64,000 bases of DNA from positions 11,033 to 75,032 of the forward strand of contig JAHEXW010000003.1 in the NCBI GenBank assembly GCA_023251915.1, read 5' to 3'. Source of the DNA: Actinomycetes bacterium (GTDB lineage: Bacteria > Actinomycetota > JAHEXW01). Shown in pieces: positions 1 to 64,000 of the stretch. The translations under genes and the position numbers were made by a program. Under the pieces are notes generated by a model. The model did no database searches, had not been told where the DNA came from, and saw only the letters and a program-made list of their open reading frames with translations. Positions within the stretch are counted from its first letter, which is position 1, and each line of letters opens with the position of its first letter.

Positions 1-140
1 ACGGTGTAGGGGGCGTGATCGGCACGTTTAGTCGCTATTTTTCCCGCGCCAATTCCGGTTTCATTCAGCGCTACGCCATGCGTTTTGTCATCGCCTTTAT
101 GTTGTTGGCGGTGGCCGTCTATTTCGTTCTCGTTCGATGA
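1..140 (+). CDS. nuoL: 3' end of a NuoL/MrpA-like antiporter subunit (partial)
   Basis: Frame from nt 3 reads GVGGVIGTFSRYFSRANSGFIQRYAMRFVIAFMLLAVAVYFVLVR*, matching the NuoL C-terminal pattern NG-x~15-(Q/N)(T/S)G-x3-Y plus the final TM helix. TGA at 138-140. Only 46 codons are visible. Confidence 0.7.
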   Translation, partial: GVGGVIGTFSRYFSRANSGFIQRYAMRFVIAFMLLAVAVYFVLVR

Positions 141-168
141 ATAGCAACATTAGGATAAGAGGGTAACC

Positions 169-1629
169 GTGATGAGTTTTCCGATTCTGACTGCCATAGT
201 GTTCTTTCCCTTAATAGGGGCCTTGGTGACTTTGTTCTACAAGCCCGAACAGGTCCGCCTCATCAAGTGGACGGCGTTGTTGGCGTCGATTGTGCCCCTG
301 GCGCTCTCAATCATCGTCATTGTTGGTTTTCATCCCGGCGGCGGCGTGCAGTTCGCGGAACGCGTCCTATGGAGCAAGACCATTGGCGCTTCTTATTACC
401 TGGGCATCGACGGGTTAAGCTTGCCGATGGTGTTTTTGTCTGCCTTGCTCAGCGTCATCGCGGTCATCGCCTCTTGGAACATCTCGGTTAAGACGAAAGG
501 TTATTTTGCCTTACTGCTTTTGTTGGAAGTTGGCATGCTCGGCGTTTTCGTCGCCTTAGACTACATCCTCTTCTATATCTTCTGGGAGCTGGTCTTGCTG
601 CCGATGTACTTTTTAATCGGCATCTGGGGCGGCAAGCGGCGCGAGTACGCCGCACTAAAGTTCTTTCTTTATACGCTCGCCGGCTCGGTCATTATGCTCC
701 TGGCTATTTTGGCTGTCTATTTCAACGGCGGGGCGAAGACCTTCGATATTCTAGCGTTGGCGGCCAAAGGGATTCCCTTAGGGCTGCAACACATCGTGTT
801 TTGGGGTTTCTTTCTCGGGTTCGCCGTCAAGGTGCCGATATTTCCATTCCATACCTGGTTGCCGGACGCGCACGTCGAGGCGCCGACCGCTATTAGCGTT
901 CTTTTGGCCGGCGTCCTGCTGAAGATGGGAACCTACGGGTTTATCCGTGTCATTTTGACGACCACTCCGGACGCATTGAAGGAATACGCATGGATTATGG
1001 CCACGCTGGCAGTTATCAGTATCATCTACGGCGCCTTGAATGCGATGATCCAGAAAGACTTGAAGCGGATGATCGCCTATTCCAGCATCAGCCACATGGG
1101 CTACGTCGTTTTGGGCATCGCCTCCGGCACGGTAATCGGGACAAACGGTGCGATCATGCAGATGTTCAGTCATGGTCTGATTACGGCGCTCCTATTCTTA
1201 CTGGTCGGGTTCATATACGAGCGAACCCATACACGCAACATCTCCGAGCTTGGCGGTCTGCTCAATAAAACGCCAGTCTTGGCGGGGATCCTTTGTTTTG
1301 CCTCGTTTGCCTCGCTCGGCTTGCCCGGACTGAGCGGCTTCATTGCTGAGTTCCTCGTTTTGGTGGGAGCTTACTCGAGCCTGCCTTGGTTCGCGGTTAT
1401 CGCATCAGGCGGCGTCGTTATTACCGCCGGTTATTTGTTGTGGATGCTGCAACGCGTTGTCATGGGCGCGTTGCCTGATAAGTACGCCGACTTGTTGGAT
1501 GCCACGCCGCGTGAAATGTTGGCCCTGGTGCCCCTCGTCGTGCTGGTTTTGGTCGTCGGGCTCTATCCGGAGTCGGTGCTAGGGTTCATTAACCACTCAG
1601 TTGTAGCACTGGTCAAAGTCGTAGGCTAA
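169..1629 (+). CDS. nuoM: NADH-quinone oxidoreductase subunit M
   Basis: 486 aa, ~14 TM; motifs GIDGLSLP, FYIFWE, FAVKVPIFPFHTWLPDAHVEAPT, LLKMGTYG, IAYSSISHMG, LGLPGLSGF. Confidence 0.95.
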   Translation: MMSFPILTAIVFFPLIGALVTLFYKPEQVRLIKWTALLASIVPLALSIIVIVGFHPGGGVQFAERVLWSKTIGASYYLGIDGLSLPMVFLSALLSVIAVIASWNISVKTKGYFALLLLLEVGMLGVFVALDYILFYIFWELVLLPMYFLIGIWGGKRREYAALKFFLYTLAGSVIMLLAILAVYFNGGAKTFDILALAAKGIPLGLQHIVFWGFFLGFAVKVPIFPFHTWLPDAHVEAPTAISVLLAGVLLKMGTYGFIRVILTTTPDALKEYAWIMATLAVISIIYGALNAMIQKDLKRMIAYSSISHMGYVVLGIASGTVIGTNGAIMQMFSHGLITALLFLLVGFIYERTHTRNISELGGLLNKTPVLAGILCFASFASLGLPGLSGFIAEFLVLVGAYSSLPWFAVIASGGVVITAGYLLWMLQRVVMGALPDKYADLLDATPREMLALVPLVVLVLVVGLYPESVLGFINHSVVALVKVVG

Positions 1630-1643
1630 GGAAAGCAGACAAA

Positions 1644-3587
1644 TTGGCGACGCAAGCGGTTATTTGGTTGATTCCGGTTGTGCCGGCGGTCGCGTTCATC
1701 GCGCTGCTGGCTTTGGGACGCGTTCGCCGCGCCGCCGCGCCTTACATCGGCCTGACAGCCGCCGTCTTATCATTGGTCGGTGCCATCTGGGCGGTTGTCG
1801 CCGTTGGTCGCGCCGGGACGATTAATTTTGACTTCATCTGGCTGACCGTCGGTAATGTGCCGCTCAAGATCGGCATGTATATAGATCCCCTGGCCGCCGT
1901 TATGCTGGTCGTCGTGACCACGGTCAGTCTGCTCGTGCAGATCTACAGCATCGGGTACATGAAGGGCGAGAAACGCTTGTCCTGGTATTACGCGGCCGTG
2001 TCCTTGTTCACCGCCTCCATGCTCAGTCTGGTGATCGCCAACAACTTCCTCCAGCTGTACATCTCCTGGGAGCTCGTCGGCCTTTGTTCGTACCTCTTGA
2101 TCGGTTTCTGGTACGAGAAGAAGAGCGCCTCGTCGGCCGCCATGAAGGCCTTTATCATCACCCGTATCGGCGACGTGGGCTTCTTCCTGGGTCTGGCGCT
2201 CTTGTTCGTTAACACCCACACCTTCGACTTTTCCGCCGTCCGCCAGATTGTCGCGGCCGGCTCACTCGGCGCCGGCACCCTGACCGCCATCGCGCTCTTG
2301 TTCTTCGCGGGCGCGGCCGGCAAGAGTGCCCAGTTCCCGTTGCACGTCTGGTTGCCTGACGCGATGGAAGGCCCGACCCCGGTCTCGGCCTTGATCCACG
2401 CCGCCACCATGGTCGCCGCCGGCGTCTATCTGGTCGCCCGTTCCTTCTTCATCTTCGAGGCGGCCCACCCCGCTGCCCTTCAGGTCGTGGCAGGCATCGG
2501 TGCCTTCACCGCCATCTTGGCCGCGGTCATCGCGGTGACCATGACCGACATCAAGAAAGTCTTGGCCTACTCGACCATCAGTCAACTCGGGTTCATGATG
2601 GCGGCCTTGGGTGTCGGCGGCTATACCGCCGCCATCTTCCACCTGACGACACACGCCTTCTTCAAGGCGCTCTTGTTTCTGGGGGCCGGGAGCGTCATCC
2701 ACGGCGCCGGCACCCAGAACATCTATGAGATGGGCGGACTCTTGAAGAAGATGAAAGTGACCGGCTGGACCTTCCTCATAGCCACCTTGAGCATCGCGGG
2801 CATCGTGCCGCTCTCCGGTTTTTGGAGCAAAGACGAGATCTTGACGGAAGCTGCCAAATCCGGCAACTACATCATCCTAGGCGTCCTCCTGGTCACGGCC
2901 TTCCTGACCGCCTTCTACATGTTCCGCCTCTACTTCGTCGTCTTCACCGGCCCGGTGCGTGACGAACACGCGCACGAGTCGCCGGCCGTCATGACGTATC
3001 CCTTGCTCATCCTGGCCGTCCCGGCGGCCCTCTTGGGACTGGCCGGCTCGCCCTTACTCGGCAACTGGTTTACGAAGTTCATCGCACTCCCCGGCGCCGA
3101 ACACATCGCCGCCGCGCCTGATTATCTGATGATGGGTCTGTCGACCGCGGCCGCTCTGGCAGGGATCGGGTTGGCCTGGGTGATGTATAAACGTAACCTT
3201 TCGGAAGAGCGGTTTGGCCGGACATTGTTCTATTTCTTCAATATCGCCAAAAGGCGTTTCTTTCTCGACGAACTTTATCAGTTCCTGATCGTGCGACCGA
3301 TCATGCGTCTGGCTGCCGCCTCGGCCTGGTTCGACATTAAGGTTCTGGACGGGGCCGTAAACTCTGTCGGACCCTTGGCGGTGCATGGAGGTTATCGCGC
3401 GGCCCAGTTTGATTCGGTTGTGATTAACAACGTTTATGATTCCGGCATCAATATCATCAAAACGATTGGCGAGGCGACCCGGCGGCGGGTCAACACCGGA
3501 TTGATACCTAGGTATCTAGCCTATATCCTGGCCGGCTTCGTTGTGCTGGCCGTAATCGTTTACGTTCTGTTCGTTATGGTCAAATAG
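1644..3587 (+). CDS. nuoL: NADH-quinone oxidoreductase subunit L with extended amphipathic helix (TTG start)
   Basis: 647 aa; WELVGLCSYLLIGFW, KAFIITRIGD, GKSAQFPLHVWLPDAMEGPTPVSALIHAATMV, HAFFKALLFL; extra 26-aa FD..V(D/N) unit at 3330-3407. Confidence 0.95.
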   Translation: MATQAVIWLIPVVPAVAFIALLALGRVRRAAAPYIGLTAAVLSLVGAIWAVVAVGRAGTINFDFIWLTVGNVPLKIGMYIDPLAAVMLVVVTTVSLLVQIYSIGYMKGEKRLSWYYAAVSLFTASMLSLVIANNFLQLYISWELVGLCSYLLIGFWYEKKSASSAAMKAFIITRIGDVGFFLGLALLFVNTHTFDFSAVRQIVAAGSLGAGTLTAIALLFFAGAAGKSAQFPLHVWLPDAMEGPTPVSALIHAATMVAAGVYLVARSFFIFEAAHPAALQVVAGIGAFTAILAAVIAVTMTDIKKVLAYSTISQLGFMMAALGVGGYTAAIFHLTTHAFFKALLFLGAGSVIHGAGTQNIYEMGGLLKKMKVTGWTFLIATLSIAGIVPLSGFWSKDEILTEAAKSGNYIILGVLLVTAFLTAFYMFRLYFVVFTGPVRDEHAHESPAVMTYPLLILAVPAALLGLAGSPLLGNWFTKFIALPGAEHIAAAPDYLMMGLSTAAALAGIGLAWVMYKRNLSEERFGRTLFYFFNIAKRRFFLDELYQFLIVRPIMRLAAASAWFDIKVLDGAVNSVGPLAVHGGYRAAQFDSVVINNVYDSGINIIKTIGEATRRRVNTGLIPRYLAYILAGFVVLAVIVYVLFVMVK

Positions 3588-3612
3588 AGTTTAAGAAGGG
3601 AGACACGGGGTC

Positions 3613-5052
3613 TTGGCCCGAGAATTCATTTATCTGGTACCGGAAATAATAGTACTCGCGACAGCTCTGGGTGTGTTGGTGCTCGATCTGGTGCTGGGCG
3701 CCAAGCGCAAGCCGCTTATCTTAGCGCTTGCCTCTGTCGCCGGGCTGCTGGCGGCGGCTGGATTTACCGCGAACCTCATGGGACAGCGGGCCATTGTGAT
3801 GGCGGACATGTTCGTCATCGATTCGTTTGGCCTCGTGCTCAAGGTCGTTATCTTGGTCGGCGCCGCGTTATCGGTTCTCTTGGCGGTTGGGTTTCTAGAG
3901 AGACCGAAATCGCATCCCGGGGAATATGATTTCCTGATTGTGGCCTCCACTCTGGGGATGATGGTCATGACAGGCTCGAACAACCTATTGCTGGCCTTTC
4001 TTGGAATTCAGCTAACCAGTATCCCTCTGTATATATTGGCGGGCTTTAAGCGCAATGACAGTAAATCTAGCGAGGCCGCCCTTAAATATTTCTTACTGGG
4101 CGTTCTTACAGCCGCCCTCATGTTATACGGCATGTCATTACTATATGGCCTGACGGGGACGCTTAATCTGACAACTATTGCGGCTCGCCTGGGCGGGATA
4201 AAGACCAACGACCCGGTTTTGTTCTTAGGTATGGTCTTCATAATAGCCGGCTTCAGTTTCAAGATCGCCGCCGTGCCGTTCCACTTTTGGGCGCCTGACG
4301 TCTACGAAGGGTCGCCGACCTGCGTGACAGCGTTCATTTCGGCTGTCCCCAAGATTGCCGGCTTCGCGGTTCTGTTGCGACTGGTCTACACAGCCTTCCC
4401 GGCCTTGACTCCGCAATGGACAGGTTTAATGGCGCTTATGGCAGTACTGACTATGGTGACGGGCAATATCATGGCCATCCCGCAAAAGGACATCAAGCGG
4501 ATGCTGGCGTTTTCCGGGATCGCGCATGTAGGGTACGCTTTGATCGCGTTGGCCGTACCGGGCCAGAACGCCATGGGTGCGCTCGTATTTTACCTGTTGG
4601 CATACTCCGCGATGACCGCGGGCGCCTTCACGATCGTCGTCGCGGTCGGCCGCGTTTCCCATGAGCACCAAATCACGAGTTTCGCCGGCTTGGGTACACG
4701 GGCGCCGGTCCTGGCGGCGGCGATGACCGTGTTCTTGCTGTCTATGCTTGGTTTTCCGTTGACAGCCGGTTTCACGGGAAAGTTTCTGGTATTCAGCGCG
4801 GCCATCGAGAAACACTATGTCTGGTTGGCGCTGATCGGGGTTATCAATAGCGTCATCTCACTTTACTACTACTTTGGCGTCGTCCGGCAGATGTATCTGA
4901 CACCTGCGCGCGCAACGACGAAAATGCAGGTATCGGGTTTGGTATGGCTGCTGATCGCAATAGCGTTAACGGTAACGTTCGCTCTGGGCATCTACCCCGA
5001 GCCGGTAATTAATCTGACGCGTCATCTTGTTGTTCTATTTGCCAGGTTCTAG
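3613..5052 (+). CDS. nuoN: NADH-quinone oxidoreductase subunit N (TTG start)
   Basis: 479 aa; SSEAALKYFLLG, FKIAAVPFHFWAPDVYEGSPT, KRMLAFSGIAH, PLTAGFTGKF. Confidence 0.95.
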   Translation: MAREFIYLVPEIIVLATALGVLVLDLVLGAKRKPLILALASVAGLLAAAGFTANLMGQRAIVMADMFVIDSFGLVLKVVILVGAALSVLLAVGFLERPKSHPGEYDFLIVASTLGMMVMTGSNNLLLAFLGIQLTSIPLYILAGFKRNDSKSSEAALKYFLLGVLTAALMLYGMSLLYGLTGTLNLTTIAARLGGIKTNDPVLFLGMVFIIAGFSFKIAAVPFHFWAPDVYEGSPTCVTAFISAVPKIAGFAVLLRLVYTAFPALTPQWTGLMALMAVLTMVTGNIMAIPQKDIKRMLAFSGIAHVGYALIALAVPGQNAMGALVFYLLAYSAMTAGAFTIVVAVGRVSHEHQITSFAGLGTRAPVLAAAMTVFLLSMLGFPLTAGFTGKFLVFSAAIEKHYVWLALIGVINSVISLYYYFGVVRQMYLTPARATTKMQVSGLVWLLIAIALTVTFALGIYPEPVINLTRHLVVLFARF

Positions 5053-5076
5053 TAACGCATAGGGGGTTGGTGTTCC

Positions 5077-5955
5077 TTGTTTAATAAGATTCTCTTTCCG
5101 ACGGACTTCTCAGCTTACGCGGAGAAGACGCTGGAATACTTGGCGGGCTTCAAAGACATCGGCGCCGAGCATGTCGTCCTAGTGCACACGGTCCAAGAAG
5201 CGGAAGAGTATCCTGTGACGATGGCGCGTCAAGAACGCATGGCAGCCGCGCTTAAAGAGAAGGAAGAGTGGCTCCGCACGCAGGGATTGGAGGCTTCCAG
5301 CCTGGTGCCCATCGGTACTCCTTACCGGGAAATTCTTAAAGCGGCCAGGACGGAAGAGGTAGACCTGATCGTCATCGGCAGCCAGGGCAAAGGCCTGCTG
5401 GACGAGGTTCTGCTCGGCAGCGTATCCGACCGGGTTGCCCGCGAAGCGACAATGCCGGTCTTGGTCGTCAAGCACAAAGTGCTCCAAGACGCCACGGGGG
5501 TAAAGGTTGAGAAACGCAGCGCCGAATCGTTCCAAAAGATACTCTATCCCACCGACGGGTCCCCGTGCGCCCAATCAGCGTTGGAATACATCAAGGGCAT
5601 GAGCCTGCCCTTCTGTGGTCAGGTGATCATGGCTAACATTATCGACCCGAAGACCGTGGCCACCGGCAAGATAGAGGCGGCGAAAGCCGAAATGCTGGCA
5701 AAACTAAAGACCAGCGCGAAGGCCATGGAAGGCACGTGCATCCATGTGACGACCGACGTCCGGGTCGGCGTACCGTTGGAAGAGCTTCTCAAAATCGGTA
5801 AAGAGGAAAAAGTAACTCTGATCGTCATGGGCAGCACAGGAAAAGGATTCTTTCAAGAAATGCTGATTGGCAGCCTTTCCGAAAACATGATTCGGAAGGC
5901 GAGATGCCCGGTGCTGATCATTCACGACGAGATTTGCGCCATACCTGTTGATTGA
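5077..5955 (+). CDS. Universal stress protein, tandem Usp domains
   Basis: KILFPTDFS; two GSxGxG...GSVS/GSLS ATP-binding signatures; PVLII. Confidence 0.92.
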   Translation: MFNKILFPTDFSAYAEKTLEYLAGFKDIGAEHVVLVHTVQEAEEYPVTMARQERMAAALKEKEEWLRTQGLEASSLVPIGTPYREILKAARTEEVDLIVIGSQGKGLLDEVLLGSVSDRVAREATMPVLVVKHKVLQDATGVKVEKRSAESFQKILYPTDGSPCAQSALEYIKGMSLPFCGQVIMANIIDPKTVATGKIEAAKAEMLAKLKTSAKAMEGTCIHVTTDVRVGVPLEELLKIGKEEKVTLIVMGSTGKGFFQEMLIGSLSENMIRKARCPVLIIHDEICAIPVD

Positions 5956-5984
5956 CGAGCTAAAGCTTTAAGGAGCTGATCACT

Positions 5985-6866
5985 ATTTTTTCGACCATCC
6001 TGGTTCCGACGGACTTCTCCGCATATGCCAAAAAGACCCTGGAATATGTTTGGAGCCTGCAGGACATCGGAGTCAAAACGGTAATCCTGATGCACGTGAC
6101 CGCGACGATCGAAGAATATCCCGTCATGATGACGAGGCATGAGCAAGTTCGCGACCGGTTGGAGGAAGAAGCGGCGCTGCTGCGCGCGCGCGGACTGAAG
6201 GTTAAGACGCGAGCGGAGACGGGAACCGCTTACAGACAGATATTGCGCGTCGCCGAAGCCGAGGCGGCCTCGATGATAGTGATTGGTTTTCACGGCGCCG
6301 GGCTGCAAGGATTGGTTGTCGGAAGCGTGGCGGACCGTGTCACCCGGGAGTCGCCGATCCCCGTAATGCTGGTCAAATATCGTTCGGTTGATGACGGCGA
6401 AGGCGGTACGCGGCTGGAGAAGGTCACCGCGGAATCGTTCCGCAAGGTTTTTTACCCGACCGACTTCTCCTTATGTTCTACGCGCACGCTAGAATATGTG
6501 CGCGAGTTCCGCAAAGCCGGTTGCGAAGAAGTAATTCTGGCCAGTGTTATTGACACAAGGCCGCACCGCACCGCGTTTAACGCCGACCAGGCTCAGGTGG
6601 AGACGACTAAGAAGTTGGACGTGATCCGCCAGGAACTGGAAGAGCGCGGTTTGAAAGCCAAAGTCATCGTGCGCCAGGGAACGCCGCTGGAAAAACTGCT
6701 TGATATCGCCCGCGAAGAGGAAGTGTCGATGATCGTTCTGGGGTCGACAGGTAAGGGCTTCTTTAAGGAGATGCTTATGGGGAGCGTCAGTGAGAGCATC
6801 GTTCGGCGCGCCGTGTGCCCGGTCCTCGTCATCCACGATGAGGTTTGCACGCTTACATTTGACTAG
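5985..6866 (+). CDS. Universal stress protein paralog, tandem Usp domains (probable ATT start)
   Basis: The frame of the 6090 ORF stays open upstream to TAA at 5961. Codons from 5985 read (M)FSTILVPTDFS, aligning with MFNKILFPTDFS of the upstream paralog. AAGGAG at 5970-5975; 293 aa. Confidence 0.85.
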   Translation: MFSTILVPTDFSAYAKKTLEYVWSLQDIGVKTVILMHVTATIEEYPVMMTRHEQVRDRLEEEAALLRARGLKVKTRAETGTAYRQILRVAEAEAASMIVIGFHGAGLQGLVVGSVADRVTRESPIPVMLVKYRSVDDGEGGTRLEKVTAESFRKVFYPTDFSLCSTRTLEYVREFRKAGCEEVILASVIDTRPHRTAFNADQAQVETTKKLDVIRQELEERGLKAKVIVRQGTPLEKLLDIAREEEVSMIVLGSTGKGFFKEMLMGSVSESIVRRAVCPVLVIHDEVCTLTFD

Positions 6867-6980
6867 TCCTCTCGTCGCCCTCGTTATTACGAGGTTGTCT
6901 TCCAGGTGATTACCTAGTATAACGTCACCTCGGCCATCGGTATGGTGATAGATACTCTTAGTCCCTAGCTGGAGGCGATT

Positions 6981-8507
6981 ATGGCGGAGAATACGGCGTT
7001 GGACGTCAATCAAGAGAGCCTTAACGTCGACATAAAGGTCATAAATCTGATTCCCGAGGATATGGCCCGTCGCCGGTGTCTGATGCCACTTTCGATATCT
7101 CGGAGCATGCTGACCGTCGCGATGGTCGACCCCGGCGACCTGTTCTCGCTCGAGGACATGAGACTCCACGCCGGTATGGCGATCAACCCTGTCTATGCCG
7201 ATAAAAGGACGATCCTCAAGGCGATCAACAAGTATTATCGGGGCGCCTATCTTCTGGAAAAGACCGCTAGGGCTGTCAGCCAAACGAACTTCGGGTTAAT
7301 AACCGGAGACCGGATTCCAGGAGGCAAGCTAGCTCAACTGACGGAGCAGCCACCTCTCGTGCAACTAGTCGACGATATTATTCTTGAGGCGTTGCACGCC
7401 GACGCCAGCGACATCCACATTGAACCGGAGCGTGATTCGACTCGGGTCAGGTACCGCGTAGACGGGTTCCTGCATACTTTTTCTTCCCTGCCAAAGCATC
7501 TGGCGGTGCCGGTCGTATCCCGAATCAAGATTCTCGCCGAAATGGACGTTACCGAAAAACACGAACCACAGGACGGACAGATCATCAGAATGATCGGAGA
7601 CGAAGAGGTCAATCTGCGCGTCGCTACGTTCCCGACCACGAATGGGGAGAAGGTCGCGATCCGCATCATTGGCAAGGGCGCGAGTTCAATCGCTCTGAAC
7701 AGCAGCGGTCTGACAGAGGCTAACTTCGCGTTGGTTAAACGCTTGATTGCGCGACCGAGCGGCCTCGTGCTGGCTTGCGGCCCGACCGGCTGTGGCAAGA
7801 CCTCAACTTTGTATTCAATTCTGAGCCTTATGAACAGCGATAAAGTTAACATAGTGACGCTCGAGGATCCGATCGAGTTCGATCTCCCAGGAGTCAACCA
7901 GGCTAAAGTGCTGCCTAAGCGTGGTCTGACCTTTGCTCGCGGTTTGCGCGCTATCCTTCGCCAAGATCCAAATGTGGTCATGGTCGGGGAAATTCGCGAC
8001 CTGGAGACGGCCGATCTGGCAATCCGTGCGTCGCTGACGGGACACATGGTGCTGTCGACGCTGCATACAAATGACGCCTTAGGCGTTATAACCAGGTTGA
8101 TCGACATGGGTTTTGACGAATTCTTGATTTCTTCCGCGCTCAGCGGTGTTATCGCTCAACGGCTGGTTCGGACGATTTGTCCTAACTGTCGAACTGAATA
8201 CACACCCACGCCGGAAATTCTCGAATCGGTCGGGATAGTGTCGAGCGGCGGCCCAACGTTTTATCACGGCGCCGGCTGCGAGGATTGCCAGCACACCGGG
8301 TACAAAGGACGGACCGGCATATACGAGGTGATTTACGTTAACGAGGCGCTCAGACAGATGATCCTGCGGAAGGCGCCGGAACCGGATATCAGACAGGCGC
8401 TAAGAGACAGCGGCTATGCTTCCATGCTTGAGGATGGTCTGGACAAGGTCGAGCAAGGGATTACGACGCTGGACGAAGTCTTGCGCGAGACAAGGGCGTC
8501 GGATTAA
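6981..8507 (+). CDS. GspE/PilB-family secretion/pilus extension ATPase
   Basis: ASDIHIEP, Walker A GPTGCGKTSTL, TLEDPIE, DPNVVMVGEIRD, GHMVLSTLH, tetracysteine CPNC...CEDC. Confidence 0.93.
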   Translation: MAENTALDVNQESLNVDIKVINLIPEDMARRRCLMPLSISRSMLTVAMVDPGDLFSLEDMRLHAGMAINPVYADKRTILKAINKYYRGAYLLEKTARAVSQTNFGLITGDRIPGGKLAQLTEQPPLVQLVDDIILEALHADASDIHIEPERDSTRVRYRVDGFLHTFSSLPKHLAVPVVSRIKILAEMDVTEKHEPQDGQIIRMIGDEEVNLRVATFPTTNGEKVAIRIIGKGASSIALNSSGLTEANFALVKRLIARPSGLVLACGPTGCGKTSTLYSILSLMNSDKVNIVTLEDPIEFDLPGVNQAKVLPKRGLTFARGLRAILRQDPNVVMVGEIRDLETADLAIRASLTGHMVLSTLHTNDALGVITRLIDMGFDEFLISSALSGVIAQRLVRTICPNCRTEYTPTPEILESVGIVSSGGPTFYHGAGCEDCQHTGYKGRTGIYEVIYVNEALRQMILRKAPEPDIRQALRDSGYASMLEDGLDKVEQGITTLDEVLRETRASD

Positions 8508-8519
8508 CAAACCATTTTT

Positions 8520-8711
8520 CTATTTACTCATAAGCAGTCCCGTCAACCCCAGGACTATAAGAACGAGCGCAATCACTTTGCTGAGCCAAAAGGCAAAAGA
8601 GTAGCCGCGGGACCAGCTCCTGACCCAGCGTCGGGGCAGGGTTTGGGGTAAGAGAAACAGGGCCCACCCGGCGACGAACAACGTTAGCGGCACTATCTTG
8701 GCGGAAATCAT
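8520..8711 (-). CDS. Small two-TM membrane protein (63 aa), probably leaderless
   Basis: MISAKIVPLTLFVAGWALFLLPQ...VIALVLIVLGLTGLLMSK; TATAAT 6 nt upstream of ATG. Confidence 0.55.
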   Translation of the reverse strand: MISAKIVPLTLFVAGWALFLLPQTLPRRWVRSWSRGYSFAFWLSKVIALVLIVLGLTGLLMSK

Positions 8712-8732
8712 TGGACTATTATAACAGTCGGC

Positions 8733-8768
8733 TTGACACATCACGTAAAAGAGGACTAAAATAGTCCT
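8733..8768 (+). promoter_or_regulatory. Sigma-70 promoter with overlapping IscR-type-1-like palindromic operator
   Basis: TTGACA (8733-38), 18 nt spacer, TAAAAT (8757-62); inverted repeat AGGACTA-AAA-TAGTCCT (8752-68) matches the GACTR-www-YAGTC core. Confidence 0.75.
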
Positions 8769-8794
8769 ATAACAGATAGCGTTAGGCAGGCTTC

Positions 8795-9214
8795 ATGGAA
8801 TTGATCAAGAGAAACACGGATTATGCGCTGCGCGCCCTGGTCCACATGGCGGAAGCAGACAACGACAGAATACACCCGATGGGTGAGCTGGCAGCTGCTA
8901 CAGGAGCGCCGGAGACCTTCCTGAGGAAAGTCGTTCAGAAACTGGACGCTGCCGGGGTCGTTGCAACCCGGCGGGGCCGCGGCGGCGGGGTATGTTTCCA
9001 GAAAGACCCGGACGCGATAACGGTCTTAGAGGTTGTCGAGGCGGTACAAGGTCCGGTGGCGATCAATAAGTGTTTCATCGCCAACCGCGAATGTGACGAC
9101 CGTTTTGCCTGCTTGATTCGTAGTAATCTAGGCGGGATCCAAAACGATCTGCTGGAGCTGTTGCGGGCCGCGACGGTCACTAATCTGGCCCGCGACACGC
9201 GTTTGCCGGCCTGA
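8795..9214 (+). CDS. Rrf2-family transcriptional regulator with three C-terminal Cys (Fe-S type)
   Basis: TDYALRALVH, LRKVVQKL, TRRGRGGG, ITVLEVVEAVQG, C-x6-C-x5-C. Confidence 0.92.
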   Translation: MELIKRNTDYALRALVHMAEADNDRIHPMGELAAATGAPETFLRKVVQKLDAAGVVATRRGRGGGVCFQKDPDAITVLEVVEAVQGPVAINKCFIANRECDDRFACLIRSNLGGIQNDLLELLRAATVTNLARDTRLPA

Positions 9215-9248
9215 CAATGTTAGATCTCAAGAGAGGCGAGTAAAGATT

Positions 9249-9476
9249 ATGGCTGAACAATGTCCCGGCTCCAAGTTGATACGCGAACCGCAGCCTGAAG
9301 ACATCACCTGCCCGTGGTGTAAGGTGAGCGTCGAGATTTGGACCGATGAAACCAGGGCGAGATGCCGCAACTGCGGCCACGTTATCGTGCGTGAAATGAC
9401 GCAATCTTGTCTGGATTGGTGCGTGAAGGCCAAGGAATGCCTGGGGGTGTCCGAGAGTGAAGAAACGGGCCACTAA
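9249..9476 (+). CDS. Small 8-Cys metal-binding (zinc-ribbon/Fe) protein
   Basis: 75 aa: CPG, CPWC, VEIWTDE, CRNC, SCLDWC, EC; purine-rich RBS (agaggcgag). Confidence 0.75.
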   Translation: MAEQCPGSKLIREPQPEDITCPWCKVSVEIWTDETRARCRNCGHVIVREMTQSCLDWCVKAKECLGVSESEETGH

Positions 9477-9711
9477 GGTTGTCCTTGGCCTTCTTGTCCT
9501 GGTCCTGGCGATAGGAACCCTTGCGATGGTTGTTCTGTCGCGGTCAGGTCCTGGACCTTCGATTGCTCTAGACCCTACCGGAAAGAGGATCCATATCACC
9601 GGAGGCATTCTGCCGCCCGGTTGCCGTTGTCACAGCATTGATAAGAAGGTCGTTGACGAGCACAAGAAGTACGGGATCACTGATTGCGCGAAGTGCCACC
9701 CGAAGAAGTAA
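9457..9711 (+). CDS. Membrane-anchored mini c-type cytochrome
   Basis: 84 aa, GTG start, basic N-terminus plus TM helix, CRCH and CAKCH motifs, extra His. Confidence 0.65.
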   Translation: MKKRATKVVLGLLVLVLAIGTLAMVVLSRSGPGPSIALDPTGKRIHITGGILPPGCRCHSIDKKVVDEHKKYGITDCAKCHPKK

Positions 9712-10021
9712 CCCGCAGAGCGACGCCCGAGGAAATGCCGGCCAACGCCGGCACGATCGCGAAGAACGAGACTAAAATGTTCGGCCGGCTGCTCTCTACA
9801 ATCGCGATGCCTAACCAAGGCGCTGCAATATAAGCGACTGGTATCCCCAGCCCCAGAATCAAACCCCACCGCCACGAATCTTTTGGCCACATAGCGCCCA
9901 GCACTAGCCCGGCAATCAGCAAAAAAGCCACTGTCGGCAACAATTGATCTTGTTTGATTTGAATAAACCCAGCCGCAGCCGCTCCGGCGACACTGGTTAT
10001 CCAAGGGGTTAGTTTATGCAT
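9677..10021 (-). CDS. Small membrane protein (114 aa, ~4 TM), probably leaderless
   Basis: MHKLTPWITSVAG...WRWGLILGLGIP...; TATAAT 6 nt upstream of ATG 10021. Confidence 0.65.
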   Translation of the reverse strand: MHKLTPWITSVAGAAAAGFIQIKQDQLLPTVAFLLIAGLVLGAMWPKDSWRWGLILGLGIPVAYIAAPWLGIAIVESSRPNILVSFFAIVPALAGISSGVALRVTSSGGTSRNQ

Positions 10022-10152
10022 GGAAGCATTATACCTTAGCGCCGGCGTTGTCTTGTTTCGTCTCAATTCCCGCGTTCTAGAAATCCCGGGACCCAGGATG
10101 ACATCTTCACGTTTGGCCTTGTTGCTATCGTTTCTCGGACGATCCCGCTTAT

Positions 10153-10209
10153 GTAGCTGCCAACCTTTAGGTCGGCAGCCGACTGCCGGTCTAAAAGACC
10201 GGCAGCTAC
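10153..10209. repeat. REPIN-like doublet of GTAG-family REP sequences
   Basis: GTAG-CTGCCAACC-TTTA-GGTCGGCAG, then in inverted orientation GTAG-CTGCCGGTCT-TTT-AGACCGGCAG. Confidence 0.7.
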
Positions 10210-10259
10210 ATTTTTGCACCCAAAAGCCAACGAAAAAGACTCTGCGAAGTCGTGATCTT

Positions 10260-10541
10260 GCGAGTGAGTGGTGCCCCCGGATTTTCTAGGTCGCGGCTCG
10301 TGCGTTCGCGGGTGAGTTTGCCGCGCCTGCCTGCCGGCAGGCAGGTCGCCCCTTTTTGACGAGCGAGTGTCTGCGCGGGTGATGCGACTGGGGGGACCCC
10401 CGATGCGCGTGCAGGCCACCAATCGGCGAGCACGCAGTGGGGGAAGTCTGTCGCGGCAGGACCCGCGCGTGATGCGAGTGAGTGGTGCCCCCGGATTTTC
10501 GAGGTTCGCGGCTCATGCGTTCGCGGGTGAGTTTGCCGCGC
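10260..10541. repeat. Two 67-68 bp direct repeats, each containing the tRNA-Arg 3' end
   Basis: 10260-10326 and 10474-10541 differ at 3 positions; both contain TGGTGCCCCCG (= 10648-10658); perfect 20-bp palindrome CCTGCCTGCCGGCAGGCAGG at 10326-10345. Confidence 0.85.
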
Positions 10542-10609
10542 TCATTCCATTCGCTCGCAATGACGAGCTTTTCGCGCCTGCCGGCGCGAACAGGTTCGAA
10601 CAGTAAAAG

Positions 10610-10652
10610 CACCATCTCGAAATCCTACTCTCAGCAGGACTTCGAGATGGTG
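10610..10652 (-). terminator. Intrinsic terminator overlapping the tRNA-Arg 3' end
   Basis: CACCATCTCGAA...TTCGAGATGGTG inverted repeat, followed by CTTTT on the minus strand. Confidence 0.7.
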
Positions 10653-10724
10653 CCCCCGACAGGATTCGAACCTGTGGCCTACCGCTTAGGAGGCGGTCGC
10701 TCTATCCAACTGAGCTACGAGGGC
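10648..10724 (-). tRNA. tRNA-Arg(CCT)
   Basis: GCCCTCGTAGCTCAGTTGGATAGAGCGACCGCCT-CCT-AAGCGGTAGGCCACAGGTTCGAATCCTGTCGGGGGCACCA; full cloverleaf, encoded CCA. Confidence 0.97.
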
Positions 10725-10774
10725 AAGAAACGTGCATTGCGATCTGCCGGGAAGGGGCGCGGCAATCTGACTTA

Positions 10775-11719
10775 CTATCTTTTCAGCGCGGCCACGATTA
10801 TTTTGCCGATGAGATCGGTAAAATCGACGCCGGCGTGGGCGGCGGCCATCGGGAAAAGGGACGTCTCCGTCAATCCCGGGATGGTATTTAGTTCAAGCAC
10901 ATATGGCGTATCAGTTTTAGCTTCGACGATGAAATCGACGCGCGAGAAATCACGGCAACCGAGCGCTTTGTGCGCCTGCAAAGCCAGGCTCTGCACCTTC
11001 TTGGCCAACTCGTCTGGCAGGCGGGCCGGTATGAAGTACTCGGTCGCGCCCATCGTGTACATCGCTTGGAAATCGAAATGGCCTTTCTTCGGTGTGATCT
11101 CGACGGGCGGCAGGGCCCGCGCTCGTTCCGCGCCCAAGACGCTGACCGCGACTTCCTTGCCGCGGACGAACTTTTCCAGTATGACTTTGTCCCCATAGGA
11201 GAACGCGCCCAAAAGGGCGGCGGTGATATCTTCTTCTTTTTGCACGAAATTGACGCCTTGCGCCGAACCCTGGCTGGACGGTTTGATCACGAGCGGCAGG
11301 CCCAGGCGGGCGATAATGTCTTTAACCACGTTGGCCGCGCCCAGTTCCTTGACGGCGCCCGTCGACAGAGCGATGAAATCCGGAGTCGGGATGCCTTCCC
11401 GCAAGAAAATGTCTTTAGACAGAGACTTATCCATTCCCAGGACGCTGGCCAGGACACCGCTGCCTGTATAGGGAAGGCCCATAGCTTCCAGGAGACCCTG
11501 GATGGCGCCGTCCTCGCCGAAACGGCCGTGCAGGGCGATGAAGCACAAGTCGGGCTGTTCTTGACGGAGATGGTTGACGATGTGTTCATCGACATCCAGG
11601 CTGACCACCCGGTAGCCCAATGCCTTGGCGGCTGTGGCGACCCGTTTTCCGCTCTGGAAGGAGATGTCTCGCTCCAGTGAATGTCCGCCCATCAGCACGG
11701 CGATCTTCGGTTTCATCAA
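10775..11719 (-). CDS. ddl: D-alanine--D-alanine ligase
   Basis: IAVLMGGHSLERDISFQSG, ALHGRFGEDG, YTGSGVLAS, MDK, VIKP, CRDFSRVDF, ELNTIPGLT. Confidence 0.95.
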   Translation of the reverse strand: MMKPKIAVLMGGHSLERDISFQSGKRVATAAKALGYRVVSLDVDEHIVNHLRQEQPDLCFIALHGRFGEDGAIQGLLEAMGLPYTGSGVLASVLGMDKSLSKDIFLREGIPTPDFIALSTGAVKELGAANVVKDIIARLGLPLVIKPSSQGSAQGVNFVQKEEDITAALLGAFSYGDKVILEKFVRGKEVAVSVLGAERARALPPVEITPKKGHFDFQAMYTMGATEYFIPARLPDELAKKVQSLALQAHKALGCRDFSRVDFIVEAKTDTPYVLELNTIPGLTETSLFPMAAAHAGVDFTDLIGKIIVAALKR

Positions 11720-11726
11720 CAGCCTC

Positions 11727-12980
11727 CTAGAGTTTCAAGCTTCGGTAGAGTTCCATCTCTTGTTCGACGACCTCGGCCAACCGCCGCACGCCCTCCCTGA
11801 TGTCGCTCTCTTTCATGAATGAATAGTTCAGCCGCATGCAGTTGCGGCCTGTGCCGTCGGCGAAAAATGCCTTGCCCGGAACGTAGGCGACCTTCTGTTC
11901 TACCGCTTTAGCCAGCATGTTGGTCGTGTCTAGATATTCCGGGAGAGTGACCCAGACAAAGAAACCGCCTTTCGGCTTGGTCCATTTTACGCCGCGTGGG
12001 AAGTATTCCTCGCAGGCGTTGAGCATCTTATCCCGGCGTTTGATGTAGATGCCGATCAGCTTCTTAAGATGCGTTTTCATGTCAGTTTCCGCGAAATAAG
12101 CAGTCACGACCCGTTGCGTGAGGCTGGAACTGCACAGATCGGCGGCTTGCTTGGCGAAAATCAGTTTCTCGCGGATCGGACGCGGCGCCACAACCCAACC
12201 AACCCGCAGACCGGGCGACAGGATCTTGGAAAAAGTACCGAGATAGACGACGTTGTCGGGATCCAGCGTCTTAATTGACGCCAGCGGTTCTTCCTCGAAC
12301 GACAAACGCCGGTAGGCGTTATCCTCAACTATCAGTGTGTTGTATGCGCGGGCCAGTTTGACAAGTTTTTTGCGCCGGGCCAATGACATGGTCCCGCCGC
12401 TCGGGTTCTGGAAGCTCGGAATGACATAGATGAACCGGGGAGTAATCCCGCGCTTCTTTAGTTGCTCCAACTCTTCCGCGACCTTGTCGATCTTTAGGCC
12501 GTTGTCATCGCACTCGATCTGGATTATGTTGGCTTGATAGCTAAGAAACGCGTTTAAGGCCCCGACGTAGCTTGGCGCCTCGGCGATAATTGTGTCGCCG
12601 GGGTTGACGAATATCTTCCCAACCAACTCAAGACCCTGCTGGGACCCGTCGGTGATGACGATATCGTCGGGTGTGCATGCCACATCCTCGTCGGCCATAA
12701 ACTTGGTCAGCCATACACGCAGCGGTTCGTAGCCTTCCGATGAGCCATAGTTTAGCGGCGCCGGGCCGTCTTTCATGATTTCGCCTAGGATGCGAGACAT
12801 TTTGTCCAGATTCAGCGCTTTGGTATAGGGAGCGCCGCCCGCCAGCGCGATGATGTCGGGCCGCTCTGTGACAGCCAGCAGGTCGCGGACCTCGCTCGAG
12901 CGCATCGACTCGGTTCGGTCCGAGTATAGGTGTTGCCACTTATCAAAAAACAGTTCCTGGGATGATTGCTGGTCTTTCAC
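11727..12980 (-). CDS. PLP-dependent aminotransferase class I/II (probable GTG start at 12980)
   Basis: ITDGSQQGL, EAPSYVGA, YVIPSFQNPSG, EDNAY, GTFSKILSPGLRVGW; no HTH domain. Confidence 0.9.
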   Translation of the reverse strand: MKDQQSSQELFFDKWQHLYSDRTESMRSSEVRDLLAVTERPDIIALAGGAPYTKALNLDKMSRILGEIMKDGPAPLNYGSSEGYEPLRVWLTKFMADEDVACTPDDIVITDGSQQGLELVGKIFVNPGDTIIAEAPSYVGALNAFLSYQANIIQIECDDNGLKIDKVAEELEQLKKRGITPRFIYVIPSFQNPSGGTMSLARRKKLVKLARAYNTLIVEDNAYRRLSFEEEPLASIKTLDPDNVVYLGTFSKILSPGLRVGWVVAPRPIREKLIFAKQAADLCSSSLTQRVVTAYFAETDMKTHLKKLIGIYIKRRDKMLNACEEYFPRGVKWTKPKGGFFVWVTLPEYLDTTNMLAKAVEQKVAYVPGKAFFADGTGRNCMRLNYSFMKESDIREGVRRLAEVVEQEMELYRSLKL

Positions 12981-13125
12981 CTGTTCACCTGTAGTTTGCG
13001 GGGCATTTATGTAAAGCATCATTATACTATACTTTTCCATATTGCTTATCTTTAAACGCAGGATTAGAATGAAACATACAGGTCAATGAGGGCAAGTTCG
13101 TTAGCAATTCAAGGAGGCAAGCGTT

Positions 13126-13452
13126 ATGTCTGATAGTGGTGGAGATTTTTACAGTTTTCTGGGCGGGCTGCTTTTCGGAGCGGTCGCCGGCGCTGTGGCG
13201 GGTATGTTGTTGGCCCCGAAATCCGGGGTTGAGACGCGGCGTGAATTGAAAGAGAAAGCGGAAGAGGTCTACGATCGCGGCCGCGAAATGTACGCGGAGC
13301 AGCGCGACAGGCTCGATGAAGCTATTGAGTCCGGCAAAGAAGCCCTTACGTCCAAGACTGAAGAGCTGAAATCAAAGCTAGAGGAAGGCGCAGCCATTCT
13401 GCGGAAAGCCGAGACCAAACCGGCAACCGGCGGGGGCAAAGCCTCCAAATAA
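13126..13452 (+). CDS. YtxH-domain protein
   Basis: FLGGLLFGAVAGAVAGMLLAPKSGVETRREL plus coiled coil; GGAGG RBS. Confidence 0.9.
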   Translation: MSDSGGDFYSFLGGLLFGAVAGAVAGMLLAPKSGVETRRELKEKAEEVYDRGREMYAEQRDRLDEAIESGKEALTSKTEELKSKLEEGAAILRKAETKPATGGGKASK

Positions 13453-13458
13453 AGGCTT

Positions 13459-14022
13459 ATGGCCAAAAAGATCGCTGCGCTGTCTCCAGCCAATCTTGCC
13501 GACATCCCCGAACCCTGCGGCAATTGCCGCCAATGGGACCTGGAGACGCGCGGCATCGTCAACCGTCTATTGCGTGAATGGGGACCCTGCGGATTCTTGG
13601 CTTACGAGGACAAACGTCCGGTCGGTTTCACCATCTTCGGTCCGCCGGCATTCTTTCCCAAGAGCGGGCTCTTCGCAGCGGGCCCGATCAGCTCGGACGC
13701 GATATTCATCGCTTGCGTTTTTGTCGAGCCGAACTTCAGGATGAGCGGACTAGGCAAACGCCTGGTGCAGGCGCTCGCCAAAGAGGGTCACCGCCGTGAA
13801 TTTATCGCTTTGGAGGCATTCGCCGGCCGAGACGCCGACCGGCCTCCCGCTGTGCCGGTGGATTTCTTCCTAAAAGAAGGCTTTTTTGTTCTGCGTGACG
13901 ATCGGCGGCACCCGCTGGTAAGACTTGAGATAAAGAGCCTCGCGACCTGGTCGGCCAAGGCCGAGCAGGCGTTAGAGATACTAACCGCCCGGCAGTCGGC
14001 ACCGGCCAAGGCGCCGCTGTAA
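13459..14022 (+). CDS. GNAT-like acetyltransferase (actinobacterial type)
   Basis: PEPCGNCRQW, WGPCG, FIACVFVEPNFRMSGLGKRLV acetyl-CoA motif. Confidence 0.75.
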   Translation: MAKKIAALSPANLADIPEPCGNCRQWDLETRGIVNRLLREWGPCGFLAYEDKRPVGFTIFGPPAFFPKSGLFAAGPISSDAIFIACVFVEPNFRMSGLGKRLVQALAKEGHRREFIALEAFAGRDADRPPAVPVDFFLKEGFFVLRDDRRHPLVRLEIKSLATWSAKAEQALEILTARQSAPAKAPL

Positions 14023-14052
14023 TTCATCGCCAACGTGTGAGAAAGGACCATA

Positions 14053-14907
14053 TTGAACAAGCAAAACCACCGGGGTCTGGCAGCCGCACGTGTCGGTCTT
14101 TTTGCCATAGCCTATGTCGCCGCTCTCTTCGCGATCAGCGTCTTTTCCCGTTTTCTTCCCCAGATAATTTCTACCTCAGGTTTGTTGCTGCTAACGGTTA
14201 TTGTGCCACCGCTGCTGGCCATCGGTTGGCGTGTTTTCTGGGACCGCAAACCAATTGTCACTTTGGGGCTCCAGCCCGTTCGGACGTGGGTGGCCGAGGC
14301 CGTCGCCGGTTTTGCCGTGGCCGCTGTCTTAGTTGTCGGAATCTTTGCGACTTTGGGAGCGGGCGGCTGGTTGACCTGGCGCGTACATCTGGCCGGTCGT
14401 ATGACCAGCCCGATTTTGATTGCTTTGATAATCTATCTGTTCTTGGCCGCTTTATTGGTCGCGGTCAGCGAGGAGTTCGTCTTCCGCGGTTACGTCCTGC
14501 GCACCGTTTTGAACGATTGGGGCGCGCCCGTCGGTATCGCCGTATCGGCGGTGTTGTTCGGCTTGGCACACGCGTTCAATCCGGGTTTCAATTGGCTGGT
14601 CGGTGTTAATCTAGGCTTGGCTGGCGCGTTGATGGGTTACGCCGCTGTCGTCTATAAGAACCTCTGGTGGCCGATCGGGTTCCACTTGGCCTGGAATTTC
14701 TTCGAGGGCCCTGTTCTTGGGATGCCGGTCAGCGGTCTAAGTCCGTTGAGTGTCAGCCTTTTCTCCACCAAAATTGACGGACCGGCCTGGCTGGTCGGAG
14801 GCGCCTTCGGTCCAGAGGGCGGCGTCGCTGCCACGGTTGCCCTTCTCTTGGGCGTCGGTTGGTTGTGGTTCTTGGACAGACGCCGAAGGGCGGCTGGCCA
14901 TGCCTGA
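14053..14907 (+). CDS. CPBP (Abi/CAAX) intramembrane metalloprotease
   Basis: SEEFVFRGY, LFGLAH, PIGFHLAWN, GAFGPEGG. Confidence 0.92.
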   Translation: MNKQNHRGLAAARVGLFAIAYVAALFAISVFSRFLPQIISTSGLLLLTVIVPPLLAIGWRVFWDRKPIVTLGLQPVRTWVAEAVAGFAVAAVLVVGIFATLGAGGWLTWRVHLAGRMTSPILIALIIYLFLAALLVAVSEEFVFRGYVLRTVLNDWGAPVGIAVSAVLFGLAHAFNPGFNWLVGVNLGLAGALMGYAAVVYKNLWWPIGFHLAWNFFEGPVLGMPVSGLSPLSVSLFSTKIDGPAWLVGGAFGPEGGVAATVALLLGVGWLWFLDRRRRAAGHA

Positions 14908-15733
14908 GTTGCCCGAAGTCGAGACCGTTGCCCGCGATCTGGCGGAGAAGATAGTCGGTCGTTCGATCGCCGGTTTCTGGACGGATAATCCCGCAATGCT
15001 GCGCGGCAAGCCGGCGGCCGAATTTGCCTACGCCATCAATGGCGCTCGCTTGGCCGCCGTTAACCGGCGCGGCAAACAACTACTGCTTAATCTGTCGAAC
15101 GGTTTAACTCTTGTCATTCATCTCAAGATGACTGGGCAGTTGCTGGTGATGCCGACAGGTTCGCCAGTGCAACAATGGACGCACGCGATCGTAGAGCTGG
15201 ACGGCGGAATCGACTTGAGGTTTCGCGACATCCGCAAGTTTGGCTACTTTGACCTTGTTGAAACCGAGCGGATTGGGACGACGGGCGAAAAGATGCCGGG
15301 CTTGGGGCCTGAGCCTCTGGATCGCGGCTTCACCAAGGGTGTATTTGACTGGTCCATCAAGCGGCACCCGCACGCCAAGATAAAAGCCCTTTTGATGAAT
15401 CAGTCGTTCCTGGCTGGAATCGGTAATATCTATGCGGACGAGGCGCTATATTACGCGGGAGTCCGTCCGACGCGCCCAGCCGGCCGTTTGACGGCCGCGG
15501 AGCGCGACCGGCTCTACACAGGCATACGCCGCATTCTTACCGACGCGATTGAGAAGAGAGGCACGACTTTTTCCACCTTCGTTGACGCGTCTGGTCAGCC
15601 CGGCGGTTATGTTTCCTCACTCAAGGTCTACGGACGCACTGGGGAACCGTGTGTCAAGCGCGGGTGCGGAACGGTTAAGAAAGTGAAAGTCGCCGGCCGC
15701 TCAAGCCACTATTGCCCGAAATGCCAGAAGTAA
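14900..15733 (+). CDS. mutM: Formamidopyrimidine-DNA glycosylase
   Basis: MPELPEVET, RRGKQL, HLKMTG, DIRKFG, GIGNIYADE, C-terminal zinc finger ending CPKCQ. Confidence 0.96.
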   Translation: MPELPEVETVARDLAEKIVGRSIAGFWTDNPAMLRGKPAAEFAYAINGARLAAVNRRGKQLLLNLSNGLTLVIHLKMTGQLLVMPTGSPVQQWTHAIVELDGGIDLRFRDIRKFGYFDLVETERIGTTGEKMPGLGPEPLDRGFTKGVFDWSIKRHPHAKIKALLMNQSFLAGIGNIYADEALYYAGVRPTRPAGRLTAAERDRLYTGIRRILTDAIEKRGTTFSTFVDASGQPGGYVSSLKVYGRTGEPCVKRGCGTVKKVKVAGRSSHYCPKCQK

Positions 15734-15737
15734 TATA

Positions 15738-15832
15738 AAGTACGAAGTGCACAGAGAACACAAGGAGCACGAGGATGACATGGGGGCAAGGGCAGGTCTT
15801 ACGGCCATGTCGTCCTTGTACTCTTTGTAATC
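15738..15832. repeat. Hairpin element made of 9-nt periodic units
   Basis: (GARYACRAR)n-GAYGACATG arms in inverted orientation; related copies at 46999-47046, 47488-47535, 50987-51022. Confidence 0.7.
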
Positions 15833-15875
15833 TGATAGTTTGACAACAACGTAGTGGACACAAAAAGGGGGCTTT

Positions 15876-16394
15876 ATGAATCTGAAGGCAGGGTTGAGTA
15901 TTGTCGCCGCGCTTGCACTGAGCGGCGTAATGGTCGCGGGCTGTTGTTTGCCAAGCGGCCTGAGCAGCAGAATCGGCGACGAGGTCGGGAAGTCGGTAGA
16001 GTCGAACGTTAAGAAAAGCATCGAGGACAGCACAAACACAAAGATCGATACAACCAAGACCAAGGAAGTAACCGGCGAAGATCTAAAGTCGGTCCCGCGC
16101 TATCCTGACTCGACTCGTACGCTATATATCAAAGGGGAGCCGATCAGCGGTAACGTCAGCATCAGCCTCACTTACGAAACGAAGGACGCAGCGGCCAAGG
16201 TCGCCAGCTGGTACAAGGACAAAATGGCCGGTTTGGGTTGGACCGTTGTTTTGACAGTCGCAGGCCAGGACGGTGGCGAGATGATCTCTTATAAGAAAGA
16301 GGGAACCGAGACGACCGCCACGGTTAATATAACCAGAAGCAGCGATGTGACGGATATCGGGATAATGTATAACGGTGCGGAATCAGGCGCGTAG
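15876..16394 (+). CDS. Lipoprotein of unknown function
   Basis: Signal peptide with lipobox VAGC; PRYPDS...YETKD...WYKDKM..GW. Confidence 0.8.
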   Translation: MNLKAGLSIVAALALSGVMVAGCCLPSGLSSRIGDEVGKSVESNVKKSIEDSTNTKIDTTKTKEVTGEDLKSVPRYPDSTRTLYIKGEPISGNVSISLTYETKDAAAKVASWYKDKMAGLGWTVVLTVAGQDGGEMISYKKEGTETTATVNITRSSDVTDIGIMYNGAESGA

Positions 16395-16403
16395 ACGTAA
16401 AAG

Positions 16404-16931
16404 CTAGGGTCTGATTATCTGTTTGTCGGTAACTAGAATGTGGAGGCGCAGGTCGTGCGGTTCATCTGGGATGTTCTGCACGACCTGTTCTTCGTAAGCT
16501 AAACCCGCCAACTTCACGTCGGGCCGCAGTTTAGTGATGAAGCGGTCGTACCATCCGCCGCCATATCCTAACCGCAAACCGTTGGCGTCGAACGCCAAAC
16601 CCGGGATCAGAACCAGATCCGCCTCGACGGCCTCGACCCGTTTCACGATCGACCCCGTTACCTCCAGTAGGCCGAAATGATCCGGAATCAGCACCAGCTT
16701 GCCGTCGTTGGCCGCGGCGCTCATGATTCCGGCGGCGTCGACCTCGCTGCCAAACGCGACATAGGCCATCACGGCATGGGCGGTTCGAAACTCAGGCAAC
16801 GAGATTACCGCCGCAGTAATCGCCGCGTTCTTGGCGGTTCTGGCGCCTTCGCCCAACGAATCGCGCGCCTCGCGCATCGCCAGACGGACCTTTGTTTTCT
16901 CTACCGCGGCCAGCTCATCTTCGAAATCCAT
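16404..16931 (-). CDS. 5-formyltetrahydrofolate cyclo-ligase
   Basis: KxxLR, YVAFGSEV, DLVLIPGLAFDANGLRLGYGGGWYDR, EPHD. Confidence 0.93.
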   Translation of the reverse strand: MDFEDELAAVEKTKVRLAMREARDSLGEGARTAKNAAITAAVISLPEFRTAHAVMAYVAFGSEVDAAGIMSAAANDGKLVLIPDHFGLLEVTGSIVKRVEAVEADLVLIPGLAFDANGLRLGYGGGWYDRFITKLRPDVKLAGLAYEEQVVQNIPDEPHDLRLHILVTDKQIIRP

Positions 16932-16968
16932 ACGCCAACTCTAACATAAAACCTGGTATCATCTTGTC

Positions 16969-17457
16969 ATGAGAATCGGCGTAATATCTGACACCCACAT
17001 ACCAAGCGTTACCGACCGGTTGCCGGAGCGCGTCTTCGCGGAGTTTCGCGGCGCGGACTTGATTTTGCACGCCGGCGATATGGTTTCCTTGTCGGTGTTG
17101 GAGGCTCTGGAGAAGCTCACAAAGGTTGAAGCGGTCTGCGGCAACATGGACCATCTGGACGTATGCAGCACGCTGCCAGCTAAACGGATCATTGAGGCCG
17201 GCAAGTTCCGAATCGGGCTGACACACGGATTTGGTGCTCCGAACGGCCTAGTCGAGTGGGTAAAGGACCAATTCATTGGGGATAAAGTTGACGCTATTGT
17301 CTTCGGGCATAGCCATCACGCCATGAATGAGGTCATTGACGGAGTCCTGTTCTTTAATCCAGGCACGGCGACCGACCGCCGCTTCTCCCACGAACTGTCG
17401 ATCGGCATGCTGGAGGTCGACGACACCAGCATCACCGGCACCATCATTCCTCTCTAG
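16969..17457 (+). CDS. YfcE/MJ0936-family metallophosphoesterase
   Basis: ISDTH, HAGD, GNMD, THG, FGHSH, FNPG. Confidence 0.92.
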   Translation: MRIGVISDTHIPSVTDRLPERVFAEFRGADLILHAGDMVSLSVLEALEKLTKVEAVCGNMDHLDVCSTLPAKRIIEAGKFRIGLTHGFGAPNGLVEWVKDQFIGDKVDAIVFGHSHHAMNEVIDGVLFFNPGTATDRRFSHELSIGMLEVDDTSITGTIIPL

Positions 17458-17498
17458 AGGCAGATTGTCCAAGTTATTCCAGCACGACGATCCGCGTT

Positions 17499-17527
17499 TT
17501 GACATCCATATAAACATGCGCTAATAT
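17499..17527 (+). promoter_or_regulatory. Sigma-70 promoter of the AbrB-ABC exporter operon
   Basis: TTGACA, 17 nt, TAATAT; followed by the direct repeat GTATAGGTT/GTATAAGTT (possible operator). Confidence 0.6.
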
Positions 17528-17569
17528 GTGTATAGGTTGTATAAGTTGGAAAAGTAAGAGGAGTGTGAA

Positions 17570-17797
17570 ATGAGAAGGCCTATTTTTTACGGCAGCACGA
17601 CTATCAGCGACAAAGGCCAGGTCGTCATACCAGTCGAGGCCAGGAACGCCTTAAAGTTAGAGAAGGGCGAGAAACTTTTGGTCATGGGAATGCACGGCGA
17701 CGCGATCATGCTTATGAAACTGTCCGGCTTTCAAAAGATGTCGGAGGAAATGGCCATGCGGCAGAAAGAGCTGGACAAAGTATTAAAGGACATCTAG
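17570..17797 (+). CDS. AbrB/MazE/SpoVT-family DNA-binding protein
   Basis: STTISDKGQVVIPVEARNALKLEKGEKL. Confidence 0.9.
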   Translation: MRRPIFYGSTTISDKGQVVIPVEARNALKLEKGEKLLVMGMHGDAIMLMKLSGFQKMSEEMAMRQKELDKVLKDI

Positions 17798-19531
17798 TTG
17801 AAACGACTCCTCAAATACCTTAAACCCTATACGTTATCGATTGTCGTGATCTTCGTTTTGGTATATGTCCAAGTGCAGACCGACCTGCAACTTCCGGACT
17901 ATATGGCGAAAATCATCAACCAGGGGATCATCGGCAAAGACACCGGCTTGATCTGGAGCACCGGCGGATTGATGCTGCTAGTCTCGCTGTTGGGGGCCGC
18001 GTGTACGGTCGCCTACGGCTACATCGCCGTCAAGGTCGCGACCGGATTCTCGAAGACGATCAGGGAAGAGGTTTTCTCCAAGGTGGAAAGCTTCTCCTTG
18101 CGGGAATTTGATAAGTTCTCAACGGCGTCGCTGATCACCCGCTCGACCAACGACATCCAGCAGATCCAAATGGTCTTGGTCATGGTTCTGAGAATGGTTT
18201 TGTCGGCCCCGATCCTGGGCATCGGCGCTATCATTAAGGCCTACGGTAAGGCGCCTTCCATGTCTTGGATCATTGGTCTGGCCGTCGCGGTGCTGTTTGG
18301 CATGTTCATCGTTTTATTCACGATCGCCGTGCCGAAATTCAAGTTGCTGCAGAAGATGGTTGACAGGCTCAACCTCGTGACCAGAGAAAACCTGACCGGT
18401 TTGCGGGTCATACGCGCCTTTAATACCGAGGAGCAGGAAGAAGTAAAATTTGCCCGCGCCAACAGGGATTTAACCGATCTGAACTTGTTCGTTAACCGTT
18501 TGATGGTTATCATGCAGCCGATGATGATCATGATCCTCAACGTCGTCTCGATAATGATCGTCTGGGTAGGCGCCCATGAAATCGGGACGGGCAGCCTGCA
18601 AATCGGCGACATGATTGCGTTCATGCAGTACGCAATGCAGGTTATATTCGCTTTCTTGATGATATCGATCATTTTCATTCTGGTGCCGCGCGCGTCGGTT
18701 TCGGCGCAGCGGGTGGCCGACGTGATTGATACCGAACCGCTGATTCGCGACCCGCAAGAGCCAAAACGATACTCGCCAAACGTCAAAGGAATTGTCGAGT
18801 TCAAGAATGTGACGTTCTCATATCCGGGAGCGGAGACCCCTATTCTGAAGGACGTCTCTTTCACTGCCAAGGCGGGAGAGACCACGGCAATCATCGGCAG
18901 CACCGGCAGCGGCAAATCGACAGTTATTAATCTGATTCCCAGGTTCTACGACGTAACCGACGGGCAAGTACTCATCGACGGCCTGGACGTGCGCAACGTT
19001 ACTAAGGAAGACCTTTGCGACAAGATCGGTTTCGTTCCGCAAAAAGGCGTGCTCTTCACCGGCACAGTCGACAGCAATATCAAGTTCGGCCGGCCGAATG
19101 CCACTAACGCCGAGATTAAAAAAGCCGCCGAGACCGCGCAGGCTTACGATTTCATCATGGAGCTGGACGGCAAGTTTGACACGCCCATCGCCCAAGGCGG
19201 GGCAAACGTATCCGGAGGCCAGAAACAAAGGCTAGCCATAGCGCGCGCGATCATCAAGAAGCCGGAGATATATATATTTGACGACAGTTTCTCCGCGCTC
19301 GACTTTACAACCGATGCCGCCTTGCGGGAGGCGTTAAGCGCCGAAACAAGAAACGCGACAGTTCTGATCGTGGCCCAGCGGATCAGCACGATCATGACGG
19401 CCGACAAGATCATCGTGCTTGACGAGGGACGCGTCGTCGGCGTTGGCAAACACCAAGATCTGCTCAAGACCAGCCCCGTTTACCTGGAAATCGCCACCTC
19501 ACAGCTATCGCCTGAGGAGCTGGCGCTATGA
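17798..19531 (+). CDS. Heterodimeric ABC exporter, subunit with degenerate site (TM287-like)
   Basis: 6 TM plus NBD; GSTGSGKST, VSGGQKQR, Walker B FDDS (catalytic Glu replaced by Asp). Confidence 0.93.
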   Translation: MKRLLKYLKPYTLSIVVIFVLVYVQVQTDLQLPDYMAKIINQGIIGKDTGLIWSTGGLMLLVSLLGAACTVAYGYIAVKVATGFSKTIREEVFSKVESFSLREFDKFSTASLITRSTNDIQQIQMVLVMVLRMVLSAPILGIGAIIKAYGKAPSMSWIIGLAVAVLFGMFIVLFTIAVPKFKLLQKMVDRLNLVTRENLTGLRVIRAFNTEEQEEVKFARANRDLTDLNLFVNRLMVIMQPMMIMILNVVSIMIVWVGAHEIGTGSLQIGDMIAFMQYAMQVIFAFLMISIIFILVPRASVSAQRVADVIDTEPLIRDPQEPKRYSPNVKGIVEFKNVTFSYPGAETPILKDVSFTAKAGETTAIIGSTGSGKSTVINLIPRFYDVTDGQVLIDGLDVRNVTKEDLCDKIGFVPQKGVLFTGTVDSNIKFGRPNATNAEIKKAAETAQAYDFIMELDGKFDTPIAQGGANVSGGQKQRLAIARAIIKKPEIYIFDDSFSALDFTTDAALREALSAETRNATVLIVAQRISTIMTADKIIVLDEGRVVGVGKHQDLLKTSPVYLEIATSQLSPEELAL

Positions 19532-21579
19532 TGTCCGAGAGAAAAGACACAATGGCAGGAAAAGACAATCAGGGTCCGCAAAAGCCGCCGGCGGGCGGTC
19601 GAGGGCCGGGCGGCGGGCACTTTGGTCCAGGCGCCATGATGCCGGGTGAGAAGCCAAAGAATTTTAGGCGCACCATGAAGACTTTTATTTCGTATCTAAG
19701 GCCTTACTGGATGGCGATCATCATTGTTATCGTGTTCGCCATTGCGAGCACCGTCTTTGCCATCCTCAGCCCGAAGTACCTGGGTAAGATGACTAACCAG
19801 GTGGTCAATGACTACGTCAACATGAAGACCTATGACGCGGTGATAACGCAGTTTCCCAAGGGCGTGAAGATTCCGCCGGGTACAACCGGCGCCGATCTGC
19901 TGCAGACGGCTCCCCCAGCCTTAGTTAAGAAGATTCCCGCTGACAAGCTAGCGGCTTTCAGGAAACTCGACTTGAGTAAGCGCCCCACGATCGATTATTC
20001 GAAACTGCTCAGTCTGGCGTATCTGCTAATCGGGCTGTATCTATTGAGCGCCTTGTTCAGCTATATCCAAGGCTGGATCATGACGACCGTAACCCAGAAA
20101 ATCTCCTATACGTTCAGGCAAAATATTTCCGCGAAAATCAACCGAATGCCCCTCAAATACTTTGACTCCAGAAGTTTCGGCGATGTCTTGAGCCGCGTGA
20201 CAAACGACGTCGACACGATCAGTCAGACACTTAACCAGGGGATGACTCAGATCGTTACGTCCGTAACTATGATCATTGGGATTCTGATTATGATGCTGAC
20301 GATCAGCTGGCAGATGACCTTGGTCGCTCTCTTGCTTATCCCGCTCAGTTTTGGATTTATCGGTTTGATGGTCAAGTTAAGTCAAAAGCATTTCTTCGCG
20401 CAGCAACAAACCCTTGGTAAGCTCAACGGGCATGTGGAAGAGATGTACGGCGGGCACAATGTCGTCAAGGTCTTCAACGGCGAAAAGAAGAGCATCGCCA
20501 CCTTTAAGGCCATAAATAGCGACCTCTACGAAAGCGCCTGGAAATCCCAGTTTCTATCCGGTTTGATGATGCCGATCATGAATGTATTCGGCAACCTCGG
20601 GTTTGTCGGCGTATCGGTTCTGGGCGGCTGGCTGGCCGTCAAGGGAACTGTAAATATCGGCGACATCCAAGCTTTTATTCAGTACACGAGGCAATTCAAC
20701 CAACCGGTAATGCAAACCGCGAACATCGCGAACGTGTTGCAGTCGACCGCCGCGGCCGCCGAAAGAATCTTCGAATTCCTGGCCGAAGAGGAAGAGATTC
20801 CCGAGGCTGATCCTCCCGTCAAACTTGAGTCCGTTAAGGGTTCGGTTGAATTCGACCACGTTGTATTTGGCTACAACCCCGACCAAACAATCATTAAGGG
20901 ATTCAACGCCAGCGTCAAACCGGGGCAGCGTGTAGCGATAGTCGGGCCGACTGGGGCGGGCAAGACAACAATGGTCAACCTATTGATGAGATTCTACGAT
21001 GTCAACGGAGGGTCGATAAAGATCGATGGCGTCGACATTCGCGACATGAGGCGCGCTGACCTTAGACGCTTGTTTGGCATGGTGCTGCAGGACACCTGGC
21101 TCTTTAACGGGACTATAAAGGACAATGTCGCCTACGGAAACATAAAGGCAAGCGACGAAGAAATAACGGAGACAGCCATCGCCGCTCATGTCGACCACTT
21201 TGTCCGCTCTCTGCCTAACGGCTATCAGATGGAGCTGAACGAAGAGGCCGACAATATCTCGCAAGGCGAGAAACAGCTGATGACGATTGCACGCGCGATG
21301 CTGGCAAATCCGCCGATGCTGATCTTGGACGAAGCGACCAGCTCGGTAGACACGCGGACAGAGATGCTGATTCAGCAGGCCATGGAGAAGCTGATGGAAG
21401 GCCGGACAAGTTTTGTCATCGCGCACCGGCTCTCAACCATAATCCACGCCGACCTTATCCTGGTCATGGACGACGGGAATATTGTCGAGCAAGGTAAGCA
21501 TAGCGAACTTCTGGCCAAGAACGGCTTCTACGCGTCGCTTTACAACAGCCAATTTACCGCGCCGATGGTAGAGGGATAG
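19528..21579 (+). CDS. Heterodimeric ABC exporter, consensus-site subunit (TM288-like)
   Basis: GPTGAGKTT, ISQGEKQL, LILDEATS, IAHRL; enlarged loop between TM1 and TM2. Confidence 0.93.
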   Translation: MMSERKDTMAGKDNQGPQKPPAGGRGPGGGHFGPGAMMPGEKPKNFRRTMKTFISYLRPYWMAIIIVIVFAIASTVFAILSPKYLGKMTNQVVNDYVNMKTYDAVITQFPKGVKIPPGTTGADLLQTAPPALVKKIPADKLAAFRKLDLSKRPTIDYSKLLSLAYLLIGLYLLSALFSYIQGWIMTTVTQKISYTFRQNISAKINRMPLKYFDSRSFGDVLSRVTNDVDTISQTLNQGMTQIVTSVTMIIGILIMMLTISWQMTLVALLLIPLSFGFIGLMVKLSQKHFFAQQQTLGKLNGHVEEMYGGHNVVKVFNGEKKSIATFKAINSDLYESAWKSQFLSGLMMPIMNVFGNLGFVGVSVLGGWLAVKGTVNIGDIQAFIQYTRQFNQPVMQTANIANVLQSTAAAAERIFEFLAEEEEIPEADPPVKLESVKGSVEFDHVVFGYNPDQTIIKGFNASVKPGQRVAIVGPTGAGKTTMVNLLMRFYDVNGGSIKIDGVDIRDMRRADLRRLFGMVLQDTWLFNGTIKDNVAYGNIKASDEEITETAIAAHVDHFVRSLPNGYQMELNEEADNISQGEKQLMTIARAMLANPPMLILDEATSSVDTRTEMLIQQAMEKLMEGRTSFVIAHRLSTIIHADLILVMDDGNIVEQGKHSELLAKNGFYASLYNSQFTAPMVEG

Positions 21580-21631
21580 GCTCGTTGGAAACTCAGCATG
21601 CGCAGGGACGTTCGAGGCGTATAATCAGGTA

Positions 21632-23944
21632 ATGGCGAGAGAGCGAATCCGTTTATTAATCAAAGGTGTCGTTCAAGGGGTCGGATTCCGGCCCTTTGTT
21701 TATCAGCTGGCGCAACGGCACGATGTGTCCGGATTCGTCCTCAATACCGGTGAGGGCGTTGTTGTCGAGGCTGAAGGTGAACTTAAAGACCTGGAGCGTT
21801 TCCGCCACGCGCTGAAGCCGGAAGCTCCGCCCCGCGCCGTCATCGAGTCGATCAGCCCGCGCATCATGCACGTCCAGGGCGACGCCGGGTTCGTTATTCA
21901 ACCTAGTCTGGCCCAACCCGACGAATTTCAACTAGTTTCTCCGGACATCGCTACCTGCGACGATTGCGCGGCGGAAGTCTTCGATCCAGCCGACCGACGT
22001 TGGCGCTACCCCTTTACAAACTGCACTAATTGCGGGCCCCGGTTCACCATTATCGAAGACATGCCTTACGACCGGCCCAAAACCACCATGAATAAATTTG
22101 AGATGTGTTCGGATTGCCAGCGGGAGTATGATGATCCGAATAACCGGCGCTTTCATGCCCAACCAAACGCTTGTCCGGTGTGTGGGCCGAGGCTGTCGTT
22201 TGTTGGCAGACGACCCCAGGACCAGACGACCGCAGACCAGCAAACCGTAAACCTTGAGGGCGAAGAGGCCCTAGCGGCGGCGGTCGAGATGTTGCAAGCC
22301 GGGCAGATCGTCGCCATCAAGGGACTGGGTGGTTTCCAGCTGGCCTGTGACGCGGGTAACGAAGACGCCGTAAAACGACTGCGCGACAAGAAGCATCGCT
22401 ATGGCAAGCCGCTGGCGGTGATGACGGAGACGATCAAGGAGGCCGCGGAGATATGTTTTATCAATGCCGCGGAACAAGAGCTGCTAGAGTCTCCGGAACG
22501 TCCGATCGTTCTGCTGCGCCGCCGCCCTAAAGACGTTGTCGCGCCGAACATCGCACCAGGCAACAACTATATCGGCATTATGCTTCCCTACACGCCGCTG
22601 CATCAACTACTGCTGCGTGACACAGGGCTGATATTGGTCATGACAAGCGGAAATATAAGCGAGGAGCCGATTGCCGCCGAAAACACCGAGGGATTGCGAC
22701 GTCTCGAACATGTCGCCGACGGCTGGCTGCTGCACGACCGAGATATCTACTCCCGCTATGACGATCCGGTTGTCCGTATTGTCGAGGGACACCGCGTTAT
22801 GATCCGGCGCGCCCGTGGCTACGCACCCTACCCGGTTCACCTGACTTTTAAGGCCAAGAAAGAGGTTTTAGCCGTCGGCGGTGAACTCAAAAGCACGTTT
22901 TGTCTTCTTAAGGAAGGCTACGGGTTCGTGTCACAGCATATTGGCGACATGGAAAATGTGGAAACGTTTGAGCATTTCGAACGGACGCTTGAGCTTTACA
23001 AGCGACTGTTCCGAATTAATCCTGAGGTCGTCGCCTGTGACATGCATCCGGATTACTTCTCGTCCAAATTCGCGCGCGATCTCAAGGCGCCCCGTTTGGT
23101 TGAGGTCCAGCATCACCACGCGCACATCGTCAGCTGCGCGGTTGAGAACGGCTGGCGCGACCAGGTAATCGGTGTTGCTTTTGACGGTACCGGTTACGGC
23201 ACCGACGGCACGATCTGGGGCGGGGAATTTCTGCTGGCGGACTGGGCCGGTTTCGAACGGGCCGCTCATCTTAAGCAGATTCGGTTACCCGGTGGCGAGG
23301 CAGCGGTTGAGAAGCCCTACCGGACCGCGCTCTCCTATCTGTTGAGCACATATGGTGACGCCTACGCCGATCTGGGGTTGGACTTCTTGAGCCGGCTTGA
23401 TCCGGTGGAAACAGAGATTCTGGAACGTCAGGTGGCGACCGGCTTGTTGTCCCCCTTAACGTCCAGCGCCGGTCGGTTATTTGACGCCGTCTCTTCGCTC
23501 ATCGGGGTGCGGGACGCTATCGAGTTCGAGGGGCAAGCGGCAATCGAACTGGAGATGCAGTCAGACGAGGCCGAGCACGGCCGTTATGAGTTTGACTATA
23601 TAGCGGCGCCGGGCCAACCGACGGTGATCAACACCGACCCGCTGATCAAGGGCATTGTTAATGATTTGCTGAAATGCGTGCCAGCCGCCGTTATCGGTGC
23701 GAAATTCCAGGCCACGGTCGCGGACATAATAGTCGCGACCTGCGGGCGCCTAAGGGAAGCGACTGGCGTGCGAACAGTCGCCTTGTCAGGCGGTGTTTTT
23801 CAAAACGCGACTTTATACGCGAGAGTTATCAAGGGTCTAAAGAAGCAGGATTTTCGCTTACTGTTGCACAAGGAACTGCCCGTTAACGACGGCGGCATTT
23901 CTCTAGGGCAGGCTGTTGTCGCGCACACCCTCGCGGCCACGTAA
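21632..23944 (+). CDS. hypF: Carbamoyltransferase HypF
   Basis: Acylphosphatase domain GVVQGVGFRPFV, zinc fingers CDDC..CTNC / CSDC..CPVC, IKGLGGFQLAC, QHHHAH, DGTGYG, PVNDGG. Confidence 0.97.
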   Translation: MARERIRLLIKGVVQGVGFRPFVYQLAQRHDVSGFVLNTGEGVVVEAEGELKDLERFRHALKPEAPPRAVIESISPRIMHVQGDAGFVIQPSLAQPDEFQLVSPDIATCDDCAAEVFDPADRRWRYPFTNCTNCGPRFTIIEDMPYDRPKTTMNKFEMCSDCQREYDDPNNRRFHAQPNACPVCGPRLSFVGRRPQDQTTADQQTVNLEGEEALAAAVEMLQAGQIVAIKGLGGFQLACDAGNEDAVKRLRDKKHRYGKPLAVMTETIKEAAEICFINAAEQELLESPERPIVLLRRRPKDVVAPNIAPGNNYIGIMLPYTPLHQLLLRDTGLILVMTSGNISEEPIAAENTEGLRRLEHVADGWLLHDRDIYSRYDDPVVRIVEGHRVMIRRARGYAPYPVHLTFKAKKEVLAVGGELKSTFCLLKEGYGFVSQHIGDMENVETFEHFERTLELYKRLFRINPEVVACDMHPDYFSSKFARDLKAPRLVEVQHHHAHIVSCAVENGWRDQVIGVAFDGTGYGTDGTIWGGEFLLADWAGFERAAHLKQIRLPGGEAAVEKPYRTALSYLLSTYGDAYADLGLDFLSRLDPVETEILERQVATGLLSPLTSSAGRLFDAVSSLIGVRDAIEFEGQAAIELEMQSDEAEHGRYEFDYIAAPGQPTVINTDPLIKGIVNDLLKCVPAAVIGAKFQATVADIIVATCGRLREATGVRTVALSGGVFQNATLYARVIKGLKKQDFRLLLHKELPVNDGGISLGQAVVAHTLAAT

Positions 23945-24122
23945 CGACCCTAGTATTTACCCTAGTTTTTTTGTTTGCGTCTTCACAATTCGGCGCGCAC
24001 CTAATATGCTGGGATTCAACCTCATTGCAGCTATCTTGACGCATTCTTTCTCTTCTTGTCTTTTCTTCTGACATCTTTGCCAGTCGCGAAAATCTTCACG
24101 CACGCTTACTAGAGGAGGAAAC

Positions 24123-27100
24123 ATGTCCAAAATACTAAAAACCCTATGGCTCGGTCTGATTATGTCCTTTCTTCTAATTACCGGCACCGCGGCGGCGGCT
24201 TCAACAGCGCCGGCTGCGATCGGCACCATTCCCGTAAGCGCTGCGGCTCTAGCTGTTACGCCGTCTATGGCTTGGTCCAGCAGCTCTTTCGATGCGTCAA
24301 AAGCAAAGGTTGCGAGCGGCGATTTCGATGGTGACGGAATGAAAGACACCGCCATCCTTTATGACTACGGTCACGCGACCACACGTCTCTGGCTAATGAA
24401 ATCCACCGGCACAACGTTCACGTCTAGCCTGGCGTGGTCCAGCGGCAGCGGCAATTTTGATTGGAGCAAAGCGAAGATGGCCGCCGGTGATTTTAACGGT
24501 GACGGGAAATCCGATTTGGCGATCGCGTATGACTATGGCAGCGCCGACACGGGCGTTTGGATCTTCCGATCTAACGGGACGACGTTTACACCCACCCTTA
24601 CCTGGAATAGCGGTTCCAATAACTTTGATTGGAGCAAAATAAAGATGGCTGCGGGCGATGTCGACGGTGCCGCTCCGGCTCGTGACGACTTGATGTTTCT
24701 GTATGACTACGGACACGCCACCAGCCGAATTTGGATAATGAAATCGAATGGAACCACGCTTACGCCTAGCCTAGCCTGGTCGAGTGTCTCCGGCTCTTTT
24801 GACTGGAGCAAGGCAATGATCACGGCCGCTGATTACGATGGTAACGGCCAGGCCGACATGGGGATTCTTTATGACTATGGTATAGCCACCAGCCGCCTAT
24901 GGCTGATGAAATCGAACGGTACTACTATGACGTCTAATCTTGCCTGGTCGAGTGCGCCTGGCAGCTGGGACTGGAATCGCTCTAGGATAGTTTCGGGTGA
25001 GTTCAGCGGAGACGGCCAGGCTGACATCGTCATTCTCTACGACTATGGCTTTGCGACCAGCCGTCTATGGCGTTTTAAGTCTGCGGGAAGCACGATGTCC
25101 GCGGTCAATATCTGGTATAGCGGCGTCGGTGATTTTGACGCTGCGCGCACCCAAGCAACGTGCGGCGACTACGATAACGATTCGATTTGCGAGGTGGCCG
25201 CCCTTTATGACTACGGCCAAACGGCAAGCGCACTGTGGTTATTTGATGATATCAACGCCAGTTTCCTCCCAACCCTCACCTGGCCCGCGCCGGCCGCGAT
25301 TACATATGGCACGGCACTCAGTTCAACCCAGCTGAATGCCACGGCCAGTGTGCCGGGAGTGTTTGTGTATACGCCGGCCGCCGGGACGATTCTTAACGCC
25401 GGAGCCGGACGTGCTCTGTCGGTAATGTTTACGCCGACCGATCTGGTTAATTACGATCCTGTAACTCAAACAACAGCAATCACAGTGAATAAGGCCAATC
25501 AGGCGATCACTTTCGGGCCTCTGGGCGCTAAGGCTGCCAGCGATCCGCCTTTCACCGTATCCGCGACCGCAACTTCAGGTCTGGCAGTGACGTTCAGCAT
25601 AGTTAGCGGCCCCGCGACAATTAACGGCAACACGGTTACGCTTACTGGAGCGGGAACGGTTGTCGTTCGCGCCAGCCAGGCAGGCAACGGCAACTATAAC
25701 GCCGCCGCCCCTGTCGACCAATCGTTCGCGGTAACAATTGGTACGCCGACAATATCATGGCCCACGCCGGCTGACATTCCATACGGCACGGCGTTAAGCT
25801 CGACTCAGCTAAACGCGACCGCGGGCGGCGTCTCTGGAACATTCGTCTACACGCCGCCGGCTGGCACGATTCTAGAAGTCGGACCCAATCAGGTCTTATC
25901 GGTGACCTTTACGCCGACTGACCCGCTTAGTTTCAACCCGGTCACGCAAACCACAACCATCAATGTTGTTAAAGCCAGTCCCGGGTTGGCTTGGGTCACG
26001 CCCTCGGCCATCACCTACGGTACACCGTTAAGCTCTACTCAGCTAAACGCTACGGCGGCTGTGGCCGGAGTATTTGTTTACACCCCGACGGCCGGGACAG
26101 TCCTTGACGCCGGCGTCGGCCAGACATTGTCGGTCACTTTTACACCGACCGACACGACTCACTATAATTCGGCGACCTTAACAACAACGATTACAGTCAA
26201 CAAAGCCGAATCAGAAGTCAACTGGACAAATCCGGCGGACATCGTCTACGGCACCATGCTGAGCTCTACCCAGCTGAACGCAACGGCGGAAGTGCCCGGA
26301 GAGTTCGTCTATACACCGCCGAGCGGCACTCTCCTTAACGCTGGTATGGGACAGACGCTTTCTGTCGAATTCACGCCTGATGACGAGACCAACTATCGGG
26401 AAGAAACGGCCACGGTGACTATAAACGTTCTGAAGGCTGATCCGGTCATCACGTGGGCGTCGCCGGCCGACATCACTTACGGCACACCTCTAAGCTCGAC
26501 CCAGCTCGACGCAACCTCGGGCGGAGTTGCCGGGGCTTTCGTGTATACCCCGCCGGCCGGAACCGTCTTGAACGCCGGGGCGGGGCAGACATTGTCAGTT
26601 ACCTTCACACCGACAAATACCACAAACTACAACTCGGCGACCCAGACGACAACGATCACCGTCCTGAAGGCCGATCCTGTTATTGCCTGGGCGGCGCCGG
26701 CCGACATTACCTGGCCGACACCGCTTAGCTCTACTCAGCTCAACGCGACCTCAGGCGGAGTCGCGGGAGCTTTCGTGTACACGCCGCCAGCCGGAACGGT
26801 GCTCTCTGAGGGCCTTGGGCAGACGCTGTCGGTAGATTTCACACCGACGGACACGACAAACTACAACTCGGCGACCCAGACGACAACGATTAACGTTTTG
26901 CCAAGCAACGAGAAAGCGATAATCAGCTTCTCGATACCGACAGGGGCGACGACAATTAACGAAACAGCGCACACCGTCGAGGTCGCTGTTCCAGGAGAAA
27001 CCGATGTGGCCGCGCTTGTCCCGACAATCACGGTGTCGCCGATGGCCTTTGTTTGGCCGTCTAGCGGGGTCGCCCAGGACTTCACGTTCCCGATGCCCTA

Positions 27101-28490
27101 CCTTGTTACCGCGCAAAACGGCACGACTCAGTTTTACCAGGTGACAGTGGTAATTGATGATACAGGTCCGACCGGCGGAACCTTGTCTTGGAACACGGCG
27201 AATCATCCCGCCGTCATGACCGTCGAACCCACCGGCAGTCTCTACGCGGCCGGCACGATAGCTGGTCCCACAGACTCGCTGAACGGTTTGAGCGTCGTCT
27301 TCACCGATGCCCATCTTGCCCTTGCTGACGTCCCCGTCCTGTTCGACGGAGCCGCCAACGGAGTGATGCGTTACACAGGCAGCGGTGACATTTGGGATTA
27401 TTGGCCGGATACGCCGATTATCCTGGGCGAAGGCGAACACACCATGTTGGCTAACTTCATTGATACCGTCGGTAACGCAACACCGATGATTGTCACATTA
27501 CCGGTAGCGGACATTACAGCGCCGGTTATTGCCTTGAACGGAATTACACCGGTCAACATCTTCGTTGACGCTGATTATTTTGACGCAGGGGCAACGGCAA
27601 CCGATGATGTCGATGGCTTGTTCCAGGCAACCGCTACAGGCACGGTCGATACTCACGCGATCGGCACCTATACGATCACCTATAACGCGACGGACGCGGC
27701 GGGTAATCACGCCACGCCAGTCACCAGAACGGTGAACGTGCTTCCGAAGGTCTCGGTCACAGCCGCCGCCGACACCCGGGTTTTGGCGTCCAACGGCAGC
27801 TCGACGGTCCTAGCGGAGTTCTTGCCGGTCCTGACGTCACCGCTCTATCGCGGGAATGACGCTTACTATGGGATTCGCGCGGTTACGGCTGCCGACTCGG
27901 GCCCAAGTCTCCATTGGGAGATAACGGTCCACAAAGCGTCGACTGTGCTGACAGCCGGAATGGCGACCCTTACCCAGAAAGGCCGGTATGACGCGACGAG
28001 TGGTCTTGTGGCAGATGCCGCCTACGGGCCATCGGTTGTCGGTAACGACATCTTATTCACCGGAGCCTCGGGTTGGACCACGGTAACAGGAGACGACTTC
28101 ACAGACGTTGATAACGTTCATTTCAACGCTAGCGCACCTCAGGGAGACTATACGGTCACCCGGCGGCTGATCGACGAGGCGACCGGCAGCGTGATATCTA
28201 ATACTTACACGCAAACGGTCACGGTCGTCGCGAATCCCGCCAAAGCGATTATCGGATTCACGATTCCGACAGGCGTCACGATAATCAATGAGAGCGCGAA
28301 AACAATCGCTGTGTCTGTTCCGACGGGCACGGATGTGACGGCGCTTGTGCCGACGGTTACTGTATCGCCGCTGGCGCACGTGGTGCCGGCGAGCGGGCTG
28401 GCGAGGGATTTCACCTTCCCGGTGGCTTACTTGGTAACTGCGGATAATGGAACAACGCAATTCTATCTGGTGACAGTCACCGTACTTTAG
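24123..28490 (+). CDS. Large secreted repeat protein: FG-GAP/VCBS-like propeller plus Ig-like stalk repeats
   Basis: Signal peptide; six GDFxGDG...LYDYG repeats; six ~78-aa TYGTxLSSTQLNAT repeats; two KAIIxFxIP...DFTFP..YLVTAxNGTTQFY domains; APVIALNG...GATATDDVDG (DUF5011-like). Confidence 0.9.
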   Translation: MSKILKTLWLGLIMSFLLITGTAAAASTAPAAIGTIPVSAAALAVTPSMAWSSSSFDASKAKVASGDFDGDGMKDTAILYDYGHATTRLWLMKSTGTTFTSSLAWSSGSGNFDWSKAKMAAGDFNGDGKSDLAIAYDYGSADTGVWIFRSNGTTFTPTLTWNSGSNNFDWSKIKMAAGDVDGAAPARDDLMFLYDYGHATSRIWIMKSNGTTLTPSLAWSSVSGSFDWSKAMITAADYDGNGQADMGILYDYGIATSRLWLMKSNGTTMTSNLAWSSAPGSWDWNRSRIVSGEFSGDGQADIVILYDYGFATSRLWRFKSAGSTMSAVNIWYSGVGDFDAARTQATCGDYDNDSICEVAALYDYGQTASALWLFDDINASFLPTLTWPAPAAITYGTALSSTQLNATASVPGVFVYTPAAGTILNAGAGRALSVMFTPTDLVNYDPVTQTTAITVNKANQAITFGPLGAKAASDPPFTVSATATSGLAVTFSIVSGPATINGNTVTLTGAGTVVVRASQAGNGNYNAAAPVDQSFAVTIGTPTISWPTPADIPYGTALSSTQLNATAGGVSGTFVYTPPAGTILEVGPNQVLSVTFTPTDPLSFNPVTQTTTINVVKASPGLAWVTPSAITYGTPLSSTQLNATAAVAGVFVYTPTAGTVLDAGVGQTLSVTFTPTDTTHYNSATLTTTITVNKAESEVNWTNPADIVYGTMLSSTQLNATAEVPGEFVYTPPSGTLLNAGMGQTLSVEFTPDDETNYREETATVTINVLKADPVITWASPADITYGTPLSSTQLDATSGGVAGAFVYTPPAGTVLNAGAGQTLSVTFTPTNTTNYNSATQTTTITVLKADPVIAWAAPADITWPTPLSSTQLNATSGGVAGAFVYTPPAGTVLSEGLGQTLSVDFTPTDTTNYNSATQTTTINVLPSNEKAIISFSIPTGATTINETAHTVEVAVPGETDVAALVPTITVSPMAFVWPSSGVAQDFTFPMPYLVTAQNGTTQFYQVTVVIDDTGPTGGTLSWNTANHPAVMTVEPTGSLYAAGTIAGPTDSLNGLSVVFTDAHLALADVPVLFDGAANGVMRYTGSGDIWDYWPDTPIILGEGEHTMLANFIDTVGNATPMIVTLPVADITAPVIALNGITPVNIFVDADYFDAGATATDDVDGLFQATATGTVDTHAIGTYTITYNATDAAGNHATPVTRTVNVLPKVSVTAAADTRVLASNGSSTVLAEFLPVLTSPLYRGNDAYYGIRAVTAADSGPSLHWEITVHKASTVLTAGMATLTQKGRYDATSGLVADAAYGPSVVGNDILFTGASGWTTVTGDDFTDVDNVHFNASAPQGDYTVTRRLIDEATGSVISNTYTQTVTVVANPAKAIIGFTIPTGVTIINESAKTIAVSVPTGTDVTALVPTVTVSPLAHVVPASGLARDFTFPVAYLVTADNGTTQFYLVTVTVL

Positions 28491-28522
28491 CAGCGTTTGC
28501 GGCAACGCCGCGGCTGAATAAT

Positions 28523-28559
28523 AAAGCCGTTGCATCGCCTAATGTGATGCAACGGCTTT
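28523..28559. terminator. Bidirectional intrinsic terminator between convergent genes
   Basis: AAAGCCGTTGCATC-N9-GATGCAACGGCTTT perfect 14-bp inverted repeat. Confidence 0.8.
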
Positions 28560-28574
28560 CTCGCGTACAATCAG

Positions 28575-29360
28575 CTACTTAACGATTCGCCGCCGCATAA
28601 GGTAGATTGACGCCATAAAGAAGATAAGAGTAACCGCGAGCACATATAATATGTCCCACCAAAATTGTCCCGTTACCTGGCTGTTTAAAAGACAGCGCGT
28701 TGCCCGCACGCAGTGCAGCAAAGGTGTTGCCTCGATCAGGCCGGCGGCCCACGACGGCAGATTCTGCACCGGAAAGAATATTCCCGAGAACAGGAACAAT
28801 GGCGTTACGAACATCGTAAAGTAATGCGTAAAGAGAGACACGTCCGAAATCAACGCGGTAAATGTCATCCCCAGTACCGCGAACATCAAGCCGACAATAA
28901 ACAAGAGCGGGAGCGTAGCTAGGGCGAGCGGCGATTTTGCCAGACCGAACGCGGTAATCACCAAAAGGAACGCGCCGGCGCCCAACAGACCGCGGGTAGC
29001 GCCCCAGAATAACTCGCCCGTCACGATCTCCTCGATATTCAGCGGCGTCGCTAATATCGCGTCGTATACTTTCTGATACTTGAGGCGGACAAAACAATCA
29101 TACGTACAGGAGTAGGTCGCGCCCAGCATCGCCGACGAAGCCAGGAGCCCGGGCGCGATGAATTGCTGATAGGTCAAGCCTTGGACGCTGCTCACCAGCG
29201 TACCGACGCCGGTGCCCAGGCTTAACATCAGGATCAAAGGCCCGAAAAACGTTGGCACCATGGAGACCCAGAAGACCTTTCGGAACGCGCGCCTGTCTCG
29301 CTCCCACATTTTAAGCACGCCGCGCGGGGATATGGTGGCCAGGCTTCGCAGTAGGTTCAT
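28575..29360 (-). CDS. ABC-2 permease, NodJ-like
   Basis: YQQFIAPGL, YDAILATPL..EIVTGE, PLFLFSGIFFP, TPLLH. Confidence 0.9.
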   Translation of the reverse strand: MNLLRSLATISPRGVLKMWERDRRAFRKVFWVSMVPTFFGPLILMLSLGTGVGTLVSSVQGLTYQQFIAPGLLASSAMLGATYSCTYDCFVRLKYQKVYDAILATPLNIEEIVTGELFWGATRGLLGAGAFLLVITAFGLAKSPLALATLPLLFIVGLMFAVLGMTFTALISDVSLFTHYFTMFVTPLFLFSGIFFPVQNLPSWAAGLIEATPLLHCVRATRCLLNSQVTGQFWWDILYVLAVTLIFFMASIYLMRRRIVK

Positions 29361-30109
29361 TCTTCCAGCTTTCGTCCGGTGAGCTTCAAGAAGACTCCCT
29401 CAAGATCGGGTTGGCCATGCTTTTCAATGAGGGCCAGCGGCTCACCGTTTTCAACAATCTTGCCACCGTTCATAATGATCAGTCGATCGCACATCCGGGC
29501 GGCTTCGTCCATATAGTGAGTGGTAAGGATTTGTGTCATTCCTCGAGTTTTCAGATCGCGCATCTTGTCCCACAGTTGGTGACGGATCGACGGATCAAGC
29601 GCCGCAGTCGGTTCGTCCAGGATTAACAGGCGGGGATCGTTTAAGAGAGCGCGCGCCAGCAAAAGCCGGCGTTTCATGCCATTCGAGAGCTCGTCGATAT
29701 CCAGCTCGGCTTTATCCTCCAGTTCGACGAAGCGCAGCAGGTCTCGGCTCTTCGCCGTCGCCTGCGCGCGGGAAAAGTTAAAGAAGCCGGCGTAGACTTC
29801 CAGATTGGCTTGGACGGAGAGGTCGATATCCAAGTTGTTCTCGTCCGGAACAACGCCAATGGCCGCCTTCAGAGACCGCGGGTCGCGGGCGGGATCTAAA
29901 CCCAAAACATTAAGACGGCCGGAGGTCGGAGGTGACACGGCGCTGATCATTTTGACGGTCGTGGTCTTGCCTGCGCCGTTTGGTCCGAGAATGCCAAAAC
30001 ACTCGCCGTGTCTGATTGCGAAGCTGATTCCGTCGACGGCGACGAAAGCGCCGAATGATTTAGTAAGCTTGTCCGCTGATAACGCGGGCGTCGTCGTTTG
30101 TGGGTCCAT
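29357..30109 (-). CDS. ABC ATP-binding protein, NodI-like
   Basis: GPNGAGKTT, LSNGMKRRL, LILDEPT, LTTHYMDEA. Confidence 0.92.
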   Translation of the reverse strand: MDPQTTTPALSADKLTKSFGAFVAVDGISFAIRHGECFGILGPNGAGKTTTVKMISAVSPPTSGRLNVLGLDPARDPRSLKAAIGVVPDENNLDIDLSVQANLEVYAGFFNFSRAQATAKSRDLLRFVELEDKAELDIDELSNGMKRRLLLARALLNDPRLLILDEPTAALDPSIRHQLWDKMRDLKTRGMTQILTTHYMDEAARMCDRLIIMNGGKIVENGEPLALIEKHGQPDLEGVFLKLTGRKLEE

Positions 30110-30207
30110 TCGCCAATTCTAACAAACACACGGGTGCAACTGTCGCCGTGCCGCGCCGGTTGGTCATGCCGGGCCCGAAATAGTAGGATAGGGAGGGGGT
30201 AGAAGTC

Positions 30208-31401
30208 TTGCGTGCAGATAAAGATCCAAGTGTGCTGATAGTTACGGCAAGTTTTGGCGCCGGTCACACCAGCGTCTCTAACTCATTGCGGGAAGCGTTT
30301 GTTGCCCGTGGCGTTACTCGCGTCTCTATTCTGGATTTTTATGAGCTGGTTTCTCCGTTTTTTAACAAAGTCTCTCGTTTTGTCTACTCGACCGGGACAA
30401 CTTGGACGCCGGCTCTATACGGGGCCGCTTATAAAAAGGTTGATGCGCTTCCGCCCGACTCCTGGGTGCATGCCGCGGCTGACCGCTTTGGTCGCGAAGA
30501 GCTGGCCTCCAAGGTGACGACCGAAGAGCCGGATATCGTCCTGTTTACGTATCCTGCCCCCGGCGGAGTTTTGACGACGCTGCGGCGGAAGCGCTTGTTT
30601 AGCGGCATGCTGGCGACAGTCATTACCGACTATTCCGTACATTCGGGCTGGCTGCATAACCCCGTCGACTTATACTTGGTCGCCACTAACGAGATCAAGA
30701 CCGAGCTGGTGAAGCGCGGGATTGACAGAGCGCGTGTCGAAATCAGCGGGATTCCGATCGACATCTCGTTTGGCGGGATGGAGAAAGACACCGGCAATAC
30801 TTCCGGGGTGCCGGTGGTTATATTTGCTGCGCACGGCTATCGGACCAACGACGCGTTTAATGTCGCGTGCTCTCTCTCGCGTTCGGCTCCCGCGGCGAAA
30901 ATCGTGGTTCTTTACCGGGGGAACGACATGTTGGCTCGGCGCTTGGGCGAGGTGGCTAACGGCGGCAACATCGAGCTGGTGAGCTTTGCTCCCAACCTCG
31001 GACACCTTATGAGCCGAGCGGACGTCATGGTTTCTAAAGCCGGCGGTTTAACAATGACCGAGGCTATGGTTTCGGGTCTGCCGGTAGTTGTTTGGCGACC
31101 CGTTCCGGGACAAGAGGCGGAAAATACCAGGTTCATGGTCCGGGCTGGAGCCGCGTTGACGGCCAACACCATCTCTGAATTGGCAGCGGCAGTGGGTTTG
31201 ATTTTGTCGGATCCGGTCACTCGCGAGAGCATGCGCTCGGCCGCGCGCCGCACAGTGCGACGCGGTTCGGCTGACCGGGCGGTGTCCGCGGTCTTGCAAC
31301 GCTTTGTCGAGACAGCTCCACAAGAAGAGGCAGGTGAGACGAATGCCGCGACGCGCAAAGCGGGTGCTGATCTTATCGGCCAGTTATGGAGCCGGCCATA
31401 A
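30208..31401 (+). CDS. GT28 MGDG/diglucosyl-DAG synthase-like glycosyltransferase (YkoN/UgtP family)
   Basis: TASFGAGH, VITDY, SKAGGLTMTEA, PVPGQEAEN; TTG start. Confidence 0.88.
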   Translation: MRADKDPSVLIVTASFGAGHTSVSNSLREAFVARGVTRVSILDFYELVSPFFNKVSRFVYSTGTTWTPALYGAAYKKVDALPPDSWVHAAADRFGREELASKVTTEEPDIVLFTYPAPGGVLTTLRRKRLFSGMLATVITDYSVHSGWLHNPVDLYLVATNEIKTELVKRGIDRARVEISGIPIDISFGGMEKDTGNTSGVPVVIFAAHGYRTNDAFNVACSLSRSAPAAKIVVLYRGNDMLARRLGEVANGGNIELVSFAPNLGHLMSRADVMVSKAGGLTMTEAMVSGLPVVVWRPVPGQEAENTRFMVRAGAALTANTISELAAAVGLILSDPVTRESMRSAARRTVRRGSADRAVSAVLQRFVETAPQEEAGETNAATRKAGADLIGQLWSRP

Positions 31402-32512
31402 TCAGGTTTCTCGCGCCCTGCAAGAGGGTATCAAGAGCATCGACCCGACAACAGAAGTCGACATAGTTGATTTCTTCCAATTCGTCTCCGAGCCATTCAA
31501 CCGATTGACTCAGACTCTCTATGTTCAATCGGTGCGCCGCCTGCCTGCAGGCTATGGGCTTTTCTATAAGCGGACCGGCCATATTCCGCCAGATTCAGTA
31601 TGGCAACGCCAACTCAACCATTTAGGCAAAGAAAACCTACTTGACTACCTGGACAGACATGATCCGGACCTTATCGTTTGCACGTTTCCGACTCCGGCCG
31701 GCGTTCTATCCGAACTTAAGGAAGAAGGGCTTGTGGATGTGCCCGTCCATGTCGTGATTACGGATTATGTTGTACACAGTCAATGGATTCATCCGCACGT
31801 CGACCGCTATTATGTGGCCGACGGCAGTGTCGGCGCCGGGTTGGAGGAGCGGGGCATGGCGCCGGATAGAATAACCGTCACCGGAATACCGATTCGGCGG
31901 GAGTTTGCTGGACGTGTTGACCGGGCCGACGCCCGAACCGCCCTTGACCTTAGCCAAGAAATGCCGGCCGTGCTTGTGATGGCTGGCGCATTTTCGATGC
32001 TCGGCGGGTTACCTGAGATCGTCCGGGTGCTGGAACGGCTTGAGGTGCCGCATCAGACAATTGTCATCGCCGGCCACGACAAGAAGCTGGAAAAGCGTCT
32101 AAAGACGATTACAAAGAACGCTCTGTTTCCCGTGCGCGTACTTGGATTTGTCGAGGACGTCAAAAGTTATATGAGCGCTGCCGACCTCATTATCTCCAAG
32201 ACCGGCGGCATAACGGTAGCTGAGGCTCTGGCCTGCGGATTGCCGTTGGTCGCTTTTAATGTCATACCGGGACAGGAGGCCAGCAACTGCAAGTTTCTCC
32301 TAAAGAAGGGTGCAGCCCGTTATGCCCGCCAACCGGCCCAATTGGAATCGGTTCTGCGTCGCCTGCTGAATGAGCCTGACGCCTTAGCCAGGATGTCCCG
32401 CGCGGCCGCCGCTTTGGCACGTCCGGACGCCGCGCTCGATGTCGCCGCCTCGATACTGAACACACCTGTGACTTACGCGCGCGAGCTAGCCATTTCGGAT
32501 ACGCCGGCGTGA
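31343..32512 (+). CDS. Second GT28 MGDG-synthase-like glycosyltransferase
   Basis: SASYGAGH, VITDYVVHSQW, TGIPI, SKTGGITVAEA, IPGQEASN; start 31343 chosen (GGTGAG upstream); overlaps the upstream gene by 59 nt. Confidence 0.9.
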   Translation: MPRRAKRVLILSASYGAGHNQVSRALQEGIKSIDPTTEVDIVDFFQFVSEPFNRLTQTLYVQSVRRLPAGYGLFYKRTGHIPPDSVWQRQLNHLGKENLLDYLDRHDPDLIVCTFPTPAGVLSELKEEGLVDVPVHVVITDYVVHSQWIHPHVDRYYVADGSVGAGLEERGMAPDRITVTGIPIRREFAGRVDRADARTALDLSQEMPAVLVMAGAFSMLGGLPEIVRVLERLEVPHQTIVIAGHDKKLEKRLKTITKNALFPVRVLGFVEDVKSYMSAADLIISKTGGITVAEALACGLPLVAFNVIPGQEASNCKFLLKKGAARYARQPAQLESVLRRLLNEPDALARMSRAAAALARPDAALDVAASILNTPVTYARELAISDTPA

Positions 32513-33063
32513 GCGCACTAGCCCGGCTCATCCTGACCCCTTGGGAAAAGCTCTATTCGAAGGTCGCCAGGGAGAGACCGGTGACGGGTGGTTCGGGCGT
32601 CGGGGCAGTTTCACTCCACCCTTATCACGGCCCGCGCGTCTCTTTATCCGACGGTCCCGTGATTGAGTCCGGAGATCCTATTCTGGAACTTCACCTGATA
32701 AACTACCGGCTGCGCGATGTCATGGAGTCCGGCGATTCTCTGGCGTCCAACGAATTGACTTTGCTGCGACAAGAATACGCAGCTTTGGCCAGGCTCGCAC
32801 AACGCGGCCAGCTCCCCGACTTCAAAGCGGTTTACGGGATGACGCTGCTAAGTCCGCTTGTGAGGCGGTTGGGGTTCGAGGTTTTTCAGGCGCCGCCGAC
32901 ACTCATTTACAGGTTGATCGCCGCCTGGCAAGATATTCTGCGGCGGGCCTACTATCCCGGCGGTCGGGCGCGCCGCAATAAACGCGGGTTGGTCGTGTAT
33001 TGGATGCCGCGGGAGAAATTGATAGACCTGTACGGAGGCCGCGAAACGGAAAGCAAATATTGA
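32509..33063 (+). CDS. YkoP-family protein
   Basis: WE..Y, HPYHG..V.LSDG..I..GD.ILELH..N, AVYGMTLL...VRRLGF; lies downstream of YkoN-like GTs as in Bacillus ykoN-ykoP. Confidence 0.7.
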   Translation: MSALARLILTPWEKLYSKVARERPVTGGSGVGAVSLHPYHGPRVSLSDGPVIESGDPILELHLINYRLRDVMESGDSLASNELTLLRQEYAALARLAQRGQLPDFKAVYGMTLLSPLVRRLGFEVFQAPPTLIYRLIAAWQDILRRAYYPGGRARRNKRGLVVYWMPREKLIDLYGGRETESKY

Positions 33064-33140
33064 CAATTTAGCCTAATCAAGATTAGTATTTGCGGTAATA
33101 TTACGCTTACCCACGAGGACACGATTGAAAGGTAGAAAAG

Positions 33141-34775
33141 ATGCCAATAGCCAAGTTTAGGAGTCCGTTTGTTTCCGCGATTTGCGGACTGGCCCTCTCG
33201 GCGCTGATGATCGGGTCTCTGCCCGCCGTCGCCATCGCGAACGGTGACAACCCGGGACAAGAGACAGGCCGGATTCGTGCCGCCGTCAGCGCTGCCACCA
33301 CGATCTACGCCGACGCGGTAAACGGCAGTGATTCGACCGGCGACGGCACGCAAGGCAATCCTTATAAAAGCTTGAGCATGGCGGCAGGGAACGCTTATGA
33401 CGGAGATACGATCCAGCTGCTGCCGGGCACCTACAGCCCGTCAACGACGAATGAGAGCTTCTACATCGGAATGGCGGCGGTAACCCTAAGGGGTTCCGGG
33501 AGCGACAGCACGATTCTGGATGGTGAGAACGACTGGACCCAGGACAACATCAACTCGTATACGAGAATGCTTAATTACAGCAACGATAGTGGGACAACGG
33601 CGTCTATTGAGGACATGACGATCCGGGGCGCCGGTGAGGCGGCCGTGGACATTTACCGCGGCAATCTGACCATTAACAATTGCGTCTTCGCCAAAAACTA
33701 CCATGACGACAGCGGTGCGGCCATCCTGATGCGCTATGGCAACGGAACGGAAAAAATATCCATAACGAATTGTGTCTTTACTGAGAACAACTGTGACGAG
33801 AGCGGCGGGGCCATCTGTCTTTACAATCCTGGCGACACGGAGATAAGTCAGAATACGTTTTTGGAGAACGAGGCGGGCCAGGGCGCCGCGATCTTTTCGG
33901 AGGGCTCCGGTGGCAGCGCCGTTGACATCCACTGCAACAAGATCCAGGATTCAACCACTCAATATAACGGCGCGGTTTACCTGGATAACACGTCGGATTC
34001 CACGGCGGTTAAATTCTACAACAACCTGGTAACCGGGAACATTTCGGCGGGCAACTCCACGTCCGCCTTATTCTTGTCCAACGACGTCTCGACCAGCGTC
34101 TATAACAACACCTTCTCCGCCAATGCCGGGGGTAATACACTCTACGACTGGGGCGAGGTCAAGAACGCGTTGGTCTACAACAATATCTTCTGGGGCGACG
34201 CGCCCGTCGATACGGAATTGGTCGCAGGTGACTATTACTACAACGACATTCAAAATATGAGCGCGGCCGGCTTTGATACCAACATGCACGTTGATCCGCT
34301 GTTCGTGGACGCGGCCAACGGCGATTATCATCTGCAAGCCGGCAGTCCGTGCCGCGGCGCCGGCGTTTCCGATTCGACCTACCCGGCGCCCGATACCGAT
34401 CTCGACGGAGTCGGCCGACCTACCGGCACCGGTCACGTGTCGATGGGCGCATACGAGTTCGTCACAATCCAGTTCGACCCGCTTCCCGGTCTGAGCGCGC
34501 CTATCAATTTGGACGAAGGACAAGTGGTTTGGCAGAACCCGTTTATCATCAAGGTCTTCCCGACCAGCAATGCCGGCATCCAGCGCGTTGAGTTTTACGT
34601 TGACGACGTCTTGATTGGCACGGTTACCGAGCCGGACGCGTCCGGTGTCTATTCTTGCGCTTGGGATACGGCGAAGTATCATTCGCTGGTGCGCGTCGTG
34701 GCTTATGACAACCAGGGCGGTAAGGTGACGCTGACCCGCAACACGACAGTCGCGTTGCCCTATACCGGACGCTAG
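33141..34775 (+). CDS. Secreted parallel beta-helix protein with C-terminal Ig-like domain and terminal LPYTG
   Basis: Signal peptide; IYADAVNGSDSTGDGT.GNPYKSL (DUF1565-like); N..GGAI repeats; DPLFVD...DYHL..GSPC..AG; RVEFYVD; ends LPYTGR*. Confidence 0.85.
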   Translation: MPIAKFRSPFVSAICGLALSALMIGSLPAVAIANGDNPGQETGRIRAAVSAATTIYADAVNGSDSTGDGTQGNPYKSLSMAAGNAYDGDTIQLLPGTYSPSTTNESFYIGMAAVTLRGSGSDSTILDGENDWTQDNINSYTRMLNYSNDSGTTASIEDMTIRGAGEAAVDIYRGNLTINNCVFAKNYHDDSGAAILMRYGNGTEKISITNCVFTENNCDESGGAICLYNPGDTEISQNTFLENEAGQGAAIFSEGSGGSAVDIHCNKIQDSTTQYNGAVYLDNTSDSTAVKFYNNLVTGNISAGNSTSALFLSNDVSTSVYNNTFSANAGGNTLYDWGEVKNALVYNNIFWGDAPVDTELVAGDYYYNDIQNMSAAGFDTNMHVDPLFVDAANGDYHLQAGSPCRGAGVSDSTYPAPDTDLDGVGRPTGTGHVSMGAYEFVTIQFDPLPGLSAPINLDEGQVVWQNPFIIKVFPTSNAGIQRVEFYVDDVLIGTVTEPDASGVYSCAWDTAKYHSLVRVVAYDNQGGKVTLTRNTTVALPYTGR

Positions 34776-35914
34776 CGCTTTAGGAATAGATTGGCGATCG
34801 GTCCCCGCGTGACGCGCAAAGCTCGTTGCGGACACAGCTCGATGCAGCAGAAACAACGGATACATTTGTCGTAGTCAAAGACGGGCTTGCCGTCGACTAC
34901 TTGAACGGCGCCGACGGGACACGGACGCGGGCAGTGTCCGCAGCCGGTGCAGAGGTCAGGCAACAGTTCCGGGCGTTCTTGCCGTAAAAACCAACCGCTG
35001 ACCGTTTGGGCGACCGATGGAACATGGAACCGCTTGGTCTGGCCCGCCATCTCCTTGACTACGTCAGGCAATGGTTCGCCGACGATCTCGATCTGCTCAA
35101 TATCGGTGACACCCAAACCGCGCCGACCGGCGTTAACTAAAATCGGCACAGTCTTAGGGTCGACACCCAAGATGAGCGCCGCGACCGTATCCAGCGCGAC
35201 GCCGTCGCGACTGGCTAAGATTAGCCCGGGCCAGACCCTATCCTGCTCGCGCCACCGGCCGCCCAATCCGACGACTGCATCCATGACGCACAGCCGGGGC
35301 CTCAGAACACTGTAGATGTCCACAATTAGCGCGGCGAATTTCTCGTGCGTTGTTCCGAGCGCGTGATAAGCGCTTTTTGTACCGCCCGGTACAGTGCCGA
35401 AAAGGTTCTTAACCGCCCCTGTTGTTTTGGTCAGGATATGAGTCTTAAGTTTCGGAGCATCGATTATCAGATCTGCCTCGACGGCCGGGCGCGCCAGAAA
35501 CGCCTCCGGTAAAACCTCAGCGGATGGAATCGGCACAGCCACAGGCTCCAGGCCATCGAAGCTGACAACGCAGGCGCCTTGACGAGCGCAAGCGTCGCGG
35601 ATGCCGGTCGTCTGCAGCGCTCGCTCCGTCGCCCCGTGCCAGCGCAGTCCGGAGGCGTCTCCTACAGTGACGACCGCATTACGTTCGGCCGCCATTTTGA
35701 TGAGCGCTTCGGTAACCCGGTAATCGGTCGTATTGCCAGACTCTCCGTCGCTGGTCTCAACAAGGTTGGGCTTAACGAGCACTTTCTCGCCGACGTCGAT
35801 TTCATCCAAAATCGCCAAGCCGCCGCACATAAACACCGCCTGCCGCACAGCGGCTTCGACGTCCGAATAATCAATCGGGGTGCGAACGATGGCGACCTTT
35901 GCTTTAGCCATCAT
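34772..35914 (-). CDS. DUF362 Fe-S protein fused to a 2x[4Fe-4S] ferredoxin
   Basis: KVLVKPN, PKLKTH, AVKNLFG, DGVALD; CTGCGHCPRPCP and CIRCFCCIELCP. Confidence 0.9.
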   Translation of the reverse strand: MMAKAKVAIVRTPIDYSDVEAAVRQAVFMCGGLAILDEIDVGEKVLVKPNLVETSDGESGNTTDYRVTEALIKMAAERNAVVTVGDASGLRWHGATERALQTTGIRDACARQGACVVSFDGLEPVAVPIPSAEVLPEAFLARPAVEADLIIDAPKLKTHILTKTTGAVKNLFGTVPGGTKSAYHALGTTHEKFAALIVDIYSVLRPRLCVMDAVVGLGGRWREQDRVWPGLILASRDGVALDTVAALILGVDPKTVPILVNAGRRGLGVTDIEQIEIVGEPLPDVVKEMAGQTKRFHVPSVAQTVSGWFLRQERPELLPDLCTGCGHCPRPCPVGAVQVVDGKPVFDYDKCIRCFCCIELCPQRALRVTRGPIANLFLKR

Positions 35915-36668
35915 CAGCCTTCTTTGGGTCAGTTTCATGGGTCGCAGTAACGGCGGCTCGCAACGCGTCGAGCAGAATATGGCCGGCGGCATGCTGCATG
36001 TTGTCGTTGAAATCAGGGTCAAAAGTCATACTGGCCCGGCAAGGATAGCTGCCCCAGTATTTGGCTGCCCACCATTCGAGCTTGTCATCGAGCGCTTTAC
36101 CGACCAAATTACGGGCGACAAAATAAGTGTCACCGCAGGGCGCCGAGCGGATGACATCGACAGCGGTAATTACGTTATCAATGACCGTGATCTTGATCTC
36201 CGGCCGGCCGATCTTCAAGTCACGCATCATCGCCGTTATGGCGGGCCGGGCGGAATCTTCAACGAGTGAGCAGAATGGTTTAGGAAAGGCGGTCTCCAGT
36301 CCGGCTGCGGCGCAGCGTCTAGCGACCTCGCCGCGGGACCAAGGGGTTGTCCAGGCGGGATCCTCGCGCGGCACGACGATCGCCCGGCCGCCGGCCGCCG
36401 CGACGGCCGCCGGTAATTCCAACATTATCTCTTCGTGGATGTTGATGGCGATCAAAACATCGTGCGGCAGAAGAGAGTCAGGCAAAAAAGCCGCGGGGTT
36501 GTCTAAGTATTCCGGCAGAACCGCGGGGTGAGTGACAATCTGCACGATATGGTCGCGCCGGTGCGCCGCGAACCCGGCAGCATACGCATCGTTGAAAAAG
36601 AGATCAAAGGGCCCGGCCGGCAGGGCCGAATCGCCATCGCTCATAACCAGGACAAGACGGGTCGGCAT
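35904..36668 (-). CDS. DUF166-family protein
   Basis: LPEYLDNP, IAINIH, PKPFCSL, IGRPE, V.VIRSAPCG.T, YPCRASM..D; family recognised from memory. Confidence 0.75.
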   Translation of the reverse strand: MPTRLVLVMSDGDSALPAGPFDLFFNDAYAAGFAAHRRDHIVQIVTHPAVLPEYLDNPAAFLPDSLLPHDVLIAINIHEEIMLELPAAVAAAGGRAIVVPREDPAWTTPWSRGEVARRCAAAGLETAFPKPFCSLVEDSARPAITAMMRDLKIGRPEIKITVIDNVITAVDVIRSAPCGDTYFVARNLVGKALDDKLEWWAAKYWGSYPCRASMTFDPDFNDNMQHAAGHILLDALRAAVTATHETDPKKADDG

Positions 36669-36675
36669 GGTCGGT

Positions 36676-37581
36676 CTACACCAGGTAAAGGAGGTAATCG
36701 TAGGCGGTCAATGCGGCGCGCGCGCCGTCACCGGCGGCGATGATAATCTGTTTGTCAGGCTCGTCCGTGACGTCACCGGCAGCGAAGATGCCGGGACGGC
36801 TTGTTCGTCCGGAACGGTCGACGACTATTTCGCCGGTCGCATTCAGTTTGACCAAACCTTTGACAATGTCAGAGTTGGGCGTCAGCCCTATTTCGACAAA
36901 CACGCCGGTTACGGCGAGTCGTCGCGGCCGGCCGTTGACGTTAACGTCGATTGATTCAACCAGCTCGGTGCCGTCGATCCCGGTGACAGCAGTGTCTGTC
37001 AGGACCTCGACATTCTTATGATCATAGACCTTGTTTTCCAGAATCTCGTCGGCGGTTAGTTCCGGTCCCGCTTCTATCAAGTAGACCTTAGCGGCGATGT
37101 CTGCCAGCTGTAGAGCGGCTTCCGCCCCTGAGTTACCCCCGCCAACAACTGCCACGTCCGCGGCTGCGAACAAGGGCGCGTCGCAAGTGGCGCAATAGGT
37201 GATACCGCGGCCGCGAAACGTGTCTTCACCAGTAACGCCCAGCTGGCGGGGCGATTTGCCCGTTGCGATAATAACCGTGTGTGCCTGATGTTTACGTCCG
37301 TCCACGTCTTCAACGGCCCAGCCGTCCTGGCCGTCCGCGATCGATACAGCAGTTTTATAAACCATGTCCACCGCGAATTTCTTCAGATGTTCCTCGAACT
37401 TGTCGACCAGATCGCTGCCTTTGATGTAGTCAAAACCCAGATAGTTTTCAACTCCGCCGCTCCAAAGAGTCTGGCCGCCGACATCGGTCGTCAGCATTTT
37501 GACGCTCAACTGTTTGCGCGCGCAATACACCGCGGCGGTCATGCCCGCCGGTCCCGCGCCCAATATGATTACATCATTCAT
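36676..37581 (-). CDS. trxB: Thioredoxin reductase-like flavoprotein, AhpF/Cp34 type
   Basis: GAGPAG, GGQ..., ENYLG, IIATG, CATCD, GGGNSG, IFAAGD; IEAGPELTAD replaces the HRR NADPH motif. Confidence 0.9.
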   Translation of the reverse strand: MNDVIILGAGPAGMTAAVYCARKQLSVKMLTTDVGGQTLWSGGVENYLGFDYIKGSDLVDKFEEHLKKFAVDMVYKTAVSIADGQDGWAVEDVDGRKHQAHTVIIATGKSPRQLGVTGEDTFRGRGITYCATCDAPLFAAADVAVVGGGNSGAEAALQLADIAAKVYLIEAGPELTADEILENKVYDHKNVEVLTDTAVTGIDGTELVESIDVNVNGRPRRLAVTGVFVEIGLTPNSDIVKGLVKLNATGEIVVDRSGRTSRPGIFAAGDVTDEPDKQIIIAAGDGARAALTAYDYLLYLV

Positions 37582-37600
37582 CTAGCCTACCTTGTGTTAT

Positions 37601-37840
37601 TTATTTCAGAGCGGCCGTGATCTTGTCGCGATCGAAGCCCACTATGATGGTGCCGGCTATGTCGAGCACGGGCACAGTAAGTTGACTCGATTTCTTAATC
37701 ATCTCATGAAGTGCGTCGCGGTCGGCGGTAACGTCATGGTCTGTAAAAGCGACGCCCTGCTCGGTGAGCCAATCCTTGGCTTGGTGGCAGTGGGGTCAGG
37801 TCGGCGTGGAGTAAACGGTCACTTGCTTTGCTGCGGTCAT
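37601..37840 (-). CDS. Selenocysteine-containing glutaredoxin/NrdH-like redoxin (UPHC); missing from the ORF track
   Basis: MTAAKQVTVYSTPT-UGA-PHCHQAKDWLTEQGVAFTDHDVTADRDALHEMIKKSSQLTVPVLDIAGTIIVGFDRDKITAALK*; TGA at 37798-37796; AGGAGG RBS; frame open for 64 codons after TGA. Confidence 0.88.
37767..37781 (-). promoter_or_regulatory. Putative bacterial SECIS hairpin
   Basis: AGCCAA-GGA-TTGGCT; apical loop starts with G, ~21 nt 3' of the UGA. Confidence 0.6.
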
Positions 37841-37855
37841 CTCGTATACCTCCTC

Positions 37856-38593
37856 TTATCGTCCCAATAGGTTAAATGCCGTGTAAATCAAGCCGGTGCA
37901 GAACAGACCGGACAGCATTCCGATAAAATGCCACTTGATGTCATTGGGCGAGTTCTTGTCATTTAACCCCAGGATGAAAGGCAGATAGAATAACAAGAAG
38001 CCGGCCGCCGCCGCATAGGTAAAGGGAACAAACACGTCTAGCGACCCCAGCGACGGCATATTGAAACCGATTAAGGCCGGCACCACGGTGGTCGCGCCCA
38101 GGGCGGTGACCAGGTACCAGCTCGGCCGGGCATTTAGTAAGAGCGCGCCGATTGCCAGGCCTTCCAAGAGGAATATCAATGCGAGCAAAAGCGCTGGACC
38201 AATCGTAACGTTCAAGATTCCGCTCGCAACTTCATTGCTTGACGTAAGCGCGAAACCCAGATTGAACAGGCCGAGCGCAACAGCGAGAATGACGGAACGC
38301 CGGCGTTCTCCTACGACGAAAATCATAACCAGAGGGCTCACAAAGATGGCGAGCAATGCGACGACCGTAAAGACCCAGGGATTGGCAAAGATACCGCCGG
38401 CGAAAGTGTTGGCTTGGAACAACTCTGCCATCCGTCCAAGGACTCCCGAAACCATTGAAATGATAAAGAACAACACGGTGCCTGCGGCAAAGGCGTTTAT
38501 GACCAGCACGATACGTTTGGGAAGGTCTTGGGCGAGATAGACGGCCAATCCTATGAAAATGGCGATGACTGTCAACTGGGCAACTGGGTTCAT
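37856..38593 (-). CDS. Divergent ZIP/GufA-like membrane transporter
   Basis: ~8 TM; AFAAGTVLF, LLEGLAIGA, AAAGFLLF; canonical His/Asn metal ligands not evident; TATGCT 6 nt before ATG. Confidence 0.55.
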   Translation of the reverse strand: MNPVAQLTVIAIFIGLAVYLAQDLPKRIVLVINAFAAGTVLFFIISMVSGVLGRMAELFQANTFAGGIFANPWVFTVVALLAIFVSPLVMIFVVGERRRSVILAVALGLFNLGFALTSSNEVASGILNVTIGPALLLALIFLLEGLAIGALLLNARPSWYLVTALGATTVVPALIGFNMPSLGSLDVFVPFTYAAAAGFLLFYLPFILGLNDKNSPNDIKWHFIGMLSGLFCTGLIYTAFNLLGR

Positions 38594-38688
38594 AGACACA
38601 GCATAATCTCGCCAAGTTCATAGCGTCAAGGCGGCCGCTCGTGCTAAAATCTTCGTTACACGTGTTACTAAAAGGAGGGCTTGCGCCA

Positions 38689-38934
38689 ATGTGTCTTGGA
38701 GTGCCAGGTAAGGTCATCGCGGTTAAAGACGACTGGATTGCCGAAGTAGATATTAGCGGCGTGGTTATTGACGTCGGTCTGCAGTTCACCCCCGAAGCCA
38801 AGGTGGGCGACTATGTTTTGGTCCACACCGGCTACGCGATGCATGTCATGGACGAGGCCGAGGCCATGGAAACCCTAAAGCTGCTTGAGGAAATGGGTGC
38901 GGCGGCGGAATTGCCTGATGGTCAAATATCTTAG
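38689..38934 (+). CDS. hypC: Hydrogenase maturation chaperone HypC
   Basis: MCLGVPGKV, VGDYVLVHTGYAM; AGGAGG RBS. Confidence 0.96.
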   Translation: MCLGVPGKVIAVKDDWIAEVDISGVVIDVGLQFTPEAKVGDYVLVHTGYAMHVMDEAEAMETLKLLEEMGAAAELPDGQIS

Positions 38935-40024
38935 CGAGTTTCGCAACCCCGAACTTGCCGCCGGAATTCTCAGGCGCCTAGAGAAGGTTTCCACCCGCCC
39001 GGTTAGCTTCATGGAAGTGTGCGGTACGCATACCGTCTCCATCAGCAAGAACGGCCTCCGGCAGGCAGTTCCCGACAACATTCGCTTACTCTCCGGTCCC
39101 GGTTGCCCGGTCTGCGTGACAGCCAACGCCGATATTGACAGGATGATTGCGATAGCCGCGCAACCCGACGTTATTTTGACGACCTTCGGGGACATGATCA
39201 AGGTTCCCGGATCCTACTCATCACTCGCTAAAGAGAAGGCGGCGGGGTCGGACATCCGAATCGTCTATTCAACAAGAGACGCCGTGAAGCTGGCCCAAGA
39301 CAACCCCGACAAGCGCGTTGTCTTCTATGGTGTCGGTTTCGAGACCACGACGCCGACAGTGGCCATGTCTATACTCGACGCGCGGCAGAAGAACGTTGCC
39401 AACTACAGTGTTCTCTCAGTCCATAAGGTTGTTCCGCCGGCTATGAAGGCGCTCCTTGATTTGGGCGAGGTTACTCTGGACGGGTTCATTTGCCCGGGTC
39501 ACGTGTCTGTTGTAATCGGAACGCGGCCTTACGAGTTTATTCCCAAAGACTATGGGATCCCTTGTGTTGTCACCGGTTTTGAGCCTCTCGATATTCTGGA
39601 AGGTGTATTAATGCTGGTCGAACAGGTCGAACGGGGCGAAGCCAAGGTGGAAAACGCATACAAGCGGTTGGTTACAACCGACGGCAATAAGATCGCCATG
39701 GAGACGATCCACAGGGTGTTTGAACCTGGAGACGCCGACTGGCGAGGGATCGGCGTTATTCCGGGCAGCGGCCTGAATATCCGGCAAGAATTTGCCGACT
39801 TCGACGCGGCCCGCTTGTTCGCCGGGGTCGAGGTGCCGCCCGTCAAAGAGCACAAAGGCTGCCGCTGCGGTGAAGTGCTGCGCGGCGTTATCTATCCGTA
39901 CGATTGCGGTCTCTTCGGCAAGGCCTGCGTTCCCGAACATCCCATCGGACCGTGTATGGTGTCGGGAGAGGGCAGCTGTGCCGCCTACTATCGCTACGAC
40001 GAGAAACCAAGGACTGGTGCTTGA
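38918..40024 (+). CDS. hypD: Hydrogenase maturation protein HypD
   Basis: MEVCGTHT, GPGCPVCV, GFETT, PGHVS, CRCGEVLRG, PIGPCMVSGEGSCAAYY. Confidence 0.97.
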   Translation: MVKYLSEFRNPELAAGILRRLEKVSTRPVSFMEVCGTHTVSISKNGLRQAVPDNIRLLSGPGCPVCVTANADIDRMIAIAAQPDVILTTFGDMIKVPGSYSSLAKEKAAGSDIRIVYSTRDAVKLAQDNPDKRVVFYGVGFETTTPTVAMSILDARQKNVANYSVLSVHKVVPPAMKALLDLGEVTLDGFICPGHVSVVIGTRPYEFIPKDYGIPCVVTGFEPLDILEGVLMLVEQVERGEAKVENAYKRLVTTDGNKIAMETIHRVFEPGDADWRGIGVIPGSGLNIRQEFADFDAARLFAGVEVPPVKEHKGCRCGEVLRGVIYPYDCGLFGKACVPEHPIGPCMVSGEGSCAAYYRYDEKPRTGA

Positions 40025-40025
40025 T

Positions 40026-41039
40026 ATGGCTGACGATAGGGTTCTGCTGGCGCACGGAAGCGGCGGGAAGGTCTCGCATCGTTTGATTGACGAGGTCTTC
40101 ATGAAGGTCTTCACCGATCCCGTTCTAAACCGCCAGGATGATGCGGCGGTTGTGCCGGGCGGCGAACAGCTGGCCTTCACGACCGACTCCTACGTCGTCA
40201 AGCCCATATTCTTTCCCGGCGGCGACATCGGGAAGCTGGCGGTTTGCGGCACAGTGAACGATCTATCAATGAGCGGCGCCGTTCCGAAATACATCAGCGC
40301 GGCTTTTGTGATCGAAGAAGGCTTCGCCTTTGCGGAACTATATAGAGTGGTCGAATCGATGGCGGCCGCGGCCGATGAAGCCGGCGTGGCCATTGTCACC
40401 GGTGACACGAAAGTCGTCGAACGCGGGAGCGCCGACCAGATATTCATAAATACCGCGGGCGTCGGTATCATGCGACCCGGCGCAGACATCGCTGCCGCCA
40501 ACCTTCGTCCCGGCGACGCGGTGATTATCTCCGGCAGTATTGGTGACCACGGAGTCGCGGTTATGTCGACTCGAGAAGGGTTGTCATTCCGGACGGCGAT
40601 CGAGAGTGATTGCGCCCCGTTGAACGGCTTAATCGCCGCGGTGATCGACAGCGGTGCGGACGTACATGCTCTGCGTGATCCCACCAGAGGCGGTTTGGCC
40701 AGCACGCTGAATGAGTTCGCGGCCCAGTCCGGCGTTGTCGTCGCCATCGATGAAACGCAGGTGTTGGTTGCCGACCAGGTCGCTGGCGCGTGTGAGATGC
40801 TGGGACTCGACCCGTACCAGGTCGCCAACGAAGGCAAGGTTGTTGCGGTCGTCGCGGCGGCGGACGCTGACAAAGCCGTGGCCGCCATGCGCACCTCGCC
40901 ATATGGTCGGGAGGCGCGAATCATCGGTATTGTGGCCGAGGCGCCTGACGGCAAGCCTCGTGTCACGTTGAAAACAACCGTCGGCACAACGAGAATTCTG
41001 GACATGCTGGTCGGAGAACAGCTGCCGCGCATCTGTTAG
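40026..41039 (+). CDS. hypE: Hydrogenase maturation protein HypE
   Basis: AHGSGG, FTTDSYVV, GGDIGKLAVCGTVND, TGDTKVV, RDPTRGG, ANEG, C-terminal PRIC. Confidence 0.97.
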   Translation: MADDRVLLAHGSGGKVSHRLIDEVFMKVFTDPVLNRQDDAAVVPGGEQLAFTTDSYVVKPIFFPGGDIGKLAVCGTVNDLSMSGAVPKYISAAFVIEEGFAFAELYRVVESMAAAADEAGVAIVTGDTKVVERGSADQIFINTAGVGIMRPGADIAAANLRPGDAVIISGSIGDHGVAVMSTREGLSFRTAIESDCAPLNGLIAAVIDSGADVHALRDPTRGGLASTLNEFAAQSGVVVAIDETQVLVADQVAGACEMLGLDPYQVANEGKVVAVVAAADADKAVAAMRTSPYGREARIIGIVAEAPDGKPRVTLKTTVGTTRILDMLVGEQLPRIC

Positions 41040-41172
41040 CAGGCTCCGACACCCCAATATCGGTCGAAACATCTCGCGAAACTAACCCAATTAGGTGGAT
41101 ACAACCGCTAAACGTGTGTTATCCTAACCAAAACACCCCTATTAACGCCGCGAAAGACATGGAGGTGGGCTA

Positions 41173-43569
41173 ATGACAGCCCAAGAAGACCTAGAAGAGG
41201 TCAAAATCAATGAAGAACTACCCGTTATACCCCTCAAAGAACTAGTAATCTTTCCCTATCTTGTAGTACCGTTGCTCGTCGGTCGACCCAAATCAGTCGA
41301 GGCTTTGGAAGAGGCAATGCGTACCGACCACGTGGTTTTTTTGGTCGCCCAGAAACAGCAGGTCGCCGAGGAAGAGGATCCAAACCCAGACGACATATTC
41401 GAGGTCGGTACCGCCGCGACCGTGCTGCAGGTCTTGCGCCTGCCAGACGGCACGGCGCGCGCGCTGGTGGAAGGCCTGGCCCGCGGGCGCATCGTAGAGT
41501 TTACTCAGACGGAGGCTTTTCTCAAGGCACGAGTCGAGCAGATGACCCCGCCGGTTGAGCGGCGCAAAGAGAAGACCATAGAGCTTGAGGCGCTGATGCG
41601 CAACGCGGTGAATGAGTTTGAGCACGCCGCGCAACTGGGCAAGCCGATACCGAGCGAAGTCATCGTGGCCGCTCTCAACTTAGACGAGCCCGGCCGCCTG
41701 GCCGACTTCATAGCGTTCCACCTATCCCTTAAGACCAGCGAGAGGCAAGAGATTCTGGAAGCCGGTGACCCGGCGGAACGGTTGGAAAAGGTCGTCGATT
41801 TCCTATCGCGCGAAATCGAGATTCTCGAGGTCGGCGGCAAGATTCGCAACAAGGTAGAGGAACGGTTAGGCAAAACCCAAAGAGAATATTTCCTGCGTGA
41901 GCAGATGAAAGCCATCGAGGAAGAGCTGGGCGGCGAGGGCGGTTTGTCTGAAACCGACGAGCTGTCTCAGAAAGTAGAAGAGGCCGGCCTGCCTGACGAG
42001 GCCAGAGAGAAAGCGCTCAAGGAAATCGACCGACTGAGCAAGATGAGCCCGGTTTCGGCCGAAGCGCCGGTTATTCGCACCTATCTCGATTGGTTGATCG
42101 GCTTACCCTGGAAGAAGAGCAGCAAAGAGAAACTAAACATCAAACGGGCGGAAACCATCTTAAACGAAGACCATTATGGTTTGAATATGGTCAAGGAGCG
42201 CGTGCTTGAGTTTCTCGCCGTTCACCAGCTGAGCAAGCACACCAAAGGACCGATATTGTGTTTTGTCGGTCCGCCCGGAGTCGGCAAAACATCCATCGGC
42301 AAATCCATTGCCCGCTCACTCGGCCGCAAATTTATTCGCATGTCCCTGGGCGGCGTTCGGGACGAAGCTGAGATCCGCGGTCACCGCCGGACCTATGTCG
42401 GAGCGTTGCCTGGCCGCATCATTCAAAACATCCACCAAGTAGGTACGAAGAACCCGGTCTTCATGTTGGACGAGATAGACAAGGTCGGCGCCGATTTCCG
42501 GGGTGATCCGACGGCCGCTCTGCTGGAGGCGCTTGATCCGGAACAGAACAACGCTTTTGGCGATCATTATCTGGAAGTCCCGTTTGACCTGTCGGACGTG
42601 ATGTTTATCACTACGGCCAACATGCTGGACACGATTCCGCCGGCGTTGCGCGACCGGATGGAAGTCATCTCTTTCCCCGGTTACACCGACGACGAGAAGC
42701 TCAACATCGCGGACAAGTTCCTCGTGCCAAAACAGCTAAAGGAGCATGGCATCAAGGGCGCGCGGCTGTCGATTAGCAAGGATGCCCTGACCGAGGTTGT
42801 CCGGGAGTATACGCGCGAAGCCGGAGTCCGCAACCTGGAGCGTGAGATCGCGACCGTTTGCCGTAAGGTGGCCCGCCAAATCGTCGAGGGCAAGAAACGA
42901 AACGTTCGCGTGACCAAAAAGAACCTGGGTAAGTTTCTCGGAGTGCCGCGGTTTACCTACGGTATGGCCGAGGAAAAAGACCAGGTCGGCGTGGCCACAG
43001 CTTTGGCTTGGACAGAGGTGGGCGGCGACATCCTGTCGGTTGAGGCGACCATTATGAAGGGCCGCGGTAATCTGACACTAACCGGCCAGCTGGGCGATGT
43101 AATGCAGGAAAGCGCGCAGGCCGCCTTGAGCTATACGCGGGCCAACGCGGAGAAACTGAAAATATCCCAGAAATATTTCAAGGACTACGATATGCACATC
43201 CACGTTCCGGCCGGGGCGATTCCCAAAGACGGCCCGTCGGCGGGCATCACCATTGCTACAGCGATGATCTCCGCTTTAACGGGACGGCCGATACATAAAG
43301 AGGTCGCCATGACAGGTGAGATCACCCTGCGCGGCCGCGTGCTCGGCATCGGCGGGATCAAGGAAAAAGCGTTGGCGGCGCACCGAGCCGGCATTAAGCA
43401 GATCGTGTTACCGGCTGAGAACAGGAAGGATCTGGAGGAAATCCCCAGCCACGTGCAAAAGGACGTCAAGTTCTCTTTTGTGGAGACGATGGACGAAGTC
43501 ATCGACCTGGCCTTGGACGCACCAGTTGTCGAGAAATCTATACCGGTCACAAAGACTGAAACGAAATAG
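41173..43569 (+). CDS. lon: ATP-dependent Lon protease
   Basis: LPVIPL N-domain, [44 protein letters not shown]. Confidence 0.98.
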
Positions 43570-43571
43570 AT

Positions 43572-43597
43572 GTAGTTGCCGGTCTTTAGACCGGCAA
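43572..43597 (+). repeat. Single GTAG-family REP
   Basis: GTAG-TTGCCGGTCT-TT-AGACCGGCAA; near-identical to the copy at 10183-10209. Confidence 0.7.
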
Positions 43598-43653
43598 CAG
43601 CTTGGTGCATTTAGCATCTGATATAATCAGTTACCTAGTCGAAGTGAGATTAA

Positions 43654-43711
<58 letters not shown>

Positions 43712-43729
<18 letters not shown>

Positions 43730-43960
43730 AAAACAAATGATCTTAGACCCGGCCAACCGGGCGGGTTTTTGTTTTGGAAATATTTCGAAGGGTCTCGAAC
43801 CCGAGGGGGATTCTTAAAGGGGGAGAGGCTCCCCCTTTAATCTAAAGTTTAAGGAAGGGGGAACTCAAGGGGGAAACCTTTGGTTGCCCCTGTGAGGAGG
43901 ACGGACAGCTGGGTGGCCGCCCGACCGTTCGATGACCCGTTTCCCGCTCCAAAAACAAAT
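43712..43960 (+). mobile_element. ~222-bp att-like mini-element at the tRNA-Gly 3' end (remnant or non-autonomous)
   Basis: 27-bp exact direct repeat GACCCGTTTCCCGCTCCAAAAACAAAT at 43712-38 and 43934-60; inverted T-arm copy at 43790-803; 12-bp-arm hairpin at 43814-40; no ORF. Confidence 0.6.
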
Positions 43961-44192
43961 AACCACAACCCTTGAACTCAGGACGCTAATCGGCGGGTTG
44001 TCCGCTTGTGATTGTTGTTACAAAATTGACTTAAGGGCCGAAATCCTATTGAATATACCCATACAGCGCTACCAAGTAATTCTCCCCATTTCTTGAATTT
44101 GCGTAATATTTCGCAATCTATCTGCCGATACTCTCTTTGGGTGTCCTAATAGATAGATTCGTTTTGATTGGGAGGAGACACAGGGAACAAGC

Positions 44193-46055
44193 ATGACAAG
44201 TGAGAGGTCGATGATTAAAATCAGATGGCTGGCTCTGGCGTCGGCTCTAGCGTTCTTCGCGATAATGAATGTCGCGCAGTTGCGCGGCTTGCTCGTGCTC
44301 GTCGCCGTGGGCGTCGTCTATAACCTTCTGCTGTCCTCGGTGCACGGCGCTGACGTTCCGGAGAAGCTGAAAGGCCTGTCGACGTTTGTTGATCTGACGG
44401 GCCTTGCCTTGATCATCTATTTCACCGGCGGAGCCAACAGCGTCTTCGTTCTGTTTCTGGCGATATATCTCTTTGCCGTGGCTGTCCGTCACGGCGTTGG
44501 CGTGGGCCTAGCGACGGCTTTGCTGTCTTGCGCCGCGCTCTCCTACTACTATTTCTCTGATCCTTCATCTGCGACCCAATCGCTGGTCCTGACCCGCGCC
44601 GTGCTGTTCGTCTTGGCGCCTCTAGGGGCATTCTTATTGCGGACACCGCACCACGCGGACTCGCCGCGTCCGGTAGACCCAATCATTCAGACGGTGCCGG
44701 TTACTTTGCCTGACCCGGTTGAGACGATCGCTCCGGCTCCGCAGGCTGTAGTTGAAGTTCCGGCGCCTGTAGTAGTCGCGCCGCCCGTGATCCAGGCGCC
44801 CGCGCCGGAACCCGCGCCGGTTATTGAACCGCCGGCTCCGCCCGAGGTTAAGGCTCCTGTTGTCGAAGCACCTGTGGCTCACGGTCCTGTTGCGCGGCCC
44901 GCGGCAAGCCACCCGCTGAAGGAAGATAAACCGGCAAAGATAGCCACCGAACGGGGCAGCTTGGCCGATGAGGTCGCGAAAGCTGGCGAGTCGTCAACCT
45001 ATATGCCGGCGTACGAGGCGCGCGCTCTAAAAGAGAAGGTCACCGAACTGGCTATCTTGCATGAGGCTAGCAAAACCTTAGGGGCGACGCTGGTCCTTGA
45101 AGAGGTCGTCGACGCAATTGTTGATATTACAGCTAAGGGCCTGTTGGCCGACATCGCCGGGGCGCTGATTTATGACGACAAGACGGGTTTGATGACCGTC
45201 GCCGGGTTGCGCGGTTTTACGGCCGAGGAGCGGGAGGTTATCAATAGCACGGCGTTTGCGCCGGGAGAAGGCATATTGGGCGAGGCTTTCTCCAAGAAGA
45301 AAACCTTTAATGTCTCCGACCTGAGCGCCGAACGGCCGGGTTCCAGCCCGTTTAACGGCCGCATCAAGTCATTCTTGGTAACGCCCCTGGCAACGGACGG
45401 TTTTGACGTCGGCGTCCTGTTCTTAGGCAAATACATGCGCGAGCCTTTTAGCTTATCGAGCGAGGAATTCCTCGAGACCATGGCCGGGCAAGCGGCTATC
45501 GCTGTCGAGAACGCCCGGTTATACACACAAGCCCAGGAATTGGCGATCCACGACGGATTGACCGGTATCTATAACTATCGCTATCTAATGAAACAACTGG
45601 AAGAGGAGATCAAGCGGGCGGAACGTTACGGGCGGTCTCTCTCGGTCGCGATGATCGACGTCGACCTGTTCAAACACGTTAACGATACCCATGGCCATCA
45701 GCGCGGCGATGACGTCCTGCGCGGCCTGGTGCAGACCTTGACAACGAATACGCGCGAGACTGATATCGTCGCCAGGTACGGCGGGGAAGAATTCGCGGTA
45801 GTCTTGCCGGAAACCGATCTGGCCGACGCGTTGGACGTGGCCGAAAAGCTGCGCGAGGCGGTGGCCAAGGCCAGCTACGCCAGAGAAAAAGGCAGCTCCA
45901 TTAAGATTACGATCAGCCTAGGAGTCGCGACCTATCCGGCGCTGGCCAGCAACCAGGAAGACCTACTGCGGCGGGCCGACGACGCACTCTATGCCGCCAA
46001 AACCAAGCGCAATGTGGTCGTCAGCGCTGGCTCCGACAAAAGCACACTCTCCTAG
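44193..46055 (+). CDS. Membrane-anchored GAF-GGDEF diguanylate cyclase
   Basis: N-terminal TMs, Pro/Ala/Val-rich linker, GAF (AAIAVENARLY), DGLTG, RETD I-site, GGEEF. Confidence 0.93.
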   Translation: MTSERSMIKIRWLALASALAFFAIMNVAQLRGLLVLVAVGVVYNLLLSSVHGADVPEKLKGLSTFVDLTGLALIIYFTGGANSVFVLFLAIYLFAVAVRHGVGVGLATALLSCAALSYYYFSDPSSATQSLVLTRAVLFVLAPLGAFLLRTPHHADSPRPVDPIIQTVPVTLPDPVETIAPAPQAVVEVPAPVVVAPPVIQAPAPEPAPVIEPPAPPEVKAPVVEAPVAHGPVARPAASHPLKEDKPAKIATERGSLADEVAKAGESSTYMPAYEARALKEKVTELAILHEASKTLGATLVLEEVVDAIVDITAKGLLADIAGALIYDDKTGLMTVAGLRGFTAEEREVINSTAFAPGEGILGEAFSKKKTFNVSDLSAERPGSSPFNGRIKSFLVTPLATDGFDVGVLFLGKYMREPFSLSSEEFLETMAGQAAIAVENARLYTQAQELAIHDGLTGIYNYRYLMKQLEEEIKRAERYGRSLSVAMIDVDLFKHVNDTHGHQRGDDVLRGLVQTLTTNTRETDIVARYGGEEFAVVLPETDLADALDVAEKLREAVAKASYAREKGSSIKITISLGVATYPALASNQEDLLRRADDALYAAKTKRNVVVSAGSDKSTLS

Positions 46056-46066
46056 CGTAACGTCAT

Positions 46067-46096
46067 TTGACCACGTCACTCGGGCACCCGTATAAT
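46067..46096 (+). promoter_or_regulatory. Promoter of tRNA-Pro
   Basis: TTGACC, 18 nt, TATAAT, 22 nt upstream of the tRNA. Confidence 0.65.
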
Positions 46097-46118
46097 TAGG
46101 GCTGCACGCAAGGTAAAT

Positions 46119-46196
46119 CGGGATGTAGCGCAGCTTGGTTAGCGCGCCACGTTCGGGACGTGGAGGTCGCCGGTTCGAATCCGGCCATCCCGACCA
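46119..46196 (+). tRNA. tRNA-Pro(CGG)
   Basis: CGGGATGTAGCGCAGCTTGGTTAGCGCGCCACGTT-CGG-GACGTGGAGGTCGCCGGTTCGAATCCGGCCATCCCGACCA. Confidence 0.97.
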
Positions 46197-46306
46197 TCTT
46201 TCGCTGTGGCGTCGGACAAAAGTCGTCCTTCCCGAAAGCTACAGATGGCAGGCCATTTCTTGGCTTTATGATTAACGCGTGGCCATCCTTCCACTTCGGA
46301 GGCCCC

Positions 46307-46993
46307 TTGATCCACTACATCGTAAATTGGCTGGGCTTCGCGGTCTGTCATCAACTTCCGGAACGCACTTTACATTATGGCCTCGCCGCATTGCCAACCT
46401 GCGCCCGTTGTTCGGGTATCTATGTCGGTTTGCTGGCCGGGTTCGTCTATCTGGTGGCCGCCAACCGGAAACATGAAAGCGGGTTTCCGCCCTGGTGGGC
46501 ACTGGCCTTCGGCGCCGTTGGCCTAGGGTTGATGGGTTTGGACGGGGTCAGCTCGTATGCCGGATGGCGCCCGACATCAAATGAGCTAAGGTTGATCACC
46601 GGCTTACTGGCCGGGTCTGCGCTGCCGCTCGTTCTGGTGCCGATGTTTAATTTCCAGGCCTGGCAAGACGCCTCGGAAGACCGGATCATCAAAGGCTGGG
46701 CCGATTTCGGTTTATATTGCTTGGTAATCGTTGCGGCGTTCCTGGCCTTCCAGTACCGGCCCGGTTGGCTGTATTGGCCATTCTATTTGATAAACGGCGG
46801 CGCAATCGTTCTCGCGTTCGTCTACACAAATGCGATCCTAGTCGTGCTCTTGCCGTGGTGGAGCCAGAAGGCGGTTAAAGTGCGCGACCTAGCGGTGCCT
46901 CTGCTTATCGCAGGCGTAATGGGATTCGGCGAACTGGCGGCCAGCTACTGGTTACACGCGCTCGTTTTGGCTAAACTGGGACAAATAGGGTAA
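46307..46993 (+). CDS. DUF2085 membrane protein (start uncertain: TTG 46307 or ATG 46268)
   Basis: VCHQLPER, PTCARCSGIY, LDGVS, RLITG; GGAGG just upstream of TTG. Confidence 0.8.
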   Translation: MIHYIVNWLGFAVCHQLPERTLHYGLAALPTCARCSGIYVGLLAGFVYLVAANRKHESGFPPWWALAFGAVGLGLMGLDGVSSYAGWRPTSNELRLITGLLAGSALPLVLVPMFNFQAWQDASEDRIIKGWADFGLYCLVIVAAFLAFQYRPGWLYWPFYLINGGAIVLAFVYTNAILVVLLPWWSQKAVKVRDLAVPLLIAGVMGFGELAASYWLHALVLAKLGQIG

Positions 46994-47103
46994 AGAGGGA
47001 TTATAAGGATTACGGGATTACAAAGACGACATGGGCGTAAGACCCAATTTGAAATGTAGTCGCCGCGTCTTCAGACCGGCGACCGCTTGGAAGGAGCGCA
47101 AGG

Positions 47104-47487
47104 ATGGCTAAGAAGAAAGCGGAAGACAAGGATAAGGCACCGAAGAGGCAACCTGATACTTCAGTTGAGCCGGACAAGACAACCGCTGAGCAGCCGGAGA
47201 TGTCGGAGGAAGAGGCGTTGCGGGAACTGCAGGACGCGATTGACCGGATGCCGGTCCGCGACATGATTGTCAACATGATGATGAGCCTGGCCTCGACCGC
47301 TTACAAAAAACTCGGCCTGCCCGAAGAGACGAACGGTAAACATAAGGATCCAACCCAGGCCAAACAGGCCATCGACGCTCTGGATGCTCTGGTTAACTGC
47401 ATCGGTCCGGACATGGAACCCCGCGACGCGGAATCGTTTCGCCAAACCGTCGCGAACCTAAAGATGGCCTACGTCCAACAGAGCTAA
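47104..47487 (+). CDS. DUF1844-family protein
   Basis: AYKKLG, D..QAKQAIDAL, LKMAYV. Confidence 0.75.
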   Translation: MAKKKAEDKDKAPKRQPDTSVEPDKTTAEQPEMSEEEALRELQDAIDRMPVRDMIVNMMMSLASTAYKKLGLPEETNGKHKDPTQAKQAIDALDALVNCIGPDMEPRDAESFRQTVANLKMAYVQQS

Positions 47488-47574
47488 GAGTACGAAGAGT
47501 GTAAAGAGCACGAAGATGACGTGGGCGTAAACCCAGAAACGTTATCCTGGGTTCCAAGGTTGGCTTTTGCAGCG

Positions 47575-47612
47575 GCGCTTTAGTGCGTTACCGCGGTAAA
47601 GCGCTAAAGCGC
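47575..47612. terminator. Hairpin between convergent DUF1844 and sbcC
   Basis: GCGCTTTAGTGCGTTACC-GC-GGTAAAGCGCTAAAGCGC imperfect inverted repeat. Confidence 0.55.
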
Positions 47613-47619
47613 TCTCAAA

Positions 47620-49854
47620 TCAAACCAACGTAAGGCGGCTGAGGCCGTCCTCGGTTTCGCTGACCTCGATGACGTTTTCAACCTCTTCCTTTATGTCTTC
47701 CACGTGGGTGATGAGGAATATCTGGCGGAAGCGTTTGTCGAGCGCGGCCAGTGAGCGCATGATGTTCATCTTGCGCACGTTGTCCTGGCTGCCGAAGATC
47801 TCATCCAGCACGATGAAGCCGTAGTCGGAACCGGCGCGATCGGCCAGTGTTAACGAGATAGCTAGTCGCAAGCACAGGTTGGCCAGGTCTTTTTCGCCGC
47901 CGCTGAAACGGTCGACCGGGAATTTCCGGCCGTTATCGGTGATGAATATCTCGTAGTCATCGTCTAGTTCTACCTCGGTGTACTTGCCGTCCGTGAGGTC
48001 GGCTAGCAGTTCGCCGGCGCGTTCCGCCAGCATCGGCCGGATCCGGCCGATCAAGTAGGTGCGGAATTCTTTGAACATCTCCACGAGAGCCGCCAGACTA
48101 GCTTGCGTGTCTAGCAGCGCTTTAATGTCACCCGCAACTTTTTCATATGATTCCAGCTCCCGCCGCAGTCCGGCGACTCGTTCCGCAGCCAGCGCGACAG
48201 CTCCTTCGAGATCCTTGACCGCCAGCTCAAGGCCGTGCTTTTCCTCACGCGCGGTATCATAAGCGTCGCGCGACGCGGCGTAGGCGGCCGGGTCGAAGGC
48301 AGCCGCGCCGCCCGCCTCCGCCTCCTTAATAGAGGCTTCCGCCGCGGCTATCTTACCGTGCATCTCTTCTAAAGAAGCCTTAATATCTGGCAGACGCGTG
48401 AGCGCGACGTCCAAGCGTTTTACCTCGTCGCGGCGGTCAGCTAGATAGCGAAGCCGGTCTTCGACGGCCAGACCGGGGGCCAGGAACGTCGCGTCGGCCT
48501 TTGCCTCAGACATGGGCAGGGAGTCGAGCAACCGGGTCGCGCGCTGCAGGATCTCGTGAGAAGCAGCCGCTTGATTGCGCCGCGTCGCCAGGGCCGCCTT
48601 AGCGAGTTCAGCGTTTTGCGCCTGTTCTGCTTCCGCCGTCTTCAGCGCTGTGATTTCAGAGTCAATGTCCAACATACGGCGTTCGATAGCGTCCGTCTCC
48701 GCGGCGATGTGCTCATGAATCTGACCCAGATCCTTCAGTTCTTGATGGCAAGTCGGACAGACTCCGCCTGTACCGATACCGTCGACAAACGTCTCGTCCC
48801 GGCGCAGTTTGTCGATTGCCAGCCCTTCTTGTTCCCGCCGGTCCGCGAGTCTCGCCAACTTGTTCTTTATCGCAGTCAATTCGACACCCAAATCGTCCGC
48901 CTGTTTCTCGGCCGCGGCCAGATCAGTCTGGGCTGCCGCGGCGGCGGCGGTCGCTTCCTTTAGTTCGTCTTCCGCCGCGTAACGCAAGGCCGGCGCGATG
49001 GCGTCCCGGCCGGCTTGTTTGCCGGACAGGTCATCCAGCTCCGCTTGTTTCTCCGTGGCCAAAGCGCGGTAGTGGTCGATGTTTTGGGCCGCCAGTTCTC
49101 GTCGACGGGTTCGTTCTTCGCTGGTAGTTTTGCTGGCTTCTTGGGCCTCAAACGTACCTTTCGCCGCCGCCAAACGTTTAGTGACTTCGTCAACGTCGGT
49201 TCGCGCCGTTGCCAGCCGGACCGCCGCCGCCGTTTCTTCATTGATTGCCGCCGTCAGGCCGGCCTGCAGCGTGATGGGATCGGCCAGGTTCTGACGCAGG
49301 GCCGCGAGTTTGGCCTGTCCGTCGCGGCCGTCTTGTTTGGCCAGTTCAATGGCGCGGTCGACGTCGTCGATACCGAGCATACGAATGATCATCGTTTTCC
49401 GTTCAGCGGGTTTGTAATCGCTCAAGGCGTTCAGTTCTTTTTGCCGGGCGAAGAAGCTTACAAAGAACGCCTCCCGATCCATGCCGAGCAGTTTCACGAT
49501 GTAATCTTGCGCCGGGTGTGCGCCGCGCGCGATAATCTCGCCTCCGGTAATGACTGAAGCGTCGCTGGTCAGGTTCTTGCCCCGCATCTCCCGCACGACC
49601 GTGTATTCGGCGCCCCCAAGTTCGAACGTCAGCTCGACCCGGGCGACCTCATCGGCATGACTGCCTTGCCGGCGAATGTCTTCTTTGCCGGTCCGGGCCG
49701 CCGGATGTCCGTAGAGAACCCAACCTACCGCTTCCAGCAGTGTCGATTTGCCTGTCCCGTTTTGGCCCAGAATGCCAGTCAAACCGTCCGGCAGGTCAAC
49801 CTCAGCGCTGGCGTATTTACGAAAGTTGGTCAGTTTAATGTTTATCAGTCTCAC
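47620..49854 (-). CDS. sbcC: SbcC/Rad50-like SMC ATPase
   Basis: Walker A GQNGTGKST, coiled coil with zinc hook CPTC, FSGGEK, Walker B VLDEIFG, LITH. Confidence 0.92.
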   Translation of the reverse strand: MRLINIKLTNFRKYASAEVDLPDGLTGILGQNGTGKSTLLEAVGWVLYGHPAARTGKEDIRRQGSHADEVARVELTFELGGAEYTVVREMRGKNLTSDASVITGGEIIARGAHPAQDYIVKLLGMDREAFFVSFFARQKELNALSDYKPAERKTMIIRMLGIDDVDRAIELAKQDGRDGQAKLAALRQNLADPITLQAGLTAAINEETAAAVRLATARTDVDEVTKRLAAAKGTFEAQEASKTTSEERTRRRELAAQNIDHYRALATEKQAELDDLSGKQAGRDAIAPALRYAAEDELKEATAAAAAAQTDLAAAEKQADDLGVELTAIKNKLARLADRREQEGLAIDKLRRDETFVDGIGTGGVCPTCHQELKDLGQIHEHIAAETDAIERRMLDIDSEITALKTAEAEQAQNAELAKAALATRRNQAAASHEILQRATRLLDSLPMSEAKADATFLAPGLAVEDRLRYLADRRDEVKRLDVALTRLPDIKASLEEMHGKIAAAEASIKEAEAGGAAAFDPAAYAASRDAYDTAREEKHGLELAVKDLEGAVALAAERVAGLRRELESYEKVAGDIKALLDTQASLAALVEMFKEFRTYLIGRIRPMLAERAGELLADLTDGKYTEVELDDDYEIFITDNGRKFPVDRFSGGEKDLANLCLRLAISLTLADRAGSDYGFIVLDEIFGSQDNVRKMNIMRSLAALDKRFRQIFLITHVEDIKEEVENVIEVSETEDGLSRLTLV

Positions 49855-50972
49855 GAGCGCTCCTGGGCGGCACGGTCCAAGTATTCGAGACCTAACTGCA
49901 GCGTATGATCGCTGTCTTTGCCGGCGGGACGGCCGCGCAGCCAGTCACGCAGCTCTTCGTTGAGTGCCCCGATGGCAGCGGGGCCGGAAATCTCGGTCGT
50001 CGTCTCGTCGGCCCGGTTATATCTGATATCAATATGGGTGGCCTGTTTGGTGAGGTCTTTCAAGCGATTAAAATCAAGAGCATTCTGAACCTCGGGACTA
50101 ATATTGTCTATGGAGAGGCGGGCGATGCTCCCGGCCGAATCAGTTACGGCGGCTTCGATAGCCGCTTGAATGGCGTCAGCTTCCAAACCGGCCGCGTTGA
50201 TCGTCGTCAGATCTCGCATCGGGCGCAACTTCAGTTGATGCCACGCAATCTGTTTGGTGGCCAAATCAATCTCGAGAATGCCCTTTTCCTGTCCGACCTC
50301 GCCGAAACTGAGACGCTCAGTCGCCCCCGCATAGTAGGCGTTAGGCCTGACCCCAGTCTTCCGATGATAGTGGCCCAAAGCAATGTAGTCATAGTCGGGC
50401 CGCAGGTATTTCTCGGGAACAACCTGCTCGGAGAACTCGCCCATCGAAAACTCCGGGACGCCAGCTACAGCGGCGTGCAACATCAGAATGTTGTAGGGAG
50501 ACGCGGGGTCTGGTTTGGCCAGCTCCAGCTGCGCGTGCAGGTCCTCGTCCGTCTGGCACTGCGGCACGGCATGTACCATTAGCTCGCCGAGCTGAACCGT
50601 CTCATACTTGCTTCTAAAGACAGGGTGAATCAATGGGAATTCAGGCAGGTCAAATAGGCGAAAGACGCTCGCGGTGCCGCGCACCCGGGGCAAAGAATGA
50701 TTACCCGATATGACGACCAGAGGAATGCCGGCCTCGCCTAGGCGCCTCAGTTGCTCAAAAGCGACGGTCAGGGCTTGATTGGTTGGACGGACGCTATTGA
50801 AGAGGTCGCCAGAATGCAGGGCCGCATCCGGCTTCAATTCCAAAATAATGTCTATGGCCTGACGAAAGGCGTCATAAACATCGGCTTCGCGTTGGTTCAA
50901 ACCCGTCGCGGGGTCGATGGCCCGGTAGGTCTGGAAACCGAGATGAGTATCGCTGAAGTGTACAATACGCAT
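49851..50972 (-). CDS. sbcD: SbcD/Mre11 nuclease
   Basis: HFSDTHLG, HSGDLF, ISGNHS, LHAA, ALGHYH, YAGATE. Confidence 0.93.
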   Translation of the reverse strand: MRIVHFSDTHLGFQTYRAIDPATGLNQREADVYDAFRQAIDIILELKPDAALHSGDLFNSVRPTNQALTVAFEQLRRLGEAGIPLVVISGNHSLPRVRGTASVFRLFDLPEFPLIHPVFRSKYETVQLGELMVHAVPQCQTDEDLHAQLELAKPDPASPYNILMLHAAVAGVPEFSMGEFSEQVVPEKYLRPDYDYIALGHYHRKTGVRPNAYYAGATERLSFGEVGQEKGILEIDLATKQIAWHQLKLRPMRDLTTINAAGLEADAIQAAIEAAVTDSAGSIARLSIDNISPEVQNALDFNRLKDLTKQATHIDIRYNRADETTTEISGPAAIGALNEELRDWLRGRPAGKDSDHTLQLGLEYLDRAAQERS

Positions 50973-51152
50973 ATGTTAACCCGAAAGAGTACGAGGATTA
51001 CAAAGAGTACAAGGACGATGTTTGGAACAGTTCATAGCGGGTAAAAACGCCTCCATATCTTCTAAAAGGGATTATCAGTATCATACCTTTTTGATAAGAT
51101 ATATGCCTATACGACCTTGGGCAACTTGTGCCCGTTCAATGCGGAGGGAATT

Positions 51153-51893
51153 ATGACTCTCGCGATCATCGGCGGCACCGGTCTGGAGAATCTGGCCGGC
51201 AGTCTCGAACACAGGGAACAGAAGACGGTAACGACTCCGTTTGGAGACGCTTGGCTGACCAAGGGCGAGTTGGATGGGTCACCGTTAATCTTCCTGGCCC
51301 GTCACGGCTTGACTCACGCGACGGCGCCGCACAACATCAACTACCGCGCCAACATGCGGGCGCTCAAGGACGAGGGTGTTACCAACATCATGGCCGCGGC
51401 CGCGGTCGGATCGGTGAAAAACGAGATCAAGCCGGGTGATTTTGTCGTCATCGATCAATTCATCGACTTTACCAAGAACCGAGCGGCGACCTACTCGACC
51501 GACGGCGAACCACTCTATCACACCGACATGACGGAGCCTTACGACGGCGGTCTCCGGCGCTTGCTTATGACTGCCGCCGACGCCAAAGGGGTATCCTTGC
51601 GGCGGGGAGGAACGTATGTCTGTACCGAAGGCCCCCGTTTTGAGACAGCCGCGGAAATCCGGATGTTCCAGACGCTCGGGGGCGACGTGGTCGGTATGAC
51701 CGGCGTACCCGAGGTTGTTCTGGCGGCTGAGCTACAGATGCCGTACGCGGCTTTGTGTATCGTGACCAACTACGCGGCCGGTCTAGCCGGTCACGGTCTA
51801 ACGTACGAGGAATGCGCCGACGAAATGGAACGGCGCCAGGCGACGCTGATGGATGTGTTCATGAGCGCGGCCAAAGCGGGAAAACTTCTTTAG
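51153..51893 (+). CDS. mtnP: MTAP-family purine nucleoside phosphorylase, probably methylthioinosine-specific
   Basis: IIGGTG, TPFG, ARHG, NYRAN, DQFID, HTDMTEPY, GPRFET.AE, VVGMT; VTN at the specificity position. Confidence 0.9.
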   Translation: MTLAIIGGTGLENLAGSLEHREQKTVTTPFGDAWLTKGELDGSPLIFLARHGLTHATAPHNINYRANMRALKDEGVTNIMAAAAVGSVKNEIKPGDFVVIDQFIDFTKNRAATYSTDGEPLYHTDMTEPYDGGLRRLLMTAADAKGVSLRRGGTYVCTEGPRFETAAEIRMFQTLGGDVVGMTGVPEVVLAAELQMPYAALCIVTNYAAGLAGHGLTYEECADEMERRQATLMDVFMSAAKAGKLL

Positions 51894-51900
51894 GAGCAGT

Positions 51901-53196
51901 TTGAACAAGACCTTAATCTCTAACACGACCGTCATTACCATGAATGACGCGGCCGACATCCTAGAAGCAGCCGATGTCCTGGTTGAAGACAATCACATAG
52001 CGGCGGTAGGCCCGACGGGCACCCTGAATGAACGGGACGCGAGCGTCGTAGACGGGCGCGACCGGGCTGTATTGCCGGGCCTCGTAAATGCCCATACGCA
52101 CGCCGCCATGACTCTCTTGCGCGGTTACGCCGATGACCTGCCTCTCACGGAATGGTTAGAGACGAAGATCTGGCCGCGGGAAGCGTTTTTGCGAGAAGGC
52201 GACGTTTACGCAGGTACGATGCTGGCGGCGGCGGAGATGATTCGGGGGGGAACGACTTGCTACGCCGACATGTATTTCTCCTCTGCCGAGATGGCGGCGG
52301 CGGCGACGGACGCGGGTCTGCGCGCCAGCGTGAGCGGTGTCCTCCTGGGTATTCTGCCGTCGATCGATGAAGACCTGCGGCGGGAGATTGCTTTTGTCGA
52401 AAGCTGGAACGATCCAGATGGCCGTGTGACAGGCGCTTTCGGTCCGCATTCTCTGTACACTTGCGGGGCCGAAGTTCTGCGAGGGGTGGCCGAAGAGGCC
52501 AAACGCCTGGGTGCGCTGGTTCATTTGCACCTTTTGGAGACGGCCCACGAACGGGATGATATAGTGGCGCTGCAGGAGCGAACCCCCCTGCACGCGCTGC
52601 GGGAAGCCGGTCTATTGGAAACGCCTGTGTTGGCGGCGCATTGTGTCTATCTAGCCGAACGCGATGTAGACGTTCTGGCCGGGCAGCCTTTTGCGGCCGC
52701 GCATTGTCCCGGCAGTAATCTTAAGCTCGCCAGCGGAATCGCGCCGGTGCCTGACTTTCTCAAAAAAGGTCTAACGGCGGCGCTGGGGACCGATGGCGCA
52801 GCGTCGAACAACAATTTGGATATGCTGGAAGAAGCCCGACTGGCGGCCTTGATCCATAAAGCCAACCGGTCCGACGCCACTGCTGTCACCGCCTATCAGG
52901 CATTATTCATGGCGACGCGCGCCGGCGCGACGGCGCTAAACCAAGCGGGAACGATCGGGCAGTTAACGCCCGGATATAAGGCCGACTTGTTGCTGATTAA
53001 TCTGACCGCTCCTCATATGACGCCGCAACACAACGTTGTGGCCAATATCGTTTACAGCGCCGGCGCCTCGGATGTCACCGACACGATGGTAGACGGCCGC
53101 TGGCTGATGCGCGACCGCGAGGTACTGTCATTTAATGAGAGCGAGACCATAACTAAGGGAGCGGCCACAGCCGCGGACCTGGTTATAAGAACCTAA
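51901..53196 (+). CDS. mtaD: 5'-methylthioadenosine/S-adenosylhomocysteine deaminase
   Basis: PGLVNAHTHAAMTLLRG, WLETKIWP, DMYF, PHSLY, HLHLLE, AAHCV, HCPGSNLKLASG, LGTDGAASNN.LDM. Confidence 0.9.
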   Translation: MNKTLISNTTVITMNDAADILEAADVLVEDNHIAAVGPTGTLNERDASVVDGRDRAVLPGLVNAHTHAAMTLLRGYADDLPLTEWLETKIWPREAFLREGDVYAGTMLAAAEMIRGGTTCYADMYFSSAEMAAAATDAGLRASVSGVLLGILPSIDEDLRREIAFVESWNDPDGRVTGAFGPHSLYTCGAEVLRGVAEEAKRLGALVHLHLLETAHERDDIVALQERTPLHALREAGLLETPVLAAHCVYLAERDVDVLAGQPFAAAHCPGSNLKLASGIAPVPDFLKKGLTAALGTDGAASNNNLDMLEEARLAALIHKANRSDATAVTAYQALFMATRAGATALNQAGTIGQLTPGYKADLLLINLTAPHMTPQHNVVANIVYSAGASDVTDTMVDGRWLMRDREVLSFNESETITKGAATAADLVIRT

Positions 53197-53199
53197 CTA

Positions 53200-53256
53200 C
53201 CTATTGTCCAATTGATTGGGCAATGAATATTGCGCAATTGCTTATTGGACAATAGG
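53200..53256. promoter_or_regulatory. 13-bp inverted repeat between mtaD and iorA (operator or terminator)
   Basis: CCTATTGTCCAAT (53200-12) and ATTGGACAATAGG (53244-56). Confidence 0.5.
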
Positions 53257-53291
53257 CTTTACGGAAAGTGTATGTATTTCAAGGGGGTTTT

Positions 53292-55103
53292 ATGACGAAA
53301 AAGTTAATGAGCGGCAACGAGGCGCTTGCGCGCGGGGCCTTCGAGGCGGGCGTGACCGTCGCAGCCGGTTATCCCGGGACGCCTTCGACCGAGATTCTGG
53401 AAGAGCTAGTCAAAAGCGAGGGTGTCTACGCGGAGTGGGCGCCGAACGAAAAGGTAGCATTTGAGGTTGGAATCGGTGCATCGATCGCCGGAGCCCGCGT
53501 TTTGGTGACGCTGAAGCAGGTGGGCCTGAATGTCGCGGCCGACCCTTTGTTCACCTTCAGTTATACGGGCGTGAACGGCGGATTTGTCTTCATCAACGCC
53601 GACGACCCGCAGCTGCACAGCTCGCAGAACGAACAGGACAACCGGCACTATGCCCGTGCGGCCAAAATCCCCATGCTGGAGCCGGCCGACAGCGCCGAAG
53701 CGAAAGCCATGTTGATCAAGGCCTATGGTATCTCGGAAGAATTCGACACGCCGGTCATGCTGCGGACTACTACCCGGATCTCTCACTCCAAATCGATCGT
53801 CGAATTAGGCGAACGTTCAGAGGTTGGCAACAAGCCGTATGAAAAAAGATTCGACAAGTTCGTGATGTTGCCTGGTAACGCGTTCAAGCGTCACATCTTT
53901 GTTGAGGAACGCCTGCGCCGGCTTGCCGAATTCAACGACGCCGGTGATCTGAATCCGATTATTTCCGGCAGTCCCAAGCTTGGCATCATCGCCGCCGGAG
54001 CTGCTTACGAATATGCGCGCGAGGCGTTTCCCGCTGCCAGCCACCTAAAGCTAGGCATGACTTATCCTCTGCCTGCCGAGACGATCCGTGCGTTTGCCGC
54101 CGGAGTGGAGCGGTTGTTTGTGGTCGAGGAGCTTGACCCGTTCCTGGAAGACCAGATCAAGGCCATGGGCATCGAAGTGACAGGCAAGGCCTGCCTGCCT
54201 TTGATTGGCGAGTTGAACCCAGATATCGTTTTCAAGGGTATTACCGGAGCCTACGACGAAGCCAAGGATCTGGCGCGTCCCGGATTGGCTGAGGAACTGG
54301 CCGAGAGCGACCGTCTGCAGACTGATTTCGCCGACGCGCCGATGCGTCCGCCGATCATGTGCCCCGGCTGTCCGCATCGTGCCGTCTACAGCGTCTTGAA
54401 ACGTCTTAAGGTCATCGTTAACGGTGACATTGGCTGCTACACGCTGGGGGCGCTGCCGCCGTTGAGCGGCCTGGACACCCAACTGTGCATGGGCACCGGA
54501 GTCTCGGTAGTGCACGGCTTCGGCTTGGCCGATCCGGATTTTAGAAAGCGCGCCGTCGGCGTCATCGGCGATTCAACGTTCATCCACTCCGGCATAACCG
54601 GGTTGATCGATATCGTTTACAACGGCGGCCAGAACACGGTAATCATCTTGGACAACCGCATCACAGCCATGACCGGCCGGCAACAGAACCCGGCCACCGG
54701 ACGCACGCTGCGCGGCACCCCGGCGCCAGAACTAGATTTCGAACAGCTGGCTGCGGCCATTGGCGTCAAATCGGTCCGCGTCGTCGATCCTTACGAGACC
54801 GAAGAGGTCGAGCGGGCGGTCAAGGAGGAACTGGCAAAGGATGAGGCGTCGTTGATTATCGCGCGCCGTCCCTGTCTGCTGGTGGAGCGTTTCACAGCCC
54901 CGCCGTTCGCAGTCGACCCGGTTACATGCAAAGACTGCGGCGCTTGTTCCAACATCGGGTGTCCGGCCATTGCCAAGTCCGGCGCCCCGATCAAACCAGG
55001 CGGCCCCGCCAAACCGGTGATCGACCCGGCCGTCTGTGTCGGGTGCGCGCTGTGTTTTAAGGCCTGCAAGTTCGACGCGATCTCACAGGCCAAGGAGGGC
55101 TAG
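53292..55103 (+). CDS. iorA: Indolepyruvate:ferredoxin oxidoreductase alpha subunit
   Basis: MSGNEALARG, YPGTPSTEI, WAPNEKVA, GLNVAAD, SQNEQDNR, MCPGCPH, GDIGCY, IGDSTF.HSG, C-terminal 2x[4Fe-4S]. Confidence 0.96.
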   Translation: MTKKLMSGNEALARGAFEAGVTVAAGYPGTPSTEILEELVKSEGVYAEWAPNEKVAFEVGIGASIAGARVLVTLKQVGLNVAADPLFTFSYTGVNGGFVFINADDPQLHSSQNEQDNRHYARAAKIPMLEPADSAEAKAMLIKAYGISEEFDTPVMLRTTTRISHSKSIVELGERSEVGNKPYEKRFDKFVMLPGNAFKRHIFVEERLRRLAEFNDAGDLNPIISGSPKLGIIAAGAAYEYAREAFPAASHLKLGMTYPLPAETIRAFAAGVERLFVVEELDPFLEDQIKAMGIEVTGKACLPLIGELNPDIVFKGITGAYDEAKDLARPGLAEELAESDRLQTDFADAPMRPPIMCPGCPHRAVYSVLKRLKVIVNGDIGCYTLGALPPLSGLDTQLCMGTGVSVVHGFGLADPDFRKRAVGVIGDSTFIHSGITGLIDIVYNGGQNTVIILDNRITAMTGRQQNPATGRTLRGTPAPELDFEQLAAAIGVKSVRVVDPYETEEVERAVKEELAKDEASLIIARRPCLLVERFTAPPFAVDPVTCKDCGACSNIGCPAIAKSGAPIKPGGPAKPVIDPAVCVGCALCFKACKFDAISQAKEG

Positions 55104-55104
55104 G

Positions 55105-55695
55105 ATGACTCAGGACAAGACAACCAACATTCTGATCGTCGGGGTAGGCGGTCAGGGCATTTTGCTATCGGCCGACATTCTGGCGCTCCTGCTGGTAGGA
55201 CAGGGCTTCGACGTCAAACAGGCCGAGATCCACGGCATGAGCCAGCGGGGCGGTTCCGTGCATTCGATGGTTCGCTACGGGACGGCTATTTCCAGCCCTC
55301 TTATTAGCCGGGGCGACGTCGACTACTTGATGGCCTACGAAGAGCTGGAGGCGTTGCGTTGGGCGCCCTTCGTAAAGCCGGGCGGAACGGTCATCGTCAA
55401 CAAAAAGCAGATAGCGCCGGCGCCGGTGGCGCTGGGGGTCGCTGCCTATCCGGAGGATCCTCTGGCGCGGCTGCGGCAGAATTTCGCGCGCACTACTTTG
55501 GTCGAGGCCGACCGGCTGGCGCAAGAAGCCGGTAATGTTCGGGCCGCGAACCTGGTGATGTTGGGCGCGCTGGCCGCGGGTCTGCCGTTCAGCAAGGAAT
55601 TGTGGCGCGACACTATCGCCGGACGCGTTCCGCCGAAAACACTTGAGGTTAACCAGGATGCCTTTGAGCTGGGGTGGGAGGTAGCGAATGCCTGA
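55105..55695 (+). CDS. iorB: Indolepyruvate:ferredoxin oxidoreductase beta subunit
   Basis: GVGGQG, EIHGMSQRGGSV, E.LEALR, NLVMLG. Confidence 0.95.
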   Translation: MTQDKTTNILIVGVGGQGILLSADILALLLVGQGFDVKQAEIHGMSQRGGSVHSMVRYGTAISSPLISRGDVDYLMAYEELEALRWAPFVKPGGTVIVNKKQIAPAPVALGVAAYPEDPLARLRQNFARTTLVEADRLAQEAGNVRAANLVMLGALAAGLPFSKELWRDTIAGRVPPKTLEVNQDAFELGWEVANA

Positions 55696-56107
55696 TTACA
55701 AAGTACGACAGCTGGCGGTCTTCATGGAGAATAAGCCTGGGCGTTTGAATGAGATAACGCGGGCGTTGGCCAATGCGCATGTCAATATCCGGGGCTTCAG
55801 CGTGGCTGACATGGCCGACTACGGCATCTTTCGGGTTATCGTCCACGATCCCGATACAGCCAAGTCAGTTCTCGACGAGCTTGGGTTTGCCGCGAAAGAA
55901 AGCGATGTCATCTGCGCGAACGTCCCAGACGAACCCGGTGGTTTGGCGCGCATCTTAGATGTTTTTTCCCAAGCGGGGATTAGTGTAGAGTATATGTACA
56001 TTATCGCCGAGACCAAGATCGCGTTTAGCGTCGAAGACATCGACCGCGCGATCGAGGTGCTGGTCGGCGCAGGCGTAGAACTACTAACAAAGGGGGCAAT
56101 TCAGTGA
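55688..56107 (+). CDS. Tandem ACT-domain protein
   Basis: QLAVFMENKPGRL, NIRGFSVAD..DYGIFR, PDEPGGL, VEYMY. Confidence 0.9.
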   Translation: MPDYKVRQLAVFMENKPGRLNEITRALANAHVNIRGFSVADMADYGIFRVIVHDPDTAKSVLDELGFAAKESDVICANVPDEPGGLARILDVFSQAGISVEYMYIIAETKIAFSVEDIDRAIEVLVGAGVELLTKGAIQ

Positions 56108-57282
56108 GACAGAGAATCTTTGTACTGATTTTAGCCGTTGCGGCTCTAGCCTTGGCGGTCGCCGGATGTAAGGCCGACACTAGCAAGACGGGAACGGTGA
56201 CGACGAAAGAGCCGATCAAGATAGGTGCCGTACTATCTGTTACCGGAGCCAACGCGCCGCTGGGCGACGCCGAAAAAAAGACATTGGAAATGGAAGTCGA
56301 TAAGCTTAACAAGGCCGGCGGAATCAAGGGCGCTCCGGTCGAGCTTACCATCGAAGATGACGAATCGGACGCCTCCAAAGCGGTCGCGGCTCTGAATAAG
56401 TTGCTCAAGGTGGACAAGGTAGTCGCCATAATCGGCGGCACCGGAACCACCCCGACCATGGCGATGAAACCGATCACGGCCAAGGAAAAGACGCCGCAGA
56501 TCGCGCTTGTCGCCGGCAACCAAGTCACCAAGGACGATTACAAGTGGATCTTCCGCACCGCCCACAACGAAACCTATGTTTTTAAGAAGGCAATCGATTA
56601 CCTCAGTCAGACGGTTAAGGTTAAGAATCTCGCGATTCTGCATGATTCGAACGCGTATGGTCAAGGGGGCGCCGACGAGATCAAGCGCATAGCGACCGCG
56701 ATGGGCCTGCCTATCGTGGCGACAGAGAAATACGATTCAACCGCAACCGACGTTACCACCCAGCTGACAACCATTAAGGGCGCCAATCCCGATTGTCTGA
56801 TCATCTGGGGGACCAATCCGGTGCCTGCCGTGGCTGTCAAGAACATGAAGCAACTAGGTATGACCATGCCTGTCTTGGGTAGCCAAGGCATAGCTAACGC
56901 CAAGTTCATCGAGCTGGCGGGGGCCGCCGCCAACGGCGTAGTCTTCCCGGCAGGTTGGGTGCTGGTACCGAATGATATTCCGGCAAGTAACCCGCAAAAG
57001 CCGGTCATCGACGGATTCGTCAAGGATTACACCGCAAAATATAAGGCAGCCCCCAATAGCTTCGCGGGGCACGCCTGGGACGCCTTCCATATCCTCGTTA
57101 AGGCCATAGAGACGGTCGGCCCGGACAAGGCCAAAATCAGGGGCCAGATTGAAAAGACCACGAACTTTGTCGGCGTTGACGGCATCTTTCAGTACTCGGC
57201 AACCAATCACGACGGACTCGATCGAGAGGACCTCGTGATCATCAAGATTGAAAACGGTAAGTGGGTGCTCGGCTCTCAATAG
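56104..57282 (+). CDS. Liv-family ABC substrate-binding lipoprotein 1
   Basis: Lipobox VAGC; IKIGAVLSVTG, DDESD, IGGTGT, TDVTTQL, FVGVDG. Confidence 0.92.
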   Translation: MRQRIFVLILAVAALALAVAGCKADTSKTGTVTTKEPIKIGAVLSVTGANAPLGDAEKKTLEMEVDKLNKAGGIKGAPVELTIEDDESDASKAVAALNKLLKVDKVVAIIGGTGTTPTMAMKPITAKEKTPQIALVAGNQVTKDDYKWIFRTAHNETYVFKKAIDYLSQTVKVKNLAILHDSNAYGQGGADEIKRIATAMGLPIVATEKYDSTATDVTTQLTTIKGANPDCLIIWGTNPVPAVAVKNMKQLGMTMPVLGSQGIANAKFIELAGAAANGVVFPAGWVLVPNDIPASNPQKPVIDGFVKDYTAKYKAAPNSFAGHAWDAFHILVKAIETVGPDKAKIRGQIEKTTNFVGVDGIFQYSATNHDGLDREDLVIIKIENGKWVLGSQ

Positions 57283-57352
57283 GGCCGGGCGTTTCGCCCC
57301 AGGCGTGGGCTACCCGGAAAATGGCTTGCGAAACAGGAGGGAGGTTATTGGA

Positions 57353-58528
57353 TTGGCAAGAAAGTTAAGTACCAGATTGTTGGTTGTTTTGGCGGTGGCC
57401 GCGGTTTTTATCGCCGGCTGCGCTAAGACGGCCACGACCACGAAAACTGAGGTGAAGCAGCCCTTTAAGGTCGGGGCGGTCCTCAGTGTAACGGGAGCCA
57501 ACGCGCCGCTGGGCGACGCGGAGAAAAAAGCGCTCGAGCTCGAAGTCGCCAGTATCAACAAAGACGGCGGGGCCAACGGCCACCAGCTGGAAATCGTCAT
57601 CGAAGACGACGAATCGGACACGACCAAGGCAGTTGCGGCCGTTAATAAGTTGATCAAGGTCGACAAAGTCGTGGCCGTTGTCGGCGGCACCGGCACGGGT
57701 TCAGCCATGGGCATCAAGCCCATTATTACCGCCAGTAAGATTCCATTCGTAGCTATGGCCGCCGGTAACGGTATCACCGCGGCGGACAACACCTGGGTTT
57801 TTAGAGCTCCCGCGAAGAACGCGGTCGCGGCGGACAAAGCGCTGGAGTACATAAGCAAGACGCTAAAGCTCAAGAAGATCGCGGTGTTGTACGACTCCAA
57901 TCCGTTTGGGCAGGATGGCATCGACGAAATCAAGAAGGAAGTTATCGCCAAGGACATGACCATCGTCTCAGAACAGAAGTACGAGACTAACGCGACTGAT
58001 GTGACCGCGCAGTTGACGACCATTAAAGCCGCCAACCCGGAATGCGTCATAGTCTGGGGAACGAACCCGATGCCCGCGAAGGCGGCGCAGACGATGAAAC
58101 AATTGTCGATGACAATGCCGTACATTGGCAGCCACGGTATCGCCAACACCAAGTTCATCGATTTGGCGGGAGACGCGGCGAATGGCGTTGTCTTCCCGGC
58201 AGGCAAGATACTGATTCCGTCCAGCATTAAAGACGCCGGACAGAAGGCCGCTGTCGACAAGTTCATCACCGACTACAAGGCCAAGTACGACGGTATCGCG
58301 CCGAACACGTTCGCCGGCCACGCTTACGACGCGCTTCATATCGTGTCCGACGCGCTCGGTATAGCGGGCTCCGACAGCGCGAAGCTTCGCACGCAGATCG
58401 AAAAGACGTCCGGCTTTGCCGGTCCCGACGGCATCTACAAATACTCGAAAACGAACCATGACGGTCTGGCGACAAGTGATCTCATCATGATCAAGATCGT
58501 CGGCGGGAAGTGGACGCTGGTCGAATAA
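57353..58528 (+). CDS. Liv-family ABC substrate-binding lipoprotein 2 (TTG start)
   Basis: Lipobox IAGC; close paralog of the upstream SBP (shared GAVLSVTGANAPLGDAEKK); AGGAGGGAGG RBS. Confidence 0.92.
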   Translation: MARKLSTRLLVVLAVAAVFIAGCAKTATTTKTEVKQPFKVGAVLSVTGANAPLGDAEKKALELEVASINKDGGANGHQLEIVIEDDESDTTKAVAAVNKLIKVDKVVAVVGGTGTGSAMGIKPIITASKIPFVAMAAGNGITAADNTWVFRAPAKNAVAADKALEYISKTLKLKKIAVLYDSNPFGQDGIDEIKKEVIAKDMTIVSEQKYETNATDVTAQLTTIKAANPECVIVWGTNPMPAKAAQTMKQLSMTMPYIGSHGIANTKFIDLAGDAANGVVFPAGKILIPSSIKDAGQKAAVDKFITDYKAKYDGIAPNTFAGHAYDALHIVSDALGIAGSDSAKLRTQIEKTSGFAGPDGIYKYSKTNHDGLATSDLIMIKIVGGKWTLVE

Positions 58529-59416
58529 TTGTTGCTAAGCAAGGTTCTGCAGTTTGTTATCACCGGGGTCGCGAACGGAGCTATATACGCGCTAATCGCC
58601 TTGGGGTTTACGTTGATCTACAACTCGAGGCAGATCATAAACTTCGCGCAAGGCGAGTTTGTGGTTATCGGCGGCATGGCGGCGTACACGTTCTATGTGA
58701 CGGCACATCTGCCGCTGCCCGTGGCGCTCTTGGCCGCGATCCTGGTGGTAACGCTGTTGGGGGTGGCGTTTGAGCGGTTTGTGATCTTGCCGCTCAAAAA
58801 CGCCGCCTCCATTTCTCTAATCATCGCTACCATCGGAATGTCGATATTTCTACGTACCGGGGCAATGCTGATCTGGGGCAAAGAGGCTATGACCCTGCCG
58901 CACTTCTTCGGCGACAAGCCCTGGAACATAATGGGCGCAACTATTCTGCCCCAACAGATCTTTATTATCGCCATCACCCTGGTTATTGTTGTCGGCATGC
59001 AGTTGTTCTTTCGCCTCACCGTTACCGGCAAGGCAATGCTGGCTGCGTCGATGAATCCCGAGGCCGCCCGACTTATGGGAATACGAAGCGAACGAATGGT
59101 CATGTATTCATTCGCGTTCTCCGCGGCCTTGGGCGCCGTTGCCGGTGTCAGTATCGCGCCGCTGGTGATGATGAGTTTCGGCTCAGGAGCGGCTTTGGGG
59201 ATCAAGGGCTTCAGCGCGGCCATCTTGGGCGGTTTGACCAATCCGCTTGGAGCGGTTCTGGGCGGTTTGAGTCTGGGCGTGATCGAGTCGGTTGGCGCCG
59301 GACTGATATCGTCCGCTTTCAAGGAAGCGATTGCCCTGATTGTATTGCTCATGGTGCTGCTCATTAAGCCATCCGGCGTTTTCGGCAAGATTGGAACGAG
59401 GCGCCATGCGCGCTAA
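58529..59416 (+). CDS. livH: Branched-chain-type ABC permease LivH
   Basis: IYALIALGFTLIY...INFAQGE, TGKAMLA...A.LMGI, KGFSAAILGG. Confidence 0.92.
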   Translation: MLLSKVLQFVITGVANGAIYALIALGFTLIYNSRQIINFAQGEFVVIGGMAAYTFYVTAHLPLPVALLAAILVVTLLGVAFERFVILPLKNAASISLIIATIGMSIFLRTGAMLIWGKEAMTLPHFFGDKPWNIMGATILPQQIFIIAITLVIVVGMQLFFRLTVTGKAMLAASMNPEAARLMGIRSERMVMYSFAFSAALGAVAGVSIAPLVMMSFGSGAALGIKGFSAAILGGLTNPLGAVLGGLSLGVIESVGAGLISSAFKEAIALIVLLMVLLIKPSGVFGKIGTRRHAR

Positions 59417-60389
59417 CAGACGCCGGCTTGTCAATTGGCTAGGTATCGTTTGCGGCTTTGGTCTGCTGGCCTCTCTGCCCTTATTCCTAAATGACTTCTT
59501 GATGACCATCGCGGTGGTTATCGGCATTAACGTCATAATAGTTTTTGGCCTTTCGCTCTTAATGGGCTACGCCGGGCAAATATCGCTCGGCCATGCCGGA
59601 CTGTACGGCCTAGGCGCGTATACCAGCGCCGTTATGTCTACGAAACTACATCTTGATCCGTGGCTGACAATAGTCGCCGGAGCGTTGTTGGCGGGGGCGG
59701 CCGCCTATTTGATCGGTCTGCCGGCCTTGCGCCTGCGGGGTCACTATCTGGCGATGGCGACTCTGGGCGCCGGCGTTATCATGCAAATCATGTTTGTCGA
59801 GCTGTCGGGCATCACCGGCGGGCCGGCCGGCATTTCGAGCATCCCGAATCTTAAGATCGGGCACCTGATCCTGGATCAGACAGGCGCCTATTTTTACGTC
59901 GTGTTAGCCGCGGTCGCCGTGAGCCTATGGCTTTCATTAAACGTCGTTCGCAGCCAGAAGGGGCGGGCGTTGCGGGCGATGCACGGCAACGAGCTGGCTG
60001 CCGCTTCGATCGGCGTCGACACGGCCCGGGCAAAGCTTTTCATATTCACGCTCAGCGGCGTCTTTGCCGGCCTGGCCGGCGGCTTGTACGCCCATTACTT
60101 AACCTATATCAGTCCCGATTCCTTTGGGACTTCCTTGTCCATATTGCTGGTGGCGATGGTCGTTATCGGCGGCAGCCAAAGCGTCGTTGCGGCCGGTTTG
60201 GGCGCCGCCTTACTGACGGTTATCTCCGAATATTTCCGCACCTACCAGGATTGGAGCCTCGTTTTCTTTGGTCTCAGCCTGGTCCTGGTGATGATATTCG
60301 CGCCGCGCGGATTGTTTGTCGAGACCGCGGCGGTCGCTAAACGTCTTGTTGCCAGGGTGGTGAAGCGTCGTGGCCCTGTTGAAAGTTAG
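59406..60389 (+). CDS. livM: Branched-chain-type ABC permease LivM
   Basis: GYAGQISLGHA, LRLRGHYLAMATL, ITGGPAG, GRALRA...A.SIG, MVVIGG. Confidence 0.92.
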   Translation: MRANRRRLVNWLGIVCGFGLLASLPLFLNDFLMTIAVVIGINVIIVFGLSLLMGYAGQISLGHAGLYGLGAYTSAVMSTKLHLDPWLTIVAGALLAGAAAYLIGLPALRLRGHYLAMATLGAGVIMQIMFVELSGITGGPAGISSIPNLKIGHLILDQTGAYFYVVLAAVAVSLWLSLNVVRSQKGRALRAMHGNELAAASIGVDTARAKLFIFTLSGVFAGLAGGLYAHYLTYISPDSFGTSLSILLVAMVVIGGSQSVVAAGLGAALLTVISEYFRTYQDWSLVFFGLSLVLVMIFAPRGLFVETAAVAKRLVARVVKRRGPVES

Positions 60390-61140
60390 CGGTCTTGCCA
60401 AATCGTTCGGGGGTGTGAAAGCAGTCTCTGACCTGAGCTTCGCCGTCGCACCCAACCAAATCAAGGCCATCATCGGCCCGAACGGCGCAGGCAAGACAAC
60501 CGTGTTCAATCTGTTATGCGGCGTATTCGCCGCCGACGCCGGCACTGTAGAGTTCGCCGGCCGGAACATCAGCTCACTTGCTCCGTATGTGCGGGCGCGT
60601 CTGGGCGTCGGACGAACGTTTCAAAACACCCTATTGTTTGACGAGATGAGCGTGGAAGAGAACGTGATGGCGGCGACAGAGGCGGGGCTGCGCTTGAACG
60701 CTTTCGCTTATCTGTTTCGCTGGCCGGCGGTAGCGCGAGCCGAAAGACAACGCCGCGAGATCGCGGCCGAAGCGCTCAAGCTGGTTGGTTTGCAAGATAA
60801 AGCCAGGGACCCCGCCGGCAATCTGCCCGCCGGGGAAAGAAGGCTGTTGGAGATCGCGCGGGCCCTTGGAACCCGCCCCGAGATTGTTCTGCTGGATGAA
60901 CCGGCCGCCGGTTTAAACAATGCCGAGACAGATCGCCTCAAACACGCCATCCGTGCCATACGGGATCGAAGCATAACAGTCCTGCTGGTTGAACACGATA
61001 TGGGTTTGGTAATGGAGATTTGCGACGAAATCGTTGTTCTGGATCAGGGCGCCAAGATCGCCGAGGGACCGCCTCTCTTGATTCAGGAGGACGATCGAGT
61101 GATAGAGGCCTATCTGGGGAGGCCGGCCGACAATGCTTAA
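60370..61140 (+). CDS. livG: ABC ATP-binding protein LivG
   Basis: GPNGAGKTT.FN, RTFQ, LLDEPAAG, VEHDM, V.EAYLG. Confidence 0.93.
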   Translation: MALLKVSGLAKSFGGVKAVSDLSFAVAPNQIKAIIGPNGAGKTTVFNLLCGVFAADAGTVEFAGRNISSLAPYVRARLGVGRTFQNTLLFDEMSVEENVMAATEAGLRLNAFAYLFRWPAVARAERQRREIAAEALKLVGLQDKARDPAGNLPAGERRLLEIARALGTRPEIVLLDEPAAGLNNAETDRLKHAIRAIRDRSITVLLVEHDMGLVMEICDEIVVLDQGAKIAEGPPLLIQEDDRVIEAYLGRPADNA

Positions 61141-61852
61141 GGTCGAGCGCTTGAGCGCCGGGTATGGTCACGTGGCCGCCTTGAAAGAGGTAGACCTGCA
61201 GGTAAAAGACGGCGAAATCATTACCGTTATCGGCGCTAACGGGAGCGGCAAATCGACGCTTCTGAAAGCAATCGCCGGTTCTCTGCGACCCCGCGGCGGA
61301 TGCGTTATTTTTAACGGCAAAGACATCACGGGGCGTCCGGCCGATCGGGTCGTCGCCGCCGGCTTGTGTTTGGTCCCGGAAGGGCGGCAGCTGTTCGGCG
61401 ACATGACTGTTCTGGAGAATCTCCAGATGGGCGGATATCTGTTCCTTAGGCGCCGCCGCCAGTCCGAATTCCGCGCAAAACTGGACTTTGTATACGACCT
61501 ATTCCCTGTCTTGCGCGATCGGACGAACCAAGCGGCTGGGACGCTTTCCGGCGGAGAGCAGCAAATGCTGGCAATCGCCCGGGCGTTAATGAGCGACCCG
61601 AAGCTGCTGCTTCTAGACGAGCCGTCGATGGGGCTGGCGCCAATGATAATCAGAGACATATTCGCCGCCCTGCGGCGGTTGAACGACCAAGGTTTGACTA
61701 TCTTGCTGGTTGAGCAGGATGCTAATATATCGCTAGCGTTGGCTGACCGCGGCTACGTCTTCCAGACCGGCCAGAACGTCATGGCGGGCGACGCGACTGA
61801 CTTATTGAACGACCCGGCCGTCAAAGAGATTTACTTTGGAAAGAAAATCTGA
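61133..61852 (+). CDS. livF: ABC ATP-binding protein LivF
   Basis: [41 protein letters not shown]. Confidence 0.94.
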
Positions 61853-61858
61853 CAGTTC

Positions 61859-61918
61859 GACCTGAGAGACCGGAAAGACCTGGGAGGCTTGAGTTCTACA
61901 GGTCCTCCAGGTCCCGCG
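61859..61918. repeat. Hairpin of 9-nt periodic GACCTG units between livF and paaK
   Basis: GACCTGAGA-GACCGGAAA-GACCTGGGA...AGGTCCTCC-AGGTCCCGC. Confidence 0.5.
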
Positions 61919-61944
61919 GATCTAGCACCAGATGGAGGTTTTTT

Positions 61945-63249
61945 GTGTCCAAGATATGGAATCCGGAATACGAGCAAATCAGCCACGCCCGGCTGGAAGA
62001 GCTGCAGCTTCAGCGACTGCAATGGGTCGTCAAGTGGGCGTATGAGCGCGTTCCTGCCTACAAGCAGAAATTCGACGCGGCCGGCATCAAACCAAAAGAC
62101 GTCAAAAAACTAGGGGATCTCGCGCGCCTTCCTTTTACGACGAAGGATGAACTGAAAGAGGATTACCCCTACGGTTTCTTCGCTCTCCCGATGAACAAAA
62201 TTGTCCGCATTCATTCGACGTCTGGCACAACCGGCACGCCGGTTGTCGTTGGCTATTCCCGAGGAGACCTGAACACGTGGGCGGAACTGGTGGCCCGTAT
62301 CGTCACCGCGGCCGGCGTGACAGAAGACGACCTGGCGCAAATATCTTTCGGTTACGGCATGTTTACCGGCGGCTTCGGCCTCCACTACGGTCTGGAGCGC
62401 GTCGGCGCGGCCGTCCTGCCGGCGTCGACCGGCAACACGGAACGACAGATTCGCATCATGCGCGATTTTGGCACGACAACCCTTATCAGCACCCCCACGT
62501 ATGCCCTGCATTTGTGCGAGGTTGCGGATACGATGGGCGTTGACCTGAGAAAACTGCCTCTGCGCATCGGATTGTTCGGCAGCGAACCGTGGAGCGAGGG
62601 AATGCGGGGCGAGATTCAGGAACGCATGGGAATTCTAGCGACCGATAACTACGGTTTGACCGAGGTGATGGGCCCGGGTGTCGCGGGCGAATGCGAGGAA
62701 CAGAACGGCCAGCACTTCAACGAGGATCATTTCATTCCCGAAATTATCAACCCGGAAACGGGCGATGTCTTGCCCCGCGGAGAGACAGGCGAGCTGGTGA
62801 TTACGACTCTGACCAAAGAGGGTTTTCCGATGATCCGTTACCGGACCCGCGACCTGACTTACCTCATGCCCGACGAGTGTCCTTGCGGCCGGACCCTGGT
62901 CAAGATGGCCCGGGTCTTGGGTCGCACCGACGACATGCTGATCATAAAGGGAGTTAATGTTTTCCCCTCCCAGATAGAGCAGGTCCTGACGGAAGTCGAA
63001 GGCGTCGAACCGCAATACCAAATAATACTAAAAAAGAAAGGCGTGATGAACGACATCGAGGTCAACGTCGAGATGTCGGAGAAGTTCTTCCCGGACGCAA
63101 TGCGCAAACTGGTCGAGTTCGAGCGGGCTATCGAGGCTAGACTGCAAACCGTGCTGGGCATATACGTCAAAGTCAATCTGGTTGAGCCGATGTCAATCGA
63201 GCGAACGGGCGGCAAAGCCAAACGAGTCATAGATAGGAGGGACGCTTAG
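61945..63249 (+). CDS. paaK: Phenylacetate--CoA ligase family protein 1
   Basis: [71 protein letters not shown]. Confidence 0.93.
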
Positions 63250-64000
63250 ATGCTGTACGACGAGAAACACGAAGCGATGAACCGCGACGACCTGGAGCAG
63301 CTGCAATTTACTCGGCTACAAGCGACATTGGAACGTGCTTACGGCGGCGTGCCCTTCTTTAGAAAGAAATTCGACGCGGCCGGCTTGAAGCCCGGTGATA
63401 TCAAGAGCCTGGCGGACCTGACCAAGATTCCATACATGGTCAAGCAAGAGATGAGGGACAATTACCCCTTCGGGTTGTTCGCTACACCTATGGATGACGT
63501 CGTTCGTTTACACGCCTCGTCCGGGACGACCGGACAGGTCACAGTCGTTGGGTACACACAAAATGACATAGACAACTGGGCCGATCTGATAGCCCGCTGC
63601 CTAACTTCTTACGGCGCCACCAAACACGATATGATCCAGGTCGCCTACGGTTACGGCCTGTTTACCGGCGGTCTCGGCTTACATTACGGCGCTGAGCGGT
63701 TGGGGGGTACGGTCATTCCGATTTCGGGCGGCAATACCAGGCGGCAGATCCAGGTCATGCAAGACTTCAAGGCGACCGTGTTATGTTGCACACCTTCGTA
63801 CGCGCTGCATATGGCTGAAGCGGCGGGGGAGATGGGTGTAGACATCCGCAACCTGCCCTTGAAGATCGGCGTTTTTGGCGCCGAACCTTGGAGCGAAAGC
63901 ATGCGGGCGCAGGCGGAAGAGAAGATGGGAATCGACGCTTACGACATCTATGGTCTGTCTGAGGTCCTCGGACCCGGCGTTGCCTGCGAATGCGAGGCCA
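63250..64000 (+). CDS. paaK: Phenylacetate--CoA ligase family protein 2 (partial, runs off the window)
   Basis: [10 protein letters not shown]..., [42 protein letters not shown]. Confidence 0.92.

Follow-up and report, generated by a model that had tools for sequence, protein, structure and literature searches.

What is the small unit that follows a tRNA-Gly(CCC) gene in this actinobacterial genome, and where does the repeated tRNA end at its far side come from? The window, that is the whole stretch of 64,000 nucleotides that was analysed, covers positions 11033-75032 of contig C13 in genome G000 (1.42 Mb, 39 contigs, 56% G+C). The initial annotation described the unit as a 222-bp att-bounded mini-element and offered three readings: a minimal integrative element mobilised in trans, the scar of an island, or a cis-acting anti-tRNA structure. 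The features of the locus are the following (all on the + strand).

43654-43729, +: host gene tRNA-Gly(CCC) with encoded CCA (ARAGORN; 72 bits with the Rfam tRNA model)
43730-43775, +: tRNA trailer, including a terminator-like hairpin (43748-43761) and a T-run to 43775
43790-43803, +: 5' arm GGGTCTCGAACCCG, a perfect 14-nt antisense copy of the host T-arm (43703-43716)
43802-43927, +: conserved module core of three hairpins and the invariant G-rich joiners GAGGGGGAU and AAGGAAGGGGG
43814-43840, +: hairpin P2 with 12-bp arms (9 of 9 modelled pairs double-changed; 97% of cells paired)
43864-43896, +: hairpin P3 with the conserved loop AAACCUUUGGUUG (8 of 9 pairs double-changed; 98% of cells paired)
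43899-43922, +: hairpin P4 with loop AGCUGGGU (9 of 9 pairs double-changed)
43927-43951, +: 3' arm plus tail, repeating positions 53-76 of the host tRNA, GTTCGA[T]GACCCGTTTCCCGCTCCA
43934-43960, +: right copy of an exact 27-bp direct repeat (left copy 43712-43738)
43992-44016, +: second, weaker terminator-like hairpin 3' of the element

The direct repeat does start in the T-loop, as the initial annotation held, and the antisense copy of the T-arm, the 12-bp-arm hairpin and the terminator (a terminator-like hairpin plus T-run at 43748-43775) are likewise present where it had placed them. The cargo is also as small and gene-less as described: no ORF of at least 40 aa lies wholly within it, the longer ORFs crossing the tRNA or exiting the element. 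At its right end the repeat overshoots the CCA by 9 nt; leftward it can be extended to GTTCGA if one T (43933), which is extra relative to the host tRNA, is allowed. The first 12 nt of the 3' copy pair with the 5' arm, which forms the 5' strand of the closing helix P1, and leave one bulge. The remainder is a tail of about 13 nt ending in CCA (against about 17 nt in most other copies). The hairpin at 43992-44016 is the counterpart of the trailer hairpin that follows the tRNA-end copy of the element in G001. With covariance model R1 the core (G000:C13:54834-54959) scores 132 bits. A single-sequence fold of this copy is unremarkable (z = -1.1) and does not recover the covariation-supported fold.

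Running BLAST with the cargo across the genome, a check proposed along with the annotation, shows that it belongs to a repeat family. At E<1e-25, BLAST together with model R1 (derived from alignment A2) detects strong copies of the core (~125 nt) at exactly eight places in G000. ARAGORN shows a different tRNA gene 10-150 nt upstream of each copy, reading in the same direction: Gly-CCC, Arg-ACG, Ala-CGC, Gln-CTG, Glu-CTC, Gly-TCC, His-GTG and Leu-TAG. About one fifth of the tRNA genes in this 1.4 Mb genome is occupied in this way. The chance of eight such tRNA-linked, co-oriented placements is approximately (0.002)^8. Every copy shows the same order of parts: the tRNA, usually a terminator-like trailer hairpin, the antisense arm, the core and a near-copy of the tRNA 3' end. 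Terminator-like hairpins follow most host tRNAs and are absent inside the tRNA cluster Pro-Gly-His-Arg-Lys-Leu, where modules lie between the tRNAs and those of Gly and Leu are not preceded by such a hairpin. The copies are mutually 57-86% identical and there are no near-identical ones among the family members, so a recent burst did not occur.

The arms of each copy are directed at its own host. Since the same core stands behind eight different tRNAs with arms matched to each of them, one integrase/att pair cannot be its source, and a one-off att-bounded element or an island scar is ruled out by this family structure. What stands of the mini-element is its small size, the lack of genes and the repeat that starts in the T-loop; a single att-bounded insertion it is not. 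A better reading takes the repeat for the 3' end of a unit of the tandem type, comparable to rtT of E. coli.

The antisense arm is an uninterrupted complement, over 12-20 nt, of the host's variable loop, the 5' strand of the T-stem and the T-loop. The 3' near-copy spans the host tRNA from the variable loop or the T-loop through CCA, and differs from the gene in a recurrent manner: an extra pyrimidine is found two bases before T54 (GGA-GG becoming GGATGG, or GGG-GG becoming GGGCGG), alternatively one base is added directly behind A58 (the case of the window copy), or, in two G003 copies, A58 is replaced by T. As a result of these departures from the tRNA, P1 is a helix of ~12-20 bp with one bulge, and most copies then continue in a C-rich tail of ~17 nt that is identical to the tRNA 3' end. 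The copy also tracks change in its host: the discriminator of tRNA-Arg(ACG) is A in G000 and G in G002, and each element copy matches its own host.

Another observation concerns the pairing of the arm. In 21 of the 22 tRNA-linked copies the real tRNA is a better partner for it than the tRNA copy inside the element, according to a rough duplex energy taken over 32-51-nt flanks. When a read-through transcript ending after the arm is modelled, the arm is bound to the T-arm in the minimum free energy structure, so that the cloverleaf is lost (z = -3.9); the anti-tRNA structure suggested in the initial annotation is thus predicted by the model. The downstream tRNA copy provides an alternative partner for the arm. 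In addition, the unpaired G-runs of the core could pair generically with C-rich tRNA 3' strands. The perfect arm facing an imperfect internal partner, together with these G-runs, gives the strongest hints of an interaction with the host tRNA.

Covariation supports the fold of the core. In 38 matches aligned to the model (an alignment that is fitted to the model and favours structure), 93.3% of the cells in the three core helices hold standard pairs, against 70% in column shuffles and 42-59% when the partners are slid by 1-3 columns. Double (compensatory) changes occur at 26 of the 27 core pairs (shuffle mean 16), and in the Arg-ACG copy the 10-bp stem of P4 is even fully different. The joiners GAGGGGGAU and AAGGAAGGGGG and the loop of P3 are almost invariant across four genera. 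Among the non-Watson-Crick combinations, G-U pairs (26) outnumber A-C pairs (12), and most of the remaining unpaired cells are A-G mismatches (41), apparently at recurring places in P3 and P4. Because of this excess and this recurrence, the alignment suggests that the folded strand is the tRNA-sense strand. A folded single-stranded DNA would satisfy the covariation equally well.

Two specific contacts within the core were considered and rejected by inspection: a T-box-like pairing of a loop UGG with NCCA (the loops show no covariation with the discriminator base) and a pseudoknot in which the P3 loop would pair with AAGG of the P2-P3 joiner (likewise without covariation). Membership of a curated RNA family (ribozyme, riboswitch, T-box and so on) was rejected as well, the Rfam matches at the locus being tRNA only. 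At a permissive threshold, the window locus and the type-B loci together match only tRNA and tmRNA, with other best hits at E>=0.4.

Similar modules are observed in related genomes. Using model R1 the core is found in all five genomes examined from the class (Ca. Aquicultoria-type Actinomycetota) and in none of 36 other Actinomycetota genomes. The number of copies is 8 in G000, 2 in G001, 6 in G002, 3-4 in G003 (with an extra inserted hairpin) and 19 in G004, an Actinomycetota MAG (JBAQMN01). In G001, G002 and G003 every copy is tRNA-linked with matched arms. G004 shows this build in part: three of its copies are not flanked by tRNA sequence and have another hairpin, AAGAGCGACUNNAAGGAGCUCUU, at their start, so the tRNA linkage is not absolute. 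Another copy stands behind the tRNA-SeC gene of Ca. Subteraquimicrobium carltonvillense UBA2594, a member of class Ca. Aquicultoria. A stricter pattern retrieved five metagenome contigs. In every one of them the core is followed by a 3' end of tRNA type, and in three the host tRNA (complete or cut by the contig end) lies just upstream. In the pattern scan of the genome collection, a short, unrelated hairpin repeat of one Alphaproteobacteria MAG swamped the results; the matches confirmed by the covariance model as full modules were two G004 contigs and UBA2594 only. None of the motif matches outside the lineage lies downstream of a co-oriented tRNA, and Rfam returned nothing for the 13 of them that were submitted.

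In 'orphan' module copies of G004 (L032, L034, L037, L025) a conserved 5' hairpin, AAGAGCGACTNNAAGGAGCTCTT, takes the place of the tRNA-derived arm. One orphan is located just upstream of an AbrB-like ORF and a second small ORF, possibly a toxin-antitoxin pair as judged by eye, and about 650 nt upstream of another there is an ORF that by eye has a PIN-like look. At L021 (G004:C6:1-1834) a module is flanked on both sides by the 5' part of tRNA-Ser (D-arm region) rather than by the 3' end.

The short hairpin repeat, AGGAAGGGGG-N5-GGGGGAAACC(U)UGGUUUCCCCC, is similar to the part of the module made up of the P2-P3 joiner and P3. About 100 copies lie between genes in the Alphaproteobacteria MAG JBEIVK01 (L041-L158), and single ones are present in MAGs of Actinomycetes, Thermoleophilia, CPR and Methanocorpusculum (L039, L040, L044, L054, L056, L060, L074, L078, L111, L129, L137). 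A looser form is seen in Clostridiales (L051/L073). None of these has a tRNA nearby except L054, where an opposite-strand tRNA-Thr lies just downstream.

Summarizing, we favour, with a probability of roughly 0.6, the reading that the 222-bp unit is one copy of a lineage-wide, RtT-like family of tRNA trailers and represents a selected structured RNA that rides on tRNA transcription. From the sequence comparisons we infer transcription, processing and selection at the RNA level as follows. The element would be a structured RNA of ~165-180 nt, encoded directly 3' of the tRNA gene and on the same strand, in which a four-way-junction core (P2, P3, P4 and the G-rich joiners) is closed by P1. Both strands of P1 are host-derived, the 5' strand being antisense to tRNA positions ~44-58 and the 3' strand a sense copy that continues through CCA. 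Transcription would start from the tRNA promoter, obligatorily so inside clusters and elsewhere by read-through of the trailer terminator. Because the element ends like a tRNA, the tRNA-processing machinery would release it and trim its ends, and the folded RNA would be kept by selection. In the DNA the locus behaves like an array of 1.1-1.4 tandem units. Copies would be lost through recombination or slippage, either of the tRNA end with its copy or at microhomologies, while the tRNA copy stays matched to the host gene. Since most copies are situated behind a terminator-like hairpin, RNA levels could be low. Logan contigs from the source-sample metatranscriptome and other RNA runs contain only tRNA parts that are common to other organisms.

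Beyond this, it is possible, though rather doubtful, that the core is the active part of a tRNA-specific RNA device. Such a device may take two forms. As a riboregulator (a), the arm, masked by its imperfect internal copy, may swap to the T-arm of the (pre-)tRNA, and this exchange may sense or control the folding, the processing or the 3'-end state of the tRNA. As a protein-poor self-propagating module (b), it may have its arms rewritten from each new host tRNA. If either form were true, RtT-type repeats would constitute a widespread, unrecognised class.

The alternative that survives best is related to the latter form: a self-propagating RNA- or ssDNA-guided module, whose antisense arm would be the guide and whose arms would be rewritten at each move from the host 3' end. 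We regard this as unlikely. It would agree with arms that are host-specific and perfectly complementary to the host tRNA, with joiners as invariant as expected of an active core, with the occupation of different tRNAs in different genomes, and with the 19 copies of G004, some of them in new contexts. However, near-identical copies are lacking, Rfam recognises no catalytic motif, and all five class genomes are devoid of both a reverse transcriptase (RVT_1, PF00078) and a TnpB-type nuclease (searched by its zinc ribbon). Elements behind the same tRNA have moreover diverged about as much as their surroundings. G000 and G001 belong to the same genus, with ~84-87% DNA identity in the flanking genes, and their Gly-CCC elements are 84% identical; given this similar divergence, the latter were probably inherited vertically. 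Such a pattern fits vertical descent combined with loss.

Slightly less likely still is a non-autonomous integrative element that would be excised and integrated at T-loops by a tyrosine recombinase acting in trans (from a phage, an ICE or Xer). By analogy with the attP of CTX-phi, its inverted and direct T-loop copies might then serve as a folded or duplex att site. Several observations on the turnover of the sites point in this direction. G000 and G001 differ at all four element sites of one tRNA cluster, in spite of being congeneric: the Gly-TCC site holds a full element in G000 and is cleanly empty in G001; the His site is full in G000 and reduced in G001 to a hairpin and part of the arm; the Arg-TCT site shows a remnant in G000 (arm plus GAGGGG) and a full element in G001; and the Leu-TAG site is full in G000 and carries an internal deletion in G001. 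An arm remnant is also present behind tRNA-His in G002. The direct repeat starts in the T-loop, and duplications, deletions and one inversion repeatedly have their breakpoints in this loop, be it the sense or the antisense version. Furthermore, integrases are encoded beside tRNA-Gly(CCC) in G003 and G004 and beside tRNA-Val(GAC) in G001 and G002.

Nevertheless, a carried att site cannot be retargeted to eight matched hosts without creating chimeric tRNAs. The search for an integrase with a matching att, which the initial annotation had in view, yielded for G000 just two tyrosine recombinases (PF00589); both are among the best scores of the class and they are probably XerC/D. The integrase loci of G003 and G004 share nothing with the window cargo beyond the tRNA-derived 14-mer, and the G003 repeat is a 45-bp one that starts in the anticodon loop. 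An island with ends matching the cargo, as expected for a scar, was looked for in these two relatives and is absent. The length of the direct repeat is also variable: 27 nt in the window and 39-98 nt elsewhere, among copies that are 57-86% identical. Three repeats run from the T-loop into or through the antisense arm (Ala in G000, Gly-CCC and Arg-TCT in G001), and two of these end inside the antisense T-loop. Such variable repeats reaching the antisense arm indicate tandem arrays of 1.1-1.4 units instead of insertions with a fixed target duplication.

Relatives differ at the tRNA-Gly(CCC) site. In comparison with window positions 43519-43988, the tRNA-Gly(CCC)-plus-element cassette at L009 (G001:C23:25445-28568) is inverted between lon and the GGDEF gene. 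The breakpoint is inside an extra partial antisense arm, and the inversion replaces approximately the last 16 codons of lon. In G003 (L177, G003:C23:17001-37000, reverse complement 9367-17572) an 8.1 kb island occupies the tRNA-Gly(CCC) site, with a 384-aa integrase adjoining the tRNA and the 45-bp direct repeat mentioned above.

Known types of mobile element were tried as an identity for the family and rejected. A TnpB/omega-RNA-like 'scaffold plus guide' is set aside by the absence of TnpB from the class, and a retroelement-derived unit (SINE- or retron-like) by the absence of reverse transcriptase from the five class genomes. A tRNA-targeting integrative element lacks its cognate integrase and would face eight host tRNAs, each with its own matched repeat. 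As for an origin as MITE or from an IS, the arms are host-derived and differ per copy, the repeat measures 27-98 nt, and TnpB (the only transposase family searched) is absent.

It might also be argued that the units are neutral debris, that is stacked recombination scars or tandem duplications of tRNA ends without a function. Remnants and internal deletions do occur in the relatives, and other tRNAs of G000 carry assorted partial copies of their own 3' ends. This possibility is very improbable, however: compensatory changes maintain three helices across copies that are only 57-86% identical, joiners and loops stay near-invariant across four genera, and the arms are still perfect to the host tRNA despite the diverged cores. 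The pattern of the core is unlike that of decaying scars.

The direct-repeat unit is not an assembly artefact duplicating a tRNA end, a chance we consider negligible even though G000 is a metagenome-assembled genome in which repeats can be mis-joined, because the same build recurs at eight tRNAs of G000, in four other genomes, in a sixth MAG (UBA2594) and in five metagenome contigs. Logan contigs, which form a separate assembly of a run from the probable source sample (groundwater), cover the right half of the window locus as well as the module copies of the tRNA cluster, nearly difference-free and at ~8-15x.

Repeats of other kinds are also found behind the tRNAs of G000. Approximately 16 of the 40 tRNA/tmRNA genes are followed by an antisense arm, which lies between +9 and +66 and for the most part between +47 and +66, and/or by a more distal copy of their 3' end, while the upstream control regions contain no match above 11 nt. 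Val-CAC, Val-TAC, Leu-CAA and Lys-TTT are followed by a core of a second type, GAGGAGCUUUUC...GAAAAGUCCGAGCA, after which come the 3' strand of the acceptor stem and CCA. Second-type cores of the form GAGGAGCTTTTC...GAAAAGTCCGAGCA occur at G000:C4:12304-12803, C37:315-700 and C22:1100-1290 and 1479-1543. Upstream of this type there is an antisense T-arm, a small hairpin and a sense T-loop. It is tandemly arrayed at Val-CAC and Leu-CAA, and one array breaks the assembly (end of C4, start of C27).

A similar plan with another core is seen in the window itself at 10260-10724 (minus strand), behind tRNA-Arg(CCT) (10648-10724). Here a terminator is followed by an antisense T-arm of 11 nt at +47; of the two units that come next, both terminate in CGGGGGCACCA and both are built on a GTCATTGCGAGCGAATG...GCGGCAAACTC repeat, which also occurs behind Val-CAC, Thr-CGT and Ile-GAT. 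The tmRNA gene (G000:C15:19229-19899) is likewise accompanied by an exact copy of its last 17 nt (TCCCGCCACCTCCACCA) at +314, with a terminator of its own; the 300 nt in between show no match to core R1.

How does the family compare with known systems? Small RNAs that ride on tRNA transcripts include the 3'ETS-leuZ sponge of E. coli, tRNA-linked C/D sRNAs and tRNA-snoRNA dicistrons. They share with the module, as proposed here, the origin of a small RNA from a tRNA precursor from which tRNA processing would free it. We know of none that carries both sense and antisense copies of its host tRNA.

Islands and prophages with a tyrosine integrase, and their gene-less derivatives, resemble the module in the direct repeat of the tRNA 3' end that starts in the T-loop. 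The module differs from them by the absence of a cognate integrase, by the antisense arm, by the variable repeat and by the many tRNAs it occupies. An attP of the CTX-phi type consists of an inverted copy of the target, a spacer of ~100 nt and a direct copy at one junction. Inverted copy, spacer and direct copy stand together at one junction in the module too, but its target is not dif, phage genes are absent and the spacer is a covarying three-hairpin core. Given the present family, annotators should avoid labelling duplicated tRNA ends of this kind as att sites or as the scars of islands.

The closest likeness is to the rtT repeat of E. coli, which to our knowledge has been unexplained for decades and is known from a single tRNA. 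The literature on such elements yielded nothing beyond mentions of rttR of E. coli. According to a passage in PMC3318445 (citing Bosl & Kersten 1991), one of the repeat units in the tyrT operon codes for rttR.

In the rtT unit of strain MG1655 (tyrT/tyrV), GGGGAAGGATGAGAACCTTCGA is antisense to positions 48-69 of tRNA-Tyr with two changed loop bases; a structured core follows, and then ATCCTTCCCCCACCACCA, which equals the tRNA 3' end. In the Rfam consensus of RtT (RF00391) the antisense piece of the tRNA pairs with the sense piece to close the RNA, as it does in the module. Both elements immediately follow a tRNA gene, share its strand and end in a copy of the host 3' end with CCA. They also have in common the succession of an antisense T-arm piece, a structured multi-branch core and a tRNA 3' copy, as well as tandem units, and several arms in G000 have the GGTGAGAAC look of the E. 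coli arm. Differences are found in the core, which here consists of three hairpins with G-rich joiners, and in P1, for which tRNA positions 44-58 are used instead of 59-68. Whereas tRNA-Tyr is the only host in E. coli, at least eight different tRNAs are occupied in G000; moreover, the host organism is actinobacterial and the module has no Tpr-like ORF. The window locus and the type-B loci gave no match to RF00391 at E<=5, whereas the four E. coli units, included as positive control in the same covariance-model run, score 133-137 bits. With the architecture but not the model match, the family is RtT-like in construction and not a member of RtT. With an rtT architecture built around an unrelated core that covaries strongly, what was a single case can now be approached by comparison: many copies on many hosts, with matched arms and a recurrent bulge, provide testable constraints on the role and the construction of such repeats.
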